A stretch of DNA of 64,000 nucleotides from Candidatus Saccharimonadia bacterium (lineage in GTDB: Bacteria > Patescibacteriota > Saccharimonadia > UBA4664): contig DATKIP010000012.1 of the NCBI GenBank assembly GCA_035544015.1, positions 99,483-163,482 on the forward strand, in the 5' to 3' direction. The translations under genes were made by a program, and so were the position numbers. Numbering within the stretch: the stretch's first letter is position 1; the number at the start of each line of letters is the position of its first letter. Of the stretch, positions 1 to 64,000 are shown piece by piece. The notes beneath the pieces were generated by a model. It did no database searches. It saw only the letters and a list, made by a program, of their open reading frames with translations, and had not been told where the DNA came from.

Positions 1-440
1 TGAAAGTCCTCGCCAAAAACCGCCGGGCCAGCTTCGACTATGAGATCACCGAACTTCTCGTGGCCGGGCTCGTGCTCACTGGCGACGAGGTCAAGAGCCT
101 CAAATCCGGCTTTGGCAGCCTCAAGGGCTCATTCATAGCCCTGCGCGACAACGAAGCCTACCTGACAGCCGCCCACGTCACCCCCTACTCCCACGCCAAC
201 GACAAAACCGCCATCGACCCCACGCGCGCGCGCAAGCTCCTGCTCCACCGCCGCCAAATCCAAACCCTGATCGCCGCCAAACAAACCGGGCTCAGTGTCG
301 TACCCACTGCCCTGCTGCTCGCGGGGGCTCTCATCAAAATTGAAATCGGCATCGGCCGGGGCAAGAAGCGCTACGACAAGCGCGAGTCAATCAAACGCCG
401 CGACACCGATCGCGACATCGCTCGCCAGCTAAAACGCTAA
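1..440 (+). CDS. smpB: SsrA-binding protein SmpB (5'-partial; C-terminal ~126 aa in window)
   Basis: Translation shows the conserved SmpB C-terminal region (HANDKTAIDPTRARKLLLHRRQI... GKKRYDKRESIKRRDTDRD) with its basic tail. The ORF is open to the window edge. Confidence 0.85.
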   Translation, partial: KVLAKNRRASFDYEITELLVAGLVLTGDEVKSLKSGFGSLKGSFIALRDNEAYLTAAHVTPYSHANDKTAIDPTRARKLLLHRRQIQTLIAAKQTGLSVVPTALLLAGALIKIEIGIGRGKKRYDKRESIKRRDTDRDIARQLKR

Positions 441-554
441 TGCTTGAAATACTGAGCAAAAGTAGCTTGACGGGCTTAAGTGTAAGCAGTAATCTACCTA
501 TAGGTACCTGCACAAAAAAAGTACTCAAAACAAAAAAGAACAAACTCTCGTCCA

Positions 555-587
555 GAAACGGCTCTACCAAGGGCCGTTTCTTATTTT
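555..587 (+). terminator. Rho-independent terminator after smpB
   Basis: GAAACGGC-10nt loop-GCCGTTTC stem followed by TTATTTT. Confidence 0.45.
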
Positions 588-637
588 GACCCTCAGCCCA
601 ACTGCGCCCGAGCAACACCGCCCACACCACTGCCCAA

Positions 638-1537
638 TTATTGAGCCGGCGCTTCGGTATCCGTAATTTCTTGCGAATCAAGACTCTTCGACAGCGCATT
701 GTACTCATCCACACCAGTGCGGTAGCGCGCAATGCGGTCATTAATATCATCCACCAATTGATTCTGCTGCGGCACTAGGGCGTTGTAGGCCTGAATCTGA
801 CCGGCCGACTTATAAGAATCAAGCTGCCGGTTCATCACACTCAAGCGACCCTTTTCGGCCCGGATCGTCACAAGCTCGGTCTCCAGCTCGCTGCGCCGCG
901 AATCAAACACCGCCTGGTACGAAGCGTGCGCCGCCACGACCTGATCTCGACTCTCAAAATACTTGGCATAATGCGCCTCGAGCAATGGCGACAAGTGAGC
1001 GTACTCGGTTCCCAGGATCGAGTGAAGCTCATTATCCTCTTCGCCCGGCTCGCTCTTGGCGTAGCTAGCCATCCGATCACGCAAATCCCTGTCACTCAAC
1101 CCGCTATATACCCGCTCAAGCTCAGCCCCCAAGCTCTTCCGCTCCGATGCGCTCATTTTTGCCCAAACCCCGTGGAGCAGCTCATGCGCCGTCACCACAT
1201 CCATTTCCGACGCCAAACTAGCATTATCTATCTGTAAAATAAAAATTCGACCGCGAAAATAACAGCCCAACTCCAGCTCGTGAGGCTGCGTATTGCAATC
1301 GGCGTTAAAAGCCGTCTTAGTGTCAAATTTTGGATCAGCCCGGTATAGCGTGGCCCGAGCCACAGCCGTGAGGCTCACGCGGCCTTCATACGCGCGGAGC
1401 TGCGCGCCCGGATGATACGTTGCCAAGGCATACTCATTCATCAGAGGCTCATAATTGAGCCCGGCGATCGCTACGAGCGCGAACAATCCCACCAAGATCA
1501 CTCGGCCCACTCGCTTATACTGTCTTTGCGGTGCCAT
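638..1537 (-). CDS. membrane-anchored HExxH putative zinc metallopeptidase with C-terminal coiled coil
   Basis: N-terminal TM helix (VILVGLFALVAIAGL), HELLH motif (TAHELLHGVW), heptad-like C-terminal region. Family assignment is uncertain. Confidence 0.5.
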   Translation of the reverse strand: MAPQRQYKRVGRVILVGLFALVAIAGLNYEPLMNEYALATYHPGAQLRAYEGRVSLTAVARATLYRADPKFDTKTAFNADCNTQPHELELGCYFRGRIFILQIDNASLASEMDVVTAHELLHGVWAKMSASERKSLGAELERVYSGLSDRDLRDRMASYAKSEPGEEDNELHSILGTEYAHLSPLLEAHYAKYFESRDQVVAAHASYQAVFDSRRSELETELVTIRAEKGRLSVMNRQLDSYKSAGQIQAYNALVPQQNQLVDDINDRIARYRTGVDEYNALSKSLDSQEITDTEAPAQ

Positions 1538-1636
1538 TATTGCCCCACTTTACGCTCTCGCCTCACCCACGCCAAGTTCATGACCCAGCATCATGCCTAT
1601 GCTTGCAATATCACTCCCACCCTATAAGATAACTGA

Positions 1637-2377
1637 TTGTGTTTGATAAGGCCGTTTACGAACTCGGTCGAGGCTGCCCACATGCTAGGTTTTCGTTCAC
1701 CCGTTTCCGCATATCTAGTCCCCAGTAATCACAAGACCCGTCGCCAACCCGACTGGCAGGCCCTGCGTACCGTGGCAGCTCAAATCTTGCGCGACAACCC
1801 TCGTCTGTTCGGCCGCAGCCTCATCGCGCTTGCCGTTTGGTGCGTAGTCGTGGGCCTCTGGCAAACCACCATGGGAATATCACTCTCGGATTCCCACACC
1901 CAATGGCAACATGCCCAAAACCCCAGCCAACGCGGCGGACTAGCGAGCAACACCTCGCCCACCACCGAGGTAGCCGGCGCCAGCCTCGCCAAGGCCGAAC
2001 ACGCCTCGCTGCTCGCCAGCGGACCCAGCGGCCAGCTCCTCCCGCCCGGCACCATGGCGTCCGACCGCACCTACCCCAACAACTACGCCAGAGGCCAGTG
2101 TACTTCGTACGTCGCCGGCCGCCGCCAAATCCCGCCGAATTGGGGCAATGCCGTCTCATGGTACTACCACGCCATATCCAGCAAATGGAGCGTAGGCACG
2201 GTACCGGCCGTAGCCGCCATCGCCTGGACGTCCCAAGGCCGATACGGCCACGTCGCACTCGTAGAGCAAGTTTCGGCCGATGCCAAGTCTGTCTACATTT
2301 CCGAGATGAACTATCGCGGCGTAGGGGTCAAGAGCTTCCGCTGGGCCGCCGCCAGGGAGTTTAAGTACATCTATTAA
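1637..2377 (+). CDS. CHAP-domain peptidoglycan amidase/peptidase (start may be internal, ~1682)
   Basis: The C-terminal region has CHAP-like Cys/His context (QCTSYVAGRR...GHVALVEQV) after a TM segment. Confidence 0.7.
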   Translation: MCLIRPFTNSVEAAHMLGFRSPVSAYLVPSNHKTRRQPDWQALRTVAAQILRDNPRLFGRSLIALAVWCVVVGLWQTTMGISLSDSHTQWQHAQNPSQRGGLASNTSPTTEVAGASLAKAEHASLLASGPSGQLLPPGTMASDRTYPNNYARGQCTSYVAGRRQIPPNWGNAVSWYYHAISSKWSVGTVPAVAAIAWTSQGRYGHVALVEQVSADAKSVYISEMNYRGVGVKSFRWAAAREFKYIY

Positions 2378-2397
2378 CCGTCTGCTAAAATAGCCCC

Positions 2398-3795
2398 ATG
2401 AAGCTCTTGCGCCGCTATCCAGAAATCATCATCCTCGCCACAGCAGCGCTCATTACCAGACTCTGGGATGTTTTTGCTCCCGCCGCCGTAGTCTTCGACG
2501 AAGTTTACTTTAAAGTCTATGCCGGCGATTACCTCACTGGCTCATATTACTTCGACCCCCATCCCCCACTGGGCAAATTGCTGCTAGGCGGCTGGGCCTG
2601 GCTCGCGCACCTCAACCCCACCATGCTCACCGGCAACGACCCGGCCGTGGCCTTGCGCGTACTGCCCGCCATCGCGGGCGCGCTCATCATCCCCGTGTTC
2701 TATCTCTTTCTCCGGCAATTACGTGCCTCCCGACGAGTCGCCGCCCTCGGCGCGGCGCTCTTGCTCCTCGACAACGCTCTGCTCGTGGAATCACGCTTCA
2801 TCCTCATCGACAGCCTGCTCATTCTCTTTGGCCTCACCGCCGTCACCTGCTTCCTGGCCGCCCGCCACCGCTCCGGCCGCCGGCGGTTGCTCCTACTCAG
2901 CGCCGCCGCTGCCTGTGGCGGCCTCGCCGCCAGCACCAAATGGACCGGCCTCGCCGCCCTGGGCCTCATTGGCGTCATTTGGCTCACCGACCACCTCCGG
3001 CACCATCAGTATTTCTCGTGGACCAAACGTCTCATCGAGGCCCTCATACTGGCAATCGTGCCAGCAATCGTTTACCTCAGTGTCTTTGCCATCCACTTTA
3101 GCCTGCTACCCAAAACCGGCCAGGGCGATGCGTTCATGCCGCAACGCTTCCAATCCACGCTCATTGGCAATCCCAACTACAACCCCACGGTTCACCTCAG
3201 CTTCGTCGAGAAATTTATCGATCTCAACAATGCCATGAGCCAATCCGAGGAAGGCCTCAAAACCGCTACCCACCCGTACGGCTCCAAGTGGACCAGCTGG
3301 CCGCTCATGATCCGTCCAGTCTACTACTGGCAGGGCCAAACCCAACCCGACGGCACCCAAGGCAACATCTATCTCCTCGGCAATCCCGCCGTTTGGTACG
3401 GCCTGCTCATCGTCATTGTCGCCGGAATGCTAGCCTCAGCCGGCGCCCTCGCCCGCTTGCGGCCCTACCGTTTCGCGCTCGGCTTCCTGGCGCTTGGCTA
3501 CCTCATGAACTTCCTACCCTTTAGCCGCATCGTCCGCGTAATGTTCTTGTACCACTACTTTTTTGCCCTCATCTATAGCCTGGCCTTCGCCGTCATTCTG
3601 CTCGGCGCGCTGGCCGATTGGATGCACGACCGCCCCCACCCCTGGCAATTTTCGACCCCCACCTCAAAGTACCTCTACATCGGCGTACTCATCCTCGCCG
3701 TCATCGGATTCATCTACTTCGCCCCACTCAGCTACGGCATCCCGCTCACGCCCGCCGAAATCGCCCAGCACATGTGGCTTACGACTTGGCGCTAG
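2398..3795 (+). CDS. PMT-family (GT39) protein O-mannosyltransferase-like membrane glycosyltransferase
   Basis: VVFDEVYF DE-motif loop near the N-terminus and multi-TM GT-C architecture. Confidence 0.8.
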   Translation: MKLLRRYPEIIILATAALITRLWDVFAPAAVVFDEVYFKVYAGDYLTGSYYFDPHPPLGKLLLGGWAWLAHLNPTMLTGNDPAVALRVLPAIAGALIIPVFYLFLRQLRASRRVAALGAALLLLDNALLVESRFILIDSLLILFGLTAVTCFLAARHRSGRRRLLLLSAAAACGGLAASTKWTGLAALGLIGVIWLTDHLRHHQYFSWTKRLIEALILAIVPAIVYLSVFAIHFSLLPKTGQGDAFMPQRFQSTLIGNPNYNPTVHLSFVEKFIDLNNAMSQSEEGLKTATHPYGSKWTSWPLMIRPVYYWQGQTQPDGTQGNIYLLGNPAVWYGLLIVIVAGMLASAGALARLRPYRFALGFLALGYLMNFLPFSRIVRVMFLYHYFFALIYSLAFAVILLGALADWMHDRPHPWQFSTPTSKYLYIGVLILAVIGFIYFAPLSYGIPLTPAEIAQHMWLTTWR

Positions 3796-4522
3796 AAGAC
3801 GACGAGCGGCCGCTCCGCCCTCGCAGCCGCCACAATTCGCTTCCTGCTCGCACAATCACCCCCAAGCGCGCACCCGAAGGCTCACCGCCGCGACGGGGGT
3901 AATGCTCCACCATCACCTGCTCCCACCGGCAGCCCCGCGCCCGCAACTTCACCAGCAGCTCAGCCGAAATCACCGCCCCCTGCGCTTCAAGCCGGCCCAA
4001 ATCGCGCACCCGCTCAGTTCGAAACAACTTAAAACCGCAATCAATATCGCGCACGTCCAACCCCAAAATCCACCGCACCAGCCAACCCCACAGCCAGGCG
4101 TTCACGCGCCGGCCCAGATGATCGTTTCGCCGCCGGCGTTCACCTAGCACCACGTCTACCCGCTTCGATGGCTCAACAAACCGACGAATATCACCGAGTT
4201 CAAACTGGCCGTCACCATCGGTATACGCCACCCATTCGTACCGCGCCGCCCCAAACCCACTGATTAATGCCGCCCCGTAGCCCAAATTATGCGCATGATG
4301 CACAACCCGTACGCGCTTATTGCGCGCAGCAAAGCGATCAGCAATCTGAGCCGTCCCGTCGGTACTGCCATCATCCACCACGATAATCTCATACGCATCA
4401 AGGCCCAGCGAACCCAACACCGCCTCGGCGTTCTCAATCACCCCGGGCAGCGCTGCCGCCTCGTTAAACACCGGGAAAAATACACTCAGACTCGACCAGG
4501 AAGTCTCCATGACCGTAAGCAT
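3779..4522 (-). CDS. GT2 polyprenol-phosphate mannose/glucose synthase-like glycosyltransferase
   Basis: FPVFNEA...IIVVDDGSTDGT...YGAALISGF GT2 (Dpm1-like) motifs. Confidence 0.8.
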   Translation of the reverse strand: MLTVMETSWSSLSVFFPVFNEAAALPGVIENAEAVLGSLGLDAYEIIVVDDGSTDGTAQIADRFAARNKRVRVVHHAHNLGYGAALISGFGAARYEWVAYTDGDGQFELGDIRRFVEPSKRVDVVLGERRRRNDHLGRRVNAWLWGWLVRWILGLDVRDIDCGFKLFRTERVRDLGRLEAQGAVISAELLVKLRARGCRWEQVMVEHYPRRGGEPSGARLGVIVRAGSELWRLRGRSGRSSSSSAKS

Positions 4523-4570
4523 ACCGCAAGGCGTCCCAAAACCAAAAACCAGGATGTTAAAATCACAGTA

Positions 4571-6439
4571 ATGCTTAGCCTTCTCTATCTCTGCACCGCC
4601 CTCGGCTTGGGCGCAGCCGTAGTCCGGCGGCTGGGCCTGCGCTCATTTGGCTTTGAAGCGCCGGCCCTAGCGGTCACACTCGGCGTGCTCCTATGGACTT
4701 GGTTGTCACTGCTCACGAGCCTGCTGCTCCCCACCCGTCTCAGCCTACCCCTCACCGCCGGAATCGCTAGCCTCGTCGGCTGGTGGCTCTGGCGCGGCGC
4801 CGCCACCTGGCAATGGCGCACACTGCCCCACCCCCGCCGCACCTGGCCGCTGTGGGCCGCCTTCAGCGCCGCCACCACCGGCGTCATCGGCTGGCTGATG
4901 TGGACTCACGATCTGCTACCAGGCGACGGCGGCATCTACTCCGGGGGCGCCACCTGGGCCGATTTTGGCCTCCACGCCAGCCTCATCAGCCATTTTGCCG
5001 CCCTGCCCCGCCTCTCGTTTGATTTCCCCGTCGCCGCCGGCGCCCACCTCACCTACCCCCTCCTCACCGACCTCCTCTCGAGCTGGCTGGTAGCCGGCGG
5101 CTGGTCGCTCCATGCCGCCATATTCGTCCCCTCCTTGCTCCTCGTCATGGCGTTTGTGCAACTCGTGCTCAGCTTCGGCCTGCGGCTGTTTGGCCGCCTC
5201 AGCGGCGCCGTCATCGGCCTCACGCTCATGCTGCTGTGCGGCTCGGCCGTCGGCCTCTTCGTAGCCGCTCACGATCAAGCCGCCAGCGGCCTCCCGCTTA
5301 CCCAATTTCTCGCCCAACTGCCCAAAGACTACACCGCCCTCACCGAACCCAACGCCCAACTCACCAACTTCGTAGCCGACGCCCTCCTGCCCCAACGCTC
5401 ACTCCTTCTGGGCCTCAGCACCTTTGCCACCGTCATGGTACTGTTCGCCGAGCTAAGGCGCCGGCCCAACCGGCGGCTAGCCATCTTCGCCGGTGCCGTC
5501 ATCGGCCTCACCCCCTTGGCGCACAGTCATACCTTCATCGTGCTCGCTTGCGTCAGCCTCAGCTTCTGGATCGAGGCCGTCATTCGCACTCACCGCCCCC
5601 GCAACCTTTGGCTCCTAGTTGGCCTCACGGCGATCGCCCTCGCCGCGCCCCAGGTCGCCTGGCAGATCCTCGCCAACCACGGCGGTACCGGCGGACACCT
5701 CGCGCTCGGTTGGACCATCAACCCAGGGGAGCCACTTGTGGCCTTCTGGAGCCACAATTACGGCCTCACGGGCCTGCTCATAGTCGGCACCGCCGCAGTG
5801 CTCATCGCCCGCCGCTCCCTGCGGCCATACCTGGCGTGGTACGCCCCATTCATAGGACTATTCATCCTCGCCAACGTCTACGCCTTTCAGCCGTTTGCCT
5901 ACGACAACCTCAAGCTCATTTACTACGCGTTCCTCACGACCTATCTCTTGGTCGGTTATGGCTGCGTTTGGCTAGCACAACGCTATCGCCTCACGATTAT
6001 CCCCTTGCTCGCACTGGGCCTCTTCCTGAGCGCCGCGGGAGCCCTGGCCGTCGCGCGCGAATTCCAGCTCCACGACCAATTCGCGAGCCCCGACGACATC
6101 GAGCTCGCCAATTGGGTTCGCGGCCACACCGCGCCCACCGACGTCTTCGCCGCCACCGACCGGCCCAACCAGCCGATATCCACGCTCGCCGGCCGGCCCC
6201 TCGTCGCCGGCTACCGGGGCTGGCTATACAGCTATCACCTCGAGTACCAGCCCCGACTCGACACCATCCAGCAAGCCCTCAGCGGCCGCCTCACCGCCGC
6301 CAACCCTTATCACGCCCGCTACGTCGCCGTCGCCGCCTACGAATCGCGCGATTGGACCGTCGCCCCCAACCTCGCCGCCCGCTACACAATCGTCTATGCA
6401 AATCCCAACTGGACCATCTACCAACTCCCAGACAGGTAG
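4571..6439 (+). CDS. polytopic membrane protein, putative GT-C-fold glycosyltransferase (start refined to ATG 4571; the ORF-track start at 4289 overlaps the GT2 gene)
   Basis: More than 10 predicted TM helices and a large C-terminal extracytoplasmic region. Sits next to the GT2 and GT39 genes. Confidence 0.5.
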   Translation: MLSLLYLCTALGLGAAVVRRLGLRSFGFEAPALAVTLGVLLWTWLSLLTSLLLPTRLSLPLTAGIASLVGWWLWRGAATWQWRTLPHPRRTWPLWAAFSAATTGVIGWLMWTHDLLPGDGGIYSGGATWADFGLHASLISHFAALPRLSFDFPVAAGAHLTYPLLTDLLSSWLVAGGWSLHAAIFVPSLLLVMAFVQLVLSFGLRLFGRLSGAVIGLTLMLLCGSAVGLFVAAHDQAASGLPLTQFLAQLPKDYTALTEPNAQLTNFVADALLPQRSLLLGLSTFATVMVLFAELRRRPNRRLAIFAGAVIGLTPLAHSHTFIVLACVSLSFWIEAVIRTHRPRNLWLLVGLTAIALAAPQVAWQILANHGGTGGHLALGWTINPGEPLVAFWSHNYGLTGLLIVGTAAVLIARRSLRPYLAWYAPFIGLFILANVYAFQPFAYDNLKLIYYAFLTTYLLVGYGCVWLAQRYRLTIIPLLALGLFLSAAGALAVAREFQLHDQFASPDDIELANWVRGHTAPTDVFAATDRPNQPISTLAGRPLVAGYRGWLYSYHLEYQPRLDTIQQALSGRLTAANPYHARYVAVAAYESRDWTVAPNLAARYTIVYANPNWTIYQLPDR

Positions 6440-6472
6440 ACTAAATCTCTACCAACCGATACCATAAGAGCA

Positions 6473-8047
6473 ATGGATCCAACCCAGCGCGATCAAATCG
6501 AAACCGCTACCGAGGGCTTTGCCGCCCAGCTTGGCATGCCCTACTTCGATACCCGCCGACCCATCGACATCAAACCACTCATCGGCAAGCTCACGCTCGT
6601 GGGTATGCAAGCCTATGGCATCGTGCCGCTCGCCCTCGAAGGCAACAAAATCACCATCGGCACCAGCGAAGAAACCGACCGCGCCCAGCTCGAATCCCTG
6701 CGGCATCGCATGGCCGGCTACAGCGTTGAATTTGTGTTCATTTCACAATTTGGCTGGAACCGTCTCTTCAACCGCTACTCCATCGCCGAAAACGACACCA
6801 TACTCGACAGCGGCGATTTTTCGGGTATCACGCAGGAACTCCTCAACACCGAGCCAAAATTCATGTTCGAGCCCCTCGCTCAGCTCGCCTACCAGCTCGG
6901 CGCCTCCGACATTCACGTCGAGCCCGCCGAACACGACGCACGCATTCGCTTCCGCATCGACGGCACGCTCCATCCCATCACCACGCTCCCGCGCGACCGC
7001 TACGACCTCTTCGCCTCCGATCTCCAAATGCGCGCCGGCGTCAAATGGGGCGGCGACGAACCCCAGGGCGGCCGCGTCAGCCTCAACGTCATCAACAACG
7101 ACGGCGATTCCACCCAGCTCAACATGCGCCTCGAAACCATTCCCTCACTCCACGGCGAAGACGTCGTTATTCGCCTCTTCAACCTCTCGATCAAGTATCT
7201 AACGTTGAAAAATTTACAACTTTCTCCCCATCATCTCGAAGTCCTCATGCGCTGCGTCGCCCATCCGCGGGGCATGGTAATGGCGGTAGGGCCAACCGGA
7301 TCAGGCAAAACCTCCACGCTCTACTCCATCATGAACGAGCTCAATAACCCCGAAACCAAGATCGTTACCCTCGAAGATCCCATCGAATACGAACTCAACG
7401 GCATCTCTCAGGTTCCTGTACGCTCCGACAACCAGCAGCTCTTTATGGAAAAGCTCCGCGCCGTCCTGCGCGAAGACCCCAACATCATCATGATCGGCGA
7501 AATCCGCGACGCCGACACCGCCAAAACCGCCCTCCAAGCCGCGCTCACCGGCCACCTCGTGCTCTCCACCTTCCACGCCACCAACGCCTCAGCCGCCGTG
7601 TCTCGCCTCATGGATATGATCGGCGAAAACCCGCTGCTCGCATCGTCGGTCAAACTCATCATGGCCCAGCGCCTGGTCCGCCGCCTCTGCGACGCCTGCA
7701 AACAATCCATTGATCCCACCAAAGAAGAGTTGGCCCAAATCAAAGCCGCCATCGACGGCCTCCCCGAGGACAGCCATCCCACCCTCGAAGGCCTCAAACT
7801 TTATCAGGCTGTCGGCTGCAAAGTCTGCCATCATTTCGGCTACCAGGGCCGCATCAACATCCTCGAACAGCTCGAAATCACCCCCAAAATGGAGGAGCTC
7901 ATTGCCAAAGGCACCGCTGCCACCACCGAAGCCATCGAGCAAGCCGCCGTCAAAGAAGGCATGATAACCATACTCCAAGACGGCATTATTAAAGCTCTGC
8001 AAGGCCAAACCACCCTCGAAGAGGTGTTCGTGCAAGTCGGTGAGTAA
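6473..8047 (+). CDS. pilB: type IV pilus assembly / type II secretion ATPase PilB/GspE
   Basis: Walker [11 protein letters not shown], GspE N-terminal domain, Asp/His boxes, tetracysteine (CDAC...CKVC) motif. Confidence 0.85.
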
Positions 8048-8062
8048 CACTCACGCCCAGCA

Positions 8063-9730
8063 CTAAAAACCCGGCAGCACCTTACTATCCTGGAGCTCAG
8101 CCGGCACCGCGTACCACACCGGCGAACAGCCCGCCACCACCACACTTGGCGCCGACAACACCGGCACCTGGCTACCCGCCTGCCCACAACTCGGATGATC
8201 AAATCCCAACCACTGACCCACCACCTGGTTGATCAGCTCAACGCGGTACGACGCCGCGCTCCCGCTCCATGCCGCCGGTGGCTTCGCCCAAGCCGTTTGG
8301 GCAATCGCCAGCTCATTATGAATCCGACACGTCGTCTGATGCTCACAAGCCGGATCCAGCGCCGTCAGATCTGCCGCCGGTGCCAACTCAAGCGCCACAT
8401 TGCAGCCCGATGCCGCCGCCACAAACCGCACCCGCCCGCCCAACGTCCAGCCCTCTGTGCCCAGCACCGCAGCCGCCGACGAGGCCAGCTCCGCCCCGGA
8501 AGCCACCGCATCCACGCAGTACGAATACGTCGCCACCGGACCCGCCCCCAGCCCGCTAGCTAGCTTCGGCGCCGCCGTAATCCGCCGGGTAGACGCTGTC
8601 ACCAATGCCGCCTGCCGCGCGTTCAATGCCGCCACCATGGCGTTCACCGCCGCCACACGATCAAAAGCCGGCTTAATTCCCGCCACAAACGCCGCCACCC
8701 CCGCCGGATCCACCGTCACGCCCTTGCCCGCACCAGCAAACACCACCCAACTCCCCACCTGCTCCGGCGTCGCCGCGTAGTGAACTGCCTTAACCACCAC
8801 CTGCGCCCCACCGCTCACTATAGCCTGGGCAGCCGCTAGCTCGCCCGCATAATCACTCGCCGTCACGGTCGCATTCAATCGCACCAGGCTCAGGCTCACC
8901 GTCGGCGAACGGCCATACGCCGCCCGAATAGCCGCAGCCGCCGTCGTCCTATCGAGCCGCACACCCGGCTTATCGGCCAATACTATCACCCTACCCCCAA
9001 TCATCATCGGCACCGCATCGCTCGGCACGCGATCCACCGCTGCCGCCAAGTGTTGCACCGCCGTATTCACTGCGCTGTCACTCAGCACGTACGTCGGCGT
9101 CACAGCTCCCGCCAGCCATGTCCGCAGCATACCAACCGCCGGCAACGGGACATCACGACCCACATCGTGAACCTGCCGCACCGTAGCCGCCACATCCACT
9201 ACCGGGCCGCTCACCGCCACCGACTGCCGCCGGCCGTCGATCACCGCCACCAGACCAGGCTTAGCCACCACAGCCGGCAATCGACTACGCAGCTCATCAA
9301 ACGTCCAGCCACCAACCGCTACGCCGCCCACTCGCACACCCGGATACACTCGATCCGAGTAGTAACTCGCCAGCACACTACTGGCTGCTGCCGGTAAACC
9401 CACCAACAACAAAGCCACCGCCCAGCCCACCATCCTCCAGCGCCGCCGAGCCGGCCGCGCCGCCACCGCCACCGGCGGCACAGCCAACACCGCAGCGGTC
9501 ATTCCGGCCGGAGCCGCTCTCGCCTCCGCCAGTGACTCAGGCCCCAAAAACACCTGCTGCCCACCCGTAGCATCCCGCAATGCCCGCCGCAGCAGCGGAT
9601 CAGTGGCCTCCTCCGGCCTGGCCGGAGGATCATCCCCCAAAACCCCGCCGAGCACCGCCTCACCGCACTGCAAACAAAACAGACCCCCGTCGACGGGCAA
9701 TAATTTAGCTTGGCAAGAAGGGCATTTCAT
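8063..9730 (-). CDS. zinc-ribbon / TM / VanW-family (PG_binding_4-like) envelope protein
   Basis: N-terminal CPSC...CLQC zinc ribbon, one TM, then YPGVRVGGVAVGGWTFDEL resembling the VanW N-terminal PG-binding domain. Confidence 0.5.
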   Translation of the reverse strand: MKCPSCQAKLLPVDGGLFCLQCGEAVLGGVLGDDPPARPEEATDPLLRRALRDATGGQQVFLGPESLAEARAAPAGMTAAVLAVPPVAVAARPARRRWRMVGWAVALLLVGLPAAASSVLASYYSDRVYPGVRVGGVAVGGWTFDELRSRLPAVVAKPGLVAVIDGRRQSVAVSGPVVDVAATVRQVHDVGRDVPLPAVGMLRTWLAGAVTPTYVLSDSAVNTAVQHLAAAVDRVPSDAVPMMIGGRVIVLADKPGVRLDRTTAAAAIRAAYGRSPTVSLSLVRLNATVTASDYAGELAAAQAIVSGGAQVVVKAVHYAATPEQVGSWVVFAGAGKGVTVDPAGVAAFVAGIKPAFDRVAAVNAMVAALNARQAALVTASTRRITAAPKLASGLGAGPVATYSYCVDAVASGAELASSAAAVLGTEGWTLGGRVRFVAAASGCNVALELAPAADLTALDPACEHQTTCRIHNELAIAQTAWAKPPAAWSGSAASYRVELINQVVGQWLGFDHPSCGQAGSQVPVLSAPSVVVAGCSPVWYAVPAELQDSKVLPGF

Positions 9731-9791
9731 TTATTTTGGTTTTGGCTAATTGCTTACGCTCTATCGTAGCACGAAACTCACTCGAACCGAG

Positions 9792-10601
9792 TTAATTTCG
9801 CCCCAGTTCCTGCAGCCACGCCAGCCCACCATACAAACCAGCCTCATCGCCCAAACTCGCCCGCTCCAGCCGCGGCCACCGTTCAAACACCAACGGGAAT
9901 TTCGCCAGCTCCCGGGCCACTACCTTCAGATCAATATCGCGCATCATGCTACCCCCCAGCACCACTACCGCAGGATTCCAATACAACACGGTGTTGTACA
10001 ATCCCGCCGCCAAACACCGTTCAATCTCCTGCCACACCGCCGGATCCCGCACCTCGCGCGGGGGCTTACCCCATCGCTCTTCCAGCGCACCCCCACCAAT
10101 CATCGCCTCCAGCGACTTCCAACCAGCGCCGTCGCGCAGCAGAAGCTGCTTGCCCAGCTCATACCGAGCCACGCCACGGTCCACCGCACCGTCCACCAAC
10201 CGCACAGCATTCACACCCGTACTCACCGTGTAATACGCCATTACGCCCTGGCGGCTCCCGGCCCCGTGTGCAGCCTCACCCCGGCCGCACAACACGACGT
10301 CGTTCTCCCAGTACACCGGGCACTCAAATCGATCCCGAATCTCCGCTCCCAGCCGCTTGCCAATCCATTTCGGAAGATTTGGCGCCGCCATCACCACCCC
10401 GGCGTCGTCCAACTGCCCCGGAAATCCGCCGGCCACCGCGGTCAGCCCCTGGCTACCCGCTAGCTTCGCCGCCGCCGCCAAAAACCGCGTGAGCCCTTGC
10501 TCACCCCGCTCTGTAGGCAACCGAACCACCTCACCCAGCACGCCGCCCTCGGCCAACGCCAGCCGCGTGTTCGTACCACCAATATCAAATACCAACACCA
10601 T
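9792..10601 (-). CDS. ROK-family sugar kinase (glucokinase-like)
   Basis: N-terminal VLVFDIGGTNTRLAL ATPase motif and ROK-type glycine-rich region. The start overlaps the GH13 stop by 1 nt. Confidence 0.75.
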   Translation of the reverse strand: MVLVFDIGGTNTRLALAEGGVLGEVVRLPTERGEQGLTRFLAAAAKLAGSQGLTAVAGGFPGQLDDAGVVMAAPNLPKWIGKRLGAEIRDRFECPVYWENDVVLCGRGEAAHGAGSRQGVMAYYTVSTGVNAVRLVDGAVDRGVARYELGKQLLLRDGAGWKSLEAMIGGGALEERWGKPPREVRDPAVWQEIERCLAAGLYNTVLYWNPAVVVLGGSMMRDIDLKVVARELAKFPLVFERWPRLERASLGDEAGLYGGLAWLQELGRN

Positions 10602-12238
10602 TACACGCCTCCCCGTATCAGTTCATATACCCTACCCTCGTACGGCTCCAAAGCCAACTCCCCCGCATGTCCCGGCTGTCCATCGCCCTCCACCACCACC
10701 GTCCCCGCCACCCACGCTCCCACGCGCCCATGCAACATCGCCGTCGCCGGCTGCGCGTCAAAGTTAAGCATCACCAAAAACCGCTGTTGCTCCGTCTCAC
10801 GCACAAAGGCATAAACCCGCTCGTTGCCCGTCTCAATCGAACGATAATCACCCTCTACCAGAGCCGGTGATTGCGCCCGCAAATGAATTAAATGTCGATA
10901 TAAATTCAACGATGAATCCGGATCCCGCTCCTCTGTAGCCACATTGAGCTTGGATGAGGCCGGCCCCAGAGGCAACCATGGCGTACCCGTTGTAAATCCA
11001 CCACCAGTTTCATTATTCCACGGCAGAGGGGTGCGCTCGGGATCACGCCCAAGTCCCCGGCCCGGCACATTGCGCTCCCACGGATCGCGTACGTCTTCGG
11101 GCGTAACCGGCGTATCGGGCAAGCCCAGTTCCTCGCCGTAATACACCACCGGCAATCCTCGCAGTGTCAGTTGCAGCATCGCGAGCAACCGTGCGCGCCC
11201 CGCCCCCATCCGCGACACCAGTCTATGCCGATCGTGATTCCCCAGCACATAATTCGGCCAATCATCCGGCCCCAACGAACCCTCGTATTCATCAATAAAT
11301 TCCCGAAATACCTTCGCGCTCCAATCCAACGCCATCAGGTTAAAGTTAAACGGCGCGTGCACCGGATGCCGCTGACACGCCTCATACATCTTGTGGAGCC
11401 CCGGAATATTGAGGTACGCCTCACTGAGCAAAAACTTCGATTCCTTCTCGGCCAGCACGTCACAAAACGACCCAATCACACCGCCCAGCTCCGGCTGAGC
11501 CGCGCTATTCACCCGCAAAAACTCATCCGCCGGATCCGATACCCCCGGCTTATACGTGGGGTTCGGGAGATCATCCCGCAGCCGCACATCTTTGATCAGA
11601 CCCAAAGCCGCATCCGTCCGAAACCCGTCTACCCCTTTATCGAGCCAAAATCTCAATACAGCGAGCATCGCCTTGCGCACCTTTGGATTGTGCCAATTCA
11701 AATCCGGCTGTTCCTGCAAAAACGTGTGCAGGTAATACTGTCCGGTCGCTTCATCGAGCGTCCAGGCCGAACCCCCGAAGTAACTCAACCAGTTGTTGGG
11801 CGCACCCCCATCTTCTCCCGGCTTGGACCACACATACCAGTCGCGCTTAGGATTATCGCGGCTAGAACGCGACTGAATAAACCATCTATGCAGCACCGAA
11901 GTATGGTTCGGCACGTAATCCATCAGCAGCTTTATGCCCCGATGGTGCAGTTTTTTCAACAACTCTTCAAAATCAGCCATCGTCCCAAAACGTGGATCAA
12001 TCGCCTGGTGATCAGCCACGTCGTAGCCCCAATCAGCCATTGGCGACAGGTACACCGGCGACAACCACACCGCCGTCACCCCCAGCGAATCCGACTCGCC
12101 GTTGTTGAGATAATCCAAATGATCAATAATCCCCCGCAAATCACCATATCCATCACCATTAGAATCCGCAAAACTCAACGGATAAATATGATAGAGGGTA
12201 GCTCGGCGATACCAGGGGTCAGTCGGCGTAGGTTCCAT
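10601..12238 (-). CDS. GH13 alpha-glucosidase / trehalose-synthase-like glycoside hydrolase
   Basis: YHIYPLSFADSNGDGYGDLRGI, DYVPNHTS and GFRTDA GH13 catalytic regions. Confidence 0.85.
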   Translation of the reverse strand: MEPTPTDPWYRRATLYHIYPLSFADSNGDGYGDLRGIIDHLDYLNNGESDSLGVTAVWLSPVYLSPMADWGYDVADHQAIDPRFGTMADFEELLKKLHHRGIKLLMDYVPNHTSVLHRWFIQSRSSRDNPKRDWYVWSKPGEDGGAPNNWLSYFGGSAWTLDEATGQYYLHTFLQEQPDLNWHNPKVRKAMLAVLRFWLDKGVDGFRTDAALGLIKDVRLRDDLPNPTYKPGVSDPADEFLRVNSAAQPELGGVIGSFCDVLAEKESKFLLSEAYLNIPGLHKMYEACQRHPVHAPFNFNLMALDWSAKVFREFIDEYEGSLGPDDWPNYVLGNHDRHRLVSRMGAGRARLLAMLQLTLRGLPVVYYGEELGLPDTPVTPEDVRDPWERNVPGRGLGRDPERTPLPWNNETGGGFTTGTPWLPLGPASSKLNVATEERDPDSSLNLYRHLIHLRAQSPALVEGDYRSIETGNERVYAFVRETEQQRFLVMLNFDAQPATAMLHGRVGAWVAGTVVVEGDGQPGHAGELALEPYEGRVYELIRGGV

Positions 12239-12291
12239 GTGCGTATTCTAACAAACCGCAAGCATTTTGACTAAAATCGTTGGTAATATTA

Positions 12292-13644
12292 CTACAGTTG
12301 GCGCTTTGGCAGCGCTGTATCAATCTTCATTCCCACCTTGCGAAGTGTTCGCCGAGGATCCTTCACCAGCTGTCGCAGCGCCGACGGCGACTGCCCGGTA
12401 CTCTGAATGTGCGGCAGCTCATCGGGCGCCAAATAGCGCTGGCAAAAATACGCAAAGACCGCATTGGTCCAGCCAAAACCAGTTTGCGATGGGTACACCC
12501 CCTCCACCGGCTCACGCTCAATATGCACCACGTTATACTTCTCGAAAAACTCACTGTTGGCCTCAAACTGCACCAAGTTGGCATTAATCCACTTGCGCGC
12601 TACCCGCTCGGCCGCCACGTGATACCCATAACGCTCCATCGCCTGCACTGCGATCATCTGCAGCGGCGCCCAGCCGTTCGGATAGGCCCATTGCGTCGGA
12701 ATATCCGAGCGCACATGCGGCCGTTCCGCGCTCGTCGCCAGGCCACCGTCACATTCAAACCGCTCGAGCTGGTCCATAATCCGCCGCGCCGTCTCGTCGC
12801 TGTCCATACCCGCCCACATCGGATAAAACGCCGCCAGCGAGTACACCGGGCTATGTCGCGAGGTCATGTAATTGTAGTCAAAGTAAAAACCCTTGTCGTC
12901 GTCCCACAAATATCGCCGCATCATCGCCACCCGCGACAACTGCCGCTTCATCCACTCATGCGACTCCTCCTCGTATCCCAAAATTCTGGCCGCTTCGGCA
13001 AAATCACTCTCGTATTTGTACAACAGCGCATTCAGATCCACTGGCAAATACGACAACGCCCGCCGCTCAAACCGCGTCGTCATATCCCAGCCGCTCTCCG
13101 CCTCCGCCAGGTCGTCGAGGACATTGATGTCATAAAAGCGCGACAATCCGTGGAACACCTGCCGCCAGTTCGGCTGCGTCGTACCCATCCACACCGTCCG
13201 GTACTCGTGCTTGGCCACCGACATCGCCTGCTCCAGCCAGCGCTTGTCCTTCTCGATGTGATACGCCTCCATGATGAAGCTCGTCAAAAACGGTGGCTGC
13301 GACCGGCCGGTCATATAAAACCGCCCCGAGTTCGGAATCACCTGAAATCGCTGCATCAACGACAACAGGTTATCAACCATCCCCCGCACCCGGTATTCCC
13401 GCGGCGTCCCCATCAGACCCTGAGCTATGAAATAACTGTCCCAGTAGTACATTTCCTCGTACGCAAACCCAGTATCGTTGCGCGCACTGGGAATAAAATA
13501 AGGCTCTGGCAAACCAATAAGCGTCCCGTCATCCCGTGGATTATAACGCTCCAACTTTTTCCAATACCGGTCAATATACTCCAGCGCCGGCTGCAACCGG
13601 TCTTTGGAGAATCGCGGACCCAGTTTTTCGTGCGTGCTGCTCAT
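12292..13644 (-). CDS. treA: alpha,alpha-trehalase (GH37)
   Basis: Trehalase signature context EEMYYWDSYF and QPPF motifs. Confidence 0.8.
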   Translation of the reverse strand: MSSTHEKLGPRFSKDRLQPALEYIDRYWKKLERYNPRDDGTLIGLPEPYFIPSARNDTGFAYEEMYYWDSYFIAQGLMGTPREYRVRGMVDNLLSLMQRFQVIPNSGRFYMTGRSQPPFLTSFIMEAYHIEKDKRWLEQAMSVAKHEYRTVWMGTTQPNWRQVFHGLSRFYDINVLDDLAEAESGWDMTTRFERRALSYLPVDLNALLYKYESDFAEAARILGYEEESHEWMKRQLSRVAMMRRYLWDDDKGFYFDYNYMTSRHSPVYSLAAFYPMWAGMDSDETARRIMDQLERFECDGGLATSAERPHVRSDIPTQWAYPNGWAPLQMIAVQAMERYGYHVAAERVARKWINANLVQFEANSEFFEKYNVVHIEREPVEGVYPSQTGFGWTNAVFAYFCQRYLAPDELPHIQSTGQSPSALRQLVKDPRRTLRKVGMKIDTALPKRQL

Positions 13645-13773
13645 GAGGCAAGGCTTCCAGGCGTAATTGTCTAAGATTCAAAAAGGCCCGGGGGTACTTC
13701 TGCGAACGGACCCACGGGGCGCATCTCTTTAACTCCAAACTACCCTTGCCGGGATAGAGTGTCAAGATAGGCT

Positions 13774-14835
13774 TTACGGCGCGCCAAAAATATTCTTCAC
13801 CCGCTCCGAAATCGCCGAAAAATCCCCGCCGATCGGCAACAAGTCGCTCCCGCCCGTCGGATCTCCGCGCAGATACCCGCCATTGGCCGTCGAGAGTACC
13901 AGATTCACCGGCTCGTTGGCCCCCGCCTCGCGTACACCATTGCCCAGCTGCAGCAGCTGCGCTATGCCCATGTTGGTCTCCACACCATGCTGCACCGCCG
14001 TCACGAGCTGCTTGAGCTTCGCGGGCTGCAATATCAAATGCCAATCCGTCACCTTGGGCCGCAGCAACCCCAGCACTTCTTGCTGCCGCGCCGCCCGGCC
14101 AAAATCATTGCCGCAGGTGCCCTTGCGGCAGCGCACGTACTGCAACACCGTGGTACCGTCCATATGCTGCGACCCCGGCTCAATATCCAAGCCACAAACT
14201 TTGTACTGGTCGTCATCACAGGGGTACTCCGTATCACGCAGCCGATCCTTCACATCCACATCCAAGCCGCCCACAGCGTCCACCACTTCCTTGAGGCCGG
14301 AGAAATTGGTCTTTACGTAGTAATCAATCGGAACATCAAATGTTTGGCTTACCGTATCCTCTGCCAAACTAACGCCCCCGTAGGCATTGGCGGTGTTAAT
14401 CTTGCCATACCCGTAGCCCTCGATGTTTACGCGCAAATCGCGCGGAATACTGATCTCTGCCAGCCGATGCGCCGTCCCATCAAGGCTCAGGACCATCATC
14501 GTATCCGACAAATTCTGACCCGCATGCCCCGGATCACCCACCCCCATCACCAAAATATTAGTACGACCGCTCGCGTCGGCGGCCAGCGGTCCCAATTGCC
14601 AAGAGTTCGTTGAAATTTTTGCAACAATATTGACGATATACACGGCGTACACCACCACACCCGCCAGCACGGCCAACACGATGAACCAAAACATCCGCCA
14701 CAGCACCGCTCGCGCCCGGCGCGGCGGCCGAGGACGAGCCATCGGCCGCGCCGGCGCAGTCGTAGGAGCAGCCGGCGAAGGCTGCCCGTCCGCAGGCTTA
14801 AATTGTGCTAAATCGCGTTCGGGATCAGTGTCCAT
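13774..14835 (-). CDS. LytR-CpsA-Psr (LCP) family cell-envelope polymer transferase
   Basis: N-terminal TM, then NILVMGVGD...DTMMVLSLDG...ISIPRDL LCP core. Confidence 0.8.
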   Translation of the reverse strand: MDTDPERDLAQFKPADGQPSPAAPTTAPARPMARPRPPRRARAVLWRMFWFIVLAVLAGVVVYAVYIVNIVAKISTNSWQLGPLAADASGRTNILVMGVGDPGHAGQNLSDTMMVLSLDGTAHRLAEISIPRDLRVNIEGYGYGKINTANAYGGVSLAEDTVSQTFDVPIDYYVKTNFSGLKEVVDAVGGLDVDVKDRLRDTEYPCDDDQYKVCGLDIEPGSQHMDGTTVLQYVRCRKGTCGNDFGRAARQQEVLGLLRPKVTDWHLILQPAKLKQLVTAVQHGVETNMGIAQLLQLGNGVREAGANEPVNLVLSTANGGYLRGDPTGGSDLLPIGGDFSAISERVKNIFGAP

Positions 14836-14860
14836 TCACGCTCCTTGCTTGGCCAATCGG

Positions 14861-16342
<1,482 letters not shown>

Positions 16343-16531
16343 TCACCTACCTTCGTTATGATAAACAACTCCATCCCGGGGCGAGATTTCAATTATGCTA
16401 CCAGATTTACCCTCAAATCGCCACCCCGCAGCCAAAAATACTCGCCCTCGTCCCCCTGAATCAATTTTTTGCTCTCACACAATAACACCCCCACGGGCAG
16501 ATGTTACTGCCACCCGTAAGGGTGATTTCGA

Positions 16532-16915
16532 CTACCGACCGCGGCTCGCCTGAAGCTCGATCCGCTCCAGCAGGTCCTCGGCGTACACGAGCGTGTCATC
16601 GGGCAAATCTGCCTGTCGGCGCCGCAGTCGCGACAACCGCACCGACAAACCGCGCGTCGAAATCCCAGCGTCCCGCTGAAGTTTCGCGAGCACCCGCCGC
16701 AGCTCCTCCACCTCCGGAGCCGTACTCCCTCGGCTCGCCGCGTTGAACCGCCGTGTCAGCTCCGCGAGCTGATCCAGATCACCATCCGTCAGCTCCTCGG
16801 CGCCGCCGCTGCGATACCGCCGCACCGCCAGCGCCGCAGCCGCAGCCAACACCGACAAACCGATCCCGGCCGCAGCCACCTTCTTGCGAGTCATGATCTT
16901 CTCCCCTCGGGCCAC
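16532..16915 (-). CDS. hypothetical membrane-anchored protein
   Basis: ORF with an N-terminal TM. Co-oriented with Phd-VapC, 20 nt downstream of the preceding gene. Confidence 0.35.
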   Translation of the reverse strand: MARGEKIMTRKKVAAAGIGLSVLAAAAALAVRRYRSGGAEELTDGDLDQLAELTRRFNAASRGSTAPEVEELRRVLAKLQRDAGISTRGLSVRLSRLRRRQADLPDDTLVYAEDLLERIELQASRGR

Positions 16916-16935
16916 TAGATCACCCCATACCCAGA

Positions 16936-17472
16936 TTATACTCTTACCATAGCTGCCAATTTTTCTCGATAGTCGCGCTGAATAAACCGGCCCGGGTAAT
17001 CCAGCAGCGCCTCATTAAGCACCACAAATCCCGCCGCCCGCAACGGCCCCGCCAGCATGTCGTACACGTTCGATTTGATCAAAATCAACTTCGTTTCCGC
17101 CGTCGCCAGCTCCCTCACGCGCGCGATCACCGCGTCGGCCCGCTCCGCCAGCAGCCGCCGCCGCTCCGGCTTGGTCACCTCGTGCTCCAGTGACGTCTCG
17201 AGCGCCTCAATCATATAAAACCCCGCGTCCCGAAACCGCCCCAGCCACGCCGCCTTAGCCGCCTCCAGGTCACCCGCCGGCGCGTCCGCTGCCTCCGCAA
17301 ACACCGCCCGCATCGTATTAGCATAGAGCCGGTCATCGGGCTTCTGATACTCGGCCCGGTAAAACTGCCGGCTGCTTGCCACCCCCGCAGCCGGCGGCGG
17401 CGACTCCGCAATTAGCAAATACCGCACCACTGGCGGCCGATATCGGCGTCGAATCTGCTCGTATTCCGTCAT
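16936..17472 (-). CDS. hypothetical protein (start refined to the second Met; the start overlaps the vapC stop)
   Basis: ORF in an operon-like arrangement. No recognisable family. Confidence 0.35.
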   Translation of the reverse strand: MTEYEQIRRRYRPPVVRYLLIAESPPPAAGVASSRQFYRAEYQKPDDRLYANTMRAVFAEAADAPAGDLEAAKAAWLGRFRDAGFYMIEALETSLEHEVTKPERRRLLAERADAVIARVRELATAETKLILIKSNVYDMLAGPLRAAGFVVLNEALLDYPGRFIQRDYREKLAAMVRV

Positions 17473-17473
17473 A

Positions 17474-17857
17474 TCACACCCGCGCGTCCAAACAAGCATC
17501 AGGATGCGCGCTCAGCAGCACGGCGTCAGAAGTCAAAAGTATCAACTGCTCCTGGCCGGCCTGAACCAACAATAGGCGATCAAACGGATCACCATGGGGC
17601 AACTCCACCCCACCGACCCCATCCACATGCTCCCAGGCAACCGGCAGCTCCTTGAATCCGGTAGCTGCCAACGCAGCCAAAAATCCCTTCGGCAAGGTCA
17701 ATTTACCTTTCGCCGCCTTGATCCGCACTTCCCAAACGCTCGCGGCCGACACGTAGGTAGCCTCGGCCTGCTTGAGCGACATCCGCGCACCCACACCCAG
17801 CAAAGGCGAATCCAATACGGCCCACAACACCGCATTCGTATCGAGCAGTAGCCTCAC
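17474..17857 (-). CDS. vapC: type II toxin VapC (PIN domain)
   Basis: LLDTNAVLW N-terminal PIN acidic motif. 4-nt overlap with the upstream antitoxin. Confidence 0.8.
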   Translation of the reverse strand: MRLLLDTNAVLWAVLDSPLLGVGARMSLKQAEATYVSAASVWEVRIKAAKGKLTLPKGFLAALAATGFKELPVAWEHVDGVGGVELPHGDPFDRLLLVQAGQEQLILLTSDAVLLSAHPDACLDARV

Positions 17858-18099
17858 GCCTCACCCTCAAACATCCGGATAAGCTCCTCATCCGGCTCGT
17901 CAAAATTATCCGACACCGAAAATTTTCCCTTCAACAAGCCAAAGACAATTTTCGGCTTGTCCGATTCAAACGGTACCAAGCGCGCAATCGGCTGCCCATA
18001 TTTCCCGATCACCACCTCTTTGCCCTCCGCCGCCTCCTGCAAATATTTCGACAGCTGCGTCTTGGCCTCATGTATGTTCACGACTTTCATTGCTCGCAC
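17854..18099 (-). CDS. type II antitoxin Phd/YefM family
   Basis: KVVNIHEAKTQLSKYL...VVIGKYGQPIARLVP Phd/YefM fold. Precedes and overlaps vapC. Confidence 0.8.
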   Translation of the reverse strand: MRAMKVVNIHEAKTQLSKYLQEAAEGKEVVIGKYGQPIARLVPFESDKPKIVFGLLKGKFSVSDNFDEPDEELIRMFEGEA

Positions 18100-18296
18100 C
18101 CAAGTAAACTAGACTTAGTCTAGTCTCATGACGCAGATTTTTCAAGCTCATTACGGCAAAATAACTTCACTCCGCACATCCACATAGGTCCCGCTTACCT
18201 CCCCCGCATCGTAGACCGGCGTATTCCAAAGCTCGCCCTCTTTCGAAGCAGTCGCTACCGTGAGGTAGATTACCCGCTCAATGATCTCCTTCGCCG

Positions 18297-18767
18297 TCAC
18301 CACGCCCCCCGATACTTATCAGTCTGCATCAACCGCTCGATCTCAGCCCGAAGCTCACGCACATCACCCTCATCCAGCGGCTCAAAGCCATCATAAAAAC
18401 CAGTCTCAAGATGCGGCAGGCTTACCGCGTCACCATACTTCTGCTTCACCGCATCCCTGGCCCGGCCAAAAAGCTGCATGTGCAGGGTCGGACCCTCCGG
18501 CTTAAACACCATCCAATTACCCATATCCTGGTAATTGATCAGGCCAACATCAATCCCCCGCCGCCCCAAAGCCAGCTTCATAGCCTCGCCCGCCACCATA
18601 GACAGCTTCACGTATTCCACCGCCAGTTCAGGAGAAAGCTTCGTCCGGTCAGATACCGGCACCTTCGGCCTAATTTGAATATGACCACCCTCCCGCCGAT
18701 CCACATACACGTGCGAAAACTCCGCAGACTTGATGATAAAATTCGGGGTTTCGTAGATTAACGCCAT
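18297..18767 (-). CDS. HIT-like domain protein with degenerate histidine triad (start refined to MALIYET)
   Basis: HIT-like N-terminal strand (ETPNFIIKSAEF...GHIQIRPK), but the HxHxH motif is degenerate (LHMQLFGR). Confidence 0.45.
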   Translation of the reverse strand: MALIYETPNFIIKSAEFSHVYVDRREGGHIQIRPKVPVSDRTKLSPELAVEYVKLSMVAGEAMKLALGRRGIDVGLINYQDMGNWMVFKPEGPTLHMQLFGRARDAVKQKYGDAVSLPHLETGFYDGFEPLDEGDVRELRAEIERLMQTDKYRGAW

Positions 18768-18806
18768 GAAACCAGTGTAGCAAATCGAACCCCCGCCCAA
18801 CCCGGC

Positions 18807-18840
18807 TTGACACACGCATACGTTAACCATACAATGTATG
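18807..18840 (+). promoter_or_regulatory. sigma70-like promoter (TTGACA-17-TACAAT) overlapped by a 13-nt perfect palindrome CATACAaTGTATG; candidate autoregulatory operator of the RelB-family antitoxin
   Basis: -35 at 18807-18812, -10 at 18830-18835, palindrome at 18828-18840. The ATG at 18845 gives a near-leaderless mRNA. Confidence 0.45.
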
Positions 18841-18844
18841 TATT

Positions 18845-19120
18845 ATGAATACCGTATTGCTCAGCATCAAAATCGACTCCGAGACGAAAGAGCAGCTCAA
18901 GTCTTTCGCCGCAGAGCTTGGCGTATCGAGCACGGCCCTCGTAAACATGGTCGTCAAACAGGCGATCCGTGACCGCCGCGTCGTGCTTAGCGCCCCGCTA
19001 GAGCCTACCCCCTACCTCGAAAAGATCATGCGCGAAGCTAACGCCGACATAAAAGCCGGTCGAAACATGGTGGGGCCGTTTAGCAGCGCCGAGGATATGA
19101 TCGCATCGCTTGAGAGCTAA
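18845..19120 (+). CDS. RelB/DinJ-family antitoxin (orphan; no cognate toxin ORF downstream)
   Basis: Ribbon-helix-helix N-terminus and DinJ-like sequence (IKIDSETKEQLKSFAAELGVSSTALVNMVVKQAI). Confidence 0.7.
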   Translation: MNTVLLSIKIDSETKEQLKSFAAELGVSSTALVNMVVKQAIRDRRVVLSAPLEPTPYLEKIMREANADIKAGRNMVGPFSSAEDMIASLES

Positions 19121-19338
19121 TTTTGACCGTAAACTACCGCCCGAATCAATATCGTTTGGCGGCGACTGGCGAGCACACTACAAAGCTATAAACGAAACTG
19201 AGGCAACTTTCGTTGCAGTCGGCACGCACTCACAGCTCTACAAATAGGTCCGCAAAAAGCGCCAACCATCCCCCTGATACGTCAAGCTCACGCACCAAAA
19301 ATCGCTCCAACGAATAAACAAGCTGCTAGAATATCGTT

Positions 19339-20163
19339 ATGCAAAAGAACCCCGTAGTCAGCTACTACCACACGTTTGAGTCAAGGCTTGGATACAGATT
19401 ATTGGGTGGGGTCAAACACTTTGGCTACTACCCAATAGGCCAAGAAGACCTCCCGACCCTCAAAGCGCAAGAGCTTATGGACGAGCCATTAGCTCAAACA
19501 CTGGCGTTGTCTGACGGAGCAAAGGTGCTTGATGCTGGCTGCGAAGAGGGTGGTGTAGCCCTCTATCTAGCAAAGCACCATCACCTAAATGTAACCGGCA
19601 TTGATTTGCTCGACTTCAACATAGCCAGGGCAAGGAAGCGGGCGGCTAAAGACGAGCTGGAAACCAAAGTCGAGTTTCTTAAAGCCGATTATTCAAATAC
19701 CACCCTACCCGATTCCTCATTTGACGCCATCTATACAATGGAAACCCTCGTACACTCCCCCGATTACACCAAAACCCTTAAGGAGTTTCATCGCTTACTA
19801 AAACCCGGCGGCAAACTAGTGCACTTCGAGTACTCGATGGCAGACAAAATGCCTCAGGATGCCAAGCAAGCACTAACACGGGTTAATAAATTAGCAGCCA
19901 TGCCAGCTTTTGACCAATTCACTCACGGAACGCTTGAAAGCGCCTTGGCAAAAGAGGGCTTCAAAGAAGTAGAATCACGCGACATCACAGAGCGCATGTT
20001 GCCGTTACTGCAAAAGTTCGAAAGAAAGGCCCGACTCCCCTACCAAATCGCCCGATGGCTTAAGCAAGAAAACCATTTTGCAAATGCAATGTCTGCGGTT
20101 GAGATTTACAGACACATTAAGTATTTCAGATACAACATTATCTCAGCAGTCTTACCAAAATAG
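19339..20163 (+). CDS. class I SAM-dependent methyltransferase
   Basis: VLDAGCEEGGVALYLA motif I. Lower GC than the surroundings. Confidence 0.75.
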   Translation: MQKNPVVSYYHTFESRLGYRLLGGVKHFGYYPIGQEDLPTLKAQELMDEPLAQTLALSDGAKVLDAGCEEGGVALYLAKHHHLNVTGIDLLDFNIARARKRAAKDELETKVEFLKADYSNTTLPDSSFDAIYTMETLVHSPDYTKTLKEFHRLLKPGGKLVHFEYSMADKMPQDAKQALTRVNKLAAMPAFDQFTHGTLESALAKEGFKEVESRDITERMLPLLQKFERKARLPYQIARWLKQENHFANAMSAVEIYRHIKYFRYNIISAVLPK

Positions 20164-20231
20164 CGACGTTATTGGCCCTAACAAGCTATTCATCAAACAA
20201 AAAAGCACCTGATTTGAGGTCAGATGCCCTT

Positions 20232-20250
20232 TTGGTGGAGCTGCGGGGAA
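20232..20250. repeat. 19-bp direct repeat identical to the 3' end of the tmRNA gene (displaced att-like copy)
   Basis: TTGGTGGAGCTGCGGGGAA at 20232-20250 is identical to 21069-21087 (the ssrA 3' terminus). Confidence 0.65.
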
Positions 20251-20390
20251 AATCTTGGCACTTGATCATGGAGATGCCGCAGCGTGGCGGTACGCACTGG
20301 GGCCGAAGTTTGAACGATTCAAGTTCACCCACCAAAGATTGCTGTGATAAAAACAGCGAATATTGAGGAATATGCTGCCAAATCTAGTCC

Positions 20391-21007
20391 CTAAGCGACA
20401 AGAAGTCTGGCTGCCTTCTCTATGGAAGCATGGAAGTTACCCGACTCTATCTCAATAACCGGAAAGCCATATTTTCGCGCCTCGTCTGCGTAGAACTTGT
20501 TCCATAGCTGATTGAATGAGGCATAGAGTCGAATTGTTTCTTCATCATATTTGCGAAGCCAGTCATTTGGATTTTTACGAGCATGAGCAAGAATATCTTC
20601 AGTCTGATCAGCAAGGTTAGCAATAAACACCGACTTAAACTCAAAATCTACCTTGGAGAGCTGCTCTGGCAGTATGGCAACCCCTTCTACAATCGCATCC
20701 TTTCCGTCGCGCTGATAATAACCAACGAAATCGAGTACCGACTTCCAGGTTTCTTCGGCTTCTCCCAGCTCATGACCTAGTGCGGCCTGCGGATTATTCT
20801 TTAAGGCGTCGATGTGCTTTTCTGAGCCAAATGCACCACGCTGCACTTTATGAAGATGGGATTTATTTCAGGTGTTGATACGCCTCTCGCAACGGCCCTA
20901 ATTGCATCCGTTGATGCAGCGAGCATTGGCCTCTCTCTCAAGAGAGCATGGATAATCGTAGTCTTGCCCGTTCGGGGAGCACCGCCAATAAAATAAATCT
21001 GTGACAT
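20391..21007 (-). pseudogene. frameshifted P-loop NTPase/kinase pseudogene
   Basis: The Walker A fragment (GGAPRTGKTT, 20801-21007) and the C-terminal 151-aa fragment (20391-20846) are on the same strand in different frames, with the frameshift near 20850-20870. Confidence 0.6.
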
Positions 21008-21069
21008 GCCTTAACAATAACAGATTACAAAAAGAGCCAAGAAACTTGACTCTTTAAGCATAAGAACAT

Positions 21070-21447
21070 TGGTGGAGCTGCGGGGAATCGCACCCCGGTC
21101 CGTCGGGTTACTCGCTCGCGATCTACAGGCTTAGTTTGCTTACATGTCTTAGCCCTCCACCTGTGAGCAAACCAAACGGTGGCGGGAGCAGCTTCAAAGC
21201 TTAGCTGAGGGGCAGAAGCCCAACCCTCAGAGCGTCCCGATGATTTGATACCGGCGAACCCCTACCGGGAATCAGGTGCCGATAGCTTACGTTATTAGGC
21301 GTAAGCGGGGGCGAATGAAGGAGCCTGGAAGGCAGCCTTCACCCGCGCGAAAAAGTTGGCAGTTAAGCTAACTTGTGGAAGCTAACGTTTGCCTACGACC
21401 TGCGCGCATAGCTTGTAAAAGTCCCAACGTCGAGCCTGATCAGCCCC
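21070..21447 (-). ncRNA. ssrA: tmRNA (SsrA)
   Basis: The minus strand reads 5'-GGGGCTGATCAGGCTCGACG... with tRNA-like ends (T-arm GGGG-TGCGATT-CCCC, acceptor ...GCAGCTCCACCA-3'). Candidate tag ORF GCA AAC GTT AGC TTC CAC AAG TTA GCT TAA (ANVSFHKLA*). Confidence 0.8.
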
Positions 21448-21462
21448 ACGATTTACTCCTGT

Positions 21463-21491
21463 ATTCTACCTCAAATCGACCGTTCCAGCAA
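21463..21491 (-). promoter_or_regulatory. candidate tmRNA promoter (TTGCTG-17-TAGAAT on the minus strand)
   Basis: Hexamers at 21486-21491 and 21463-21468 with 17-nt spacing, about 15 nt upstream of the mature 5' end. Confidence 0.35.
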
Positions 21492-21662
21492 CAATCTGTA
21501 CTGGTTCACACCATCCGGGCGACAAAATAAGCATAAGCGTGTTGTACCAAACACCACGATACTCACAAAAACACCCCAGCTCATCCCAAGCTTTTTAGGA
21601 CCCATCACAAAGCCAGGCTCACACCGCCGGCGTAGCATGAGGGGTGTAATGTGGAGGTTACA

Positions 21663-21983
21663 ATGTATCAGCACTACCTAGAAGATGACGGTATGGATCC
21701 TGGTCTTGGGGACCTTGCGTATGACGGCAGCGAGTACCAGCTCGATGAGTTTGGCGAGCGCATCGGCGCCGATGACCTAGCCGAGGAAGATGCGGCCGAC
21801 GAGGAAGAAGCCATGTCCGAAGACGACATGCAGCCCCTCAGCCCCATCGATGATGGTTTTGGCGAGACCCTTAGCCCCGCCGACAATCCCAAACTCGACG
21901 ACCAATTCGACGACGAGGCTCTGCGCGACGAGACCGAGGCGGATTATCCCGGCGGCATCAAGCCCGACGCTACCGACTCCTAA
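21663..21983 (+). CDS. small highly acidic hypothetical protein (DE-rich)
   Basis: ORF with about 35% Asp/Glu. A 13-bp stem hairpin follows at 22025-22060. Confidence 0.35.
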   Translation: MYQHYLEDDGMDPGLGDLAYDGSEYQLDEFGERIGADDLAEEDAADEEEAMSEDDMQPLSPIDDGFGETLSPADNPKLDDQFDDEALRDETEADYPGGIKPDATDS

Positions 21984-22088
21984 AAACCCAAAAACACCCC
22001 GACAATAACCCCGGCATAATCTAGCCGGGGTTATTGCTGCCAAGAGCGTCCCAGCACGATGGTATAATCAAACAAATATCATCCAACC

Positions 22089-22934
22089 GTGAACACAAAA
22101 CCACCAATTTCGCACACCCTTTCAATTGCCGGCGCCAAGGTCCATTACGTGGACCTCCGCCCCCATCTGCCCGGCACCATCCTGATGCTACATGGACTGA
22201 GAAGCAGCCACGCCGGTCTCCTGAAGCTAGCCGAGCAATTCCCCGGTCATCGCGTCATCATCCCTGATTTCCCCGGCTACGGCGGCAGCGCGCCGCTCGC
22301 CGGGCGGCACACCGTAGCCGCCTACACCGCATTCGTCGGCAGCTTCATCCGAGAGCTAAAGCTGCAGAACCTCACGTTGCTCGGCCACAGTTTTGGGGCC
22401 CTCATCGGCCTCGCCTACGCTGCCACCACATCGGCCGAAATCAACCACCTCGTAATGATTAGTCCCATCCCCAAGCCAAATATCATCTCGCGTGCCGGTA
22501 CTATTTACTACCGCATCGGTCAGGCACTTCCTGCGCCGCTCGACAAGCGCTGGCTCACCAACCGCCGCCTCCACCGGCCGATACGCCAGCTCGTAGCCCG
22601 CGCCACCGACCCCGTCACCCACGCCTACGTCATGGCCGAAGGCGAGCACGAACTCCAAGTGCTCGAGCCCCATATCAATGTCCAAAACTACCTCAGCCTC
22701 GCCGCCACCGACCCCACCCTCTGGCTAGCAAGCCTCACCGTCCCGACGCTCGTGGTAGCCGGCGACGCCGATCCCCTCACCCGCCTCGCCGATGTCATAG
22801 CCAGCTACGACCGCCCCGGTATTATCATCAAAGTCATCGAGGGCATGGGGCACTTCGCACCCGCCGAAATTCCCACCGAGATCGCCGTAGCCGTCACCTC
22901 GTGGCTGCGCACACCCCAAGGAGCCTCTGTTTGA
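22089..22934 (+). CDS. alpha/beta-fold hydrolase
   Basis: HGLRSSHAG...LLGHSFGALIG nucleophile elbow. GTG start preceded by an extended -10 TGGTATAAT. Confidence 0.75.
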   Translation: MNTKPPISHTLSIAGAKVHYVDLRPHLPGTILMLHGLRSSHAGLLKLAEQFPGHRVIIPDFPGYGGSAPLAGRHTVAAYTAFVGSFIRELKLQNLTLLGHSFGALIGLAYAATTSAEINHLVMISPIPKPNIISRAGTIYYRIGQALPAPLDKRWLTNRRLHRPIRQLVARATDPVTHAYVMAEGEHELQVLEPHINVQNYLSLAATDPTLWLASLTVPTLVVAGDADPLTRLADVIASYDRPGIIIKVIEGMGHFAPAEIPTEIAVAVTSWLRTPQGASV

Positions 22935-23818
22935 TGATCGACCTCAAACACCAAGACAAGCCCGGCCACAGCTTCGAAGCCTTTGGTAGCCATGCCAAAT
23001 ATTGGACCTATGGCGACCCCAAGCTCCCCACCATCATAGTCATCCACGGCTTCCGCGGCACCCATCACGGCCTGCTCAGCATTATTAAGTATCTGCCGAA
23101 GTATCACGTTGTGGTCCCCGACCTCCCCGGCTTCGGCGACTCCACCCCCATGACCACTCAACCCCACAACATGCTCGGCTACGCCCGCTTCATCCGCGAG
23201 CTCATCCACCACCTCAAGCTCGACCCCGTCATTCTACTCGGCCATTCCATGGGCACCACCGTCGCCGCTGAGCTCGTGGCGCTTGATCCCGCCATCGCCA
23301 CCCACCTGATACTCATCAACCCCATTGCCGAACACCCCCTCAAAAGCCAAACCGGGCCCCAAATTGCGCTCGGAGGGCTGCATCTGAAAATAGGCGCCCA
23401 GTGGCTACCTGAGAAAATCGGCCTCGTATGGCTGTCCCACAGCTGGCCCATCATGCTCGCCAGTGCCACCATGACCAAAACCCGCGACAAACAGCTACGC
23501 CGATGGATTCATGCCAACCACCTGACCTACATGAAGCGCTTCCACAACCGCCACACCCTCTTCGAAGTTTACCGAGCCTCGGTAGAGCACACGGTCACCG
23601 CCCACGCCGCCAACATCACCATCCCCACCCTCCTCATTGCCGGCCGAGTCGACGCCATCGCACCGATCAAAGGCCAGCGCAAACTCGCTGCCGCCATCGC
23701 CGGCGCCCAGCTCATTGAGTTCGACAACGTCGGCCACATCATCCACTACGAGAAAGCCCGCGAAGCCGCCGCGGCTATCAACGACTTCTTACCACCCCCA
23801 GCAACGCCCGCCGTTTAA
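22934..23818 (+). CDS. alpha/beta-fold hydrolase (tandem paralog; start at ATG 22934 overlapping the upstream stop as ATGA)
   Basis: HGFRGTHHG...LLGHSMGTTVAAE. Paralogous to the upstream gene. Confidence 0.75.
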   Translation: MIDLKHQDKPGHSFEAFGSHAKYWTYGDPKLPTIIVIHGFRGTHHGLLSIIKYLPKYHVVVPDLPGFGDSTPMTTQPHNMLGYARFIRELIHHLKLDPVILLGHSMGTTVAAELVALDPAIATHLILINPIAEHPLKSQTGPQIALGGLHLKIGAQWLPEKIGLVWLSHSWPIMLASATMTKTRDKQLRRWIHANHLTYMKRFHNRHTLFEVYRASVEHTVTAHAANITIPTLLIAGRVDAIAPIKGQRKLAAAIAGAQLIEFDNVGHIIHYEKAREAAAAINDFLPPPATPAV

Positions 23819-24992
23819 TCTTGGGTTTATGTTCGCGCACGACTTGTTCGTAGAGCTTCTCGTACGCCGTGATAGTATTCGCCAGATCATGTGTTCGCGC
23901 GATCTGTAGGCTCACCGCCCCAAATTGCTCCACGACAGTCTTATCCCCCACGATCCGCCCCATTCGATCGGCCAGCTCCTCATAGTCATCCACCTCAAAC
24001 AAGTACCCGTTGCGCCCCTCCTGACACAGCTCATACACCGCCCCAGCATTCACCACCACCACCGGCATACCCGTAGCCATCGCCTCGAGCGTCGCAATAC
24101 TCTGCAACTCGGCCGGCGACGGCATCACAAACAAGCTACCCAGCCGCAATATCGTCGGCTTGTCGTCTTCGTCCACCTTGCCCGTAAAGGTTACGCGGTC
24201 AGTCATATTCAGATCACGCGCCAACTCTTTGAGATGTGCCAAATCATTGCCGTCGCCCACAATCACCAAGTGAAACTTCACCCGGCCCAAAAGCCGATGA
24301 GCCGCGCGCACCAACACCCCCACATGCTTCTCGGCATCAAGCCGACCCAAATACATCACTACCGGAACACCCATCGGAATCCCAAATCGCTCATAAAATT
24401 CCGCCGACACCTTGCCAGACTTAAACCGACTCAAATCAACTCCATTCGAAATCGCTACAAACGGCTTCGAAAACGAATCCGGCTTCAGCATGCGGATAGC
24501 TGCCTGCGTTGGCAAGGTCACGACGTCCGCATTGCTGTAAAATCTACTACCATATTCACGCAGCATAAAGTCAATTTGCCGCGCAAACGGCGCCAACAAC
24601 TTGAGATTATCGATGAAATTCTCACTCATCGCATGATTGGTCGCCACCAGGGGCACATGGTATTTCTTGGCCGCCCCAATCGCCCCCAAGCCCACTGCCA
24701 GCGGCGTCTGCAGATGAATCACATCCGGCGTAAACTCTTTGGTTATCTGATTGATCTCGCGGTTGGGTGACAGCGAAATCCGCAAATTCTGATAAAACGG
24801 AAACACCACCGACGCCGTCCGCATCACCCGATAATTACCATCCATCTCCACCGAGCGCTTGCCGGTTTGCGACGGCGCCACCACCACCACATCATGGCCA
24901 CGCTCCGCCAAACCTTGCGCGAGGGTTCTGCCAGCAGTCGCAATCCCGTTAATGGTTGGCCAGTGAAGATCGGAGGCCATGAGAATCTTCAT
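23778..24992 (-). CDS. GT4 glycosyltransferase
   Basis: GT-B GT4 architecture and EX7E-like C-terminal region. Confidence 0.8.
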   Translation of the reverse strand: MKILMASDLHWPTINGIATAGRTLAQGLAERGHDVVVVAPSQTGKRSVEMDGNYRVMRTASVVFPFYQNLRISLSPNREINQITKEFTPDVIHLQTPLAVGLGAIGAAKKYHVPLVATNHAMSENFIDNLKLLAPFARQIDFMLREYGSRFYSNADVVTLPTQAAIRMLKPDSFSKPFVAISNGVDLSRFKSGKVSAEFYERFGIPMGVPVVMYLGRLDAEKHVGVLVRAAHRLLGRVKFHLVIVGDGNDLAHLKELARDLNMTDRVTFTGKVDEDDKPTILRLGSLFVMPSPAELQSIATLEAMATGMPVVVVNAGAVYELCQEGRNGYLFEVDDYEELADRMGRIVGDKTVVEQFGAVSLQIARTHDLANTITAYEKLYEQVVREHKPKIKRRALLGVVRSR

Positions 24993-25041
24993 GACGCGAT
25001 TATATCAAGTCAGATACCACTTATGATAGAGTGGGGTCATT

Positions 25042-26127
25042 ATGATGGTAATTTTTGACGCCCGCTGGACCAAAACCGACCATCACGACGGCATCAGCCG
25101 CTTCGGCGCCAACCTCCTCGAAGCACTCGTGAAACTCACGCCCGTCACCGCGCTCATTTGTGATCAACGCCAGCTGAAGCTATTGCCCACCGGACCCACC
25201 TACATCCAGGTCAACCAACCCACCTCACCGGCCGAGATCCTCCTGCCGCTCAAGCTCAACCGCCTCGACGCCGACGCCGTCTACAGCCCCATGCAGATCA
25301 TGGGCACCATCGGCCGCCGCTACAAACTCATCTTCACCCTCCACGACACCATCTATTACCGCTACCCCATGGCGCCCACCGACCTCAGCGTATCGGCTCG
25401 CGCCTTCTGGTGGCTCTACCACCAAGCCTATTGGCCCGGCCGGCTCGTACTCAATCAAGCCGACCTCATCGCCACCGTCAGCGAATTCTCAAAACACGAA
25501 ATCACATCAAACCATCTCACCGATCGGCCCGTAGAAGTCCTCTACAATGCCGCCCCCAAGCTCCCATCGGCCATTGCGAACACAAAAATTAAGCCTGAAT
25601 TGGTGTTTATGGGCACCCTCATGCCCTACAAAAACGCCGAACTGCTCATCCAGTCACTGCCCCTGCTGCCCAAATACCACCTCCATCTCACCGGCCGCGC
25701 TACCCCAGACCGCCTCGCCGCCCTCACCGCCCTGGCCAACCAGCACCACGTCGCCAGCCGCATCACCTTCTGGAATGGCGCCAGCGACGCCGACTACGCT
25801 AAACTGCTAAGCAGCGCCACGGCCCTCGTGAGTGCCTCGCGCTTCGAGGGCTTCGGGCTGCCGCTCGTCGAAGGCATGGCGCACGGAGTGCCCGTAGTCT
25901 GCAGCGACATACCCATCTTCCACGAGGTCGCCGGAAAAGCCGCGCTGTACTTCGATCCCGATTCTCCAGCCGCTTTCGCGGACCAAATTCGCGCGCTCGA
26001 GCAGCCGCCTGTTCGCGCCGAGCTCATCAAACTCGGCTCCGCTCAAGCCGCCAGCTTCAGTTGGGACCACACCGCAGCCAAACTGCTCAAAATACTCACT
26101 ACCCTCACCGCTCAGGAGCATAAATGA
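25042..26127 (+). CDS. GT4 glycosyltransferase
   Basis: RFEGFGLPLVEGMAHGVPVV GT4 C-terminal motif. Confidence 0.8.
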   Translation: MMVIFDARWTKTDHHDGISRFGANLLEALVKLTPVTALICDQRQLKLLPTGPTYIQVNQPTSPAEILLPLKLNRLDADAVYSPMQIMGTIGRRYKLIFTLHDTIYYRYPMAPTDLSVSARAFWWLYHQAYWPGRLVLNQADLIATVSEFSKHEITSNHLTDRPVEVLYNAAPKLPSAIANTKIKPELVFMGTLMPYKNAELLIQSLPLLPKYHLHLTGRATPDRLAALTALANQHHVASRITFWNGASDADYAKLLSSATALVSASRFEGFGLPLVEGMAHGVPVVCSDIPIFHEVAGKAALYFDPDSPAAFADQIRALEQPPVRAELIKLGSAQAASFSWDHTAAKLLKILTTLTAQEHK

Positions 26128-27269
26128 CCCCTATTGTTGATAAAATTACAGCACCAAAGCGTATTTTGATCCTCATGGCCAACGCCGGCGGCGGCCACAA
26201 GAGCGCTGCCAATGCCATCGCCGAAGCCCTCGTGACCAAGTATCAAGAGGGAGTCGTTGTCGAAATTATTGATTCACTCAAAGAAATCGCCCCTCAGCCC
26301 TTCGACCGCGGTGGTGATCTGTTTCAGCTCGTCATAAAATCACCCAAGGCCTGGCGCAGCCTTTACGAAATCGTCGATGGACCTCGTAGATCCAAGATCA
26401 TCAATTCCAGTATTTCCCTCTACGCCCTCCGCAACAGCCGAAAGTTGCTCGAAAATCACCCCGCCGACCTCGTTATATCCACCTACCATTTTGCCAACGC
26501 CGGCATGCTCGAAACGCTGGCCCGACACAATATCAAAATACCGTTTGTCACTGTCGTCACCGACCTCGTCACCGTCCCGCTGATCTGGTTCGACACCCGC
26601 ACCACTCTCTGCATTACGCCCACCCCCCAAGCCGCCCAACTAGCACACGAATGCGGATTGAAGCCAAAACAAATAAAAGTCATCGGGCAACCAGTATCCA
26701 GTCGTTTTTATCCCCCCGCCAAAGCCAAAAACCAGCTCAAAAAAGCCCTCGACTGGAACCCTACCCAGCCGGCCATCATCACCATGGCGGGCGGCGAAGG
26801 CGTCGGGGCCCTCGACGAGATTACAAACCTTCTCGCCCCCCTCGAAGCCACCATCGCCGTCGTTACCGGCAAAAATACCAACCTTTACGAGAAACTTTCG
26901 ACCGAGGCACCACCCAACGTCAAGGTCTACGGCTTCGTCAGCAACCTCGACGAAATGATGCGCGCAGCCGATCTCATCGTCACCAAGGCCGGCCCCGGCA
27001 CCATCGTCGAAGCGCTCAATTCCCACCTACCCCTTATCCTCTACTCCAAGCTCTCGGGTCAAGAAGACGGCAACGTCGATTTCGTCACCAACGCCGGCGC
27101 CGGGCTCTGGCAGCCCAAACTCAGCGAGATGGCAAGCACCGTGCGCCTGCTACTCGACAACCCGGCCACACTCAAGCACATGTCCGAAGCCGCCAGCAGC
27201 ATCGCCCAACCCGGAGCCAGCGCCGAGATCGCCTCTACCATCGGCTCGCTCATCGGCCTCCCTGCCTAA
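26124..27269 (+). CDS. GT28 diacylglycerol glycosyltransferase (UgtP/YpfP, MGDG-synthase-like)
   Basis: N-terminal MGDG_synth-like region (ILILMANAGGGHKSAANAI) and a GT28 C-terminal domain. Confidence 0.75.
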   Translation: MTPIVDKITAPKRILILMANAGGGHKSAANAIAEALVTKYQEGVVVEIIDSLKEIAPQPFDRGGDLFQLVIKSPKAWRSLYEIVDGPRRSKIINSSISLYALRNSRKLLENHPADLVISTYHFANAGMLETLARHNIKIPFVTVVTDLVTVPLIWFDTRTTLCITPTPQAAQLAHECGLKPKQIKVIGQPVSSRFYPPAKAKNQLKKALDWNPTQPAIITMAGGEGVGALDEITNLLAPLEATIAVVTGKNTNLYEKLSTEAPPNVKVYGFVSNLDEMMRAADLIVTKAGPGTIVEALNSHLPLILYSKLSGQEDGNVDFVTNAGAGLWQPKLSEMASTVRLLLDNPATLKHMSEAASSIAQPGASAEIASTIGSLIGLPA

Positions 27270-27338
27270 AAACACGCGCCACGGCAGTGCCAAAACTGGC
27301 GTTCCGGCTCCAAAATTGTTACGCTAGCGACAACAACG

Positions 27339-28310
27339 GTGAAACCCTCGGTGGCGAAGTCAGCCCAATCCAAATTCACAAACGAGCGTGCAGAGCTCCG
27401 CAAGCACTATTTTCTCGATAGCTACGTCGTGATCGCGCCCCGGCGCAGCTTCCGGCCCGACTCTTTCTCCCGCGCCGCCGAGCCCCACAAGCTGGTCATG
27501 GACCACTGCCCATTCGATCACAACACCGAGCACGCCGTATGGCAGCATCCCCGCGGCGCCGACTGGCGCGTGAAAGTCGTCCGCAATGTCTTCCCAGCCT
27601 TTTCCCCCGACAACCCCAAGGCCTTTGGCATCCAGGAAGTTATCATCAACACGCCCGATCACTTCAGTGAATTTTCCGACCTCTCCGTCAGCCATATCGT
27701 CGAAATCTTTGCCGCCTACCGCCAGCGAATCAGCGAGCTCTCCAAAATCGACGGCATCCGCTACGTACTCATATTTAAAAACGATGGCCCCGTCGCCGGA
27801 GCGAGCATCGCCCACGCCCATTGCCAAATTTTTGCCCTGCCCATCATACCGCCCAAAATCGCCACCGAGAGCGACGCGCTCAATCACCATTGGGATCTCC
27901 ACAACACCTGCGCCTATTGCGACACGATCGCCTGGGAAGAACAACAAAAAGTGCGCCTCGTTAGTCACGATAAACATTTTGTAGCCCTCGCCCCCTACGC
28001 CTCCAGTCACGCCCTGGAGGTCTGGCTGCTTCCTCGCCGCCACATCAACAAACTCGGCGAACTCCACGCCGATGAAATACAATCCCTTGCAATAATTATC
28101 AAAAAAATAACCGCTCGTCTCGATGCATCAACGATAAGTTTCAACTATATTATACAAGAATCCCTCGACCACCAAGACCATCATTTCGTCATAAAAGTCG
28201 AACCTCGCACCACCAAATTCGCCGGGGCCGAGCTGGGAACCGGCATCGAGGTAAATCCCGTCGCCCCCGAATACGCCGCCTTGTGGTACCAGGGCAAAAC
28301 CACCGACTAG
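27339..28310 (+). CDS. galactose-1-phosphate uridylyltransferase-like (GalT, HIT superfamily)
   Basis: Zn-site cysteines/histidines and HAHCQIFALP (HxHxQ) nucleotidyl-transfer motif. Confidence 0.75.
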   Translation: MKPSVAKSAQSKFTNERAELRKHYFLDSYVVIAPRRSFRPDSFSRAAEPHKLVMDHCPFDHNTEHAVWQHPRGADWRVKVVRNVFPAFSPDNPKAFGIQEVIINTPDHFSEFSDLSVSHIVEIFAAYRQRISELSKIDGIRYVLIFKNDGPVAGASIAHAHCQIFALPIIPPKIATESDALNHHWDLHNTCAYCDTIAWEEQQKVRLVSHDKHFVALAPYASSHALEVWLLPRRHINKLGELHADEIQSLAIIIKKITARLDASTISFNYIIQESLDHQDHHFVIKVEPRTTKFAGAELGTGIEVNPVAPEYAALWYQGKTTD

Positions 28311-28364
28311 CCCTTGCATGTTCGCTTTACGTTCGGTATAGTGCAGGTCTCACCAGGAGAACTC

Positions 28365-29921
28365 ATGCTAGCCACTACGTACGCCCCTGCCATTATTGGC
28401 ATCGACAGCCACCTCATCTCCATTGAATGCGACATGACCAACGGCCTGCCCGGTTTTGTCATCGTTGGGCTCGGCGACAAAGCCGTCGACGAATCCCGCG
28501 AACGCGTACGCAGCGCTATCAAAAACAGCCAATTGATGCTGCCACCCAAACGCATCACCCTCAACCTCGCGCCCGCCGACCTGCCGAAAGATGGTTCCAG
28601 CTACGATCTTGGCATGGCCGTAGCCGTCCTCGCCGCGAGCGGCCAAATTGACGCCAGCCTCTTCGAAGGCAGCCTGTTTATGGGCGAGCTCGCCCTCGAC
28701 GGCACCATTCGCCCCGTCCGGGGAGCCATCATCGCCGCCGAAATGACCCACCGCGGCGGCTTTGAACGGCTTTTTGTAGCCCCCGAAAACGCCGCCGAAG
28801 CCGCCCTTTCGGGCCAAACCAAGGTCTTCGCGGTATCAAGCCTCCTCGAACTCTATCAGCACCTCGTTGGCCATACGCTGCTTTCCCCGTTTGCTGCTAC
28901 CGCGGGCAGCACCCTCGAGCCGGCCGACTCCCCAGTGGTAGATTTTAGCCTCATCTACGGCCAGGTTGCAGCCAAGCGCGCAGTCGAAATCGCTGCTGCC
29001 GGCGGCCACAACCTCTTGCTCACCGGACCTCCCGGCACCGGCAAAACTCTTCTTTCCAAAGCCATTATGGGCATACTGCCCCAGCCTACCTTCGAAGAAT
29101 CCATCGAAATCTCCAAACTCCACAACCTCGCCGGCCGCCAGGCCACGGGCATCATGCGCACGCGGCCGTTTCGATCACCGCATCACACTGCCTCCAGCGT
29201 GGCCCTCATCGGCGGCGGCACCAAACCCCGTCCGGGCGAAATCAGCCTCAGCCACGGCGGAGTGTTATTTCTGGATGAATTACCCGAATTCCCCCGCGGA
29301 GTGCTCGAGGTGTTGCGTCAACCGCTAGAAGACGGCTCCATTACCGTTGCCCGCGCCGCCGGAGTAGCCACCTTTCCCGCCCGCTTTATGCTCGTAGCCA
29401 CCCGCAATCCCTGCCCCTGCGGCTTCGCCGGTGACCCCGACGAAAAATGCCAGTGCGAACACGCCGCCATCAACCGCTACCAACGCAAAATTTCCGGTCC
29501 ACTCCTCGACCGCATCGACATCGTCACCGAGGTGGCACGCATCGATCAACAAGCCATCATCCGCGCTCGTCCCGCCGAAAGCAGCGCCGACATAGCCGGG
29601 CGCGTTCAGCGCGCCCGCACCATCCAGCAACAGCGCGCCTACGAACACGGCGTCAGCTGCAACGCCCACATGAGTACTAGAGATATTCAAAAACATTGTA
29701 CTATTAACAACGAAACTACCGATATCGCGTCTCATGCCATGAGCAATCTCAGCCTTTCGGCCCGCGGCTACAGCCGCATCCTAAAAGTCGCCCGCACCAT
29801 CGCCGATCTAGAAGCCTCCTCAACCATCCAAACCCACCACTTCACCGAGGCGCTCCAGTACCGGCCCCGACTCCCCGAAACCCGTACCAACCACACCGCC
29901 CAAGCCAGCGTAAACGGCTAA
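28365..29921 (+). CDS. YifB/ComM-family Mg-chelatase-like AAA+ ATPase (start at ATG 28365; an upstream in-frame start at 28314 is possible)
   Basis: Lon-like N-domain, Walker A GPPGTGKTLLSKA, Mg-chelatase ChlI-like C-terminus. Confidence 0.85.
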   Translation: MLATTYAPAIIGIDSHLISIECDMTNGLPGFVIVGLGDKAVDESRERVRSAIKNSQLMLPPKRITLNLAPADLPKDGSSYDLGMAVAVLAASGQIDASLFEGSLFMGELALDGTIRPVRGAIIAAEMTHRGGFERLFVAPENAAEAALSGQTKVFAVSSLLELYQHLVGHTLLSPFAATAGSTLEPADSPVVDFSLIYGQVAAKRAVEIAAAGGHNLLLTGPPGTGKTLLSKAIMGILPQPTFEESIEISKLHNLAGRQATGIMRTRPFRSPHHTASSVALIGGGTKPRPGEISLSHGGVLFLDELPEFPRGVLEVLRQPLEDGSITVARAAGVATFPARFMLVATRNPCPCGFAGDPDEKCQCEHAAINRYQRKISGPLLDRIDIVTEVARIDQQAIIRARPAESSADIAGRVQRARTIQQQRAYEHGVSCNAHMSTRDIQKHCTINNETTDIASHAMSNLSLSARGYSRILKVARTIADLEASSTIQTHHFTEALQYRPRLPETRTNHTAQASVNG

Positions 29922-30223
29922 ACCTTTACCAGATTATAAATCGAGGCGCCCACGGAGGTGTGCACGAGCACAAAGTACAAAACCAGCTCTACGCCGACCA
30001 AAGCCACCGCCATTACGCCGATTCGCCGCAAATCGCTCGAAACGTACGAGAAATCACGAGTGCTTACCGCGGGCGCCACCGAGCGGGCGCTAGACTGAAG
30101 CGACGCCCCCATCGCAGCCGGAGATTCTGTCGCAGTCGCTACAACGGCGGTTGCGCCGGCAGCCTCAACGTGCTTGAACTTGTGCTTTTTTGCCGTATTC
30201 TTCTTCTTTGCCATGGCCCGCAT
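29918..30223 (-). CDS. small hypothetical membrane protein (start uncertain)
   Basis: Lys-rich N-terminus, one C-terminal TM. No SD sequence found. Confidence 0.25.
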   Translation of the reverse strand: MRAMAKKKNTAKKHKFKHVEAAGATAVVATATESPAAMGASLQSSARSVAPAVSTRDFSYVSSDLRRIGVMAVALVGVELVLYFVLVHTSVGASIYNLVKV

Positions 30224-30315
30224 TGTAGCATATCTGGCACCCCCCTCGCCTGGTCCCAGTTTGCGCCGAGGTTGCTCCACGCCATATACTGGTGACGAGC
30301 TAGAAGGACCTCGTT

Positions 30316-30795
30316 GTGATATATGCCCTCATTGCCCTTGCCCTGGCCAGCCTCGGCCTTGGTGTTATTGCCCTCGTACAGGTACGACGGCTCACGACGC
30401 GCTTCAGCGCCGCACTCGGCGGCAATGTCGCCGCATCGCTCGAATCCACCCTCACCGGTCACCTAGCCCGCGTTGAAGCCGTCGATAGCCGCCTAGGCGA
30501 GCTAGAATCCGAATACCAGCGCCTTTCGATCACCGGCGCCCTCGCCTCACAAAAGATCTCGGTGGTCCGGTTCAACCCCTTCGGCGACACCGGCGGCGAT
30601 CAAAGCTTCAGTCTAGCCGTACTCGATGCCCACGATTCCGGCTATGTACTTTCGAGCATCCACGGCCGCCAAGGCACCCGGGTTTACGTCAAGCCCGTCG
30701 ACTTTGGCAAGAGCAAATACCAGCTTTCGGTCGAGGAGCAGCAAGCCTTAAACCAAGCCGCCAAACGCGTACCCCAGATAAGCGAGGAGAACTAA
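30316..30795 (+). CDS. hypothetical membrane-anchored protein (DUF-type, adjacent to bactofilin)
   Basis: N-terminal TM and a conserved-looking soluble domain. 2-nt gap to the bactofilin gene. Confidence 0.5.
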   Translation: MIYALIALALASLGLGVIALVQVRRLTTRFSAALGGNVAASLESTLTGHLARVEAVDSRLGELESEYQRLSITGALASQKISVVRFNPFGDTGGDQSFSLAVLDAHDSGYVLSSIHGRQGTRVYVKPVDFGKSKYQLSVEEQQALNQAAKRVPQISEEN

Positions 30796-30796
30796 C

Positions 30797-31210
30797 ATGG
30801 CTCGAAAAAGTCACGATGACGCACTGGGAGTAGCCGGCGGCGAAACGATCATCGGCGCCGGTGTCACCGTGCATGGCACCCTTAACAGCGATGCCGATAT
30901 CACCATCGACGGCAGCCTCGACGGCACCATCACCACCGCCGGCGACCTCACCATCGGCGTCAACGGCCGCATCACGGCCGACGTCACCGCCACCAATATC
31001 ACGATACTCGGCCACCTCAAGGGCAACATTACCGCCACCGGCGAAGCCTCTATCCGCGAAACCGGCCAAGTCGAGGGCGACATCGTTTCCGGTGGGCTCG
31101 CCATCAGCCCCGGCGGTATTTTCGTGGGCCGCAGCCAAATGCAAACCGTCATACCGCTCGGCCCCGAACCCACCAAACCCGAGCCTCAATCCGAGACCAA
31201 GAATCTCTAA
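30797..31210 (+). CDS. bactofilin (polymer-forming cytoskeletal protein, DUF583)
   Basis: Repetitive beta-helical G/T/I/V-rich core (TIDGSLDGTITTAGDLTIGVNGRITADVTA...). Confidence 0.8.
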   Translation: MARKSHDDALGVAGGETIIGAGVTVHGTLNSDADITIDGSLDGTITTAGDLTIGVNGRITADVTATNITILGHLKGNITATGEASIRETGQVEGDIVSGGLAISPGGIFVGRSQMQTVIPLGPEPTKPEPQSETKNL

Positions 31211-31213
31211 ACC

Positions 31214-32107
31214 ATGTATTATTACATCGTCAACCCAGCAGCCGGTCACGGACAGATCAAAAATCTCCAAGAAAAGCTGCGTTCACGCCTCGACAAGCTA
31301 AACATTCGCGGCGAATGGGTCAAAACCACCGGCCCCGGCGACGCCACCAAGCTCGCCAAAGCTGCCGTCGCCGCCGGGCACACCACCATCGTAGCCGTCG
31401 GCGGCGACGACACCGTCAACGAAGTCATCAACGGCATCGAGCGCGACAACGTCGCCGTTGGCATCATCCCCATCGGCACCGCCAACCGCGTCGCCAGTCA
31501 GCTCGGCATCATCACCTGGTCCCAAGCCTGCGAAGCCCTGGCCGCCCGCCGGCTTACCTCCTACTCGCTGATCGCTGCCGGCCAAAAATTCTTTCTCTCC
31601 ACCCTCACCCTCGGATTCGAAACCGACCTCGACAAAACCGTCGACACCTCGCAGTCCGGTGTCCGCGCGCGCGTCGGCCAATTTGCCCAGAGCCTCGGAC
31701 ACGCCTCCCATTACAACAGCCTGGGATGCCGCATCGAAGTTGACGGCAAATTCACCCTGGCCTGCGATATCTTCACCCTCTCGGTAGCCAATCAAAAATT
31801 TCTCAACCCCCTAGCCGAAAACCGCCTCATTATCGCCCTCAGCGACCGACCCCAGGCCCGCCTCGGGCTCGGCACCATGGTGTGGCGCACCTTGCGGCGC
31901 CGCAGCGGCGAGAGCCTGCTCGAGGACACCGCCACCACGCGCTTCCTAGCCCACCGCGTGGTGATCGAAACCGACCCACCCACCGGGATCATGGTCGACG
32001 GCAAAGTCGCCGGGCGCACGCCCATTGCCATCCGCCTCACCGACCGGCGCATTCGCTTTATCACCGAGAAAATTATCGCCGATTTCAAGGACGCCATTGC
32101 CGCGTAA
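31214..32107 (+). CDS. diacylglycerol kinase-family lipid kinase (DagK/YegS-like)
   Basis: DAGK_cat motif AVGGDDTVNEV. Confidence 0.8.
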   Translation: MYYYIVNPAAGHGQIKNLQEKLRSRLDKLNIRGEWVKTTGPGDATKLAKAAVAAGHTTIVAVGGDDTVNEVINGIERDNVAVGIIPIGTANRVASQLGIITWSQACEALAARRLTSYSLIAAGQKFFLSTLTLGFETDLDKTVDTSQSGVRARVGQFAQSLGHASHYNSLGCRIEVDGKFTLACDIFTLSVANQKFLNPLAENRLIIALSDRPQARLGLGTMVWRTLRRRSGESLLEDTATTRFLAHRVVIETDPPTGIMVDGKVAGRTPIAIRLTDRRIRFITEKIIADFKDAIAA

Positions 32108-32207
32108 TCACCACCCCCAAGCCTCTAGGAAAATAAACGTAATACCCGTTGACCAGGAACCCTCAAACTGATATAGTACCGAAGAGCTTTTTCAAGGAGA
32201 CTTCCAG

Positions 32208-32735
32208 ATAAACAAAATCCGCTTGAACCGTGAGATCACCGCCCAAACTGTTCGTTTGGTCGATGTTGATGGGTCACAGCGTGGTATTGTTAGCCTCCGT
32301 GAGGCACTGGACCTAGCCGCCGAGGCTGGCCTAGATCTGGCAGAGATAGCTCCCAACGCCGAAACTCCCGTAGTCAAAATCCTCGATTGGGGCAAATACC
32401 GCTACGAACAAGGCAAGCAACTCGCCAAGAGCCGTAAGTCTCAAAAGCAAGTTGAGGTAAAGCAAGTCCGGCTCGGCCTCAAGATCGGTGAGCACGATCT
32501 GCAGGTAAAACTAAGCCGGGTCAAGAAGTTTCTCGAACAAGGCGACAAGGTCAAGATCAGCCTACTGTTCCGAGGACGCGAAATCACTCACCCCGACCTC
32601 GGACGCGCCATTCTCAAGCGAGTTATGGATCAAATCGAGGAATTCGCCGTCCAGGAGCAAGCCCCTCAACTTTCAGGCCGCGACCTCAACATGATAGTAG
32701 GATCCAAGAAGGACACCAAAGATGCCAAAGCTTAA
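32208..32735 (+). CDS. infC: translation initiation factor IF-3 with a non-canonical ATA start
   Basis: In-frame ATA AAC AAA ATC CGC (INKIR) precedes the ORF-track TTG start. AAGGAGA SD sits 7 nt upstream of the ATA. IF-3 N- and C-domain motifs are present. Confidence 0.8.
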   Translation: MNKIRLNREITAQTVRLVDVDGSQRGIVSLREALDLAAEAGLDLAEIAPNAETPVVKILDWGKYRYEQGKQLAKSRKSQKQVEVKQVRLGLKIGEHDLQVKLSRVKKFLEQGDKVKISLLFRGREITHPDLGRAILKRVMDQIEEFAVQEQAPQLSGRDLNMIVGSKKDTKDAKA

Positions 32736-32922
32736 GACACACAAGGGAATGGCCAAGCGCATCAAGATCAGCGCTACCGGCAAATTGATGCACCGCCGCG
32801 CCTACCGCAACCACATGCTCGCTCACAAGTCGGCCTCGGCCAAACGTGAGTACGTTAAGGAATTCCAGATTTCAGCCGGCGATACTGCCAACGTTAAGGT
32901 AATGCTAGGAAATTATAAATAA
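32722..32922 (+). CDS. rpmI: 50S ribosomal protein L35
   Basis: [27 protein letters not shown]. Confidence 0.9.
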
Positions 32923-33272
32923 TGCGTATCAAACGCGGCGTCACCAGCCACGCCAAACACAAGAAACTCCGGGCCCAGACCAAAGGCTATAGCCTCGTCC
33001 GGCGCGCCAGCGTCCGCCAGGCTCGTCAGGCTGTCCTCAAAGCCCTCCAATACCAATACCGCGACCGCCGCAACATGAAGCGCGACCTCCGCGGTCTTTG
33101 GATCACCCGCATCAACGCCGGCGTCAGCCAATTCGGACTGTCTTATTCGGTCTTCATGGGCAACCTCAAAAAAGCCGGCGTCACGCTCGACCGCAAGATC
33201 CTCGCCGAGCTCGCCGTCACCCACCCCAAGGCCTTCGAAGCGGTCGTAGACACCGCCAAAGCCACCAAATAG
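32922..33272 (+). CDS. rplT: 50S ribosomal protein L20
   Basis: [23 protein letters not shown]... Confidence 0.9.
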
Positions 33273-33285
33273 ATACGTTCGAAAC

Positions 33286-33325
33286 CAAAAAACGCCTCCG
33301 CACCGATGCGCTAGGCGTTTTTTGA
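33286..33325 (+). terminator. Rho-independent terminator of the infC-rpmI-rplT operon
   Basis: AACGCCT...AGGCGTT stem followed by a T6 run. Confidence 0.6.
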
Positions 33326-33382
33326 TTTCCCCAATACAAAAATAGTAATTAATGCAAAAATACCCAGAAAATCCGCAAAAAA

Positions 33383-34519
33383 CTAAGGGCGCAAAGTACC
33401 CTTATTCAAGGTAAAAACATCCCATTTATCTCGCACAAATTTTGCCATGGTTTTGCGAAATATTGACGCATCAAACTCTTTGGCCCGCGCCCGAATCACC
33501 CCCTCATCAAATGTCATCCCCTCAAATCGCTGCACCGCATCAGCCAACGCCGCACCGGTTTGCGATCCAAAGAGCACACCCGTCTCGCCGTCCGTCACAT
33601 ACTCCGGAGCGCCACCGCCATCATAGGCAATCACCGGCGTACCGACGGCCATAGCCTCTAACGGCACCATACCGAAGTCCTCTTCCGGCGGAAACACAAA
33701 GGCCTTGGCCCCCGCAAACAACCGGTCGCGCTCGTCGTCGCTCACTCGCCCCAAAAACTCAATATTAGCCTGCGCCCGCGGCCGCTGCCGGGCAATCTCC
33801 TCCCCCGCCCCCACCACCTTGAGCGGCAACCCCAGGCTATTGAATGCATCCACCGCCACATCCAGCCGCTTCGACGCCACCTGCCGCCCCACAATCAAAT
33901 AATAATCACGCCCCCCCGACCCCACCACCCCCTGCGCCCCCATCACAATCGGCGGATAAATCACGGTCGAATCCCGATGATAATACTGCGCAATCCGCCG
34001 CTGAATATGCCGCGAGTTCGCCACAAACACATCCACCCCCTGCGCCGCCCGGTAGTCTACCCACCGCAGCACCCCAATCAGTACCGGAAACACCAGCCGC
34101 GCCAGCCAGTTAAAGGCCCCAAAGGGCAAATTCTTGAGCCGCCATTCATAATCGCTCCAGTAGTAACGCACCGGCGTGTGGCAGTAGCAGATATGCAGTG
34201 TCTCCCCGCTCGTCCGCACATACTTGGCCTCGGCCGCGCACGACGAAATCACAATGTCATACCCACTCATATCAAGCGTCTTAAATGGCGTCCCCAAAAA
34301 TATCGGAAACAGCTGGTGCTTCAGCTTCAAAAACGGGATCTTGTCCAAAAACGTCGTTCGAATATCGGCGCCCGCAAATTCCGGAAACTTTTTGGGATCA
34401 TAGGCCGAGGTATATATCGGCGCCTCCGGATACATTTGATGCAATTCATACAACACCTTCTCGGCCCCGCCAGGCGACGTCAGCCAGTGATGCGTCAGCG
34501 CAATCTTCGGCTCGCGCAT
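33383..34519 (-). CDS. GT4 glycosyltransferase
   Basis: GT4 GT-B architecture. Confidence 0.8.
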   Translation of the reverse strand: MREPKIALTHHWLTSPGGAEKVLYELHQMYPEAPIYTSAYDPKKFPEFAGADIRTTFLDKIPFLKLKHQLFPIFLGTPFKTLDMSGYDIVISSCAAEAKYVRTSGETLHICYCHTPVRYYWSDYEWRLKNLPFGAFNWLARLVFPVLIGVLRWVDYRAAQGVDVFVANSRHIQRRIAQYYHRDSTVIYPPIVMGAQGVVGSGGRDYYLIVGRQVASKRLDVAVDAFNSLGLPLKVVGAGEEIARQRPRAQANIEFLGRVSDDERDRLFAGAKAFVFPPEEDFGMVPLEAMAVGTPVIAYDGGGAPEYVTDGETGVLFGSQTGAALADAVQRFEGMTFDEGVIRARAKEFDASIFRKTMAKFVRDKWDVFTLNKGTLRP

Positions 34520-35979
34520 CAGTATGCCCCCTTACCGGCCAAAAACGTCAGCGCTGTCTTCAGCAAAATCTTGGTATCAAGTAGCAAGCCCCAGTGCTCG
34601 ACGTAATAAATATCAAGCTTCACCCGGTCATCATAGCTAATATCACTCCGTCCCGAAATCTGCCACAACCCCGTCATTCCCGGCTTGAGCGCCAAGAAGG
34701 TCGCACCCCGCTGGCCGTAATGATCCAACTCCGCCGCCACAATCGGCCGCGGCCCCACCAGACTCATTTCACCCTTCAGCACATTCAAAAACTGCGGCAA
34801 TTCATCCAGACTGGTGCGGCGCAAAAACCGCCCAAATCGACTCACCCGCGGATCATTCTCTATTTTGTGCGCCCGCTTAAATTCCGCTATCAGCTCAGGG
34901 CGGCCCATCGCTCGCAGCGTCTCCTCGGCACTCGTAAACGGACGCCCCGGCCCGTCACAATAGCGCCATTCCATCGTCCGAAACTTCAGCACCCCCACCG
35001 AGCGTCCGCTTCGGCTCAAACGATGATGCCGATACAACACCGGGCCACTCGGGTCCCGCAGTTTTATCAGCAACGCCAGCCCCACCAGCAACGGCGACAA
35101 CACCACTATGGCCAACGCCGAACCCATCAAGTCAAACACCCGCTTCGCCACCCGCCCCCAACCATCAAGCGGGGTGAGCCGAATCTCAATCATTTGCACC
35201 CCGGCCAACGTACCAAGCACCGAGTTTGAGGCGTACAGCCCAAACTGGTTCGGCACAAACCGGTACCCAATCTGGTGATTAGCCGCATAATTTACCAGCG
35301 CCAAAATCTCGTCCTGCTCCAGCGCCGAATCGGCCTGAATAATTTCATCCAAATTACCGTCCGGCGCCACTGCCGCGATCGCCTCCTCGAGCGCGTCAAA
35401 CACCGGCACCCCCCGCATCCGCTTCGCCGCTCCCCGCGACCGGTCCACGCACGCCAGCAGCCGGTAACCCGAAAACGCCTGCTGCAAATCCGGCACCATC
35501 CGCTGCGCAATCTCGCCGCTACCAATGATCACCGCGTTATGCACCCCCACTCCAAACTGAAACAACCACCGCTGCAGCCAACGCACCAGCGTCCGCGACA
35601 GCAACACAAACACCAGCCCCAAACCGTAAGCATAAATCGGCACCGCCTTAGACGGAAACAACGACTGCGGCTGAAAGAAATCCAGCAAAATGCTCAGCAT
35701 CACTCCACCCGACACCGCCACAAAGACCTTGCCGATCTCACCCAGCTTCCCGCGTAAGTTCGACTGCACGTACAACCCCGACAACGCAAAAATCACAATC
35801 CACAGCGGCAGCAAAATCAGCAGCACGTGCACAAATTCAGCCGCTGGAATCGGATGAGCCACCGGTTTGTCCTCCAGCTTCACCCGAATAATATAGGCCG
35901 CCGCAAACGCACCTAGCAGCGCCAAAAAATCCAATGGCACAAGTATTACGCTAAAAAATAATTCGCTTCGTTTGCGCAT
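34519..35979 (-). CDS. polyprenyl-phosphate sugar phosphotransferase (WbaP/bacterial sugar transferase family)
   Basis: N-terminal TMs and C-terminal sugar-transferase domain ([21 protein letters not shown]). Confidence 0.85.
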
Positions 35980-36028
35980 AATCTGTTGTCGCTATTGTAC
36001 ACCGCGCGCTAAAAATAATGGCATTGCC

Positions 36029-36373
36029 AGACTAGTCATAAGCCGGATTCTGTCGAGGATGATCATCTATCTTGGGTCCACGTTGCCGCGAACCTCATGC
36101 GGTCTGATCGCTCAAACGCGCGAGCAGCGCCCCTTTCGGGATGTTTGAGCCGCCTTGCAGCGGACGGGGTTTACCTCCTCGCCTAGTCACCTAGGCCAGC
36201 TGTGCGCTCTTGCCGCACTCGTTTCACCCTTACCGAGCTTGCGCCCGGCGGTATCGTTTCTGTGGCACTTTCCCTACGGTCGCCCGCGGTTGCCGTTAGC
36301 AACCGTCCTGCTCTATGCTGTCCGGACTTTCCTCACCGACCTTGCAGCCGGCGCGATCATCTTCTAGTCTGAC
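36029..36373 (-). ncRNA. rnpB: RNase P RNA (bacterial type A)
   Basis: The minus strand carries GAGGAAAGTCCGGAC (P4 5' strand), GGTAAGGGTGAAACGAGTGCGGCAAGAGCGCACAG (P10-12 region) and ACAGAATCCGGCTTATGACTAGTCT (P4 3' strand/P1). Confidence 0.8.
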
Positions 36374-36379
36374 CTTCAG

Positions 36380-36408
36380 ATTATGACAGATTACGCTCAA
36401 AAATTCAA
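36380..36408 (-). promoter_or_regulatory. candidate rnpB promoter (TTGAAT-17-CATAAT on the minus strand)
   Basis: Hexamers with 17-nt spacing immediately upstream of the predicted rnpB 5' end. Confidence 0.4.
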
Positions 36409-36501
36409 ATTAAATTTTCACTATTGATGTATCAAATACAACACAGATCAGCCAGTAGCAGCAAAGTAATCAAAATCGGCGCGGCCATCGACCTACCAGC
36501 T

Positions 36502-37065
36502 TCATTCCGACATCCTAGCCAACGCCTCCCTGACGCTGACATCAAAGTCCTTAACATATTCATAGCCCTTGAGTGCTTCGGGATTGATCCAAGCAAAATC
36601 GGTGTGCTCCCAATCCAAGGTAATAGCCGGTTTTTGACGCAACATTACCAATACCGGGTATACCACCCATGTCCGGCCGATGCCCTGGTCATCAACTTCA
36701 TACGGCCTGCAAACGCCCATGCTCGCAATGACGCGCTCATCAAAGGCCACCTCTTCCATGAGCTCCTGTTTAGCAAACTCCTCAATCGATTTTGGCTCAT
36801 CGATAAACCCAGAAATTCCATTCCACAGGCCCCGGTAGGTGCCTACTTTCTGGCTACGTTTTACGATAAGAATTTTTCCCTCATAATAAACAACCACATT
36901 CAACACTGGCGCTTTGCGCGCACCAGTGAAGTCGATCCGGCCGTCATCAAAACGAGGCAATCCACGAGGAAGCTCAAGCCGAATACACCCATCCGGGCTG
37001 CCACTTCCAGGGTTCCGATATGATATCCTCAAGCTTCTTACCCAGCAAATGTTCTTCAAACCCAT
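36502..37065 (-). CDS. NUDIX hydrolase (true start probably internal; the ORF as drawn overlaps the upstream gene by ~90 nt)
   Basis: Nudix box GFIDEPKSIEEFAKQELMEEVA. Confidence 0.7.
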   Translation of the reverse strand: MGLKNICWVRSLRISYRNPGSGSPDGCIRLELPRGLPRFDDGRIDFTGARKAPVLNVVVYYEGKILIVKRSQKVGTYRGLWNGISGFIDEPKSIEEFAKQELMEEVAFDERVIASMGVCRPYEVDDQGIGRTWVVYPVLVMLRQKPAITLDWEHTDFAWINPEALKGYEYVKDFDVSVREALARMSE

Positions 37066-37504
37066 ACTGGGTCGCCCGATGACCTATAATCACAACGGTC
37101 TTATTTTGATACGACACCCTGAGATCTTCCAGAAACTTAGCCACCCGCCTAGAAGTCTGTTCGTAGCTCTCGCCATCAGGGAACGGCTTGCTAATGTGCT
37201 CGGCTTTTTTTGCCTCAACCTCACTTTTAGGAGCTTGGGTCAGCTTCCCGTAACCACATTCGCGCAATCTCGAATCAATGAATATCGGAACCAGCCTATC
37301 CTTGAAAGCAATTGCAGCCGTCTTATAGCTTCGCTGCAAATCCGAGCAAAATACCGCATCGGGCAAACGGTCCTTATACCGGGTTCCCAGCTCAGAAGAT
37401 TGACGCAATCCGGCTTCCGAGAGATCGACATCATTCCACCCCGACGAAAGCTCAGCTTCGTTGTCCAACGAGGTCGAATGAGCCTCGAAAATAATGGTTA
37501 CCAT
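36974..37504 (-). CDS. histidine phosphatase superfamily (phosphoglycerate-mutase-like) protein
   Basis: N-terminal catalytic His context (IIFEAHSTS) and second motif VVIIGHRATQ. The first Arg of the RHG motif is substituted. Confidence 0.6.
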   Translation of the reverse strand: MVTIIFEAHSTSLDNEAELSSGWNDVDLSEAGLRQSSELGTRYKDRLPDAVFCSDLQRSYKTAAIAFKDRLVPIFIDSRLRECGYGKLTQAPKSEVEAKKAEHISKPFPDGESYEQTSRRVAKFLEDLRVSYQNKTVVIIGHRATQYGFEEHLLGKKLEDIISEPWKWQPGWVYSA

Positions 37505-37682
37505 AGAGTAAGTCTAGCAGACAAAAAATAATTCCTGGTCAACCATACGCCTCACCTTAGCGAACTATTCCGGCAAATCCTCAAAACGACCATCACCGTT
37601 TGAGTCTCTTCAAACTTGGTTGGCAGAAGCTGGCCTTCAAATTCAAAATTACTGAGTCTTGTCATGCAGCCAGTATAGCAAC

Positions 37683-37705
37683 AAAAGGAGACCGCTTGGG
37701 TCTCC
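37683..37705 (-). terminator. Rho-independent terminator downstream of tRNA-Pro
   Basis: GGAGACC-GCTTG-GGTCTCC hairpin followed on the minus strand by TTTTGTTG. Confidence 0.45.
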
Positions 37706-37723
37706 TTTCAAGCATAAGTACAT

Positions 37724-37799
37724 TGGTCGGGGTGACAGGGCTCGAACCTGCGACCTCACGGCCCCCAGCCGTACGCGCTACCAACTGCGCCACACCCCG
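37724..37799 (-). tRNA. tRNA-Pro (GGG), CCA encoded
   Basis: The minus strand CGGGGTGTGGCGCAGTTGGTAGCGCGTACGGCTGGGGGCCGTGAGGTCGCAGGTTCGAGCCCTGTCACCCCGACCA gives a cloverleaf with a CTGGGGG anticodon loop. Confidence 0.85.
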
Positions 37800-37804
37800 A
37801 TAAT

Positions 37805-38041
37805 TTACAATCTCTGGTCGAGCCACTTGCGACCGGCACCCGACTTGAGAAAATGCTCCCTCTTCATGGCTTCGGTTCTGGTTGGCAAAACCTCCGTATA
37901 CTCTACCCTAAAAGGAGCAATCGATCGAGTTGATTTAGTGATGCCGGAATTATGTTGCTCAAAACGGAGCTCAAAATCCTGTGTCTGGCCCGTATATCGG
38001 CGCCCGTTCTTTTCGCTCCGCAACACATATATGGTATACAA
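37805..38041 (-). CDS. small GIY-YIG nuclease-family protein (YhbQ/URI-like)
   Basis: YTIYVLRSEKNGRRYTGQT GIY-YIG motif. Sits 5 nt upstream of tRNA-Pro and 8 nt downstream of the tRNA half-copy. Confidence 0.75.
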   Translation of the reverse strand: MYTIYVLRSEKNGRRYTGQTQDFELRFEQHNSGITKSTRSIAPFRVEYTEVLPTRTEAMKREHFLKSGAGRKWLDQRL

Positions 38042-38049
38042 TCCTAACT

Positions 38050-38103
38050 CCTCACGGCCCCCAGCGTCGCCACGGCGACCGCTACCAACTGCGCCACACC
38101 CCG
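38050..38103 (-). repeat. degenerate copy of the tRNA-Pro 5' half (acceptor, D-arm and anticodon arm; no T-arm)
   Basis: TCGGGGTGTGGCGCAGTTGGTAGCG and GCTGGGGGCCGTGAGG are identical to the intact gene. The intervening CGTACG is replaced by the 14-nt palindrome GTCGCCGTGGCGAC. Confidence 0.6.
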
Positions 38104-38135
38104 ATAACTGTCCGATTATGAGTCAATTCGGCCAC

Positions 38136-38537
38136 TTATGCAACTAACCGCACCAGATGGGGCAAAGCCTTTGCCAATTTCTTATCGTATGTAAGCAATG
38201 GCCCGGTTCCATTCAGTTCCGCATAAACCGCCAGCGCAATGTCGATGAACGACACCGCCTTATGATGAACATATACCGGCATAACTTGGGATATCAGGAG
38301 CCGATTACAGGCAATTTGCTCAATCCTCGTAAGCTCGGTGATGAGATCAGCAATTAACCGCCGATCGAATCCATAGGCCGACCCCTGCAAAATCCACACA
38401 CACTCAAACAACACCACATCCTCAACCGTAAATTCACTCCTGCGGCCCTTCGCTACCATCGCCACCGTTGCCGGCGACTGGGCCGGATGATCCTCGAGCA
38501 ACAGCCGCAACACCAGGTTGGTATCAAGTGCGCTCAC
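38136..38537 (-). CDS. vapC: type II toxin VapC (PIN domain)
   Basis: ALDTNLVLRLL N-terminal motif and FIDIALAVYA. 4-nt overlap with the antitoxin. Confidence 0.8.
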   Translation of the reverse strand: MSALDTNLVLRLLLEDHPAQSPATVAMVAKGRRSEFTVEDVVLFECVWILQGSAYGFDRRLIADLITELTRIEQIACNRLLISQVMPVYVHHKAVSFIDIALAVYAELNGTGPLLTYDKKLAKALPHLVRLVA

Positions 38538-38833
38538 TCCGACTCTCGCATTCGCTCTACTCGATAGGCCGCCGCATCGCGATGAGCCTGTAAACGAACC
38601 TCCCTCAGTTCATCATCGGTCTGCGGGAAGGTTCGGTTGGTGCGCTGCATATGCTCTCGCACGCGAGCGTGGAGCGCCGCCAACTCCTTATGCCAATCCG
38701 GCTGCTCAATCGTAGCGATATCCCCGGACAAATCAAAACTCACCGCCTGTCCCGGCTTGAGCCCCAGCTTACGCCGAATCTCGACCGGAATGGTCACCTG
38801 CCCCTTGCTAGTCATGGTAGACGAATACTTCAT
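38534..38833 (-). CDS. vapB: AbrB/MazE/SpoVT-family antitoxin (VapB)
   Basis: TSKGQVTIPVEIRRKLGLKPGQ swapped-hairpin motif. Confidence 0.8.
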   Translation of the reverse strand: MKYSSTMTSKGQVTIPVEIRRKLGLKPGQAVSFDLSGDIATIEQPDWHKELAALHARVREHMQRTNRTFPQTDDELREVRLQAHRDAAAYRVERMRESE

Positions 38834-38878
38834 GGTATTACCCTACCAAAAGGTAATACCACCCGTCAAGGTATTACC

Positions 38879-39310
38879 TCAGCGCCCGGTATGCCCGTAC
38901 CCCTGCTCCCCGCGCTCGGTCTCATCGTGCGCCTCCACCTCGACCCACTCCACGCGCTCCACCGGCTTCACGAGCACCTGCGCCACTCGATCACCGTCCT
39001 CGATCGTATACGGCTCGTCCGATAGATTCACCATGATGATCTTGAGCTCACCCCGGTAATCCGAATCAATCGTCCCCGGCGCGTTCACCGTCGTCACCCC
39101 GTGCTTGGCAGCCAGCCCACTACGCGGCCGCACCTGCATCTCGTAGCCCTCCGGCACCGCCACAAACAGCCCCGTAGGCACCAGCGCCCGGCCCAGCGGC
39201 CCCAGCGTCACCGGCGCCTCCAGGTTGGCCCGCACATCGAGCGCCGCCGCTCCCGCCGTATGATACTCCGGCAGCGGATGCCGGCTCTTATTGATAATCC
39301 GAACTTTCAT
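38879..39310 (-). CDS. dut: dUTP diphosphatase
   Basis: Trimeric dUTPase motifs (AGAAALD, RSGLAAKHG, GTIDSDYRGE). Confidence 0.85.
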   Translation of the reverse strand: MKVRIINKSRHPLPEYHTAGAAALDVRANLEAPVTLGPLGRALVPTGLFVAVPEGYEMQVRPRSGLAAKHGVTTVNAPGTIDSDYRGELKIIMVNLSDEPYTIEDGDRVAQVLVKPVERVEWVEVEAHDETERGEQGYGHTGR

Positions 39311-39599
39311 TTACACCCCACTCAATAAATCCTGGCTCCGCGCCACCGCAGCAGCCACCAACTTTTCCCTGCGAATCGCAGGTGGGTGCCCTCAGTCACG
39401 TGGTCCACGGACCCGGACAATCTTAAGCTCCCGTTGGTAGTAGTACAGAGAAAAATTTATGCACCGCATATGCGTATGGTGCAGAGACCTGTTTATTCTA
39501 TAGGCGCACATCGTCCAGATCAATCCAGGCGAGATAGACATTAATGATCATACATTGTATTATTACAAAACCTGAAGTCAGGCGCACCGTTCGGACAGA

Positions 39600-39842
39600 T
39601 TGGAGCACATCATGCTGCTTACGGATATCAAGATCGCGTTCCTCCTGGTCCTCGGCCTCAGCATGGTAGCCGCCGTAGCCTGGGGAACCATACGCGTGAG
39701 GCAGATGTTCCGACAAGGCGAACTCATCCTGGAACTGTCACAGTTCCTCGTGACCAGGAGCAACGGCTGGCTCGACCAAACGATGATCCCGCGGTACAAA
39801 CGCCGCACCGTCATCCTCTTCACCTACCGCTCGACCTACCTA
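39600..39842 (+). pseudogene. N-terminal fragment (81 codons) of a gene split by the IS630 insertion. Its C-terminal 59 codons resume at 40951..41127
   Basis: The ORF stop TAG is the first 3 nt of the IS left inverted repeat. Removing 39843..40950 restores a continuous 140-codon ORF. Confidence 0.55.
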
Positions 39843-40948
39843 TAGCCCTCTCAAAACAAAACCGTCATAAACCATATTTAAACAGCCTTCCGGCAATATA
39901 GCCGGTAAAGGCCTTTTTTGTGTCTTCAAAGGTAGAACGCTGAATATTGGCTACAGCTTGCTTGGTGGTGTTCCAAACATGCTCAATTGGATTGTTGTCA
40001 GGGGCATAGGGCGGCATGGGGATGAGGTGGACCCGCTCCAAGAGTTGGCCTTTGGCTAAGGCTGTTCGAATCGCACGACCTTTGTGGAAGGCGGCATTGT
40101 CCCAGATAATGGCAATCTTCTTGTCTGGGTGGTTTTTCAAGAAGAGCTCGAATGCCTTCAACACCTCTTCCTGGTTTTGCCAGGGCATTTCATACACTTC
40201 GCAGGTGAACGATTTCTGGTTCAAGAACCCGATATAGCTCTGAGCCTCTTTGTCCCGGTCGACTTTGACAATGGTGCGCTTGCCCTTTTTGAGCCAAGCC
40301 CGGCGGGTAATAGCTTCTTGTTCTATCCGGACTTCGTCAACGGCAAACACTTCCCACTCCTTGCTGGTAAGCAGCGGGGCAACTTCAGCATGGATTTCTC
40401 GCATCCGGGCCTCAATCGTAGCCACATTGCGCCTGAGGTCAAAGGTATCCGGGTACTTAAACGACAGATTACTAAACCGTAGGAGGAAATGATATGACTG
40501 CGGAGATTCATACACAATCTCAAACTTGGTCTGGAGGTAGGTTTTGAGCTGGGGTACATCCCAGAAGGCCTGAGGCAAGCCAAAGTCGGAGGGTGGAGAG
40601 CTGAGCGCCTGCTTGACCTCTTGGCGCTGGTCGCGGGTTAGAGGACTGGCGTTGTCATTGCCGGCGTGGCCGGTGAATATCATGCTGAGGCGACTAGTTC
40701 GCCAGGCATTGAGCCAGCTCCCCACGGTTCGTGAGGAGCGGTCTTGGATGTCGCCAATGTCAGCGGATGACATCCCTTTATTCGCCATGAGTACGGCCCC
40801 AGCTTTATATCGTATGAGGATGAGTGGGGAGGTTTTGGCATATTCCTTTAAAAGAATCTTTTCTTCGTTGGTGATATTTGTTTTACGCATTTGCAATTAA
40901 GCGTAACAAAATCTCGAAATAAATGCAGGTTTTGTTTTGAGGGGGCTA
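39843..40948 (-). mobile_element. IS630-family (Tc1/mariner-like) insertion sequence, 1106 bp, with a TA target-site duplication
   Basis: 21-bp terminal inverted repeats TAGCCCTCTCAAAACAAAACC (left) and TAGCCCCCTCAAAACAAAACC (right, reverse complement), 20/21 identical. Flanking TA at 39841-42 and 40949-50. One transposase ORF. Confidence 0.85.
39865..40896 (-). CDS. IS630-family DDE transposase (HTH plus DDE_3)
   Basis: IAIIWDNAAFHKG and PPYAPDNNPIEHVW DDE motifs. Full length, 343 aa. Confidence 0.85.
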   Translation of the reverse strand: MQMRKTNITNEEKILLKEYAKTSPLILIRYKAGAVLMANKGMSSADIGDIQDRSSRTVGSWLNAWRTSRLSMIFTGHAGNDNASPLTRDQRQEVKQALSSPPSDFGLPQAFWDVPQLKTYLQTKFEIVYESPQSYHFLLRFSNLSFKYPDTFDLRRNVATIEARMREIHAEVAPLLTSKEWEVFAVDEVRIEQEAITRRAWLKKGKRTIVKVDRDKEAQSYIGFLNQKSFTCEVYEMPWQNQEEVLKAFELFLKNHPDKKIAIIWDNAAFHKGRAIRTALAKGQLLERVHLIPMPPYAPDNNPIEHVWNTTKQAVANIQRSTFEDTKKAFTGYIAGRLFKYGL

Positions 40949-40950
40949 TA

Positions 40951-41127
40951 CCCGAGCAAGAGGTGCGGCTCCTCCCCCACCCCAATCGCTACGACATCGT
41001 GGTCTTGGTATCCACCGACCGTGCCGATCAGCAATACGCCGACATCCTCCTGGAACAATTCAAGACTGATCACCCGGATGTCAGAATACACCGGCAGCTC
41101 CACGAACCCATTACGCGCGCTCACTAG
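40951..41127 (+). pseudogene. C-terminal fragment of the IS630-disrupted gene
   Basis: In frame with 39600..39842 once the IS and one TA copy are removed. Confidence 0.5.
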
Positions 41128-41175
41128 CTTCAGGCAGAGGCCCCCGGACACCGCGTCCGAGGGCCTCCCGCCGTT

Positions 41176-41808
41176 TTAGAGCACGCTACTTGCCGGCACC
41201 AGCAGCCGCACAATCGCGATCGTCGCCTGCGCCACCCACGGCGCGATAAATTGATACCCGAGCAACATCACCGCCAGCAGCACCACAAACCCGGACTGCT
41301 CTATCCGGTCCATCACCTCGCGCAAGCCCGGCGGCGCCACCGCATACAGCAGCCGCGAACCATCCAGCGGCGGAAACGGAATCATGTTAAACACAAACAA
41401 CCCTACGTTCACGATAATGAGTGCCGCGAAAAAGGTGGCGCCCACCGAGCTAAACGGCAATAGTTGCGCACACAGGGCAAAAAAGCACGCCAACAACAGG
41501 TTGGTAAACGGCCCGGCCAAAGCCACCAACGCCGCACCCCACCGCCCCCAGCGCACCGCCCACGGGTTAAACGGCACCGGCTTGGCCGCCCCAAACACCA
41601 CCGGCGAACCCACCACAATCAAAAACAATGGCAGCGCCAATGTGGCAAACGGATCGATGTGCGCGAGCGGATTGAGCGTCAGCCGGCCCTTATCTTTAGC
41701 TGTCGTATCGCCCAGATAGTGCCCCATGAGCGCATGCGCAAATTCGTGCAGCGTGAGCGCCAGTACCAACGCCACCACCTGGGCCAAAATTTGAATCGGA
41801 TCATGCAT
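41176..41808 (-). CDS. site-2 protease family (M50) zinc metalloprotease
   Basis: HEFAHALMG HExxH within a TM helix, and LDG motif. Confidence 0.75.
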   Translation of the reverse strand: MHDPIQILAQVVALVLALTLHEFAHALMGHYLGDTTAKDKGRLTLNPLAHIDPFATLALPLFLIVVGSPVVFGAAKPVPFNPWAVRWGRWGAALVALAGPFTNLLLACFFALCAQLLPFSSVGATFFAALIIVNVGLFVFNMIPFPPLDGSRLLYAVAPPGLREVMDRIEQSGFVVLLAVMLLGYQFIAPWVAQATIAIVRLLVPASSVL

Positions 41809-41895
41809 ACACGCAATTGTACTATATGCAGTGCCAAATCATTGACTTACCAGATGAAATTAGCTACACTTACCGAGTTGTTTTAAGGATTTGTC

Positions 41896-42141
41896 ATGTC
41901 TTACGCATGCGACATCACGGGCAAGGGCAAGCAGTTCGGCAATAACGTGCCGTTTTCCCAAAAGAAGACCCGCAAGGTCTGGAAGCCCAATCTCCAACCC
42001 AAGACGATTACCATCGGCGGCCAAAAGGTTCGGCTGAAGTTGGCCACGTCCACTATCCGCACCCTCAAGAAATGGGAGCGGGAAGAAGTTGCCAAGCTAG
42101 CCAAGATCGAAGCCGCCAAAGCCGTTCCCGCCGCCGCCTAA
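41896..42141 (+). CDS. rpmB: 50S ribosomal protein L28
   Basis: MSYACDITGKGKQFGNNVPFSQKKTRKVWKPNL. Confidence 0.85.
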   Translation: MSYACDITGKGKQFGNNVPFSQKKTRKVWKPNLQPKTITIGGQKVRLKLATSTIRTLKKWEREEVAKLAKIEAAKAVPAAA

Positions 42142-42154
42142 CTTTTTCGTCCCT

Positions 42155-42186
42155 AAAAAAAACCGCCTCACAAGGCGGTTTTTTCG
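42155..42186. terminator. bidirectional Rho-independent terminator (A8-AACCGCCTCACAAGGCGGTT-T6)
   Basis: Perfect 8-bp stem flanked by an A-run and a T-run. Sits between convergent rpmB and the MBL-hydrolase gene. Confidence 0.6.
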
Positions 42187-42203
42187 TTACTCGATGATGC
42201 TCG

Positions 42204-42818
42204 TCAGGAGCCAACCCGCGTCAGCACCACCACCTGCGTTTCGGCCGGCGCCTCCTTGGCATTCACGCGCAGCTTGCTCTCCGGCTCGGGGTTAGCCCCC
42301 ATTTCCTTCAAAAACTTCTCCAGCCCCGCCTGCGGGACGGGATATGTTGTAATTCCGTCATCATAATGCACCGGCACCACGTAGCCAGGCTCGAGCTGCG
42401 CCACCACATCGGCCGCCCCCTCGGCGTCGAGCGTGAGGCCGCCCCCACCCACCGGCACCACCAGCACGTCCACCTGGCCGAGATTCTCAACCTGGTCCTC
42501 GTCGAGCTTGCCCGAGATATTACCAACCACCACCACGTTCACCCCATCAACCAGCACGCTAAAAGCCGTGCCGCGGTGGCCGTCTTCGTCAATGTGCAGC
42601 CGAGCCGGAGCGCCGGTGATCATTGCCCCCTTCACCTCGTACTCACCGGGGCCGTCGATCACCATCGCCCCCGCGACCTCGAGCCATGTTCCGCCCTCGG
42701 CCGGCCCAGTCACCACCACCACGTCAGCCTTGGCCGAACCCACTGGGTCGCTCACCACATTGAGGTTGCGCCCCGACAGCTTCACACTTCCTGCCCCCAG
42801 ATACGTAATATCCATCAT
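42204..42818 (-). CDS. MBL-fold metallo-hydrolase
   Basis: Beta-lactamase-like fold (HxHxDH-like region VVVTGPAEGG...). Confidence 0.65.
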   Translation of the reverse strand: MMDITYLGAGSVKLSGRNLNVVSDPVGSAKADVVVVTGPAEGGTWLEVAGAMVIDGPGEYEVKGAMITGAPARLHIDEDGHRGTAFSVLVDGVNVVVVGNISGKLDEDQVENLGQVDVLVVPVGGGGLTLDAEGAADVVAQLEPGYVVPVHYDDGITTYPVPQAGLEKFLKEMGANPEPESKLRVNAKEAPAETQVVVLTRVGS

Positions 42819-42830
42819 CCGTCTCCCGTC

Positions 42831-43517
42831 TTAATTCCTGATAATATCGCGTCCGCGACCCGGCGTAGCCGCTGTCACAATCGCCACCGGCACATACTCG
42901 CCAAACGTCACGTCGCTATGCGCCAACGGTTTTTCCTGGCCGTCGATGATCACAATTTTGCGCGCCTCAAGCACCGTCGTGATAAACCGGTCATTGAGGC
43001 TCAACCGGTATTGGTATTCGTCGGGTGTGAGCGCCGAATAATTGAGCTCGCGGCCCATCTCTTTCTCCATCTCCGCCACCACTTTTGCCAACCGCGCCTT
43101 GTTGATATCCCCCACCACGAAAATGTCCACGTTGGTGCGGCTGTCCCGCGCAAACGACCCCGTCAGAAACGCAAAGCTTATCGACCCCGTCGATCGCAAC
43201 CGCTTGATGATCTTGTCTTCTTCGCGCGTCTCCTTCACCACCGGGTCGCTCGATTTGGCTGGCATACTCGTAAAGATACTCCGCAGCTGCTCATAATATT
43301 CATACTTCGGATTCACTTCATAGTACAGCCGATTGTTCGAGCCGTCCGAAGACACCAACCCCACCGACAACAAATTCGCCAGCTCCCGCCGCACGGAATT
43401 AATTTGTTCATCGATTTTGCGCGTAATTTCGCGCACATAAAACGGCCGACCTGGATTATTAAAAAACAGGCTGAGCAGCTTCACACGCGTCTTCGAACCA
43501 AACAATTGTTCGACCAT
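42831..43517 (-). CDS. winged-helix DNA-binding plus nucleotidyltransferase-domain protein (start refined to MVEQLFG)
   Basis: N-terminal HTH (VREITRKIDEQINSVRRELANL) and a C-terminal nucleotidyltransferase-like region (GSFARDSRTNVDIFVVGD). Confidence 0.5.
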   Translation of the reverse strand: MVEQLFGSKTRVKLLSLFFNNPGRPFYVREITRKIDEQINSVRRELANLLSVGLVSSDGSNNRLYYEVNPKYEYYEQLRSIFTSMPAKSSDPVVKETREEDKIIKRLRSTGSISFAFLTGSFARDSRTNVDIFVVGDINKARLAKVVAEMEKEMGRELNYSALTPDEYQYRLSLNDRFITTVLEARKIVIIDGQEKPLAHSDVTFGEYVPVAIVTAATPGRGRDIIRN

Positions 43518-43649
43518 ACCTGAACACTTTCCGCCTCGGTTACCCCTGTATTGCCACATAGTATAGCAAATTAGCTCAACGATATCACCAGACGCTCGAA
43601 GGGGCCCGGCACGCAAGTGCGCACCGAGCCCCATGGCCCCAAAAAGGGC

Positions 43650-44150
43650 CTACGTAGAAGTAGGCGTTGTGGCTACGGCCTGGAGCGTTTTGATCAACCG
43701 CCCCGCGACGGGCTCGCGATCAGGCAGACCGTCGCACAATGCCTGGTCGAAGTAGGACTTGGACACGACCCCCTCGTCACCCGGCTGCTGGTAGGTAGTC
43801 TCGACGCGACAAACCGGATCTCTGTCCGAGCCCCCCACTACATCCCGCTTCACCGATGTACCCCAGGAAGAGTAATCCAGCTGCAGCGTATCAACGCCGT
43901 AAAGGACATACCCGTCCATCGGTGTAGTACAGAAACTCCCGGCCGGGTAATAGACGCTCCAGTGCTCGGCGTGGCCATCCGGCTTGAGCCAAAATCGGCA
44001 CACACCGTCGTGCACCTTGGGATCACGCATCTCAGCCCGAACCACAGTGCCGGTCTCATGGACCTTGATTCCCGACCCGCAAGCCGCCGCAGCTGGAGCC
44101 AGCGCCACGATCAACAGCCCGACCACGCCCAGACGATGTACTCGACGCAT
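43650..44150 (-). CDS. putative lipoprotein
   Basis: Signal peptide with lipobox LAPAAAACGS. Confidence 0.45.
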   Translation of the reverse strand: MRRVHRLGVVGLLIVALAPAAAACGSGIKVHETGTVVRAEMRDPKVHDGVCRFWLKPDGHAEHWSVYYPAGSFCTTPMDGYVLYGVDTLQLDYSSWGTSVKRDVVGGSDRDPVCRVETTYQQPGDEGVVSKSYFDQALCDGLPDREPVAGRLIKTLQAVATTPTST

Positions 44151-44230
44151 ACACCTTACCTTTTCTCTCAGGTGCCCGCAGGCACTCAGTGCTTACGCGC
44201 CTCGCATGATATAAACAAAAACAAGTTCGT

Positions 44231-45664
44231 TCAAGCGCGAACAATCGAGACCAGCAACGCCACGGCCGCAGCCGCCATCACTCCGAAACAAATCCACAGC
44301 CCCGCCAGCGACAACCAGCCGCTGCGATGCTCGCCCATCACGTCCGCCCGCCGCGACACCCGCGCAATCAGGTAAATCAGGGGCACCGCCGCCAACCCAT
44401 TAAACACCGCCGTAAATATCAGCGCCTTGATCGGATCGAGTCCAATGAAGTTAAATACCAACCCCGCCAGCGTCCCAAAAATAATCACCAAATAAAACTG
44501 CCGCGCCTGCTTAAACTTCCGAAACAACCCTTCGTTCCAATTGAATGTCTCGCTCAGCGCATACGACGACGATCCCGCCAGCACCGGCACACTCATGAGC
44601 CCGATGCCAATCACCCCCACCGCAAACACCACCTTCGCGATGTAGCCCGCGTTCGGGAAACCGTCCACGAGCGGCTCCAATGCTTTGGCCGCATCGGCCG
44701 CCGAGTCAATATTCGTGACCCCATGCGCCCCCAGCACCACCGCCCCCACCACAATCACAAACCACGCCGTCACGTTCGAAAACAGCATCCCCAACGCCGT
44801 ATCAATCCGCAGCCGCCGCAAGTACGGCGCCGTCAGCTTGGGCACCCCACCACGCTGCGCCAGCCGGTGCGCCGCAATCTCGTCCTCTACCACCTCGCTC
44901 GTCTGCCAAAAGAAGAGATACGGCGAAATCGTCGTGCCAAAAATCGCCACCACGATGTAGAGGTACTCCGGGCTCCACACAATCCGCGGCGTCACCGTTG
45001 CCCGCAGCACTTCCTGCCACGGCACGTTCACCAAAAACGCCGTCACCGGATACGCAAACAGCGCCACGGCCAGCCACTTCAAAATCCGCACGTAGGTCTT
45101 GTACGCCACCAGCACTTCCAGCACCAACATCACCACCGCAAAAATCATCGCCAGCAGCGCAAACGGCAGCGGCACCAGCAGCTGCATACTCGCCGCCATG
45201 GCGCCAATGTCGGAGCCGATGTTGAGCGTATTGGCCACCACCACCAGCCCCACCACCGGGTACAGCACGTATGCCGGGTAATGCTCGCGAATCACCGCCG
45301 CCAAGCCCTTGCCCGTCACCGCGCCGATCCGCATGCAAGCCTCTTGCACCGCCGTCATTAGCGGGTAGGTAAACAGCATCGTCCAAGGCAGCGCAAAGCC
45401 AAATTGCGCCCCCGCCTGCGAATACGTCGCCAAACCCGACGGGTCGTCGTCGGCCGCTCCCGTCACGATCCCTGGGCCCAAAATGCGCAAAAATCGGCTA
45501 AATCCACGCTGACGCCGGCGCCGCTTCGAGCCGGCCGGCGCCTTGGTAGCTTCGAGCTCCGCCTCAGTAATCGCCTCGTCGGGCAAGAGAATCATAGTGC
45601 CTACAAGCATAACCACAATCCGACCCGCCCGTCCAGTAGAATGAGACAACAGCCGCCAAACCAC
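44231..45664 (-). CDS. mntH: Nramp-family divalent metal (Mn2+/Fe2+) transporter (true start probably internal, ~45595-45610)
   Basis: GPGIVTGAADDDPSGLATYSQAGA Nramp signature and 11-12 TMs. Confidence 0.85.
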   Translation of the reverse strand: MVWRLLSHSTGRAGRIVVMLVGTMILLPDEAITEAELEATKAPAGSKRRRRQRGFSRFLRILGPGIVTGAADDDPSGLATYSQAGAQFGFALPWTMLFTYPLMTAVQEACMRIGAVTGKGLAAVIREHYPAYVLYPVVGLVVVANTLNIGSDIGAMAASMQLLVPLPFALLAMIFAVVMLVLEVLVAYKTYVRILKWLAVALFAYPVTAFLVNVPWQEVLRATVTPRIVWSPEYLYIVVAIFGTTISPYLFFWQTSEVVEDEIAAHRLAQRGGVPKLTAPYLRRLRIDTALGMLFSNVTAWFVIVVGAVVLGAHGVTNIDSAADAAKALEPLVDGFPNAGYIAKVVFAVGVIGIGLMSVPVLAGSSSYALSETFNWNEGLFRKFKQARQFYLVIIFGTLAGLVFNFIGLDPIKALIFTAVFNGLAAVPLIYLIARVSRRADVMGEHRSGWLSLAGLWICFGVMAAAAVALLVSIVRA

Positions 45665-45767
45665 TATTCCATTTCTCGGAATAGTGCCAAAATGGTCGAT
45701 GATTTATCCCTTTATAAAGCCATAAAAATTTACCTGCCTTTGCACTATTCCAGAAAATGGAATAGTG
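45662..45767. promoter_or_regulatory. two copies of the palindromic operator-like site CACTATTCC-N7-GGAATAGTG upstream of mntH
   Basis: Copy 1 at 45662-45686 and copy 2 at 45743-45767. Each has perfect 9-bp arms. They lie 50-170 bp upstream of the likely mntH start. Confidence 0.5.
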
Positions 45768-45800
45768 CCAACACCCACGCAGGTTCTTCGAGACAACAGC

Positions 45801-46520
45801 CTACCGCGGCCGTCCCGCGGCCACCCCCGCCGCCACGTGCTCCAGACGATCATCGAGCGGCTCCAGCTCCGTCACCCCATGCCGCCGCCGCAACGCCTCC
45901 AGCAGCAAATGATCCGCCAGCCCCGGATTCTTCGGCAGCACCGGCCCGTGCAAATACGTGCCCACAGCCGCCTGCGTCATCGCCCCTTCGCGCCGACTGC
46001 GCACATCGTTCCCATAGCCCTTCACGATCCGCCCTAGCGGCGCCTGGCCCTTATCGAGCCTCGTAGCTCCCGAATGATTCTCAAACCCCACCAGCACCCC
46101 GTAGTCGCTCTGCGATACCACATTACCAATCATCCGCACGTTACCCGCCCGCGTCGTGGCGCCAAACACCCCGATTCCCGGAATCCGGCTCCCATCGTGC
46201 GTCACAAATTCTCGCCCAAACAGCTGGTACAAGCCACAAATCACCAACATCGGCACCCCAGCCGCCGCCATCTCCCGCAGCGCCTCGCCGTGCCGCGTGA
46301 GGTCCGCGCCCACCACCAGCTGACCCGAATCCTGGCCACCGCCGCCAAACACCAAGTCCACAGCCCCCCAGTCCACCGTTTCCCCAATTTCCACCGGCAC
46401 CACCCGCGCTCCAAACCCCCGCCACTCCAGCCGCTTCACGAGCGTAATAATATTGCCCATATCGCCATAAATATTCATCTCTCGCGGGTAGAGATGCGCG
46501 ATCGTGATATGCCCTCTCAT
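45801..46520 (-). CDS. gatD: lipid II isoglutaminyl synthase glutaminase subunit GatD (CobQ-like GATase)
   Basis: GATase1-like region with the catalytic Cys context (LVICGLYQL). Immediately follows murT. Confidence 0.8.
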   Translation of the reverse strand: MRGHITIAHLYPREMNIYGDMGNIITLVKRLEWRGFGARVVPVEIGETVDWGAVDLVFGGGGQDSGQLVVGADLTRHGEALREMAAAGVPMLVICGLYQLFGREFVTHDGSRIPGIGVFGATTRAGNVRMIGNVVSQSDYGVLVGFENHSGATRLDKGQAPLGRIVKGYGNDVRSRREGAMTQAAVGTYLHGPVLPKNPGLADHLLLEALRRRHGVTELEPLDDRLEHVAAGVAAGRPR

Positions 46521-47890
46521 CGCGGCATCGCCTTCATCTGCGTACGCCGCGCCAGCAACTTGCGCACCTCAAGCATGGCCGTATACGTAGGCAAGATGTA
46601 CGCCGTTTCACCCGCCGGGGTCGCCGCCACGAGCGCCTCAATGCCCTCGCCCACGCTCGCCGCCGTCTGCGACTCCACCCCGGCGTAATGCAGCCGCACC
46701 GCCATGTCGGCGCCGCGCACCCCCGCCGTAAACGCTCGTGTATCGTGGCCCCCCAGGGCCTCAATCGGCACATCCCACAGCCACGATACGTCGCGGCCAT
46801 CCGCCGCCAAATCGTTGATCACAAACAACACCCGCACCGCCTCGCGGCCAATCACAAACGTTTGCAGCACCTGTGCAAACCCCGCCGGGTTCTTGATGAG
46901 CAGCAAACACAGCGTCCGGCCATCGATCTCCACCCGCTCCACCCGGCCAAACGCCGCGCGGGTTGCCGCCAGCGCCGCCTGCATCACCGGCATCTCCACC
47001 CCATATCCCACACCCAAACTCACGGCCGCCAGCGCGTTGTAGAGATTGTACGTTCCCGGCAGCGGAAACCGCAGCTCCGTCCGCTTACCCCGCACCGCCA
47101 CCACAAACCGACTACCGTCACGATCAGCTTCCTCCACGTTCGTCACCGCCACCGTCGGCGCCGGCCGCCCAAAATCTCCCTTGGGACAGCGATAATGCCC
47201 CACATGCCCATAAAACACCCGGCTAAATTCCAGCCGCGAGTGGCACACCGGGCACCGATCCGAATCCGTAGCCGTTTGATGCTCGCCCACCGCACTCACC
47301 GGCATGCCCTCAATCCCAAAATAATGCACCTGCTCAGGGCTGCGGGCATACGTGGCCAAGCTCGCCACCAACGGATCATCGGCGTTCAAATAAACTTGGG
47401 CATCGGTACCTGCAATCCCCTCGCCAATCAGCGCGGCAGTCGTATCTAGCTCGCCGTAACGGTCGAGCTGATCCCGAAACAAATTCGTCACCACGATATG
47501 CGTCGGCCGCACCTCCGGCGCCACCCGCCGCAAGCTCGCCTCATCCACCTCAAACAGCCCCACGGTCGCGCGCACCCGACCGCCCATATCGGCCGCCCGT
47601 ATCAACGCCGACGTCACGCCGCGTTTCAGGTTCGACCCACTGCTGTTCGTCACCACCACCAGCCCCATCGCCTCCAAAAACTCTGCGATAAGCTTGGTCG
47701 TGGTCGTTTTGCCATTCGTACCCGTCACCAAAATCACCCCGCCGCTCAAACCAGCCGCCAGCTTGGCCGCCAAATGCGGGTCCAACCGTTCCGCCACCAA
47801 CCCCGGCAATGCCCCGCCACCGCCGCGTCCAAGCCCTCGGCTCAAAGCCGCCGCCACCTTCGTAACAAGCAATGTCAGCGTGACGTTCAT
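46517..47890 (-). CDS. murT: lipid II isoglutaminyl synthase subunit MurT (Mur-ligase family)
   Basis: Mur ligase P-loop ILVTGTNGKTTTT, Cys-rich insert CPVCHSRL...RCPKGDFGRP, and DUF1727-like C-terminus. Confidence 0.85.
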   Translation of the reverse strand: MNVTLTLLVTKVAAALSRGLGRGGGGALPGLVAERLDPHLAAKLAAGLSGGVILVTGTNGKTTTTKLIAEFLEAMGLVVVTNSSGSNLKRGVTSALIRAADMGGRVRATVGLFEVDEASLRRVAPEVRPTHIVVTNLFRDQLDRYGELDTTAALIGEGIAGTDAQVYLNADDPLVASLATYARSPEQVHYFGIEGMPVSAVGEHQTATDSDRCPVCHSRLEFSRVFYGHVGHYRCPKGDFGRPAPTVAVTNVEEADRDGSRFVVAVRGKRTELRFPLPGTYNLYNALAAVSLGVGYGVEMPVMQAALAATRAAFGRVERVEIDGRTLCLLLIKNPAGFAQVLQTFVIGREAVRVLFVINDLAADGRDVSWLWDVPIEALGGHDTRAFTAGVRGADMAVRLHYAGVESQTAASVGEGIEALVAATPAGETAYILPTYTAMLEVRKLLARRTQMKAMPR

Positions 47891-47893
47891 GGC

Positions 47894-48814
47894 TCAAGTA
47901 TAGCGCAGTCCAAAATCCGCCACCAATTGCTCGGCTTCGGCCGCCGACTGTACCCACCGAATCCCCTCATGCCGTTTAAACCACGTCACCTGTTTCTTGT
48001 AGAGCGCCATGTCGCCGCGCACGAAATCAGCCGTCGCTTGCTCGAGCGTTTTGGTCCCCAAAACGTACCCCTTAAATGCTCGATACCCAATCACCTCCAG
48101 CGCCGCACTTTCCCAGCCATACATCTCACCAATGTCTTCAACTTCACGAATAAAGCCTTCCTCAAGCATTTTTTTCACTCTTTGCTCCACCCGATGTTGA
48201 ACAATTTCTTTGTTCAAGATCGTCCCCAACACCAATGCCTCGGGCACCATCTCGGTCCGCCGCGTTCGCCGCTCACCAGCCGTTTCAATCGCCCGAATCA
48301 CCCGCCGGCGGTTGGTCCGCTCCACGGTTTCGTAGGCCTCCGGATCCTCCGCCGCCAGCAGTTCCAGCAAATCTTCATCGCCCATCGCCTCCAATCGCGC
48401 CCGCAAAGCCGGCTCAGATTCTGACGGAAATTCATAATCAAACAACACTGCGTCCACATACAATCCGCTCCCACCCACCAACAGCGGCAGCCTACCCCGG
48501 CTCGCAATATCAGCCATTGCCCCCACCGCCAGCTGCTTAAACGCCGCCGCACTCAGTCGCTCGCCGGGATCAATCACATCCAGCATATGATGCCGCACCC
48601 GCGCCTGCTCCGCCGCCGTCGGTTTGGCCGTGCCAATATCCATGCCGCGGTAGAGCGTCCGCGAATCGGCGCATACAATCTCGCCCCCAAATCGCTCAGC
48701 CAAATGCAAGCTCAGCGCCGTCTTGCCCGTAGCTGTCGGCCCTACCACGGCCACAAATTTCGCTCGCACGCCGCTCATCATACTGCAGCCCCACCAATAC
48801 CCGGCGGCCACCAC
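47894..48814 (-). CDS. miaA: tRNA dimethylallyltransferase
   Basis: P-loop VVGPTATGKTALS and CADSRTLYRGMDIGTAKP. Confidence 0.85.
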   Translation of the reverse strand: MVAAGYWWGCSMMSGVRAKFVAVVGPTATGKTALSLHLAERFGGEIVCADSRTLYRGMDIGTAKPTAAEQARVRHHMLDVIDPGERLSAAAFKQLAVGAMADIASRGRLPLLVGGSGLYVDAVLFDYEFPSESEPALRARLEAMGDEDLLELLAAEDPEAYETVERTNRRRVIRAIETAGERRTRRTEMVPEALVLGTILNKEIVQHRVEQRVKKMLEEGFIREVEDIGEMYGWESAALEVIGYRAFKGYVLGTKTLEQATADFVRGDMALYKKQVTWFKRHEGIRWVQSAAEAEQLVADFGLRYT

Positions 48815-49107
48815 AGCAAAGCCTCAATATCCACCACATAATCCGCATCCACCACCACACCCTCGGCCCGCAGCCGCGCCGCGTGCTCGCTGCGGCCACC
48901 GTGAAACCCACTCGCCAACCCACCGCGCCTATTTACTACCCGCTGCCACGGCAGCTCCTCGGGGCCGTAGTGCGCCAGTCCACCCACAATCCGAGCCGCC
49001 CGCGGGCTGCCGCACACCGCCGCAATCTGGCCATACGTCATCACGCGGCCAGCCGGAATCAACGCCACCAACTCGTACACCCGCTGAGCAAAAGTATCGT
49101 CCGCCAC
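48778..49107 (-). CDS. alkyltransferase-like (ATL) protein of the MGMT family. The catalytic Cys is replaced by Trp
   Basis: MGMT DNA-binding-domain fold with PWQRVV in place of the PCHRV active site. Confidence 0.6.
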   Translation of the reverse strand: MADDTFAQRVYELVALIPAGRVMTYGQIAAVCGSPRAARIVGGLAHYGPEELPWQRVVNRRGGLASGFHGGRSEHAARLRAEGVVVDADYVVDIEALLWWPPGIGGAAV

Positions 49108-49110
49108 CGC

Positions 49111-49731
49111 TCAAATCCCCAGATACCGATGCAGCGCCGCCACTCGCTCCCGCCACGCTCCGCTCTGCCGAATCCTACCCACTACCTCGATAATCCGTTC
49201 CGCTTCCGGCACATTCGTGCCCAGCTTCAACGCCTCACGCTTCCAAGCCTCAGGTTCGTATGCGCCGCCAAGTATCCAGATCATGTGCTGGTTCCATTGC
49301 CCCACCACCGCGGCCCCGCCCGCAGACGCCACCACCGCCAGCTCCTGCGCATTTGCCGGCGCCGCAAACATGGCCGCCAAGCGCTGCCGCTCAGGTCCCT
49401 CCAAGGCATAATCAGCCTGCTCCGCCGCCTTCACACCCCGCCATTCCACCACATCCGTCTCCGGCAACAAACCCAAGCCCTGTTCGCGAAAAAATTGATT
49501 CCACGCCTCATCCAAATAGCTATGCAACAACATGCCCACGCGCCAGGCGTCCTCCTCATGCCGCACATCGTCCATAGTTACCCCCTCCCGGTGCGTCAAA
49601 GACCGGGGCAAACCGGCCAGCAGCCGAATGTCCGGAAACGCCGAGCCCCGCACCACCGCCGCCTCATCCAAATCCGGATGATCACGTACGTAGGCCTGCG
49701 CATACACCATATGAATCAACGGCGCCGGCAT
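49111..49731 (-). CDS. hypothetical protein
   Basis: Plausible ORF. No recognisable family. Confidence 0.35.
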   Translation of the reverse strand: MPAPLIHMVYAQAYVRDHPDLDEAAVVRGSAFPDIRLLAGLPRSLTHREGVTMDDVRHEEDAWRVGMLLHSYLDEAWNQFFREQGLGLLPETDVVEWRGVKAAEQADYALEGPERQRLAAMFAAPANAQELAVVASAGGAAVVGQWNQHMIWILGGAYEPEAWKREALKLGTNVPEAERIIEVVGRIRQSGAWRERVAALHRYLGI

Positions 49732-49733
49732 CG

Positions 49734-51584
49734 CTACAGGCGGCTCGCGGCCGCGCGCTCCGCCGCCTCGGCCGCCACCGCCTCGGCGAATTCAACTACC
49801 CCAATTTCGCCCTCAAACTCACCGTGCCCCCTGCGCAACCGCGGGCTAATGCGGCCACTTTCGCGTTCTTTCTCACCCACCACCACCGTATACGGCACCT
49901 TCGCGAGCCCAGCCGCCCGTATTTTCTTACCCACACTCTCGGCGCCAGCGTCAATTCCCACCCGCAGACCCTTGGCCGCAAAGTCCCGTCGCAGCTGCTC
50001 CGTGTATTCCAAAATTTCCGGCGTCTCGTTGATCGGCGCCAGCCGCACCTGTTCCGGCGCCAGCCATGCCGGAAACGCTCCGGCCGTCTGCTCCAGCAAG
50101 AGCACCATAAACCGCTCGAGCGAACCCGCAATCGCTGCGTGCAGCATCACGATGCGCTCCCGCTCACCAGCCTCGTTGGTCACCACCAGGTCAAAACCTT
50201 CGGGCTGACCCATGTCGATCTGGATCGTTGCTGCCTGAAATTCGCGTCCAAACACGTCCCGTCCCATGAAGTCGATCTTCGGCCCATAGAAAGCCGCCTC
50301 GCCCAAACCATCCATATACTCCACGCCACGCGCCTCTATCACCGCCTTCATCTGGCGCTCGGTGCGCTCCCACGTCTCGGCCGTACCCAAATATTCATCC
50401 ATTTTATCCGGATCATGCCGACTAAACCGTACCTTCAGCTCAATCCCGAACTTCGCGTTAAACGCCTGCACGATATCCCAAATTTTACCCAATTCCGATT
50501 CAATCTGAGTCGTCCGGCAAAACACGTGCGCATCGTCTTGCGTAATCGACCGCACCCGACTGAGCCCCGAGAGCTCGCCGCTCTGCTCATCGCGGTACAC
50601 CATCGTGGTCTCACGGTAGCGGATCGGCAAATCCCGATAGCTCCGCGGCTGCGAAGCGTAAATTTGCGTGTGGTGCGGGCAGTTCATCGGCTTCATCGCA
50701 AACTCATGCCCCTCCCGAGTTTTAATTTTGAACAACTCCTCCGAAAACTTCTTCCAATGCCCGCTCTTGATGTACAAATCCTTCTTGGTAATATGCGGAA
50801 TCGTTACCGCCTGGTATCCGCCGCCAATCGTCTCGCGCAGCTCCTGCACAAAAGCGTTGATCTGCTCGCGAATCAGCGTTCCCCGCGGCGTAAACAGCGG
50901 CAATCCCGGTCCCACCAGGTCCGAAAACACAAACAAGTCCAACTCTTTGCCCAACTTACGATGATCGCGCTTGGCCGCCTCTTCGAGCATGTCCAAATGC
51001 GCCAAAAGCTCGGGCTTTGTTGTAAATCCTACACCATAGATGCGCTGCATTTGTGCATTCTTCTCGTCGCCGCGCCAGTACGCTCCAGATACACGCATCA
51101 ATTTAAACGCTCCCACCTGGCCCGTTGAAGCCACATGCGGCCCCCGGCACAAATCAGTAAACGGACCGTCCGTGTAGATGCCCACATCATCCACTTTGAC
51201 ACCTTCACCCACCCCCATTTGCGATCGATCAATTTCTTTCGCCACCGTGGTACCGTGCTCCTTAAGGTCGCCCAGCAGGTCCACTTTGTAGGCTTGGCCC
51301 TTATCGCCAAAATATTTGAGCGCTTCTTCGAGCTTCATCGTGGACTGCTCAAATGGATAGTCTGCCTTCACGACCTCGCGCATTTTGCCCTCGATTGCGC
51401 CCAAATCCTCCACCCCAATCGGCTTTGGTAGATCCACATCATAGTAGAACCCGTTCTCCACCACCGGCCCCACGCCAAACTTAGCCTCGGGGTACAGCTC
51501 CTGGATCGCCGTGGCCATAATGTGCGCCAATGAATGCCGCATCGCAAATACCTGCTGGTCTTGATCGGACTGGGGCTTGCTCAT
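49734..51584 (-). CDS. thrS: threonine--tRNA ligase (lacks the N-terminal TGS domain)
   Basis: Class II aaRS motifs and HRDLPIRYRETTMVYRDEQSG. Begins at the RHSLAHIM second-additional-domain region. Strong SD (AAGGAG) upstream. Confidence 0.9.
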   Translation of the reverse strand: MSKPQSDQDQQVFAMRHSLAHIMATAIQELYPEAKFGVGPVVENGFYYDVDLPKPIGVEDLGAIEGKMREVVKADYPFEQSTMKLEEALKYFGDKGQAYKVDLLGDLKEHGTTVAKEIDRSQMGVGEGVKVDDVGIYTDGPFTDLCRGPHVASTGQVGAFKLMRVSGAYWRGDEKNAQMQRIYGVGFTTKPELLAHLDMLEEAAKRDHRKLGKELDLFVFSDLVGPGLPLFTPRGTLIREQINAFVQELRETIGGGYQAVTIPHITKKDLYIKSGHWKKFSEELFKIKTREGHEFAMKPMNCPHHTQIYASQPRSYRDLPIRYRETTMVYRDEQSGELSGLSRVRSITQDDAHVFCRTTQIESELGKIWDIVQAFNAKFGIELKVRFSRHDPDKMDEYLGTAETWERTERQMKAVIEARGVEYMDGLGEAAFYGPKIDFMGRDVFGREFQAATIQIDMGQPEGFDLVVTNEAGERERIVMLHAAIAGSLERFMVLLLEQTAGAFPAWLAPEQVRLAPINETPEILEYTEQLRRDFAAKGLRVGIDAGAESVGKKIRAAGLAKVPYTVVVGEKERESGRISPRLRRGHGEFEGEIGVVEFAEAVAAEAAERAAASRL

Positions 51585-51786
51585 AAAAAATGCTCCTTAT
51601 ACCAAAACAACGCGCCATTCCTGGCGCGTCTGGACCCTCGCGGGCGGTTCCACCAGACTTCCTCGGCTCGTAAGCCAAGACTCTTTGGTCGCCGACGTTC
51701 GCCACCGGCAGCGGAGCTCGCGGGGTGGTGAAGCCCGGTCAGCGCCCTATGTACCTGGCGGGATTATAGCGCACATTCGCACGCAA

Positions 51787-51818
51787 CAAAAGCGCCCCGG
51801 AATACGGGGCGCTTTTTT
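51787..51818. terminator. hairpin terminator (AAAAGCGCCCCG-GAAT-ACGGGGCGCTTTTTT)
   Basis: Perfect stem flanked by A-tracts and T-tracts. Sits between the small ORF and thrS. Confidence 0.5.
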
Positions 51819-51831
51819 CGAAAAAATCGAA

Positions 51832-52056
51832 CTATGGTTGCTGAACAGGAGCCTCGGGCGAGGAAGGAACCGGCGCTTCACCCTCGGCCGGCGGCTGGGG
51901 CGCTTCTTCGGGCTGCTCGGGAGCCACCGGGGCATCCAAGGGAGCCGGTGCTGCGGCGGGGTCAGAAACCGTTTCCGGACCAGCCGGTGCTACCGGTGCT
52001 TCTGCAGGAGCCACTGGCGGCTGAGGGGTAACTTCATCATTCTTTTCGGTATCCAT
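51832..52056 (-). CDS. small Pro/Ala-rich low-complexity protein
   Basis: Strong SD AAGGAG 8 nt upstream of the ATG. 74 aa of PAxP-type repeats. Confidence 0.35.
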   Translation of the reverse strand: MDTEKNDEVTPQPPVAPAEAPVAPAGPETVSDPAAAPAPLDAPVAPEQPEEAPQPPAEGEAPVPSSPEAPVQQP

Positions 52057-52132
52057 ATTTGTTTTCTCCTTATGTGTTCGTCACTATAGCATAAGCAAGA
52101 TAAATTTTCAACCGAAGTATTTGCCCCATACC

Positions 52133-52163
52133 AAGCCAAAAACAAAACCGCCCCGAGGGGCGG
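52133..52163 (-). terminator. Rho-independent terminator downstream of tRNA-Val(GAC)
   Basis: CCGCCC-CGAG-GGGCGG hairpin followed on the minus strand by TTTTGTTTTT. Confidence 0.5.
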
Positions 52164-52180
52164 CTTCGTAGAATAATTCC

Positions 52181-52257
52181 TGGTGGATCCTAGAGGACTC
52201 GAACCTCTGACCCCTTCAACGTCAATGAAGTGCTCTAGCCAACTGAGCTAAGGATCC
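52181..52257 (-). tRNA. tRNA-Val (GAC), CCA encoded
   Basis: The minus strand GGATCCTTAGCTCAGTTGGCTAGAGCACTTCATTGACGTTGAAGGGGTCAGAGGTTCGAGTCCTCTAGGATCCACCA gives a canonical cloverleaf. Confidence 0.85.
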
Positions 52258-52391
52258 AAATTGTTACAAGGCCAAACTATACCGCAACCCCGGGCAATCT
52301 TCAAGCCCACCGGGTTGAAAATCCCCCACCAAAAGAGTACACTGCCTCGTGGCCAAAATTTGGCCCCACTACGCGCCCCAGGAGGCCCTTC

Positions 52392-52955
52392 GTGTTGTCC
52401 CCCTCCCCCGTCACCACCACGCCGTGTCGCTACCTCCGGACCCCAGGCCAAGGAGCTCCCGGGCTCAGCTGGTTCGCGACCGGGTCGAGAATCGTCCTGG
52501 CCGACTGGAACGGCTGGCTGCAAGCCGCCGCTGGGCAGCCGCGATTCGGCGTGCAATTGACCGGCATCATCGACCCGAGCGTCGATGAGACCCCGCGGAC
52601 ACTCACGCTCGACGTCAACCGGCAGAGCACCATCAACCCCGGCAGACCCGTAGTCATCAATCTCTACGACGGGGCCAGCTTCTGCACCGGTGGCGCCGGC
52701 GCCACCGTCCGCGAGGCGTTGGTGAGCCTGCTGTACAAGATCGCACCGGGCGAGGCCAACTTCACCCTGACCCGCTGCCAGTTCGCCGTGAGCGTGGCTC
52801 GCGGCTACGGCATCAAGACCGACGGCCTGATGGAACTCGAGCTCCAGGCGGCCGTGGGAGACACGGCCTTGCGGCGCCTGCGAGCTGCCGGCCACAACTA
52901 CCAGCAGCTGCTGGCCAAGCTCACGACCACGCTCGACGACGAGCCCACCGCGTAG
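52392..52955 (+). CDS. hypothetical protein (GTG start with AGGAGG SD 7 nt upstream)
   Basis: Non-repetitive composition and a good RBS. No family recognised. The overlapping minus-strand Gly-rich ORF was rejected. Confidence 0.35.
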   Translation: MLSPSPVTTTPCRYLRTPGQGAPGLSWFATGSRIVLADWNGWLQAAAGQPRFGVQLTGIIDPSVDETPRTLTLDVNRQSTINPGRPVVINLYDGASFCTGGAGATVREALVSLLYKIAPGEANFTLTRCQFAVSVARGYGIKTDGLMELELQAAVGDTALRRLRAAGHNYQQLLAKLTTTLDDEPTA

Positions 52956-52957
52956 CC

Positions 52958-52994
52958 GCCTCCCGGCGGGCGTTCCCAGTGAACGCCCGCCGGG
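52958..52994. other. 16-bp perfect stem hairpin (CTCCCGGCGGGCGTTC-CCAGT-GAACGCCCGCCGGGAG) with no U-tract
   Basis: Read directly from the sequence, immediately after the stop of the 52392..52955 ORF. Confidence 0.4.
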
Positions 52995-53069
52995 AGAGCC
53001 CCAGAGCCTTCCCTCCTCGCCCAAAATCCGCTATTATCACACAAGTTCACCCAAATGCCCCGCCCCTCG

Positions 53070-53147
<78 letters not shown>

Positions 53148-53271
53148 GCAATTATTCCCCAAAGAGAGCCCTCCAAGGGCTCTCTTTGTATGCCGTCGCT
53201 TTGACAAAATCCCTACCCCGGGGTTACGGTAACCCCTAGTCGCTCTCTTGGAGCGATCGTTCTTTTTAGCA

Positions 53272-53330
53272 ATCTGAAGCGAGGGGGATGTGGTCTTGAT
53301 AAGTCCACGAACGCATCCCCCTCGCTTCAG
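53272..53330. promoter_or_regulatory. 18-bp-arm perfect inverted repeat (TCTGAAGCGAGGGGGATG-N23-CATCCCCCTCGCTTCAGA) in the 5' leader of the oxidoreductase gene
   Basis: Read directly from the sequence, 36 nt upstream of the ATG at 53366. Confidence 0.4.
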
Positions 53331-53365
53331 AGCGGAGCTGAGGAGTCAGACGATGGGAGGACCAA

Positions 53366-54379
53366 ATGTCTGGCAGCATACTGCAAGTTGGTCTGCTGGG
53401 GGTAGGCCGCATCGGCACCCTCCACGCAGAGCACCTCGCGAAACGTTCCGACGTGGCACTGTGCGTCGCCGACATCAATCCGGAAGCCGCCGCCAAGCTA
53501 GCGGGCCGGCTCAATGTCGCGCACGTCGGCGTAGACGACATGTTCGCAAGCCACCCCGACGCGCTCGTGATCGCCACCTCCACCGACACGCACGCCGAAC
53601 TGATCGCCCGAGCCGCCGAGGCCAGAATTCGCACGGTGCTCTGCGAGAAACCGATCGCGCTAGACACGGCGGACACTCGCGCGGCGCTCGCCGCCGCGGA
53701 GGCCGCAGGCCTCAAGCTCCAGATCGGGTTCCAGCGCCGGTTCGACCCCGATCACGTGGCGGCCCACGCCGCCCTGGCGCGGAACGGACTGGGTCGACTG
53801 CACAGCATCCAGGTGCTGTCGGCCGACCCGGCGCCCCCACCCGCGGACTACATCCCGCGCTCGGGCGGCATGTTCCGCGACATGCTCATCCACGACTTCG
53901 ACGCCCTTCGCCGGCTCACCGGCCAGGAAATCGTGTGGGTAAGGGTCGCCGGCGGGACACTCGACCCCGACGACCGCTTCCGGCGGTACGGCGACGTCGG
54001 CACCGCCATGGTGTCGATGCAGCTCAGCGGCGGCACCATGGTGTCGCTCAACGGCACTCGCTACCACGCCGCCGGCTACCTCTACCTCACCACCCTCATC
54101 GGCGAGAACGGAACACTGGTGATCGGGCTGGACGAGCGTTCGCCGCTACAATCCGCCAACCCCAACGTCCCCTGGCCTGGTGCCACTGCGTACGAAAGTT
54201 TCATCGGCCGGTTCAGGCAAGCCTACCAGGACGAAATGGACCACTTCGTGCGATACGCGCGCGGAGACATCGACAACCCCTGCACCGGCGAAAACGCCCT
54301 CCAGGCCCTGCGCGTCGCGCTGGCCTGCAAGCGGTCCCTGGCGGAAAACCGCCAAGTCTACGTGGAGGAGATCCAGTGA
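53366..54379 (+). CDS. Gfo/Idh/MocA-family NAD(P)-dependent oxidoreductase (inositol 2-dehydrogenase-like)
   Basis: Rossmann LGVGRIGTLHAE and EKP motif. SD GGGAGGA upstream. Confidence 0.8.
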   Translation: MSGSILQVGLLGVGRIGTLHAEHLAKRSDVALCVADINPEAAAKLAGRLNVAHVGVDDMFASHPDALVIATSTDTHAELIARAAEARIRTVLCEKPIALDTADTRAALAAAEAAGLKLQIGFQRRFDPDHVAAHAALARNGLGRLHSIQVLSADPAPPPADYIPRSGGMFRDMLIHDFDALRRLTGQEIVWVRVAGGTLDPDDRFRRYGDVGTAMVSMQLSGGTMVSLNGTRYHAAGYLYLTTLIGENGTLVIGLDERSPLQSANPNVPWPGATAYESFIGRFRQAYQDEMDHFVRYARGDIDNPCTGENALQALRVALACKRSLAENRQVYVEEIQ

Positions 54380-55287
54380 CCAGCCCGAACCCGTCCCCTA
54401 GCGCCATGGACCGAGTCGGCGGCGCCCCCGTCAGCTGGGGCGTCAACGAGGTTCCAGACTGGGGCCACCAGCTCAACCCGCACACAGTCCTCAGCGAGAT
54501 GTCTGCGCTGGGGCTCACGGCTACCGAGGCCGGCCCCGACAGTTTCCTGCCCGCCGACAGCCAGCAGGCCGCCGACATGCTGGCAGGCCATGGTCTGAAG
54601 CTGATCGCCGGCTTCGTGCCCGTAGCGCTCCACCAGGTATGGGACACCCACCGAGCCGAGACCCTCGCCACCCGGGCCACCTGGCTCCGGGACGTCGGCG
54701 CAAGTGTCGTAGTCCTGGCCGCGGCCACCGGTCTGGACGGGTACGAAACCCGCCCCGACCTGGACTTCGACGGCTGGAAGCGGCTACTAGCCAACCTGCA
54801 GCAGGCCAGCACCATCTGCACCGACCTGGGCATGCTGCTCACCATACACCCGCACGTCGGCACAATGGTGCAGCGGCCCACCGAGATCGAGTACGTGCTT
54901 CGCGGCACCGACCTCAAGTTGTGCCTCGACACCGGCCACATCCTGGCCGGCGGCGGCGACCCGAAGCAGATCGCCGAGAACCACCCCGACCGGATCGGCC
55001 ACGTGCACTTCAAGGACGTCAAGGCCCCAGTGGCCGAAGCAGTCCGCACCGACCAGCTCAGCTACGCCGCAGCCGTCAGGCAAGGCCTCTACGCCTGTCT
55101 GGGCGACGGCGATGTCGATATCGCCGGCATCATGCGGTTGCTCGAGAACAACGGCTACACCGGCCGGTACGTCGTGGAACAGGACCTCCAGCTCACCTCC
55201 GCCGGCGCCGGCCACATCCCGCGCCAGAACATGCAGCGCAACCTCGCCTACCTCCGCGGAGTCACCGCCACGCTTGCCAGCCTCTGA
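54376..55287 (+). CDS. xylose-isomerase-like TIM-barrel sugar phosphate isomerase/epimerase (GTG start overlapping the upstream stop)
   Basis: AP-endonuclease-2/TIM-barrel features (HVHFKDV, DTGHILAGGGD). Corresponds to the C-terminal part of the artefactual 665-aa ORF. Confidence 0.7.
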   Translation: MTSPNPSPSAMDRVGGAPVSWGVNEVPDWGHQLNPHTVLSEMSALGLTATEAGPDSFLPADSQQAADMLAGHGLKLIAGFVPVALHQVWDTHRAETLATRATWLRDVGASVVVLAAATGLDGYETRPDLDFDGWKRLLANLQQASTICTDLGMLLTIHPHVGTMVQRPTEIEYVLRGTDLKLCLDTGHILAGGGDPKQIAENHPDRIGHVHFKDVKAPVAEAVRTDQLSYAAAVRQGLYACLGDGDVDIAGIMRLLENNGYTGRYVVEQDLQLTSAGAGHIPRQNMQRNLAYLRGVTATLASL

Positions 55288-55363
55288 CACCCCGCTCCCG
55301 GTGGGGGTCGACCGGGGAACCCCTCGGCCGACCCCCACCCGCCCCGCCTTCAGGGCGGAGCCC

Positions 55364-55388
55364 AAAACCCCGCAACCCGGGGTTTTTG
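55364..55388 (+). terminator. Rho-independent terminator
   Basis: CCCCG-CAACC-CGGGG followed by TTTTT. Confidence 0.5.
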
Positions 55389-55434
55389 CCTTAAAATAGT
55401 AAGCGCGGCGCCCTCAACCCCAGAAGGGATCATC

Positions 55435-55911
55435 GTGACTACGACAGTGCAGCGACGTAGCGGCGGGATTAAGGTCTTTCGTTGGATTATTTTCGCCCTC
55501 GTCTTCCTACCCATCGTCATATCGATCGTGCCGAGCAAAGAAAAACCGCCACGACTGCGCATCGTCGCGTCAATGATTGGGGCCGATTACCGGGGCTACA
55601 CCCGGGAAGTGACGATCAATCGAGACATCGACAACATCAAGGTTGACTCCTTCAGCCCGATCAAACGTCACGATGACTACACCCCCTCTACACCGAAAAA
55701 ATTCCCCAACGAGATCTACGATCTAAAGTACGTCCTGAGGCCAACGGCCGAACTCACCGACGCCGGCCTGATCATTTGCACTGTCCAGGCCTTCATTGAC
55801 GGCAAGTGGACAAACACCCCGTTTCACGACAACCGACACGGGCCATCGACGGAGGGAGTAACCTGCCACGTGCAGGTGATAGACGGCCAAGTAGTTGCGG
55901 GCCACGATTAG
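55435..55911 (+). CDS. hypothetical membrane-anchored protein (lower GC)
   Basis: GTG start with GAAGGGA SD. N-terminal TM. Confidence 0.4.
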   Translation: MTTTVQRRSGGIKVFRWIIFALVFLPIVISIVPSKEKPPRLRIVASMIGADYRGYTREVTINRDIDNIKVDSFSPIKRHDDYTPSTPKKFPNEIYDLKYVLRPTAELTDAGLIICTVQAFIDGKWTNTPFHDNRHGPSTEGVTCHVQVIDGQVVAGHD

Positions 55912-56125
55912 ACCCATCGGCCTAGCCGCCCACCGAGAGCGCATCTCGGATCACAGCCTCTAGCGAGAAGGCCCCGGCCTCGCGCCGGAGGCTCTTCTCG
56001 ACCTTATGGCCCAACCACCACAATTCTACGACGCCCGCCCCAGGTCATCACGCTAATGCTTGCAGCATGCCCCACGCACACGCTACGCTATTTGTACTAT
56101 CTGCCAACATAAGAGGTTTGGGAGT

Positions 56126-57250
56126 ATGCTCAGTCAGCAAATCGCCGACAAAATCTGCGCCAAGGTCAGCGCGCTGGTCAATCAAGACTTGCGTCTCACC
56201 GACGCGGCCGGCCAGCCCCTCTCCCAAACCTCCGCCCTCAAACCCGAGCCAGTAAACCTCACCGAGGTTGCTTGGGCCATCCCATTCTCATATGGCGGCA
56301 ACGTCGTAGGCTACATCGCCCTCGAAACCGAAATGCCCAACCACACCGAAATCGCCCCGCTCATTCGCTCCATTGCCGAGCTCGTGATGCACCAATCGCT
56401 CGTGCTTGAGCAAATCCCGCGCCAAGACGAGCGCCTCGACAAATTCATCTACGACCTCCTCAACCAACCCCAGCCCGAATGGAGCCTCCTCGCCGCCGAG
56501 GCCCGCCTGTTCGACATCGAGCTCGATCGACCCCGCATCGCTATCGTCATTCAAATCGACGACCCCAGCCTCACCTCGCGATTCCAAGACCCCTCCGGCG
56601 ACCGCGAAGTCCGCCTCACCCGCTACAAATTTGGCATCACCCGCGCCCTCAATTCGTTCTACACCTCTAGCCGCGAAAACGTGGTGAGCTACCTCGGCGG
56701 CACCTCGTTTTGCATCCTCAAAGATATCCTGCCCACCGGCGACTCCGACCTCGACGCCGGTCTCGAAAACTTCAAAAAAAGCCTCGGCGTCATCTATGGC
56801 ATTCTCAAAAGCGAACTCAAACCCCCCACCACCGTCGGGGTCGGCAATTACCACCCCGGCCTCGAGGGCTTGCGTCAAAGTTTCCACGAGGCCACCTCCG
56901 CCATCGAGCTGGGCGCCCAAACCTGGGACGTCGACCGCATGTACCACATCGACGATTTCGGCGTGGTTGCCCCCCTCTTGTCCGGTGTCGACGAAAATAA
57001 TATCTACTTCTCGCGTGAACTCCTCGACCGCGTCGGCGAAAACAACGAAATCATCCAGACCCTCGAGGCCTTCTTTAGCTTCGACATGTCGCTCACCCGC
57101 ACCGCCGAGACCCTCAAAATCCACCGCAACACCCTCGTCTACCGCCTCGACCGCATCACCGAAACCCTCGGCCTCGATCCACGCGTATTCGACGACGCCA
57201 TTCAGATCAAGCTGGCGATTCTCTACAGCCGCTTTGTGGAGCGTGGCTAA
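56126..57250 (+). CDS. CdaR/PucR-family transcriptional regulator (sugar-diacid-regulator-like). Start refined to ATG 56126
   Basis: C-terminal PucR HTH LTRTAETLKIHRNTLVYRLDRITETLGLDPRVFDD. Confidence 0.75.
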   Translation: MLSQQIADKICAKVSALVNQDLRLTDAAGQPLSQTSALKPEPVNLTEVAWAIPFSYGGNVVGYIALETEMPNHTEIAPLIRSIAELVMHQSLVLEQIPRQDERLDKFIYDLLNQPQPEWSLLAAEARLFDIELDRPRIAIVIQIDDPSLTSRFQDPSGDREVRLTRYKFGITRALNSFYTSSRENVVSYLGGTSFCILKDILPTGDSDLDAGLENFKKSLGVIYGILKSELKPPTTVGVGNYHPGLEGLRQSFHEATSAIELGAQTWDVDRMYHIDDFGVVAPLLSGVDENNIYFSRELLDRVGENNEIIQTLEAFFSFDMSLTRTAETLKIHRNTLVYRLDRITETLGLDPRVFDDAIQIKLAILYSRFVERG

Positions 57251-58431
57251 TGCAGCTCAACACCGCTCTCGCCCGCCAAATCTCCGACAAGGCCAACCAA
57301 GTGCTCAAACGCGACCTGCTCATCGCCGACCTGTCGGGCCAGATCCTCGCCGGTGGTCCCGGCCGCGCCTTTGTCTCCGAGGCGCTTTCGGCCGCCCAAA
57401 CCGGCCGGCCCACCACCTCCGAATTCGAGGAGCGGCAAACCAAATGGTGGCCGTTCGTCTACGACGAGCGCACCATCGCCGTGTTTGGCCTGCCGCTCGA
57501 CACCGGCCCCATCACCCAAGAGGCCACCACCCTGCTCCAGGGACTCGCCGAGGTCATCGTATACCAGCACTTCCTGCTCGATAAAATCCAGTCGGCCGAA
57601 CGCGTGCGCGCCGATTTTGTCCGCACCCTCCTCACTGCCCCCACCATCGACGCCGCCGACATTCATCGCCAGGCCGACATCCTCCAGCTCAACGTGCGCG
57701 GCGCCCAAGCCGTCATCCTCATCCACCTCGACGGTTTCGAGACCTCAGTGCGGTCCAAGCACCCCCATCTGTCGTCAGAAGAACAACAACTTCAAATCGA
57801 CACCGCCGCCGAAGCCATCAACATCCTCGTCCGCGACGGCTTCAAAAACCTTCAAGAAAACCTCATGGCGTATCTCGGCGAAGATCGCTTCGTTCTTCTC
57901 AAAGGTCTCACCGGCGAAACCCTCACCACCCTCAACACCATCCGCCAAATGACCGAGAAAGCCCAAGCCACCTTCGCGATGCTCGGCGCCGCCAAACTCG
58001 ACCAACCCATCACCCTCGGCATCGGCCAATACTATCCCGATCTGGGCGGCCTCCGCAAAAGCTACCAGGATGCCAAGCTGGCGCTCGAAGTTGGCTCCAA
58101 GGTCTGGGGTACCGGCCGCGTCTACCACATCAAACAGGTCGGCATGTTCATCACCCTCGCCGCCACCAGCCAAGACCGCAAAGCCGAGCTCGCCCACCAA
58201 ATTCTGTCACCCCTGTTGCGCGACGAACAACTCTTCAAGACCGTCCAAGCCTTCCTGAGCTGCGGCCTCAACCTCACCGACGCCGCCGAAAAGCTCCACA
58301 TCCACCGCAACACCCTCATTTACCGCCTCGACAAAACCAAGAAGCTCATCAATCTCGATCCGCGCCATTTCGACGACGCCCTGCAGATCAAATTGGGCCT
58401 CATGTTCTACCAGGACCAATCCGTCGCCTAA
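57250..58431 (+). CDS. CdaR/PucR-family transcriptional regulator (tandem paralog; TAATG stop/start overlap)
   Basis: LTDAAEKLHIHRNTLIYRLDKTKKLINLDPRHFDD. The N-terminus is collinear with the upstream paralog. Confidence 0.75.
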   Translation: MQLNTALARQISDKANQVLKRDLLIADLSGQILAGGPGRAFVSEALSAAQTGRPTTSEFEERQTKWWPFVYDERTIAVFGLPLDTGPITQEATTLLQGLAEVIVYQHFLLDKIQSAERVRADFVRTLLTAPTIDAADIHRQADILQLNVRGAQAVILIHLDGFETSVRSKHPHLSSEEQQLQIDTAAEAINILVRDGFKNLQENLMAYLGEDRFVLLKGLTGETLTTLNTIRQMTEKAQATFAMLGAAKLDQPITLGIGQYYPDLGGLRKSYQDAKLALEVGSKVWGTGRVYHIKQVGMFITLAATSQDRKAELAHQILSPLLRDEQLFKTVQAFLSCGLNLTDAAEKLHIHRNTLIYRLDKTKKLINLDPRHFDDALQIKLGLMFYQDQSVA

Positions 58432-58602
58432 CGCTCGTCCGACGAAATATCGTGTTCAAGGAGCCAAACTTTTCCCTCACTCAGGCCAAGTCACAAACCA
58501 GCTCCAAAATTTTACTAAAATTTTGTGACATAACGCCTTTGCTGACAGACCGCATACCAGTATCTTGAAAGCACCGTCTGAGGAAAAGCAAGTCAACGTA
58601 GA

Positions 58603-58860
58603 GTGGGTAAAGAACAGAGGCAGCAGATGAAAAAAAACAATCTCGAAGACTATTTAGATTTTTATCTAGAACTTCCGCCGACAGACTACCTAAAAGACAT
58701 TGAGATCCAAGACGAATACGAGAAGCCGGCCGACCACACGATGCGTGGCCTCAGCGACGAGCAAGTCTCGCAAATTGCCGCCGACTCACTACGTGAGGCC
58801 AAACGCTCGCCGGCCACGCCGGCCCCCAAAGCTTCCGTCAACAAGCACCACAAATCCTAG
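58603..58860 (+). CDS. small hypothetical protein
   Basis: ORF followed by a strong terminator. No family. Confidence 0.3.
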   Translation: MGKEQRQQMKKNNLEDYLDFYLELPPTDYLKDIEIQDEYEKPADHTMRGLSDEQVSQIAADSLREAKRSPATPAPKASVNKHHKS

Positions 58861-58879
58861 ATAAGACCCCGCCCCCACC

Positions 58880-58904
58880 AAGTCGCCCCACGCGACTTTT
58901 TTTT
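58880..58904 (+). terminator. Rho-independent terminator (AGTCGC-CCCAC-GCGACT-T7)
   Basis: Read directly from the sequence. Confidence 0.55.
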
Positions 58905-58980
58905 GGACTTGACTGTTCGGATTTAGTTCGGTACATTGGTTCACGAGGGACACATTGGGTTTTACTTAAAGGAGAGTTTC

Positions 58981-59391
58981 ATGGCCGAATCAATCGAACA
59001 ACTACGTATCTACAAGACCGCCCGAAGCGCCGAAGACAGCGTCTACGAACTGGTCAAGACATTACCCGCCGACCACTTCTACGGACTCGGCAACGACCTG
59101 CGTCGCTCCAGCGCCGCCGTCTCACACCACATCATGGGTGCTCATCGCCTCTTCAGCTACCGACTTAAGCTCGACGAGCTAGCAGCCATGCGCCGCGAGG
59201 CTGAAATCACCCAGAAATTCCTCGATGAGGCCCGCCAGTTCGGCGCCACCGATGAGCTCATCACCGACTACACAGCCGTCATCAAGCAGTCCTGGGGGCT
59301 CACCAAATGGCTCAAAGCCCGCCTGGCCGAAAAGCAGGAAAAAGCCGAAGTCGCCGCCAAAGAAGAGCTAGTTGCAGCTATGGCATCGTAG
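58981..59391 (+). CDS. four-helix-bundle protein (23S rRNA IVS-protein / Avd-like family). Start refined to ATG 58981 with AAAGGAGAG SD
   Basis: QLRIYKTARSAEDSVYELVKTLPADHFYGLGNDLRRSSAAVSHHI matches the four-helix-bundle family pattern. Confidence 0.5.
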   Translation: MAESIEQLRIYKTARSAEDSVYELVKTLPADHFYGLGNDLRRSSAAVSHHIMGAHRLFSYRLKLDELAAMRREAEITQKFLDEARQFGATDELITDYTAVIKQSWGLTKWLKARLAEKQEKAEVAAKEELVAAMAS

Positions 59392-59411
59392 ACATTTCAA
59401 CAACACCCGTC

Positions 59412-59439
59412 AGCAGCTCCGCTCCACCGGAGCTGTTTT
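59412..59439 (+). terminator. Rho-independent terminator (CAGCTCCG-loop-CGGAGCTG-T6)
   Basis: Read directly from the sequence. Confidence 0.55.
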
Positions 59440-59567
59440 TTGATGCAAAATGCGCTCGTCCAGGGGTGGGCTCGTACTTGCTCAACGAACTCGACCTCTT
59501 AGCAAATCACCATCTGCCGTCTTGTCTGGCGCTTCGCTATCGTACGAACCCACCCCTTCCCGAGCGT

Positions 59568-60851
59568 TCACTCAAAATATCGCACCGTCCCAAACGGAAT
59601 CTTATCCTGCATCGGATTCTTGCTAGCCAGCACACTGGCCGGCATCAGCCGCTGCTCGCCATAGCGATCGTTGATAGCATTCATTGCCGCCTCAATCCGA
59701 TCCTGTCGCGCATCCTCACTCTCCCACAAATAGAGCTGATCCGACCTCACCGGCTCCAGCTCGTAGGTCGTCATCACGAGCGAACTCACCACCCGACCCG
59801 GCCACTGCTCCAACGAACGGCCAAACAGCTCCAGGGCCCGCGTGTACAGCTGGTCGCCCCGATACGCCGCCGTTTTGTACATCTTGCGCTCATGCCAACC
59901 CCGCGGCCCACCCCACGCCGGCCGGGTTCCCTCAGCCGGCTCCTGCACATACCCAAGCCACAGCATAAACCCCCGCGCCGCCAAATCATTCTTGCGCAGC
60001 CGCCGCGCCACTTTAGCGCTAGCCTTATATAGCAACGTCGCCAGCTCCTCCGGATCGGCCGTCCGGTGCTCCAGCACGTAGTTGCGCCCCACCGTGCGAA
60101 TCCCAAACGCCACCTCAGTCTCGTAGCCCCGCAGCCTCAAATACCAATGATGCCCATTCACGCTCCGAAACACCCGCTTACTCAGCGTCCGCTCGCTCGC
60201 ACGGTAAAACTCCAGCGGCGTATAAATCCCCGCATCACCCAGCCGCCGCTCCAGCCGCCGCTTAATGTACGGCAGCTCCACCAGCCGCATGAACCCATAC
60301 ACCGCCTCCAGGTTGGTGTGGTCGATCACGTACAAGCCATCCGGCTTCATAAACCCAGCCGCCACTTTGGCCAGCCAGCGATTAGGCGCGATACCCACGT
60401 TCACCGTCATGTAGTCACCCACCTCCTCGCGCACCCGCTGCTTGATCTCGCGCCCAATATCCTCCAGCGGCCGCCCCTTCAGCAGCCCCGCCATGCCCCG
60501 AAAATCAATAATCCCCTCATCCACCGATTTCATTTGCGTCACCGGCGAGTAGCTCTCAAAGATTCCACGTATCAGCCGCGTCACATGCTGATACTTCGCC
60601 GCGTCGCTCTCGCGCATCACAAAATTCGGCGCGATCCGCTTAGCCTCACCGTTGCGCGTACCCAGCTTAATCCCCAGCTGCTTGGCTTCGTGCGACGCCG
60701 CAATACAAATAGCGTAGTCATTCAGCCGGTTCGTCACCCCCACCGGCCGGCCCCGCAGCAACGGATTCGCCTGCTGCTCGGTCATCGCAAACGCCGAGTT
60801 CAGATCCAGGTGCATCACCTCCGGCCGCGCCGGGTTGGGTTTAAGCTCCAT
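59568..60851 (-). CDS. umuC: UmuC-like Y-family translesion DNA polymerase
   Basis: N-terminal HLDLNSAFAMTE...LRGRPVGVTNRLNDYAICIAASHEAKQLGIKLG is collinear with the UmuC DVN-type active site. GGAGAA SD. Confidence 0.8.
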   Translation of the reverse strand: MELKPNPARPEVMHLDLNSAFAMTEQQANPLLRGRPVGVTNRLNDYAICIAASHEAKQLGIKLGTRNGEAKRIAPNFVMRESDAAKYQHVTRLIRGIFESYSPVTQMKSVDEGIIDFRGMAGLLKGRPLEDIGREIKQRVREEVGDYMTVNVGIAPNRWLAKVAAGFMKPDGLYVIDHTNLEAVYGFMRLVELPYIKRRLERRLGDAGIYTPLEFYRASERTLSKRVFRSVNGHHWYLRLRGYETEVAFGIRTVGRNYVLEHRTADPEELATLLYKASAKVARRLRKNDLAARGFMLWLGYVQEPAEGTRPAWGGPRGWHERKMYKTAAYRGDQLYTRALELFGRSLEQWPGRVVSSLVMTTYELEPVRSDQLYLWESEDARQDRIEAAMNAINDRYGEQRLMPASVLASKNPMQDKIPFGTVRYFE

Positions 60852-60866
60852 CAGGGTTCTCCAGAA

Positions 60867-60895
60867 TTGACATAAATTTCAATAGTTGGTATAAT
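60867..60895 (+). promoter_or_regulatory. consensus sigma70 promoter TTGACA-17-TATAAT, divergent from umuC
   Basis: -35 at 60867-60872 and -10 at 60890-60895. Directs transcription toward the ORF at 60962. Confidence 0.5.
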
Positions 60896-60961
60896 ATATA
60901 AGAGAGTATTTCCCTGCTCCCCCACCCGTCAGTCAATAGCCCAGGAGAAAGGCGCTCTGGT

Positions 60962-61234
60962 ATGTTCGCATTCCAGCAATCCACTTCCCGCAATGGCGGG
61001 AGCCTCACTTGGATTCCCGACCCGAATACCCAAGCCCTACTGGAAACCGCCCCGCCAGAGATGCTTGCTTGCTTCGAGGAACTCATCGGGCAAGCCCTGA
61101 AAATGCTCGGGGGGATCATCACCGCAGCCATCCACAGCGATGGAGGCAGCGCCGAGCAAGTTTTCGGCGACGTGGATCGGGCCCTCACCGAGGTCGTCCA
61201 AAGAGGCGTCATTCGCCTCTCCAACACCGGCTGA
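60962..61234 (+). CDS. small hypothetical protein (90 aa)
   Basis: Consensus promoter and AGGAGA SD upstream. Confidence 0.4.
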   Translation: MFAFQQSTSRNGGSLTWIPDPNTQALLETAPPEMLACFEELIGQALKMLGGIITAAIHSDGGSAEQVFGDVDRALTEVVQRGVIRLSNTG

Positions 61235-61242
61235 CGCCCCGG

Positions 61243-61272
61243 CCCCACGACCGAACCTGGTTGTGGGGCCGC
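61243..61272. terminator. bidirectional hairpin between convergent small ORFs (GGCCCCAC-N14-GTGGGGCC)
   Basis: Read directly from the sequence. Confidence 0.35.
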
Positions 61273-61279
61273 GTCACGT

Positions 61280-61540
61280 TTAGCCATAAAACGCCTCCTT
61301 GAGCCGCCACTCCAGCGTCTCCGGATCGAGCTCCAGCCGAAAGGCCGTCTCGCCGGCCGAGAAGCTAAAGATATGCACCCGCTTCACTCCGCGCCGTTCC
61401 GGGTGGTACAAACCCATGGTCTCAAGCCGCCAGCGTCGACCCCGCCACTTCATGATGTGCGGCGTCACTCGCATCATTCCGCGCGGCCCCGGCGCAAACG
61501 ACGCCAGCACACTCACGATGTCGTCGCATTCTTCGCGCAT
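61280..61540 (-). CDS. small hypothetical protein (86 aa)
   Basis: Strong SD GAAGGAGG 6 nt upstream of the ATG. Confidence 0.45.
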   Translation of the reverse strand: MREECDDIVSVLASFAPGPRGMMRVTPHIMKWRGRRWRLETMGLYHPERRGVKRVHIFSFSAGETAFRLELDPETLEWRLKEAFYG

Positions 61541-61636
61541 AACCGGCCTCCTTCGTCTTGATATTATACCGAACTAAAGCCGAACGCAAGCATGAGCAAA
61601 GTCAGACCAACGCGCCAGGGGATTTCCCGCATATCG

Positions 61637-61683
61637 CAAAACTACCTATCACGCGAATACTACTCAGCTGATAGGTAGTTTTG
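61637..61683. promoter_or_regulatory. 15-bp perfect inverted repeat CAAAACTACCTATCA-N17-TGATAGGTAGTTTTG overlapping the stop codon of the nadD-GNAT gene
   Basis: Read directly from the sequence. No U-tract follows on either strand. Confidence 0.4.
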
Positions 61684-62731
61684 CGTGACGCATAAACACG
61701 GTCGGAATCACATCCGAGCTCGAAGTCTCACCCGTAAGTCCAAATCCATACCGCTCGTAGAAAGCGATCGCCCGCGCATTATACGAAGCCACCTCCACGC
61801 GCACCTCAGACACCCCCTCCAACCAACCCATCACCGCCTCCATCAGCCTATGCGCCGCTCCCGTGCCGTGATACCGCGACAGTATGTATAACGCCGTCAC
61901 CTCGCCGACACCATCCTCCCGGCGCTTACCGCAGCCAAATCCCACCACCCGGTGATCATCTTTGGCCACCACCACATACTCTTCATGATTGCCAATAATG
62001 TCGCGCCATTTAGCGATCCGCTCCGGCGATCGAAAGCCCTTCACCCGCTCCTCAATCGCCGCCCGAGGAATCCCCAGCGCCTCATTCGGATACGTCGCCA
62101 GCCACGCCTCATGCTGCACGGCCGCGATCCCCGCGGCATCATCCGGCACCGCCTGTGCCACGCCCACATACAATCCCCGCTCCCGAATGTACGCCAGCAC
62201 CCGCGGATCCAACTCACTCGGTCGCTCACCCGCCGCCAGCTGCCCCTGCACCACCCGCGACGACGCGGCCGCATGCTCCGCCACCTCAAACACCTGCACC
62301 TGCAGCCGCGAGTCCATCGCCGCCTCGGGCGCTCCAGCTCGCCGCGCCACCGCAAACCGCGCTCGCTCCAGCACCGGCTCCTGGTCTTCCCACCGCGCCA
62401 TCGCCGCCAGCACATCCGCCCCTACAATAAACACGAACTCGGTACCCGGATACGCCCCCGTCAGCCGATCAAAATCCGCCATCCGGTGGCGCACCACCCC
62501 CACATCATCGGGGTCACCCTCGCGCATCCGCCGCTCGCCCTCCAACGCCAGCTGCACCATCGCCACCCGGTCGGCCGCCGGCACCACCCCCGTCTTGTGA
62601 CCCGGAGCCGGATTCACCAGAAACCACACCTCGCGCAAATCACACGCACCCATCGCCGCCCGGGCCAGCGCCACGTGCCCCAAATGCACCGGGTCAAACG
62701 TTCCGGTCAGCAACCCCACCCGACGGCGCAC
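61664..62731 (-). CDS. nadD: fusion protein: nicotinate-nucleotide adenylyltransferase (NadD) N-domain plus a GNAT N-acetyltransferase C-domain
   Basis: N-terminal GLLTGTFDPVHLGHVALA (HxGH) and a NadD core of ~190 aa. C-terminal GNAT motif HRVVGFGCG...YHGTGAAHRLMEA...ARAIAFYERYGF. Confidence 0.75.
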   Translation of the reverse strand: MRRRVGLLTGTFDPVHLGHVALARAAMGACDLREVWFLVNPAPGHKTGVVPAADRVAMVQLALEGERRMREGDPDDVGVVRHRMADFDRLTGAYPGTEFVFIVGADVLAAMARWEDQEPVLERARFAVARRAGAPEAAMDSRLQVQVFEVAEHAAASSRVVQGQLAAGERPSELDPRVLAYIRERGLYVGVAQAVPDDAAGIAAVQHEAWLATYPNEALGIPRAAIEERVKGFRSPERIAKWRDIIGNHEEYVVVAKDDHRVVGFGCGKRREDGVGEVTALYILSRYHGTGAAHRLMEAVMGWLEGVSEVRVEVASYNARAIAFYERYGFGLTGETSSSDVIPTVFMRHAKLPIS

Positions 62732-62732
62732 G

Positions 62733-63383
62733 CTACACCCGCTCGGGTCGCACGCGGCTCACGATGAGGTCATAAATCTCTCTCGCCGCCTGCTCGCTTT
62801 TGCCGGTCTCATTGATCACCCATGTATAAAAACCCAATTCCTCAGCCCGCGCAATCTCCCGCCTAGCCTGATCGAGCCGGCGCTCAATCGAAGCCGCGTC
62901 GTTCGTGCCGCGCTTCTCGATCCGCCGCCGCAATTCCGCCAGATCGTCATCGAGCGAACCAGCCGTCGGCCGAATAAAAATAAACAGCTCATCGGGCAGC
63001 ACCTCATGCACAAACTCGGCCCCGTTCACCTCAATCTCCGTCATCACCGTCTCGCCCCCCCGCATATGCTCCAGAATCGGCTCGATCGGCGTACCGTAAC
63101 GCGCACCCTCGGTCAGCCCATTGGCCTCCAAAAACGCCCCCGCCCTCTCCTGAGCCTCAAATTCCTCCCGCGTCACAAAGGTGTACTTGTGGTGCAGCAC
63201 CTCGCCCGGCCGCGGCTGCCGCGTAGTAGTCGACACCGACAGCCACAATTTCTCATCGGCAAACCCCAGCATCTCGTCGATGACCTTGCCCTTACCGGCG
63301 CCCGCCGAGGGACCCGAAATAACCACCAAGCGACCCGGCAAGCCGTCAAACTTGCCCCTTAAGTTCTCGATGCGCATATCCAT
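62733..63383 (-). CDS. gmk: guanylate kinase
   Basis: P-loop VVISGPSAGAGKG and the Gmk core (YTFVTREEFEAQERAGAFLE...YGTP). Confidence 0.75.
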   Translation of the reverse strand: MDMRIENLRGKFDGLPGRLVVISGPSAGAGKGKVIDEMLGFADEKLWLSVSTTTRQPRPGEVLHHKYTFVTREEFEAQERAGAFLEANGLTEGARYGTPIEPILEHMRGGETVMTEIEVNGAEFVHEVLPDELFIFIRPTAGSLDDDLAELRRRIEKRGTNDAASIERRLDQARREIARAEELGFYTWVINETGKSEQAAREIYDLIVSRVRPERV

Positions 63384-63442
63384 TAGGCCGTATTTTAGTT
63401 GGGCCGCCCCAGCCTAGCAAGCCCCAAGTGCTTTTCCCCAAT

Positions 63443-63482
63443 TTTGAAAAAGTTATCCCCTGGCAATTTTTATAGTCATATG
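63443..63482 (+). promoter_or_regulatory. candidate NrdR-box-like tandem sites (TAGTCATATGACAA and ACATATAGTCATG) directly upstream of nrdR
   Basis: AT-rich near-palindromes 15-50 nt upstream of the nrdR ATG. The match to the NrdR-box consensus is only partial. Confidence 0.3.
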
Positions 63483-63495
63483 ACAACATATAGTC

Positions 63496-63939
63496 ATGAA
63501 ATGCCCGTTTTGCCGATCGAACCAAACCGAAGTCTACAACACCCGCACCACCAAATTCGGCACCCAGCTCTGGCGCCGGCGTCGCTGCCAGACCTGCCAC
63601 GAAGCCTTCACGACGTACGAAGCCGCCGACCTAGGATTCCTTCAAATCCGTGCCCGCAACGCCTCACACAGCCCCTACAGCCGCGCCAAGCTATACTCCG
63701 GCATCGCCGCCGCCTTTGAGACGCAGCCGGCCCCGCCCACCACCGTCGACGCCCTCACCGACACCGTCGAAAGCAAGCTTCTAGACCTAAAAAGCCCCGT
63801 GATCACCACGGAGCAAATTAGCGCTACCATTCTCACTACCCTGAGGCATTACGACACGCCGGCGTTTCTGCGGTATCTAGCCTCACACGCCGAGCTTCGC
63901 TCCAACGCCGAGCTCAAACGCCAGCTCAAAAACTACTAG
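63496..63939 (+). CDS. nrdR: transcriptional repressor NrdR (zinc ribbon plus ATP-cone)
   Basis: MKCPFCRSNQTEVYNTR...RRRRCQTCHEAFTTYE. Confidence 0.85.
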   Translation: MKCPFCRSNQTEVYNTRTTKFGTQLWRRRRCQTCHEAFTTYEAADLGFLQIRARNASHSPYSRAKLYSGIAAAFETQPAPPTTVDALTDTVESKLLDLKSPVITTEQISATILTTLRHYDTPAFLRYLASHAELRSNAELKRQLKNY

Positions 63940-64000
63940 CCGGCTACTTCTTGTCGCGACGATCCTTGTCACCTTCATTCTCTTCGGACACCACCACGGG

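Follow-up and report, generated by a model that had tools for sequence, protein, structure and literature searches.

The locus described here raises the question of what became inserted behind the tmRNA gene of a Saccharimonadia genome, and by what kind of enzyme it was brought there. Within the stretch of DNA analysed (64,000 nucleotides, hereafter called the window), the 3' end of ssrA is found a second time further downstream, and a single frameshifted kinase gene lies between the two copies. The original prediction read this arrangement as the scar of an integrase-driven island that had decayed in place.

The 19-bp repeat and the islet between its copies

The tmRNA gene ssrA occupies positions 21070-21447 on the minus strand. 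It was detected by ARAGORN, encodes the tag peptide ANFFARVKAAFQAPSFAPAYA, and is intact, as the Rfam model RF00023 matched it with 100.5 bits over its full length (positions 1-374). Exactly two copies of the 19-mer TTGGTGGAGCTGCGGGGAA are present in the window, both on the minus strand. The proximal, attL-like core (21069-21087) is made up of the last 18 nt of ssrA and one further nucleotide, and the distal, attR-like core (20232-20250) is an exact copy lying 837 bp downstream of the ssrA 3' end. Read in the sense of ssrA, the repeat comprises the last two bases of the T-loop, the 3' strand of the T-stem, the acceptor strand, the discriminator and CCA, which together form the 18 nt of the mature 3' end, followed by one trailer base. 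The T-loop is a classical sublocation for integration. When three mismatches were allowed, no additional match to the 19-mer was found in the window, about 0.09 being expected by chance, and none of 100 shuffled sequences contained two copies. The recurrence of the terminal 19 nt of ssrA, on which the original prediction was built, is therefore borne out. A third copy of the ssrA end in the same orientation, even one of 8 nt, was absent from the window, as were further degenerate copies. Over 20.8 kb around the locus the sequence is 100% identical to the Logan assembly of SRR8863102; since that assembly possibly stems from the same sample, it gives weak independent support. L001, 100% identical and possibly of the same sample, was set aside as an independent confirmation.

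The islet delimited by the two copies (20251-21068, minus strand) measures 818 bp and has a GC content of 45.8%. [quoted passage not shown] The arm adjoining ssrA (21028-21068, minus strand) consists of a tRNA-type trailer, ATGTTCTTATGCTT, which we call type H, followed by a terminator hairpin with a U-tract (predicted fold of -17.9 kcal/mol, z = -3.4). This trailer is identical at 17 of 18 positions to that of the tRNA-Pro gene of the same genome, and stands at an equal offset from CCA; a distal repeat of the tRNA-Pro end was not found. The ssrA trailer of L034 was considered as a donor type and discarded, because the likeness was one of generic terminator composition only. An extended -10-like element, TGTTATTGT, is read at 21014-21022 on the minus strand, 6 nt upstream of the kinase ATG. 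It suggests a leaderless-type promoter and points to leaderless transcription. The layout TGnTAnnnT-N6-7-ATG, also seen as TGnTATGAT-N6-7-ATG, precedes kinase homologs in many loci. The ssrA-proximal stretch is hence a clean 62 nt of trailer, terminator and promoter leading directly into the kinase ATG.

The distal arm (20251-20390, minus strand) contains a weak terminator-like hairpin (20341-20357, from a terminator scan) and then about 90 nt that showed no similarity to anything in the window or in the loci compared. The kinase is the only gene of the islet; tblastn with two recombinases detected no recombinase within it, and the insert has no terminal inverted repeats. At the level of sequence, the islet thus keeps attL/attR-like repeats and lacks integration and transfer genes.

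As the original prediction stated, the GC content of the islet is low (45.8% versus 58.6% for the window), with the kinase region lowest. However, the low-GC tract runs on for about 1.2 kb past the distal repeat, and the repeat therefore does not delimit it. In the sense of ssrA, the order is ssrA body, 19-mer, type-H trailer, promoter, kinase, 140-nt arm, 19-mer and recombinase stub (described below), and past the stub come low-GC accessory genes (a methyltransferase, a RelB-like orphan and a Phd/PIN pair) and then guaB. The methyltransferase (19339-20163, plus strand, GC 47.5%) was assigned by Pfam to the class I SAM-dependent enzymes and lies outside the repeats, convergent on the hairpin that follows the distal copy. 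Its nearest homologs occur in unrelated contexts, one of them in a high-GC organism, and no window-like locus without the islet was present among the contexts seen.

Uninterrupted junctions and serine recombinase islands in relatives

The 18-nt ssrA end was scanned in species-representative genomes, which gave 120 loci, 47 of them from CPR. The tmRNA genes closest to that of the window are those of L011 (91% identity; the same genome as L160), L106 (90%), L056 (88%), L031 (79%) and L065 (69%). In L011/L160, L056, L031 and L065, the ssrA end is joined straight to a homolog of window positions 20196-20231, with a hairpin trailer of the form CCACCA-AAAGGG...TTTTTTG (type E), and nothing corresponding to the islet lies between the two. 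Compensatory changes in the stem of this hairpin among the relatives support its homology. Because the junction is contiguous in these relatives, the window has an insertion whose exact limits are the two copies of the 19-mer. The empty ssrA site that the original prediction proposed to look for is thus present in related genomes of other species, and the relatives show this contiguous junction instead of the same 19-mer at the same distance. The att-like insertion at the ssrA 3' end is borne out by these junctions and by a repeat that starts in the T-loop.

In the window, the type-E trailer is found after the distal repeat as a hairpin at 20203-20235. The claim that a hairpin directly abuts the distal repeat was confirmed by its fold of -18.1 kcal/mol and by a U-tract on the ssrA strand. 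The hairpin is antisense to a short coding remnant: on the plus strand, positions 20196-20249, within the ORF 20172-20366, read NKKAPDLRSDALLVELRG, which corresponds to the tail TTKKAPLLSRDALMVELRG of a large serine recombinase in L011. The remnant covers approximately the last 18 codons of the recombinase, and its DNA is 87% identical to L011 over 53 nt. The L011 recombinase was matched by tblastn with the recombinase of L006; it has 522 aa and carries the Pfam Resolvase domain, and its gene follows immediately after ssrA, on the other strand. Its ORF passes through the hairpin and stops inside ssrA.

The recombinase family (about 520 aa, Pfam Resolvase) counted 641 homologs at E <= 1e-10, and six members were examined in context. 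Five of them overlap the ssrA 3' end (L160, L162, L163, L164 and L166, the tmRNA of the last being confirmed by Rfam), and the sixth, L165, overlaps a tRNA-Gly gene. The conserved tail ..ISPLYRLAxNKKDLxxxRKSLLVELxG is the antisense reading of the hairpin plus the ssrA end. Since a homologous hairpin also accompanies the recombinase at tRNA-Gly, the type-E trailer belongs to the recombinase gene, and the idea that the distal hairpin is the ancestral ssrA terminator was overturned. All five ssrA loci have a distal GCTCCACCA repeat of 9-12 nt, located 3.2-5.5 kb downstream and followed by another terminator; about 0.04 such repeats per locus would be expected by chance. These five loci are recombinase-bearing islands bounded by repeats.

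As the remnant in the window matches the L011 tail and nothing more of the gene is found there, the hairpin at the distal repeat is the stub of a lost recombinase gene. When the window was searched by tblastn with two recombinases, the stub was the only part recovered, and neither a recombinase nor an integrase was found among 10 candidate window ORFs of 247-427 aa; a nearby tyrosine integrase was accordingly dropped as a candidate. One of the ten, at 39865-40896, encodes an IS630-type DDE transposase. The exact attL junction had no match in viral contigs. The earlier statement that no integrase remains holds inside the islet, but it fails just outside the distal repeat, where the stub of about 18 codons survives. 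Judging from the relatives, a large serine recombinase is a more likely enzyme than a tyrosine integrase. The repeats of the relatives measure 9-12 nt and that of the window 19 nt, so that the enzyme which made the window repeat may differ from theirs. The methyltransferase beyond the stub is probably cargo of, or a replacement within, the remnant of an older island; the far boundary of that supposed island was not found.

Several further loci resemble the window in part. L096 has the same topology, with ssrA followed by a 155-nt gene-less insert, a 23-nt repeat and a remnant of a recombinase tail. At the ssrA gene of L106 there is an islet holding a single Fic gene, with a degenerate repeat of 54 nt. 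The displaced (distal) repeats of L106, L162 and L164 are each followed by a type-H trailer, and such trailers also stand behind ordinary tRNA genes.

The kinase gene and its homologs at other RNA genes

The cargo gene (20391-21007, minus strand) encodes a P-loop kinase of the NMP-kinase fold. It is split into the ORFs 20801-21007 and 20391-20846 by one -1 frameshift at a C-run (20858-20860) and is otherwise intact; restoring one base of the C-run joins them into a protein of 206 aa. The frameshifted P-loop kinase had been named as the sole cargo, and the ORFs and the single frameshift agree with this. Among 75 homologs, with identities up to 67%, the intact ones have 204-208 aa. The family alignment places the shift at NP|HLHK, and the window kinase retains all 18 of 18 invariant residues; a single mutation or sequencing error thus separates it from an intact gene. 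All named homologs come from Saccharimonadia or Saccharibacteria, and the family appears to be restricted to Saccharimonadia among the named matches. One fragment of the kinase is 99% identical to an NCBI protein from a Candidatus Saccharimonadia metagenome-assembled genome.

For the function of the protein, the predicted structure supports a P-loop NMP-kinase fold only. The AlphaFold2 model reached a pLDDT of 93, and Foldseek related it to adenylate, UMP/CMP and dephospho-CoA kinases with TM values of about 0.55-0.6. No curated family threshold was reached: the NCBIfam model for 2-phosphoglycerate kinase (NF003259) gave 32.1 bits where its cut-off is 343, and the score for Pfam AAA_33 was likewise below threshold. 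A sequence search of the PDB with the kinase profile returned nothing meaningful. Homologs of the kinase repeatedly neighbour GNAT, nucleotidyltransferase and glyoxalase genes. A kinase family with this fold and with such recurrent neighbours is perhaps of biochemical interest.

The kinase was also followed to other loci, where its homologs are island cargo or lie beside repeats of tRNA ends. In L006, it is part of an element beside tRNA-Glu that carries an intact 570-aa large serine recombinase (domains Resolvase, Recombinase and Zn_ribbon_recom), a Replic_Relax protein and a TraG-like protein. In L130, it is found at tRNA-Glu beside a C-terminal recombinase fragment and a GNAT gene. L135 has an array of three units at tRNA-Asn, of which the kinase is the second; the units are set apart by the tRNA end plus AGCATA, present in four copies. 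The spacing in L129 is the same as in the window: the kinase starts 62 nt after an exact 19-nt repeat of the tRNA-His end. Gene-less inserts of about 150 nt occur as well, at ssrA in L022 and L096 and at tRNA-His in L129. As one kinase unit stands beside the ends of different RNA genes, a single integrase of fixed specificity does not explain the pattern. The kinase is not a conserved neighbour of ssrA in any of the 47 sampled CPR loci. In L131 and L141, apparent partial tRNAs ahead of the kinase had no support from Rfam and were not used as evidence; in L002, a 346-aa ORF adjoining tRNA-Asp had neither a Pfam match nor recombinase motifs.

Origin of the islet and its place among known elements

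The reading that we prefer, with a probability of roughly 55%, is tandem accretion: a recombinase-less cassette of one gene would have integrated at the T-loop of ssrA, in front of an older, decayed serine-recombinase island. At the start, ssrA would already have been joined to the left end of that island, which may have been similar to L160. The incoming unit, comprising 19 nt copied from the ssrA end, a tRNA-type trailer and terminator of its own, the extended -10 promoter and the kinase, would have entered the segment between the T-loop and the 3' end of ssrA by site-specific recombination. Such an integration would leave ssrA intact with a new terminator and displace the previous 3' end by 837 bp, still attached to the last 18 or so codons of the old recombinase. 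The distal 19-bp repeat is then probably the displaced older 3' end of ssrA, and the stub hairpin, towards which the methyltransferase converges, could still terminate transcription. Afterwards the old recombinase gene would have been lost, and the frameshift of the kinase, unless it is a sequencing error, would have been acquired later. Since the islet itself encodes no recombinase, transfer in trans is most likely, in the manner of a CIME (see below) and by the ssrA-specific recombinase of a co-resident element. Compared with the 9-nt cores of the recombinase islands, the distal copy has 10 additional ssrA bases (TTCCCCGCA..), from which it would follow that it was once a true junction between ssrA and an element and was later split in the T-loop. 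Several observations go against this model. The window has no recombinase gene, the kinase unit is found at differing tRNA ends elsewhere, the repeats of recombinase islands in relatives measure 9-12 nt and not 19, and neither the far boundary of the older island nor a circular form or a same-species empty site was seen. The near identity of the type-H trailer with the genome's own tRNA-Pro trailer is moreover a hint at a kinase unit that has long been resident or arose locally, as opposed to a fresh import.

Mobilisation of a recombinase-less cassette in trans is preferred over the decay in place that was originally predicted, in which a full integrase-bearing island between the repeats shrank until the kinase alone was left. 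The att-like repeats and the frameshifted cargo gene fit such decay; L130, with its recombinase fragment, tRNA-Glu, GNAT gene and kinase, is an example of it, and the one-gene Fic islet of L106 is also in line with it. However, the recombinase immediately adjoins the end of the tRNA or tmRNA gene in 7 of 7 cases, intact or partial, whereas the window has its clean 62-nt trailer, terminator and promoter at that position and no recombinase-like residue in the islet. The near-intact kinase likewise gives little sign of long decay. With no scar of an integrase inside the islet, the picture of a decayed island that lost its integrase does not hold up well, and we regard it as improbable. A further explanation makes the kinase the resident and type H the native ssrA trailer, with the stub and the distal 19-mer as the left end of a newcomer. 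A serine-recombinase element with its own mimic of the ssrA end and the low-GC methyltransferase region as cargo would have inserted on the downstream side of the kinase, either at a secondary site or with a shared trailer as the substrate of homologous recombination, and would later have lost its recombinase. The host-like look of type-H trailers, which follow displaced repeats in three relatives as well as tRNA genes, speaks for this order, as do the match of the ssrA and tRNA-Pro trailers at 17 of 18 positions and the low-GC tract that reaches past the distal repeat. Yet in all of the nearest relatives ssrA runs into the type-E trailer instead of type H and a kinase, the sampled CPR ssrA loci show no conserved kinase neighbour, and the kinase region is lowest in GC. 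In addition, the distal copy holds 19 nt of ssrA versus 9-12 nt in the cores of recombinase islands, and a junction at a secondary site should not hold additional ssrA bases. We consider a resident kinase unlikely on these grounds.

That the locus is no mobile-element scar at all, and that the repeat arose by chance, as a conserved regulatory element, as a target duplication of a transposon or as an assembly artefact, has very little probability. The 18-mer is indeed highly conserved, present in many genomes and also part of tRNA-Ala genes, and the source is a metagenome-assembled genome. But chance accounts for about 0.09 matches even with three mismatches, the relatives have no 19-mer at this distance and show a contiguous junction, and 19 bp is shorter than assembly k-mers, a second assembly being identical. 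A transposon was rejected as the insert has no terminal inverted repeats and 19 bp would be atypically long for a target duplication. A broader and speculative idea, to which we attach a low probability, is that Saccharimonadia use the 3' ends of their tRNA and tmRNA genes for an integron-like system, in which single-gene units are stacked in trans. It is motivated by the presence of one kinase unit beside the ends of ssrA, tRNA-Asn (L135) and tRNA-His (L129). A cassette may then hold one gene, preceded by a leaderless-type promoter and by a trailer and terminator of the tRNA type, with copies of the RNA-gene 3' end at its boundaries, and the large serine recombinase that inserts it may be encoded beside the RNA gene or elsewhere. 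The empty inserts of about 150 nt in L022, L096 and L129 also fit such a system.

Tandem accretion at ssrA has counterparts among described elements. The ssrA islands of Dehalococcoides show a 20-bp repeat, insertion at the T-loop and the large serine recombinase DsiB against attL (PMC3146451). They stand in tandem, measure 10-30 kb and encode a recombinase of about 540 aa on the reverse strand (McMurdie et al. 2011, PMC3146451), and for some that lack an integration module, mobilization in cis was proposed (PMC3146451). The window shares with them the single-copy ssrA target and a 19-bp repeat starting at the last two T-loop bases, and the relatives L160-L166 reproduce their layout when compared by gene arrangement and Pfam domains. 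Unlike the Dehalococcoides islands, the window islet has one gene, 0.8 kb and no integration module, and its host belongs to the Saccharimonadia (CPR). A recombinase module at attL is present in L160, L162, L163, L164 and L166, whereas the window retains only the stub of about 18 codons past the distal repeat. The recombinase islands of the relatives also differ from those of Dehalococcoides in their 9-12-nt repeats and in a recombinase ORF that ends inside ssrA.

CIMEs (cis-mobilizable elements) are bounded by attL and attR, have no integration or transfer genes and can accrete at tRNA genes (Guedon et al. 2017, PMC5704250); by definition they arise when ICEs or IMEs decay (PMC5704250). The islet is like a CIME in its att-like repeats, in the absence of integration and transfer genes and in standing at the target gene's 3' end in tandem with a decayed element. 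This likeness is one of sequence; nothing in the islet indicates past ICE or IME genes, no remnant of them being found inside, and its proximal arm is a clean trailer and promoter. In the tycheposon islands of Prochlorococcus, successive integrations at tRNA and tmRNA genes push older elements outward (Hackl et al., bioRxiv 10.1101/2020.12.28.424599). They leave partial tRNA copies and fragmented integrases behind, and a minority use large serine recombinases (bioRxiv 10.1101/2020.12.28.424599), while tycheposons themselves mostly have tyrosine recombinases and carry replication modules (bioRxiv 10.1101/2020.12.28.424599). The window resembles these islands in being a streamlined genome with accretion beside the tmRNA gene. 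It differs from them in that neither a tyrosine recombinase nor a replication module is seen at the locus, and in belonging to another phylum. Among tRNA and tmRNA integration sites, a T-loop sublocation has reportedly been distinguished, in a classification said to have been built for tyrosine integrases. The window agrees with this class in an identity block that runs from the T-loop to the gene 3' end and in an element that restores the gene, although a serine recombinase is the probable enzyme here.

That islands insert at ssrA and leave a repeat of the gene end is textbook knowledge, and the islet by itself therefore adds little to it. It is nevertheless a concrete and well-delimited case of how an ultra-small CPR genome gained a gene, and it directs attention to abundant large serine recombinases of Saccharimonadia, heading repeat-bounded islands of 3-5 kb at the 3' ends of ssrA and tRNA genes. 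If it is true that units of one gene move in trans, reduced genomes would exchange accessory genes without full mobile elements.

Recombinase-less units at tRNA and ssrA ends

Several of the compared loci from other genomes carry units behind a tRNA or ssrA gene. Downstream of the tRNA-Asn gene in L135 (870-2780), three further copies of the tRNA-Asn 3' end, together with AGCATA(AG), were found, and these copies set off three units: one transglutaminase-like, one carrying the kinase, and one of 240 nt that is non-coding. This locus is a cassette array without a recombinase. In L106 (1577-2773), the second-closest relative, a 360-aa Fic-domain protein is encoded by the sole gene between ssrA and a 54-nt repeat, in which the 3' end of ssrA recurs in degenerate form; the locus is another single-gene islet without a recombinase.

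Inserts of about 150 nt containing no genes were observed at L022 (2957-3145), L096 (7327-7517) and L129 (379-566). They are flanked by repeats of 19-23 nt that copy the ssrA end in L022 and L096 and the tRNA-His end in L129. Within each insert, the 5' half of the cognate T-arm recurs in inverted orientation about 65-75 nt past the gene end. It should be further pointed out that in the Actinomycetota MAG locus L048 a tRNA-Ala gene terminates in the ssrA-end 18-mer (969-986), a second copy of which lies 2.6 kb downstream (3608-3625). This pair probably marks an unrelated island at tRNA-Ala.

Serine recombinases overlapping RNA genes

Members of a large serine recombinase family of about 520 aa have ORFs that terminate within ssrA in L160, L162, L163, L164 and L166 (about 10001-11570 in each of these five loci), and the member in L165 terminates within tRNA-Gly. 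The sequence coding for the conserved C-terminal tail of these recombinases lies antisense to the 3' end of the RNA gene and to its terminator hairpin. A distal repeat of 9-12 nt lies 3.2-5.5 kb away in all five ssrA cases.

The tRNA-Pro region of the window

The first 18 nt past CCA of tRNA-Pro(ggg) (37706-37723) showed 17/18 identity to those of ssrA (21052-21069) (AATGTNCTTATGCTT), and at both genes a terminator hairpin comes next. No further copy of this motif was found within the window, and it was absent from the ssrA trailers of all relatives compared. The intact tRNA-Pro gene is preceded, at a distance of about 280 bp, by a partial pseudo-tRNA-Pro (38050-38103), in which 24 nt of the tRNA 5' end are copied exactly; it also has a 16-nt anticodon-arm piece, and its break point is at the T-stem start. 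An IS630-type transposase gene (39865-40896, minus strand; Pfam DDE_3 with HTH_23) is located about 2 kb from tRNA-Pro. The window's only other low-GC tract (36300-38000, 48-50%) separates tRNA-Pro from the RNase P RNA gene (36023-36372) and contains two ORFs (36502-37065 and 36974-37504); a search of this tract for a tRNA-Pro 3'-end repeat found none.

Accessory genes and a promoter-like element

The variable stretch that extends from guaB (14861-16333) to the distal repeat of the ssrA end contains a PIN/Phd toxin-antitoxin pair (17474-18099) and an orphan RelB-like antitoxin (18845-19120), which is consistent with these genes being remnants of an older island.

A recurrent TGnTATGAT-like element was observed upstream of the islet's P-loop kinase gene (21014-21022) and of its homologs in L002, L006, L129, L135 and L141-L143. 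It lies 6-7 nt ahead of the start codon, immediately past a terminator T-tract, an arrangement suggesting that these accessory genes are transcribed as leaderless mRNAs.

Follow-up and report, generated by a model that had tools for sequence, protein, structure and literature searches.

Mobile open reading frames (mORFs) of fungal mitochondria (Allomyces atp6; Glomus atp6, atp9, cox2, and nad3) consist of a LAGLIDADG ORF, or in atp9 a GIY-YIG ORF, that sits in a host gene and brings with it a replacement gene end, which can be foreign; the native end remains as an unexpressed remnant (PMC3630166). The bacterial locus described here resembles these elements in having an endonuclease ORF in a host gene, a functional duplicated end, and a native remnant. 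The two differ in their host gene, which is a chromosomal tRNA gene in the bacterium and a protein gene in the mitochondria. In the bacterial locus, duplication affects the 5' end and not the 3' end, the nuclease consists of a bare catalytic domain of 78 aa, and a conserved palindrome breaks the remnant.

Free-standing GIY-YIG genes of the Seg family occur in T4-like phages, with SegB in the T4 tRNA gene cluster, and Seg nucleases promote the inheritance of themselves and their flanks by cutting DNA that lacks them (PMC2330249). The likeness to our locus is an intron-free GIY-YIG nuclease gene among tRNA genes. Seg genes, in contrast, neither split nor duplicate their target, are not accompanied by palindromes, and spread in phage coinfections. 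Seg proteins are also much longer than 78 aa and contain DNA-binding domains, and the protein described here differs from the known site-specific GIY-YIG homing enzymes in general in having no separate DNA-binding domain. In its single-domain size and its best matches among solved structures it resembles UPF0213/YhbQ/Slx1 proteins. Slx1 is a structure-specific nuclease that acts on branched DNA, a property that would suit an extruded palindrome. To our knowledge, neither tRNA linkage, remnants, nor palindromes have been reported for YhbQ or Slx1.

The palindromes recall Rickettsia palindromic elements, REP/BIME-RAYT systems, and the ends of IS200/IS605 elements, in being short hairpin repeats that insert cleanly without target duplication and, like other miniature palindromic repeats, are sometimes found in frame in protein genes (here a DnaG-like gene at locus L070). 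Their insertion after a fixed T resembles the target choice of IS200/IS605. As short hairpin-forming repeats they are also similar to the hairpin and double-hairpin elements of fungal and sponge mitochondria; the occurrence of double-hairpin units in mitochondria is mentioned in PMC2800124. They differ from these known repeats in having a GIY-YIG partner and not an HUH/Y1 transposase, in forming units of just 15 or 30 nt, and in clustering at tRNA remnants beside the nuclease gene.

Integrase-encoded islands and prophages insert in a tRNA gene, restore it via a partial copy, and leave a fragment as a direct repeat. These elements are kilobases long, rely on tyrosine or serine recombinases, and as a rule duplicate the tRNA's 3' part, whereas our locus has gained about 300 nt, duplicates the 5' part, and encodes no recombinase in its 304-nt gain, which holds the GIY-YIG ORF only. 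The literature that we searched contained no description of small tRNA-nested GIY-YIG genes with palindromes, nor did we find an Rfam family for them, and the family of miniature selfish elements proposed below is apparently undescribed so far.

Structure of the locus

The locus lies on the minus strand of the window, by which we mean the whole stretch of 64,000 nt that was analyzed. In minus-strand order it comprises a putative tRNA promoter, a palindrome-bearing half copy of tRNA-Pro(GGG), a Shine-Dalgarno sequence, the GIY-YIG ORF, the intact tRNA gene, and a terminator-like hairpin, with the following coordinates.

38115..38143 (-): putative native tRNA promoter, read from the sequence
38143..38138 (-): promoter -35, TTGCAT, which shares bases with the stop codon of the PIN gene upstream
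38120..38115 (-): promoter -10, CATAAT, after a spacer of 17 nt
38080..38107 (-): 5' remnant part A, the TTAT flank (4 nt) plus tRNA-Pro positions 1-24
38066..38079 (-): palindrome (HP), GTCGCC-GT-GGCGAC, in place of tRNA positions 25-30
38050..38065 (-): 5' remnant part B', tRNA positions 31-46
38053..38048 (-): Shine-Dalgarno sequence GAGGAG, 6 nt 5' of the TTG start, read from the sequence
37805..38041 (-): GIY-YIG nuclease gene, TTG start, 78 aa plus stop, catalytic domain only
37803..37800 (-): second copy of the TTAT flank
37799..37724 (-): intact tRNA-Pro(GGG) with encoded CCA
37680..37705 (-): intrinsic-terminator-like hairpin, GGAGACC-CAAGC-GGTCTCC then TTTTGTTG, at the end of the transcription unit, read from the sequence

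The half copy corresponds to tRNA-Pro(GGG) from -4 to +46, with positions 25-30 exchanged for a 14-nt GC palindrome. Part A spans the acceptor 5' strand and the D-arm up to G24; part B' consists of G31, the anticodon loop, the 3' strand of the anticodon stem, and the start of the variable loop, and its final bases form part of the Shine-Dalgarno sequence. The original prediction of a half copy of the 5' half of the tRNA holds for two identical segments, 38107..38080 with 37803..37776 (28/28; blastn E = 4e-9 against the 64-kb window) and 38065..38050 with 37769..37754 (16/16). It does not hold for the anticodon stem, most of whose 5' strand has been replaced: GTCGCCGTGGCGAC (38079..38066) stands where the intact tRNA has CGTACG, and this hexamer, which had been described as a connector, in fact comprises C25 (the last base of the D-stem), G26, and all but one of the five bases on the 5' side of the anticodon stem. 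With those four bases replaced, the half copy cannot form an anticodon stem. The palindrome, an inverted repeat of 6 + 6 nt with a 2-nt center, occurs once in the 64-kb window, at the nuclease locus.

As had been noted, 8 nt separate the half copy from the start of the ORF, and 5 nt separate the end of the ORF from the tRNA. The intact tRNA was called by both ARAGORN and Rfam (tRNA, 60.9 bits). In a consensus scan the TTGCAT/CATAAT site of the window scored too weakly, and the hairpin at 37680..37705 was not listed. The GIY-YIG ORF is uncalled in the Logan annotation.

On the sequences compared, the architecture is real and not an assembly artifact, because the locus is identical over 681/681 nt in a separate assembly (Logan, SRR8863102), which may rest on the same reads, and because the same layout is present at the syntenic site of a different organism (locus L001), whose nuclease is 86% identical in protein sequence. 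The window and L001 have the gene neighborhood dUTPase-MazE-PIN in common.

Empty sites in related genomes

Empty sites were located through dUTPase homologs. In related Saccharimonadia (L096-L101), an uninterrupted tRNA-Pro(GGG) gene, identical to that of the window at 76/76 positions, begins 47 nt past the dUTPase gene, and neither the GIY-YIG gene nor the family palindrome is present at this tRNA. At empty site L094, TTGCAT-N17-CATAAT-N7-TTAY immediately precedes the uninterrupted tRNA-Pro(GGG) gene, the same promoter arrangement that stands before the half copy in the window. The intact tRNA of the window is identical over 76/76 nt to the tRNA of L001 and to those of all the empty-site loci, L094-L101. 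The conserved site is filled in the window, L001, and L102 and empty in L094-L101, a presence/absence polymorphism between related lineages (dUTPase 78% identical) and not within one population. A metagenome pattern search with the promoter flank of the window gave 0 empty-site matches. PIN-toxin homologs lay in unrelated contexts, the toxin-antitoxin pair being a mobile unit in its own right.

Since the empty sites have the same promoter and an uninterrupted tRNA, the half copy would represent the resident 5' part of the gene behind its native promoter. Relative to the empty site, the filled site has gained 304 nt, made up of 246 nt of unique sequence and a 50-nt target duplication with the palindrome swap. 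The minimal tRNA-targeted insertion of about 250 bp, duplicating the 5' half, that was envisaged from the window is thus borne out by its relatives, and the uninterrupted tRNA-Pro site that the original prediction proposed to look for in them is found at L094-L101. Mobility, and which of the two copies the element supplies, we infer from these comparative states.

A single-domain GIY-YIG nuclease

The window protein matches the Pfam GIY-YIG domain PF01541 over residues 1-67 (59.2 bits against a cutoff of 22.6; E = 5e-16). Y5, Y16, R26, H30, and E62 are invariant in a nine-sequence alignment, and by I-TevI and UvrC we take them to be the catalytic residues. The nearest solved structures are UPF0213 BH0048 (1zg2, E = 7e-12), EF2693 (1ywl, E = 3e-9), and then Slx1 (6seh, E = 7e-6); these matches assign the protein to the UPF0213/YhbQ-Slx1-like single-domain subfamily. 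The NCBIfam model grpIintron_endo matches weakly (22 bits against a cutoff of 56). In a protein of 78 aa with PF01541 covering residues 1-67, no DNA-binding domain that would confer long-target specificity was found. Its nuclease activity and the substrates considered below are inferred. Neither the GIY-YIG protein nor the 100% identical PIN protein found a match when looked up by exact sequence. Many family members have been called 20 to 35 residues longer at the N terminus, which may reflect overextension.

Recurrence across the protein family

A genome-collection scan yielded a homolog set of 96 ORFs at about 90 loci; a word-indexed homolog search alone gave 8 relatives. The protein family numbers 22,051 cluster representatives at E <= 1e-3 and ranges over candidate-phyla-radiation bacteria, Acidobacteriota, Chloroflexota, Planctomycetota, Verrucomicrobiota, Ignavibacteriota, and Bacteroidota. 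Same-strand tRNAs of about 20 anticodon types adjoin 74 of the 96 homologous ORFs. In class I loci (remnant, ORF, tRNA; 49 ORFs), the ORF follows a 5' remnant, with a palindrome upstream in 43/49, a cognate tRNA fragment in 39/49, and both in 36/49; at 11 class I loci, remnants lie downstream of the tRNA. In class II loci (tRNA, ORF, 3' remnant; 25 ORFs), palindrome and cognate fragment are present in 20/25. Class II is the direct equivalent of the mORFs, and the window, a class I locus, is their mirror image. The search for the same arrangement elsewhere thus met with recurrence in two mirror-image classes, and an architecture that had been thought unusual is the rule within the protein family.

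Nearest-neighbor ORFs agree in tRNA identity more often than chance would give (36 of 74, where permutation predicts 9), in line with target specificity. Around the palindrome site, the intact tRNA is the same as the remnant in 24 of 31 5' remnants (in the window, remnant and intact tRNA are identical at 24/24 and 16/16 positions), so a nuclease targeting the uninterrupted tRNA gene would cut its own host's copy. Remnant and intact tRNA differ in L005 (36/46 identical), where the remnant is the window's own tRNA allele, and in L087 (33/46), L064 (54/66), and L070 (30/43). By these identities, the four loci carry foreign intact tRNA alleles beside native remnants, as mORFs do. Other derived states include an ORF-less derivative (L085) and tandem or nested arrays (L038 and L074). 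Family-wide, promoter-like sites occur upstream of 38% of 5' remnants, compared with 14% of intact tRNAs and 6% of random positions. Carriage by phages is unlikely, given only 3 matches in 2.9 million viral contigs, among which no transfer vehicle was evident.

Between the window and L001, whose insertion is common by descent, the nuclease gene shows a pN of 0.085 and a pS of 0.69. Synonymous sites are near saturation and the ORF is conserved as much as the neighboring host genes, indicating that it is under strong purifying selection. A simple cycle in which homing gives way to decay would account less well for such conservation in a vertically inherited insertion than would host-level or addictive selection. 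It is also what would be expected of a domesticated element, inserted as described and now immobile, whose nuclease is kept by host-level selection, with the remnant and palindrome retained as an expression leader or operator. Such a nuclease could be structure-specific, with palindromes, R-loops, or stalled forks as its substrates where tRNA genes are heavily transcribed, or it could form an addiction module. Agreeing with domestication are the syntenic position, the conservation of the palindrome stems and of the remnant's D-arm portion, which is far stronger than that of synonymous sites, and the presence of the same tRNA-Arg(ACG) arrangement at five Acidobacteria loci. UPF0213/YhbQ proteins, moreover, are ordinary chromosomal genes in many bacteria. 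However, the gene is missing at an identical tRNA in close relatives, ORF-less and decayed-remnant loci exist (L085, L001, and L005), foreign tRNA alleles stand beside native remnants, and copies occur in tandem or nested. The roughly 20 tRNA targets point to repeated invasion rather than to one domestication, and we regard domestication as an unlikely account.

Conserved palindromes in tRNA remnants

The remnants almost always carry conserved 15-nt palindromes, often as 30-nt pairs; what had been taken for a local feature of the window is really the conserved hallmark of the family. GTCGCC-N2-3-GGCGAC is found at the same tRNA position in L001, L005, L006, L007, L085, and L087. Between the window and L001, the palindrome stems are conserved at 12/12 positions and the loop differs, despite near-saturated synonymous sites. 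Among GCC-N3-GGC cores no more than 200 nt from ORF ends, 170 of 195 have fully complementary flanks, compared with 29 of 200 elsewhere, and 13 stem variants preserve the symmetry. Stem mismatches are strand-symmetric (C:A eight times, T:G or G:T five times), which suggests that the palindrome functions at the level of DNA. The loops of palindrome pairs are purine-rich and then pyrimidine-rich, a pattern that is invariant to reverse complementation and thus would reflect DNA dyad symmetry, not strandedness.

Palindrome type follows the ORF clade, the Pro(GGG) clade having GTCGCC and Bacteroidota a 20-nt form, CCTGCC...GGCAGG. The palindrome always lies near the inner end of the remnant, 5 to 24 nt of tRNA sequence from the ORF side, and its insertion is always after a fixed base, T. 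Within these limits, palindromes vary in position and number per remnant, from 1 to 4 or more. They lie inside the remnant and not at a clean element boundary, their position differs between tRNAs, and no single mechanism fits yet. A simple target-site duplication centered on the palindrome fits L006, L014, L041, and L052 (overlap of about 40 bp) but not L028, whose two remnants bear palindromes at different tRNA positions. An origin from the anticodon stem (tRNA-Asn, L012) was rejected, the same palindrome being found with tRNA-Arg and other tRNAs of unrelated stems, as was a role as terminator, since at the loci read no T-run follows the palindrome and tRNA sequence resumes at once. One copy that bears a palindrome was called tRNA-Ile by ARAGORN.

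At all sampled loci the palindrome-associated gene is GIY-YIG and not an HUH (Y1) transposase gene, and no other conserved ORF was found between the remnants. Palindromes also occur apart from the gene. At L070, a pair that adds PARGGSAFGG is in frame in a DnaG-like gene, at a great distance from nuclease ORFs; solitary palindromes and REP-like clusters are present at L009, L053, L061, and L030. These occurrences, with the variable number and position of palindromes within remnants, would be accommodated by two separate parasites, the palindromes being an independent miniature repeat, of the kind of REP or Rickettsia palindromic elements, that accumulates in neutral DNA such as dead tRNA fragments, and the GIY-YIG gene a functionally unlinked hitchhiker on tRNA promoters. 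About half of the palindrome cores in 458 kb, however, fall in the roughly 8% of the DNA that lies within 200 nt of nuclease ORFs, and the palindrome of the window is confined to the nuclease locus in 64 kb. Random accumulation would not give the constant placement near the inner end of the remnant, and palindrome type tracks ORF clade; an independent repeat therefore seems improbable.

That the half copy is instead a functional tRNA-like RNA leader, serving as a processing, decoy, regulatory, or guide element for the nuclease mRNA or protein, is very improbable, even though it lies in the 5' untranslated region right behind the promoter, supplies part of the Shine-Dalgarno sequence, is identical at most loci to the neighboring tRNA, and has the loop pattern described above, which DNA symmetry would explain. 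Its fold, the prediction of which had originally been suggested as a check, has an energy no better than that of shuffled sequence (RNA z = 0.32, DNA z = 0.44), stem mismatches show no sense-strand bias toward wobble pairs, and Rfam searches of the window and of 16 loci at the gathering threshold matched intact tRNAs only, with the same outcome at E <= 10 for two leader regions. The acceptor part of the remnant has decayed in L001, and the leader remnant is absent from L005 and L087, with the ORF intact in all three. In class II the equivalent remnants come after the ORF, at the 11 class I loci they come after the tRNA, and one palindrome pair resides in a protein-coding gene. The earlier proposal of a tRNA-like processing or structural signal is not supported by these observations. 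A "COG2827 RNA motif" could not be connected with the window locus.

A proposed miniature selfish element in a tRNA transcription unit

The observations are probably best explained by a miniature selfish DNA element that resides inside a tRNA transcription unit and resembles the mitochondrial mORFs. The element would consist of a UPF0213/Slx1-like GIY-YIG nuclease, reduced to its catalytic domain, and a GC-rich palindrome serving as a cis-acting DNA site. On insertion, positions -4 to +46 of the target would be duplicated. The 5' part already in place would keep the native promoter and be disabled by the palindrome in place of positions 25-30, and a complete tRNA-Pro(GGG) gene would be reconstituted directly downstream of the nuclease gene, so that the host keeps its tRNA. 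The nuclease gene would then be transcribed from a strong tRNA promoter and translated from a Shine-Dalgarno sequence made partly of tRNA sequence, and the tRNA would be cut out of the common transcript by RNase P.

Spread may follow a homing or mORF-like route in which the nuclease breaks or nicks tRNA genes or an extruded palindrome and host recombination copies the element, the tRNA-derived segments that flank the palindrome acting as homology arms. The palindrome may mark or immunize the remnant, and it would break up a direct repeat otherwise able to delete the element.

A broader reading, which we put forward tentatively and hold to be somewhat short of an even chance, is that these loci represent a new class of prokaryotic mobile element, in which a bare Slx1-like GIY-YIG nuclease is combined with 15- or 30-nt palindromes in tRNA-derived homology. 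The autonomous unit would be the nuclease ORF with its palindromes, homing into tRNA genes of about 20 anticodon types in many phyla and splitting yet rebuilding its target. The nonautonomous unit would be the 30-nt double hairpin alone, able to move by itself, in-frame entry into protein genes included. The tRNA fragments beside the palindromes could then be a targeting device that works through DNA homology or, conceivably, through a transcript.

Implications

If confirmed, these elements, at about 300 nt, would rank with the smallest bacterial mobile elements that encode a protein and would be a bacterial chromosomal counterpart of the mitochondrial mORFs. They would explain why small genes annotated as "GIY-YIG family protein" are found next to tRNAs, as well as many partial or odd tRNA calls. 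A nuclease of 78 aa paired with a defined palindrome of 14 to 15 nt would offer a simple system for the study of structure-specific or palindrome-directed DNA cleavage, and the tolerance of a 30-nt insertion in a protein-coding gene is of interest by itself. For the genomes that carry them, the elements may also represent a route by which tRNA alleles pass from one genome to another.

Anatomy of the tRNA-Pro locus

Every feature of the locus lies on the minus strand of the window, in the following order.

38143..38115, minus: promoter-like TTGCAT-N17-CATAAT, identified by sequence reading
Between the -10 hexamer and TTAT, minus: spacer of 7 bases
38107..38080, minus: TTAT and tRNA-Pro positions 1-24, a repeat of the intact copy
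38079..38066, minus: palindrome GTCGCCGTGGCGAC
38065..38050, minus: tRNA positions 31-46 of the half copy, a repeat of the intact copy
After tRNA positions 31-46 and before the ORF, minus: AGTTAGGA, in which GAGGAG is a putative Shine-Dalgarno site
38041..37805, minus: GIY-YIG ORF of 78 amino acids with a TTG start (Pfam GIY-YIG, E=5e-16)
Between the ORF and the intact tRNA, minus: an A, then a second TTAT
37799..37724, minus: intact tRNA-Pro(GGG), CCA encoded
37705..37680, minus: terminator-like hairpin

The layout originally described, a partial tRNA copy followed by a GIY-YIG gene and an intact tRNA-Pro, stands: the half copy consists of two repeat blocks identical to the intact tRNA (28/28 and 16/16), the longer recovered at E=4e-9 when searched against the window. 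The palindrome displaces C25, G26, and four bases of the anticodon stem 5' strand, so that a tRNA-like fold is ruled out for the half copy; judging from the sequence, the palindrome disables the resident remnant. The PIN-toxin gene that lies upstream overlaps the -35 hexamer with its stop codon. Two proteins with identical matches under Candidatus Saccharimonadia source names place the window in a genome of that group. A Logan assembly matched the locus at 681/681 positions, although the underlying reads may be common to both; the annotation of that identical sequence does not call the GIY-YIG ORF as a gene (window 37805-38041; contig L102, 1734-2366).

Within the 64 kb, the palindrome occurs at this locus only. 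Other RNA features of the window are a tmRNA with tag ANFFARVKAAFQAPSFAPAYA (21070-21447), a class A RNase P RNA (36023-36372) ~1.3 kb away on the downstream side of the tRNA-Pro locus, and a divergent tRNA-Val pair, GAC and CAC (52181-53147); near these three, neither a GIY-YIG gene nor the family palindrome was found.

Empty sites and the insertion

Eight contigs with empty sites (L094-L101) were found through dUTPase homologues 78-79% identical to the one upstream of the locus. In L096-L101 an uninterrupted tRNA-Pro(GGG), 76/76 identical to that of the window, lies 47 nt after the dUTPase gene, and both the GIY-YIG gene and the family palindrome are absent. The uninterrupted tRNA of L094 is preceded by TTGCAT-N17-CATAAT-tttacag-TTAC-CGGGG, and the half copy of the window by TTGCAT-N17-CATAAT-cggacag-TTAT-CGGGG, a shared layout that identifies the half copy as the tRNA gene's resident 5' part, its native promoter still upstream. 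The window's gain over the empty site is 304 nt, of which 246 nt (8 + 237 + 1) are unique and the remainder is a duplicate of -4..+46 with 6 nt exchanged for the 14-nt palindrome. The tRNA-targeted insertion of about 250 bp proposed at the outset is borne out by this comparison, which shows an insertion into a tRNA transcription unit with one working tRNA kept. A second organism, represented by L001, has the whole arrangement at a syntenic site.

A MazE/PIN toxin-antitoxin pair is a separate insertion between the dUTPase gene and the tRNA promoter. The antitoxin is of MazE/AbrB type, and the PIN-like toxin has 133 amino acids and no match in a Pfam search (38136-38833, minus strand). The pair is missing from the empty-site relatives; L094 has a MOSC gene in its place. 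Since PIN homologues were found in unrelated contexts, the pair, too, is mobile. An IS630/Tc1-like transposase of 343 amino acids, with helix-turn-helix and DDE_3 domains, is encoded ~550 nt past the dUTPase gene (39865-40896, minus strand).

A family-wide arrangement

In a profile search, the threshold of E<=1e-3 was passed by 22,051 cluster representatives, and 5,960 of these also reached E<=1e-10. We examined ~90 loci from genome and metagenome collections, carrying 96 homologous ORFs, and found that a same-strand tRNA of one of ~20 anticodon types adjoins the ORF in 74/96. In class I (49 ORFs, including that of the window, mainly from candidate-phyla-radiation bacteria), a 5' remnant precedes the ORF and the intact tRNA follows; the upstream palindrome is present in 43/49, a cognate tRNA fragment in 39/49, and both in 36/49, while in 11/49 the tRNA is followed by a 3' remnant that also bears a palindrome. 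Class II (25 ORFs, from Acidobacteriota, Chloroflexota, Planctomycetota, Verrucomicrobiota, and Ignavibacteriota) is the mirror image, with intact tRNA, ORF, and 3' remnant; fragment and palindrome occur together in 20/25, and a 5' remnant as well in 7/25. In both classes only 5-24 nt of tRNA sequence separate the palindrome from the ORF side, which places it towards the remnant's inner end. The same arrangement thus recurs widely, and what had been called unusual is the norm in a GIY-YIG family with very many members. Nearest neighbors among the ORFs share tRNA identity in 36/74 cases versus 9 expected by permutation, an association to which host phylogeny may contribute.

Variant forms include one without an ORF (L085), tandem or nested arrays (L038, L074), and arrays of palindrome-bearing tRNA copies (L012). 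At L074 (2908-3810), a tRNA-Arg is followed by two units in tandem, each made up of a tRNA-Ser 5' remnant, a double palindrome, and an ORF, then by the intact tRNA-Ser, a complete 3' remnant, and a last unit that stops at the palindrome, where unrelated DNA begins directly; this final boundary is not fully accounted for by simple nesting or by a simple tandem duplication. L012 (2300-3310) contains ~200-nt repeats, each with a palindrome-bearing tRNA-Asn-like copy (one called tRNA-Ile(TAT) by ARAGORN), then one intact tRNA-Asn, a remnant, an ORF, and a further remnant. In L058 (3250-3650), the anticodon loop of a tRNA-Asn(GTT) flanked by two GIY-YIG genes of this family is broken by a ~300-nt insert resembling a group I intron.

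Nuclease gene

Between the window and L001 the ORF has a pN of 0.085 and a pS of 0.69. In an alignment of nine sequences none of the catalytic residues (Tyr, Tyr, Arg, His, and Glu) varies. The gene is evidently intact and under purifying selection. The nearest solved structures are the UPF0213 proteins 1zg2 and 1ywl, and Slx1; a group I intron endonuclease model matched the window protein weakly. The gene is thus predicted to be functional, and it is related to structure-specific nucleases. In the protein library, the N terminus of many family members is called 20-35 residues further out, possibly by read-back through the palindrome and tRNA remnant. Long vertical retention and purifying selection hint at domestication or addiction; as an account of the inserted element, we consider domestication unlikely.

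Palindrome

The usual palindrome is TCCGCC-N3-GGCGGA, frequently partnered by CCAGCC-TNN-GGCTGG, the two together forming a clean 30-nt insertion. In the Pro(GGG) clade, to which the window belongs, the form is GTCGCC-N2-3-GGCGAC, always at tRNA positions 24/31, and Bacteroidota have a 20-nt variant, CCTGCC...GGCAGG. The 20-nt palindrome CCTGCCTGCCGGCAGGCAGG plays the same role inside tRNA remnants of Bacteroidota-type loci and one viral contig (L078 2962-2981, L082 2966-2985, L010 3295-3314, L092 240-370). In an unbiased count of GCC-N3-GGC cores, all three flanking pairs were complementary in 170/195 cores within 200 nt of ORF ends versus 29/200 elsewhere; these zones make up ~8% of the DNA and hold about half of all cores. 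Symmetry is retained in thirteen stem variants, single stem mismatches are strand-symmetric (C:A 8, T:G or G:T 5), and the loops of palindrome pairs, purine-rich then pyrimidine-rich, keep their pattern under reverse complementation. These properties point to a function as symmetric duplex or cruciform DNA rather than as an RNA hairpin.

Double palindromes are clean insertions after T with no target duplication. One such pair, CCCGCCAGAGGCGGG TCCGCCTTCGGCGGA (L070 1248-1277, 30 nt), lies in frame within a 537-aa DnaG-primase-like ORF, adding PARGGSAFGG; it behaves like an independent mini-insertion tolerated within a protein, which suggests that the palindrome unit can move alone. That palindromes and GIY-YIG genes are two independent parasites seems to us improbable. 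Palindromes of the same type also occur in other repeated REP-like motifs with no tRNA or nuclease gene near (L009 1061-1141 and 3431-3445; L053 930-1020).

Remnants and putative foreign tRNA alleles

In the comparison of the window with L001, all 12/12 stem positions of the palindrome are conserved and the loop has changed. The whole remnant has diverged by only ~12%, far below synonymous sites, so that it is either constrained or kept tRNA-like by gene conversion. The original alternative, a tRNA-like RNA leader, is very improbable: fold energies are no better than those of shuffled sequence, Rfam gave no match, the ORF is intact where the remnant is decayed or absent (L001, L005, L087), and equivalent remnants also lie 3' of ORFs and tRNAs. 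Across loci, the remnant has the sequence of the neighboring tRNA for 24/31 5' remnants and 14/31 3' remnants. At L005, L087, L064, and L070 the intact tRNA clearly differs from the remnant, which suggests that the element can import a foreign tRNA copy; the L005 remnant has the same tRNA allele as the window.

Proposed mechanism and relation to known systems

Promoter-like sites lie upstream of 38% of remnants, compared with 14% of intact tRNAs and 6% of random positions, and ORF-to-tRNA distances in the family are only 0-30 nt. We infer from these figures that one transcript would run from the tRNA promoter through remnant, ORF, and tRNA; RNase P would then free the tRNA, and repair of nuclease-made breaks, templated by an element-bearing copy, would spread the element. 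Two difficulties arise. The sequence around the palindrome site is usually kept in the neighboring intact tRNA, which would expose the host itself to a nuclease directed there, and the 78-aa protein has no DNA-binding domain. Because of both, and of the long vertical retention, the conjectured substrate that we favor is either a tRNA-gene structure or the palindrome in its extruded form, with the palindrome perhaps serving as a cis-site that also splits a deletion-prone direct repeat.

Among described systems, mitochondrial mobile ORFs follow the most similar logic: they bring along a replacement end for the gene, whose native end persists as a remnant (PMC3630166). A second parallel is segB, a free-standing GIY-YIG gene among the tRNA genes of T4 (PMC2330249). 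The tRNA-nested GIY-YIG/palindrome architecture goes unmentioned in a 2026 survey of Patescibacteria tRNA introns, and our search of the literature and Rfam found no account of it; most subscription journals lay outside that search, and a prior description is possible. We rate the GIY-YIG element as one of the free-standing homing or mobile-ORF type, and there is a substantial chance that the combination of palindrome and nuclease represents a new class of mobile element.

What the first reader, a model, noticed from the sequence alone, without database searches (positions are those of the whole stretch)
39600..41127. Intact IS630 element with a TA duplication cleanly splits a 140-codon gene that can be reconstructed in silico
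The element runs 39843..40948 with 21-bp TIRs (20/21 identical) flanked by TA at both ends. The upstream 81-codon ORF ends with a TAG contributed by the IS terminus. Deleting the IS plus one TA joins it in frame to a 59-codon continuation (40951..41127). Together they give an N-terminally TM-anchored 140-aa protein, MEHIML...RSTYL|PEQEVRLLPHPNRYDIVVLV...ITRAH. The clean target duplication and the full-length transposase suggest a recent, possibly still active, insertion.
Basis: seen in the sequence. Interest (0 to 1): 0.55.

Follow-up and report, generated by a model that had tools for sequence, protein, structure and literature searches.

The report
IS630 insertion splitting an orphan gene
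A small, ordinary jumping gene of the IS630 family sits inside a short unknown gene in a Saccharimonadia (candidate phyla radiation) genome, and identical copies at two or more other places in that genome suggest it moved recently.

Summary
Window 39843..40948 is a 1106-bp IS630-family insertion sequence. It has 21-nt terminal inverted repeats (20/21), a TA on each side and a full-length 341-aa DDE transposase on the minus strand. Removing the element plus one TA fuses a 77-aa ORF (81 aa from the TTG) in frame to 58 more codons.

1. The element is multi-copy. The same Candidatus Saccharimonadia MAG has at least two more insertion sites whose IS ends are 100% identical. Independent assemblies break exactly k-1 bases into the element. 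This supports "recent, probably active".

2. Because the element is a repeat, the contig join could have been chimeric. Conserved synteny in four related genomes (L28, M50 protease, 6S RNA, dUTPase/His_Phos/NUDIX) shows that the two flanks really are neighbours.

3. The rebuilt 135/139-aa protein has no homologue in 5.8 billion or 1.84 billion proteins other than its own two halves. Relatives have no gene at that spot. Codon statistics support coding in the fused frame, but the antisense frame of the second half scores equally well.

So this is a real and clean IS insertion into a lineage-specific ORF that is probably, but not provably, a gene. It is ordinary biology and a new member of a known kind.

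The parts
39535..39563 (+). Promoter-like site (TAGACA-17-TATTAT) upstream of the interrupted ORF
   Evidence: Consensus scan, 10 of 12 matches. This is a pattern match only.
39602..39605 (+). GGAG Shine-Dalgarno-like motif 6 nt before ATG 39612
   Evidence: Read directly from the sequence.
39612..39842 (+). 5' part of the interrupted ORF: 77 codons (VMT30_01235 / HVQ43571.1). It begins with a hydrophobic helix at residues 6-24.
   Evidence: ORF list. The codon-usage score of 29.1 is at the median of true genes, and only 2% of wrong-frame windows reach it; GC3 is 0.82. Kyte-Doolittle hydropathy is 2.25 over residues 6-24. AF2 is confident only for this helix.
39841..39842 (.). TA target-site duplication, left copy
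   Evidence: TA also flanks relatives and the other identical copies.
39843..40948 (-). IS630-family insertion sequence, 1106 bp. Its first three bases, TAG, supply the premature stop of the upstream ORF.
   Evidence: It is identical to the stand-alone 1113-bp contig Ga0307499_10039379, which equals window 39840..40952.
39843..39863 (.). Terminal inverted repeat at the 3' end of the transposase gene (TAGCCCTCTCAAAACAAAACC)
39865..40890 (-). Transposase gene, 341 aa from the ATG (HVQ43572.1). It has an N-terminal HTH and a DDE_3 domain with D185, D264 and E303.
   Evidence: NF033545 at 180 bits; PF13358 at 5.7e-21; HTH_23. D185, D264 and E303 are invariant in 28 homologues. Nearly all homologues are also 341 aa.
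40928..40948 (.). Terminal inverted repeat at the 5' end of the transposase gene (reverse complement TAGCCCCCTCAAAACAAAACC)
40949..40950 (.). TA target-site duplication, right copy
40951..41127 (+). 3' part of the interrupted ORF: 58 codons plus a TAG stop. NCBI annotates the part from GTG 40963 as VMT30_01245 (54 aa).
   Evidence: It joins in frame. The codon score of 20.6 is at the median of true genes. The antisense same-phase frame scores 28.2, and Prodigal-type callers chose that strand.
41137..41167 (.). Strong hairpin between the ORF stop (41127) and the stop of the convergent M50 protease gene (41176). It is followed by TTTT on the + strand and is a likely shared terminator.
   Evidence: MFE -30.6 kcal/mol, z = -4.8, with 0 of 200 shuffles folding as well.

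Best explanation
An IS630-family insertion sequence (Tc1/mariner-like, DDE transposase) inserted by cut-and-paste at a TA dinucleotide. The TA lies at codon 77/78 of a lineage-specific 135-codon ORF in a Candidatus Saccharimonadia genome, between the 6S RNA gene and the convergent M50 protease gene. The insertion duplicated the TA. The first three bases of the element (TAG) end the N-terminal fragment, so at most a 77-aa membrane-anchored stub can be made, and the C-terminal 58 codons lose their start. The element is one of at least three copies with identical ends in this roughly 1-Mb genome. One other copy splits an M50-like metalloprotease paralogue immediately before its HExxH motif. Another sits about 22 nt upstream of a NUDIX-like gene. 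The element has therefore transposed recently and is probably still competent.

Shown: the element, its ends, the TA, the multi-copy state, the contiguity of the two flanks, and the in-frame restoration.

Inferred: that the restored ORF was an expressed protein-coding gene, and that the transposase is currently active.
For: Family and ends:
- transpos_IS630 at 180 bits and DDE_3.
- TIR 20/21, with 0 matches expected by chance.
- D185, D264 and E303 are invariant across 28 homologues.
- Relatives share the TA|TAGC...CAAAACAAAA ends, with unrelated flanks beyond the TA.

Multi-copy state:
- JGI contigs L061 and L066 (right ends) and L063 (left end) from sample Ga0307499, plus L070 (left end) from Ga0307500, carry 126 nt of 100%-identical IS end joined to different flanks.
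- Their genes carry accessions of the same NCBI MAG as the window: HVQ43570-74, 43908-09, 44374-81 and 44452-56.
- The IS assembles alone as a 1113-bp contig in 3 samples.
- The Logan contig stops 30 nt (k-1) into the shared sequence, and the MEGAHIT contig stops about 140 nt into it, which fits k-1 for k = 141.
- L063 + TA + L061 restores ...VWVVAIMVSVV|AHELAHW..., and the Peptidase_M50 profile match runs across the junction (45.4 bits).

Flank contiguity:
- Four relatives keep L28, M50, 6S RNA, then dUTPase or His_Phos/NUDIX/Bac_transf. These are the genes found on the two sides of the IS here.

Gene-likeness:
- Codon scores of both halves in the fused frame sit at the median of true genes.
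- There is a promoter-like site, GGAG, an ATG, a TM helix and a shared hairpin terminator.
- In the restored sequence the strongly coding N-part has no stop before 41125.
Against: - No homologue of the restored protein exists in two very large searches.
- Relatives place the 6S RNA 35-76 nt after M50, with no equivalent ORF.
- The antisense same-phase frame of the C-part scores higher (28.2 against 20.6) and is open. ENA and JGI gene calls chose it.
- The AF2 single-sequence model is poor (pLDDT 56), so it gives no evidence that the two halves form one domain.
- No empty-site sequence was found.
- The complete sequence of the other copies was not seen. Only their terminal 126 nt and the single collapsed IS contig were available.
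- It is unexplained why the MEGAHIT contig of the window runs through a repeat that breaks the other contigs.
Confidence: 0.8

Rival explanations
1. The IS insertion is real, but the 'split gene' is not a single gene. The 77-codon ORF may be a short gene or a spurious one, and the right-hand segment may be non-coding or may encode the minus-strand ORF (GTG 41151, about 67 codons in the restored site). In that case the in-frame continuity is a by-product of high GC3: the antisense same-phase frame of a coding region is usually free of stops.
For: - No homologue exists for either half or for the fusion.
- Relatives have no ORF at this spot.
- The minus-strand frame of the C-part scores 28.2 against 20.6 and has no stop codon.
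- Prodigal-type calls in ENA and JGI picked the 84-aa minus-strand ORF.
- Several frames are open across the restored junction.
Against: - The N-part is clearly coding on the + strand: score 29.1, GC3 0.82, and the minus frames contain stops.
- In the restored sequence the N-part has no stop before 41125, so a minus-strand gene would be overlapped antisense along its whole length.
- The minus-strand GTG lies inside the loop of the -30.6 kcal/mol hairpin, just after the M50 stop.
- PGAP chose the + strand.
Confidence: 0.2
2. Assembly artefact. Because the IS is a multi-copy repeat, the 251-kb contig may have joined the left flank of one copy to the right flank of another, so the 'clean split' would be a chimera.
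For: - Three independent assemblies (Logan k=31, JGI k=127, and other contigs of the same MEGAHIT run) break at this IS.
- TA is the same at every copy, so it cannot prove which flanks pair.
Against: - Four related genomes keep the genes of the left flank (6S RNA, dUTPase, His_Phos_1, NUDIX, Bac_transf) next to those of the right flank (M50, L28, Lactamase_B_3).
- The alternative pairings give nonsense: W+L061 stops after 2 codons, and W+L066 runs out of frame through a NUDIX gene.
- L063 pairs best with L061, restoring an M50-like gene.
Confidence: 0.04
3. The element is an old, fixed and now inactive relic. The insertion would not be recent, and the ORF would have been a pseudogene for a long time.
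For: - No empty site was found in JGI contigs.
- The element's GC (about 51%) and GC3 (0.61) differ from the host's (58.6% and 0.70), which says nothing about current activity.
Against: - At least three sites have 100%-identical ends, and a single collapsed 1113-bp IS contig is identical to the window copy.
- The ORF is intact at 341 aa with all catalytic residues.
- Both gene halves are still free of stops and frameshifts and keep typical codon usage.
- The empty-site scan is weak. The collection also failed to return the JGI contigs that must carry this filled junction.
Confidence: 0.1

Closest known systems
IS630 family insertion sequences (IS630 of Shigella sonnei and relatives; the bacterial branch of the Tc1/mariner superfamily)
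   Same: - A single DDE transposase ORF of about 340 aa with an N-terminal HTH and a DDE_3 catalytic domain.
- An element of about 1.1 kb with short terminal inverted repeats.
- Insertion at TA with TA duplication.
- It passes the curated NCBIfam equivalog model.
   Different: - The nearest transposases found are 89% identical and sit on unnamed metagenome contigs. The nearest named ones are about 60-70% identical, in Saccharimonadales and other Patescibacteria MAGs, so it would be a new IS name.
- The sites seen here read C-TA-CC, not the CTAG recalled for IS630 itself. That recollection is from memory and was not tested.
- There is no programmed frameshift; the gene is one continuous ORF.
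The same IS lineage in other Patescibacteria MAGs (for example L004, L006, L008, L018; Candidatus Moraniibacteriota CP064994.1 carries 3 loci)
   Same: - Conserved TIR core TAG[C/T]nnnnnCAAAACAAAA.
- TA flanks.
- Elements of 1096-1124 bp.
- A 341-aa transposase.
   Different: 58-66% protein identity and different insertion sites.

Membership tests
IS630 family (insertion sequence) | Transposase matches the curated IS630 transposase model above its cutoff | tested here: met
   NF033545 transpos_IS630 (equivalog): 180.4 bits against a cutoff of 100, covering residues 34-329. PF13358 DDE_3: 75.4 bits against a cutoff of 28.6.
IS630 family (insertion sequence) | Catalytic D, D, E residues present | tested here: met
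   D185 (AVDEV), D264 (WDNAAFH) and E303 (NPIEHVW) are invariant in an alignment of 28 homologues of 60-100% identity. Their assignment as the catalytic triad follows the known Tc1/IS630 motifs and is an inference.
IS630 family (insertion sequence) | Terminal inverted repeats bounding the element | tested here: met
   21-nt TIRs matching 20/21, with 0 chance matches in 100 shuffles. The TIR core is conserved in relatives.
IS630 family (insertion sequence) | Insertion at TA with 2-bp TA target duplication | tested here: met
   TA lies on both sides here. It also lies at every junction of the other identical copies that was seen, and on both sides of 11 relatives whose flanks are otherwise unrelated. 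No empty site is available to prove a duplication rather than terminal TA bases.
IS630 family (insertion sequence) | Size about 1.0-1.4 kb with no passenger genes | tested here: met
   The element is 1106 bp. The transposase occupies 39865-40890, leaving 22 and 58 nt at the ends.
IS630 family (insertion sequence) | Demonstrated transposition | not testable with these tools
   Indirect evidence only: at least 3 insertion sites with identical ends in one MAG.
   Only the two fragments themselves were found, among 5.8e9 clustered proteins and 1.84e9 representatives searched with full HMMER. There was no tblastn hit in syntenic relatives.
   Both halves score at the median of true genes in the fused frame, but the antisense frame of the C-part scores higher.

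The most novel reading that the evidence does not exclude
This may be an ongoing IS630 expansion in an ultra-small, host-dependent Saccharimonadia genome. The element would be knocking out accessory genes (an orphan membrane protein and an M50 protease paralogue) and would use an extended, orientation-specific target, C-TA-CC. It belongs to an IS lineage that, in the genome scan, is otherwise found almost only in Patescibacteria and in Actinomycetota (Actinomyces, Arachnia, Propionibacterium, Glutamicibacter, Arthrobacter). From memory, some of those genera are known hosts of Saccharibacteria, which hints at IS exchange between epibiont and host.
Probability: 0.15. Interest if true: 0.4.

Novelty: new member of a known kind. 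Interest (0 to 1): 0.17.

Why it matters
By itself it matters little. IS630 elements disrupting hypothetical genes are routine.

It has some value as a marker. A multi-copy, apparently live IS in a reduced roughly 1-Mb CPR genome explains why assemblies of this organism fragment at fixed points. It gives a handle for strain tracking through insertion-site polymorphism. It also documents gene inactivation by IS activity in a lineage usually described as streamlined.

The case also shows that a 'reconstructable' ORF is not proof of a gene. Here the reconstruction is clean, yet the protein is an orphan.

Tried and rejected
- Homology for the rebuilt protein: Pfam and NCBIfam gave nothing (one DUF7318 match at E = 0.31). 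The word-indexed search and full HMMER against 1.84e9 representatives returned only the two fragments.
- Empty-site search: the exact 24-mer TCGACCTACCTACCCGAGCAAGAG gave 0 hits in JGI metagenome contigs. This negative is weak, because the collection also lacks the JGI contigs known to carry this locus.
- TIR pattern in the GTDB representative genomes: 0 hits, so this genome is not in that collection and its copies could not be counted there.
- Look-up of contigs encoding the 54-aa C-fragment: not on record.
- Search for a diverged homologue of the ORF in the M50-to-dUTPase gaps of relatives: none. The gaps hold the 6S RNA.
- AF2 of the rebuilt protein, to test whether the halves form one domain: pLDDT 56, uninformative. 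No fold search was run on it.
- Chimeric-join hypothesis: rejected on synteny.
- Discriminating the L063+L061 pairing from L063+L066 by Pfam score: only a slight preference (45.4 against 42.7 bits). L061 is preferred because it supplies a full TM helix before HExxH, and because the L066 flank is the 5' region of a NUDIX-like gene on the other strand.
- Literature: no paper in the held library deals with IS630 elements in Saccharibacteria or Patescibacteria.

Full report
**1. What is in the sequence**

The window around 39.6-41.2 kb was read directly. An inverted repeat has arms at 39841-39868 and 40923-40950: 28 nt, 89% complementary. Its 21-nt core, TAGCCC[T/C]CTCAAAACAAAACC, occurs exactly twice in the 64-kb window, once at each end of the element. 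None of 100 dinucleotide-preserving shuffles gave a match. The two cores differ at one position, so they match 20/21.

TA lies immediately outside both cores, at 39841-42 and 40949-50. Between the repeats, on the minus strand, a single ORF runs 39865..40896 (343 aa from a TTG, 341 aa from the ATG at 40890). It matches NCBIfam NF033545 'IS630 family transposase' at 180.4 bits against a cutoff of 100. It also matches Pfam DDE_3 (5.7e-21) and has an N-terminal HTH_23. Of roughly 2000 homologues, nearly all of the best 120 are also 341 aa long. D185, D264 and E303 are invariant in an alignment of 28 of them.

**2. Are the ends and the TA assigned correctly?**

A scan of one genome per GTDB species with a profile of the transposase found 58 loci. 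In 11 full-length relatives with flanks (L004-L007, L011-L014, L018, L029, L031), the best inverted repeat around the gene always starts TA|TAG[C/T] and contains CAAAACAAAA. Sequence similarity stops at the outer TA. Other insertion sites of the identical element show the same (section 3). The assignment stands. Without an empty site it cannot be formally excluded that the outer TA belongs to the element. The family's known TA duplication, and the fact that the ORF is restored only when one TA is kept, both argue for a duplication.

**3. The element is a multi-copy repeat in this genome**

The N-terminal fragment is NCBI protein HVQ43571.1 (VMT30_01235) of a 'MAG TPA: Candidatus Saccharimonadia bacterium', on a 251,081-bp contig. 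Other assemblies break at the element:

- An independent Logan assembly (SRR8863102) has the left flank on a 32-kb contig that ends at window position 39869.
- The element alone forms a 1113-bp contig (Ga0307499_10039379, seen in 3 samples). It is 100% identical to window 39840..40952.
- 39869 is exactly 30 nt (k-1 for k = 31) into that shared stretch. This is the signature of a graph branch at a repeat, not of an empty/filled bubble.

Scanning JGI metagenome contigs for the IS terminus found four long contigs whose last 126 nt are 100% identical to the IS ends but whose flanks differ from the window:

| Locus | Contig length | IS end | Flank next to the TA |
|---|---|---|---|
| L061 | 52.5 kb | right | TA\|CCACGC |
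| L066 | 72.8 kb | right | TA\|CCAGCA |
| L063 | 319 kb | left | ATGAGC\|TA |
| L070 | sample Ga0307500 | left | CCCTGC\|TA |

Exact look-up of genes on L061, L063 and L066 returned NCBI accessions HVQ44452-56, HVQ44374-81 and HVQ43908-09. The window genes are HVQ43570-74. All are named Candidatus Saccharimonadia bacterium, so these contigs belong to the same MAG. The ENA/MEGAHIT version of the 320-kb contig (L079) ends about 140 nt (k-1 for k = 141) into the shared sequence. The genome thus has at least three insertion sites of an element with identical ends. This is good indirect evidence of recent transposition.

Joining L063 + TA + L061 restores, on the minus strand...LLQVVWVVAIMVSVV|AHELAHWLAYRW.... 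This is a TM helix followed by HExxH, and the Peptidase_M50 profile match runs across the junction (45.4 bits). A second copy therefore probably interrupts an M50-like protease paralogue. The L066 copy lies about 22 nt upstream of the ATG of a NUDIX-like gene.

**4. Is the contig join across the repeat trustworthy?**

The IS is a repeat and TA is the same at every copy, so the 'clean split' could have been an assembly chimera. I tested this by synteny. The closest homologues of the adjacent M50 protease (80-87% identity) were located on their contigs and scanned with Rfam. All four relatives show L28 (-), M50 (+) and, 35-76 nt further on, a 6S RNA. This is followed by dUTPase (L075, L077, and L078 after an EamA gene) or by acetyltransferase, His_Phos_1, NUDIX, deformylase and Bac_transf (L073).

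In the window, the genes to the right of the IS are M50, L28 and Lactamase_B_3. To the left are a 6S RNA candidate (39331-39490, minus strand, 40 bits, E = 3.9e-6), dUTPase, His_Phos_1, NUDIX and Bac_transf. The two flanks are therefore ancestral neighbours and the join is correct. Alternative pairings of the window's left flank give nonsense. I cannot explain why MEGAHIT ran through the repeat at this site but not at the others.

**5. Was a real gene split?**

Evidence for a gene:
- The N-part has a codon-usage log-odds of 29.1. This is the median of true-gene windows of that length in this contig, and only 2% of wrong-frame windows reach it. Its GC3 is 0.82.
- The C-part in the fused frame scores 20.6, again at the median, with 2% of wrong frames reaching it.
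- There is a promoter-like site (39535-63), GGAG 6 nt before the ATG, and a hydrophobic helix at residues 6-24.
- A -30.6 kcal/mol hairpin (z = -4.8) lies 10 nt after the stop, shared with the convergent M50 gene.
- The strongly coding N-part has no stop before 41125 in the restored sequence.

Evidence against:
- The protein has no homologue except its own fragments, in the 5.8e9-protein word-indexed search and in a full HMMER scan of 1.84e9 representatives.
- Pfam and NCBIfam give nothing.
- Relatives have the 6S RNA directly after M50, so there is no room for and no trace of this ORF. The roughly 580-bp ORF region is lineage-specific.
- The antisense same-phase frame of the C-part is also open and scores 28.2. 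PGAP called the + strand (54 aa, VMT30_01245), while the ENA and JGI callers called an 84-aa minus-strand ORF that runs into the IS.
- AF2 without an alignment gives pLDDT 56, with only the TM helix confident.

My reading is that the + strand 135-codon ORF is the more parsimonious interpretation, at about 0.65-0.7. It remains an unverified orphan.

**6. Mechanism**

From established knowledge of the IS630/Tc1 family, a DDE transposase binds the TIRs, excises the element and integrates it at TA. Repair of the staggered cut duplicates the TA. Here the integration put the element's terminal TAG in frame, ending the ORF after codon 77. At best the consequence is a truncated membrane stub. The 58 C-terminal codons lack a start, apart from a GTG without an obvious ribosome-binding site.

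Both halves still have typical codon usage and no secondary lesions. The IS copies are identical where they can be seen. The transposase is intact. All of this points to a recent event.

**7. Comparison and novelty**

This is a member of the IS630 family by every feature that could be tested. The nearest transposases are 88-89% identical, on unnamed 1.3-kb metagenome contigs. Named relatives are 58-71% identical, in Saccharimonadales, Uhrbacteria, Andersenbacteria, Moraniibacteriota and others. It is a new member of a known kind. No paper in the held library treats IS630 in these phyla.

The finding is correct but ordinary. The extra points of mild interest are the multi-copy, apparently active state in a reduced CPR genome and the uniform C-TA-CC sites.

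Noticed in passing
window 39331-39490 (-): A 6S/SsrS RNA candidate (Rfam RF00013, 40 bits, below the gathering score of 46.4, E = 3.9e-6, full-length model) lies between dUTPase and the split ORF. Syntenic counterparts in relatives score 52.7, 49.5 and 42.3 bits (L073 5458-5616, L075 5702-5863, L078 4725-4884) and always lie 35-76 nt downstream of the M50 protease gene..
   Followed up: partly
L063 7178 / L061 (reverse strand) junction; NCBI VMT30_05440: A second copy of the identical IS in the same MAG appears to split an M50-like metalloprotease paralogue exactly before its HExxH motif (...IMVSVV|AHELAHW...). The Pfam M50 match spans the restored junction..
   Followed up: partly
L066 102-150: A third copy of the identical IS ends about 22 nt upstream of the ATG of a NUDIX-like gene, in a 5' regulatory position. 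Its left-flank partner was not identified in the same sample. L070, from sample Ga0307500, is a candidate..
   Followed up: no
window 39840-39842 / 40949-40952; L061, L063, L066, L070 junctions: Every flank seen next to the identical element reads C-TA on the side of the transposase 3' end and TA-CC on the side of its 5' end. This explains why the collapsed IS contig is 1113 bp rather than 1106 bp. An orientation-specific, non-palindromic extended target would be unusual for a TIR element, but only 3 left and 3 right flanks were seen..
   Followed up: partly
loci L021-L028, L030, L032, L033, L037, L040-L042, L045, L046, L048, L052-L055, L057-L060: Outside Patescibacteria, the genome scan found this transposase lineage mainly in Actinomycetota, at 37-58% identity: Glutamicibacter, Arthrobacter, Actinomyces dentalis and A. 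gerencseriae, Arachnia propionica, Propionibacterium, Pseudonocardiaceae and Actinopolyspora. From memory, some of these genera are known hosts of Saccharibacteria. The scan used two peptide motifs, so the distribution is biased..
   Followed up: no
window 38136-38833 (-): A PIN/VapC-like ORF (133 aa) overlaps a MazE/AbrB-type antitoxin ORF (99 aa) by 4 nt. The pair sits between tRNA-Pro (37724-37799) and dUTPase. In relatives L077 and L078 the tRNA follows dUTPase after 42-83 nt, so this toxin-antitoxin pair looks like a lineage-specific insertion next to a tRNA gene..
   Followed up: partly
window 36023-36372 (-), 21070-21447 (-): RNase P RNA class A (262 bits) and tmRNA (100.5 bits; tag ANFFARVKAAFQAPSFAPAYA) are present. 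Three tRNAs are also present: Pro-GGG, Val-GAC and Val-CAC..
   Followed up: no
window 39843-40948 within the 251,081-bp contig: The MEGAHIT contig that contains the window runs straight through the 1106-bp repeat. Other contigs of the same assembly, and the JGI and Logan assemblies, all break k-1 bases into it. The join is correct by synteny, but how the assembler resolved it is unexplained..
   Followed up: partly
window 40891-41127 (+): A 78-codon ORF starts at a TTG inside the IS right end and reads out of the element, in frame, into the C-terminal gene fragment (MQLSVTKSRNKCRFCFEGAIPEQEVRLL...). It is probably chance, and this exact protein is not in the public collection..
   Followed up: partly
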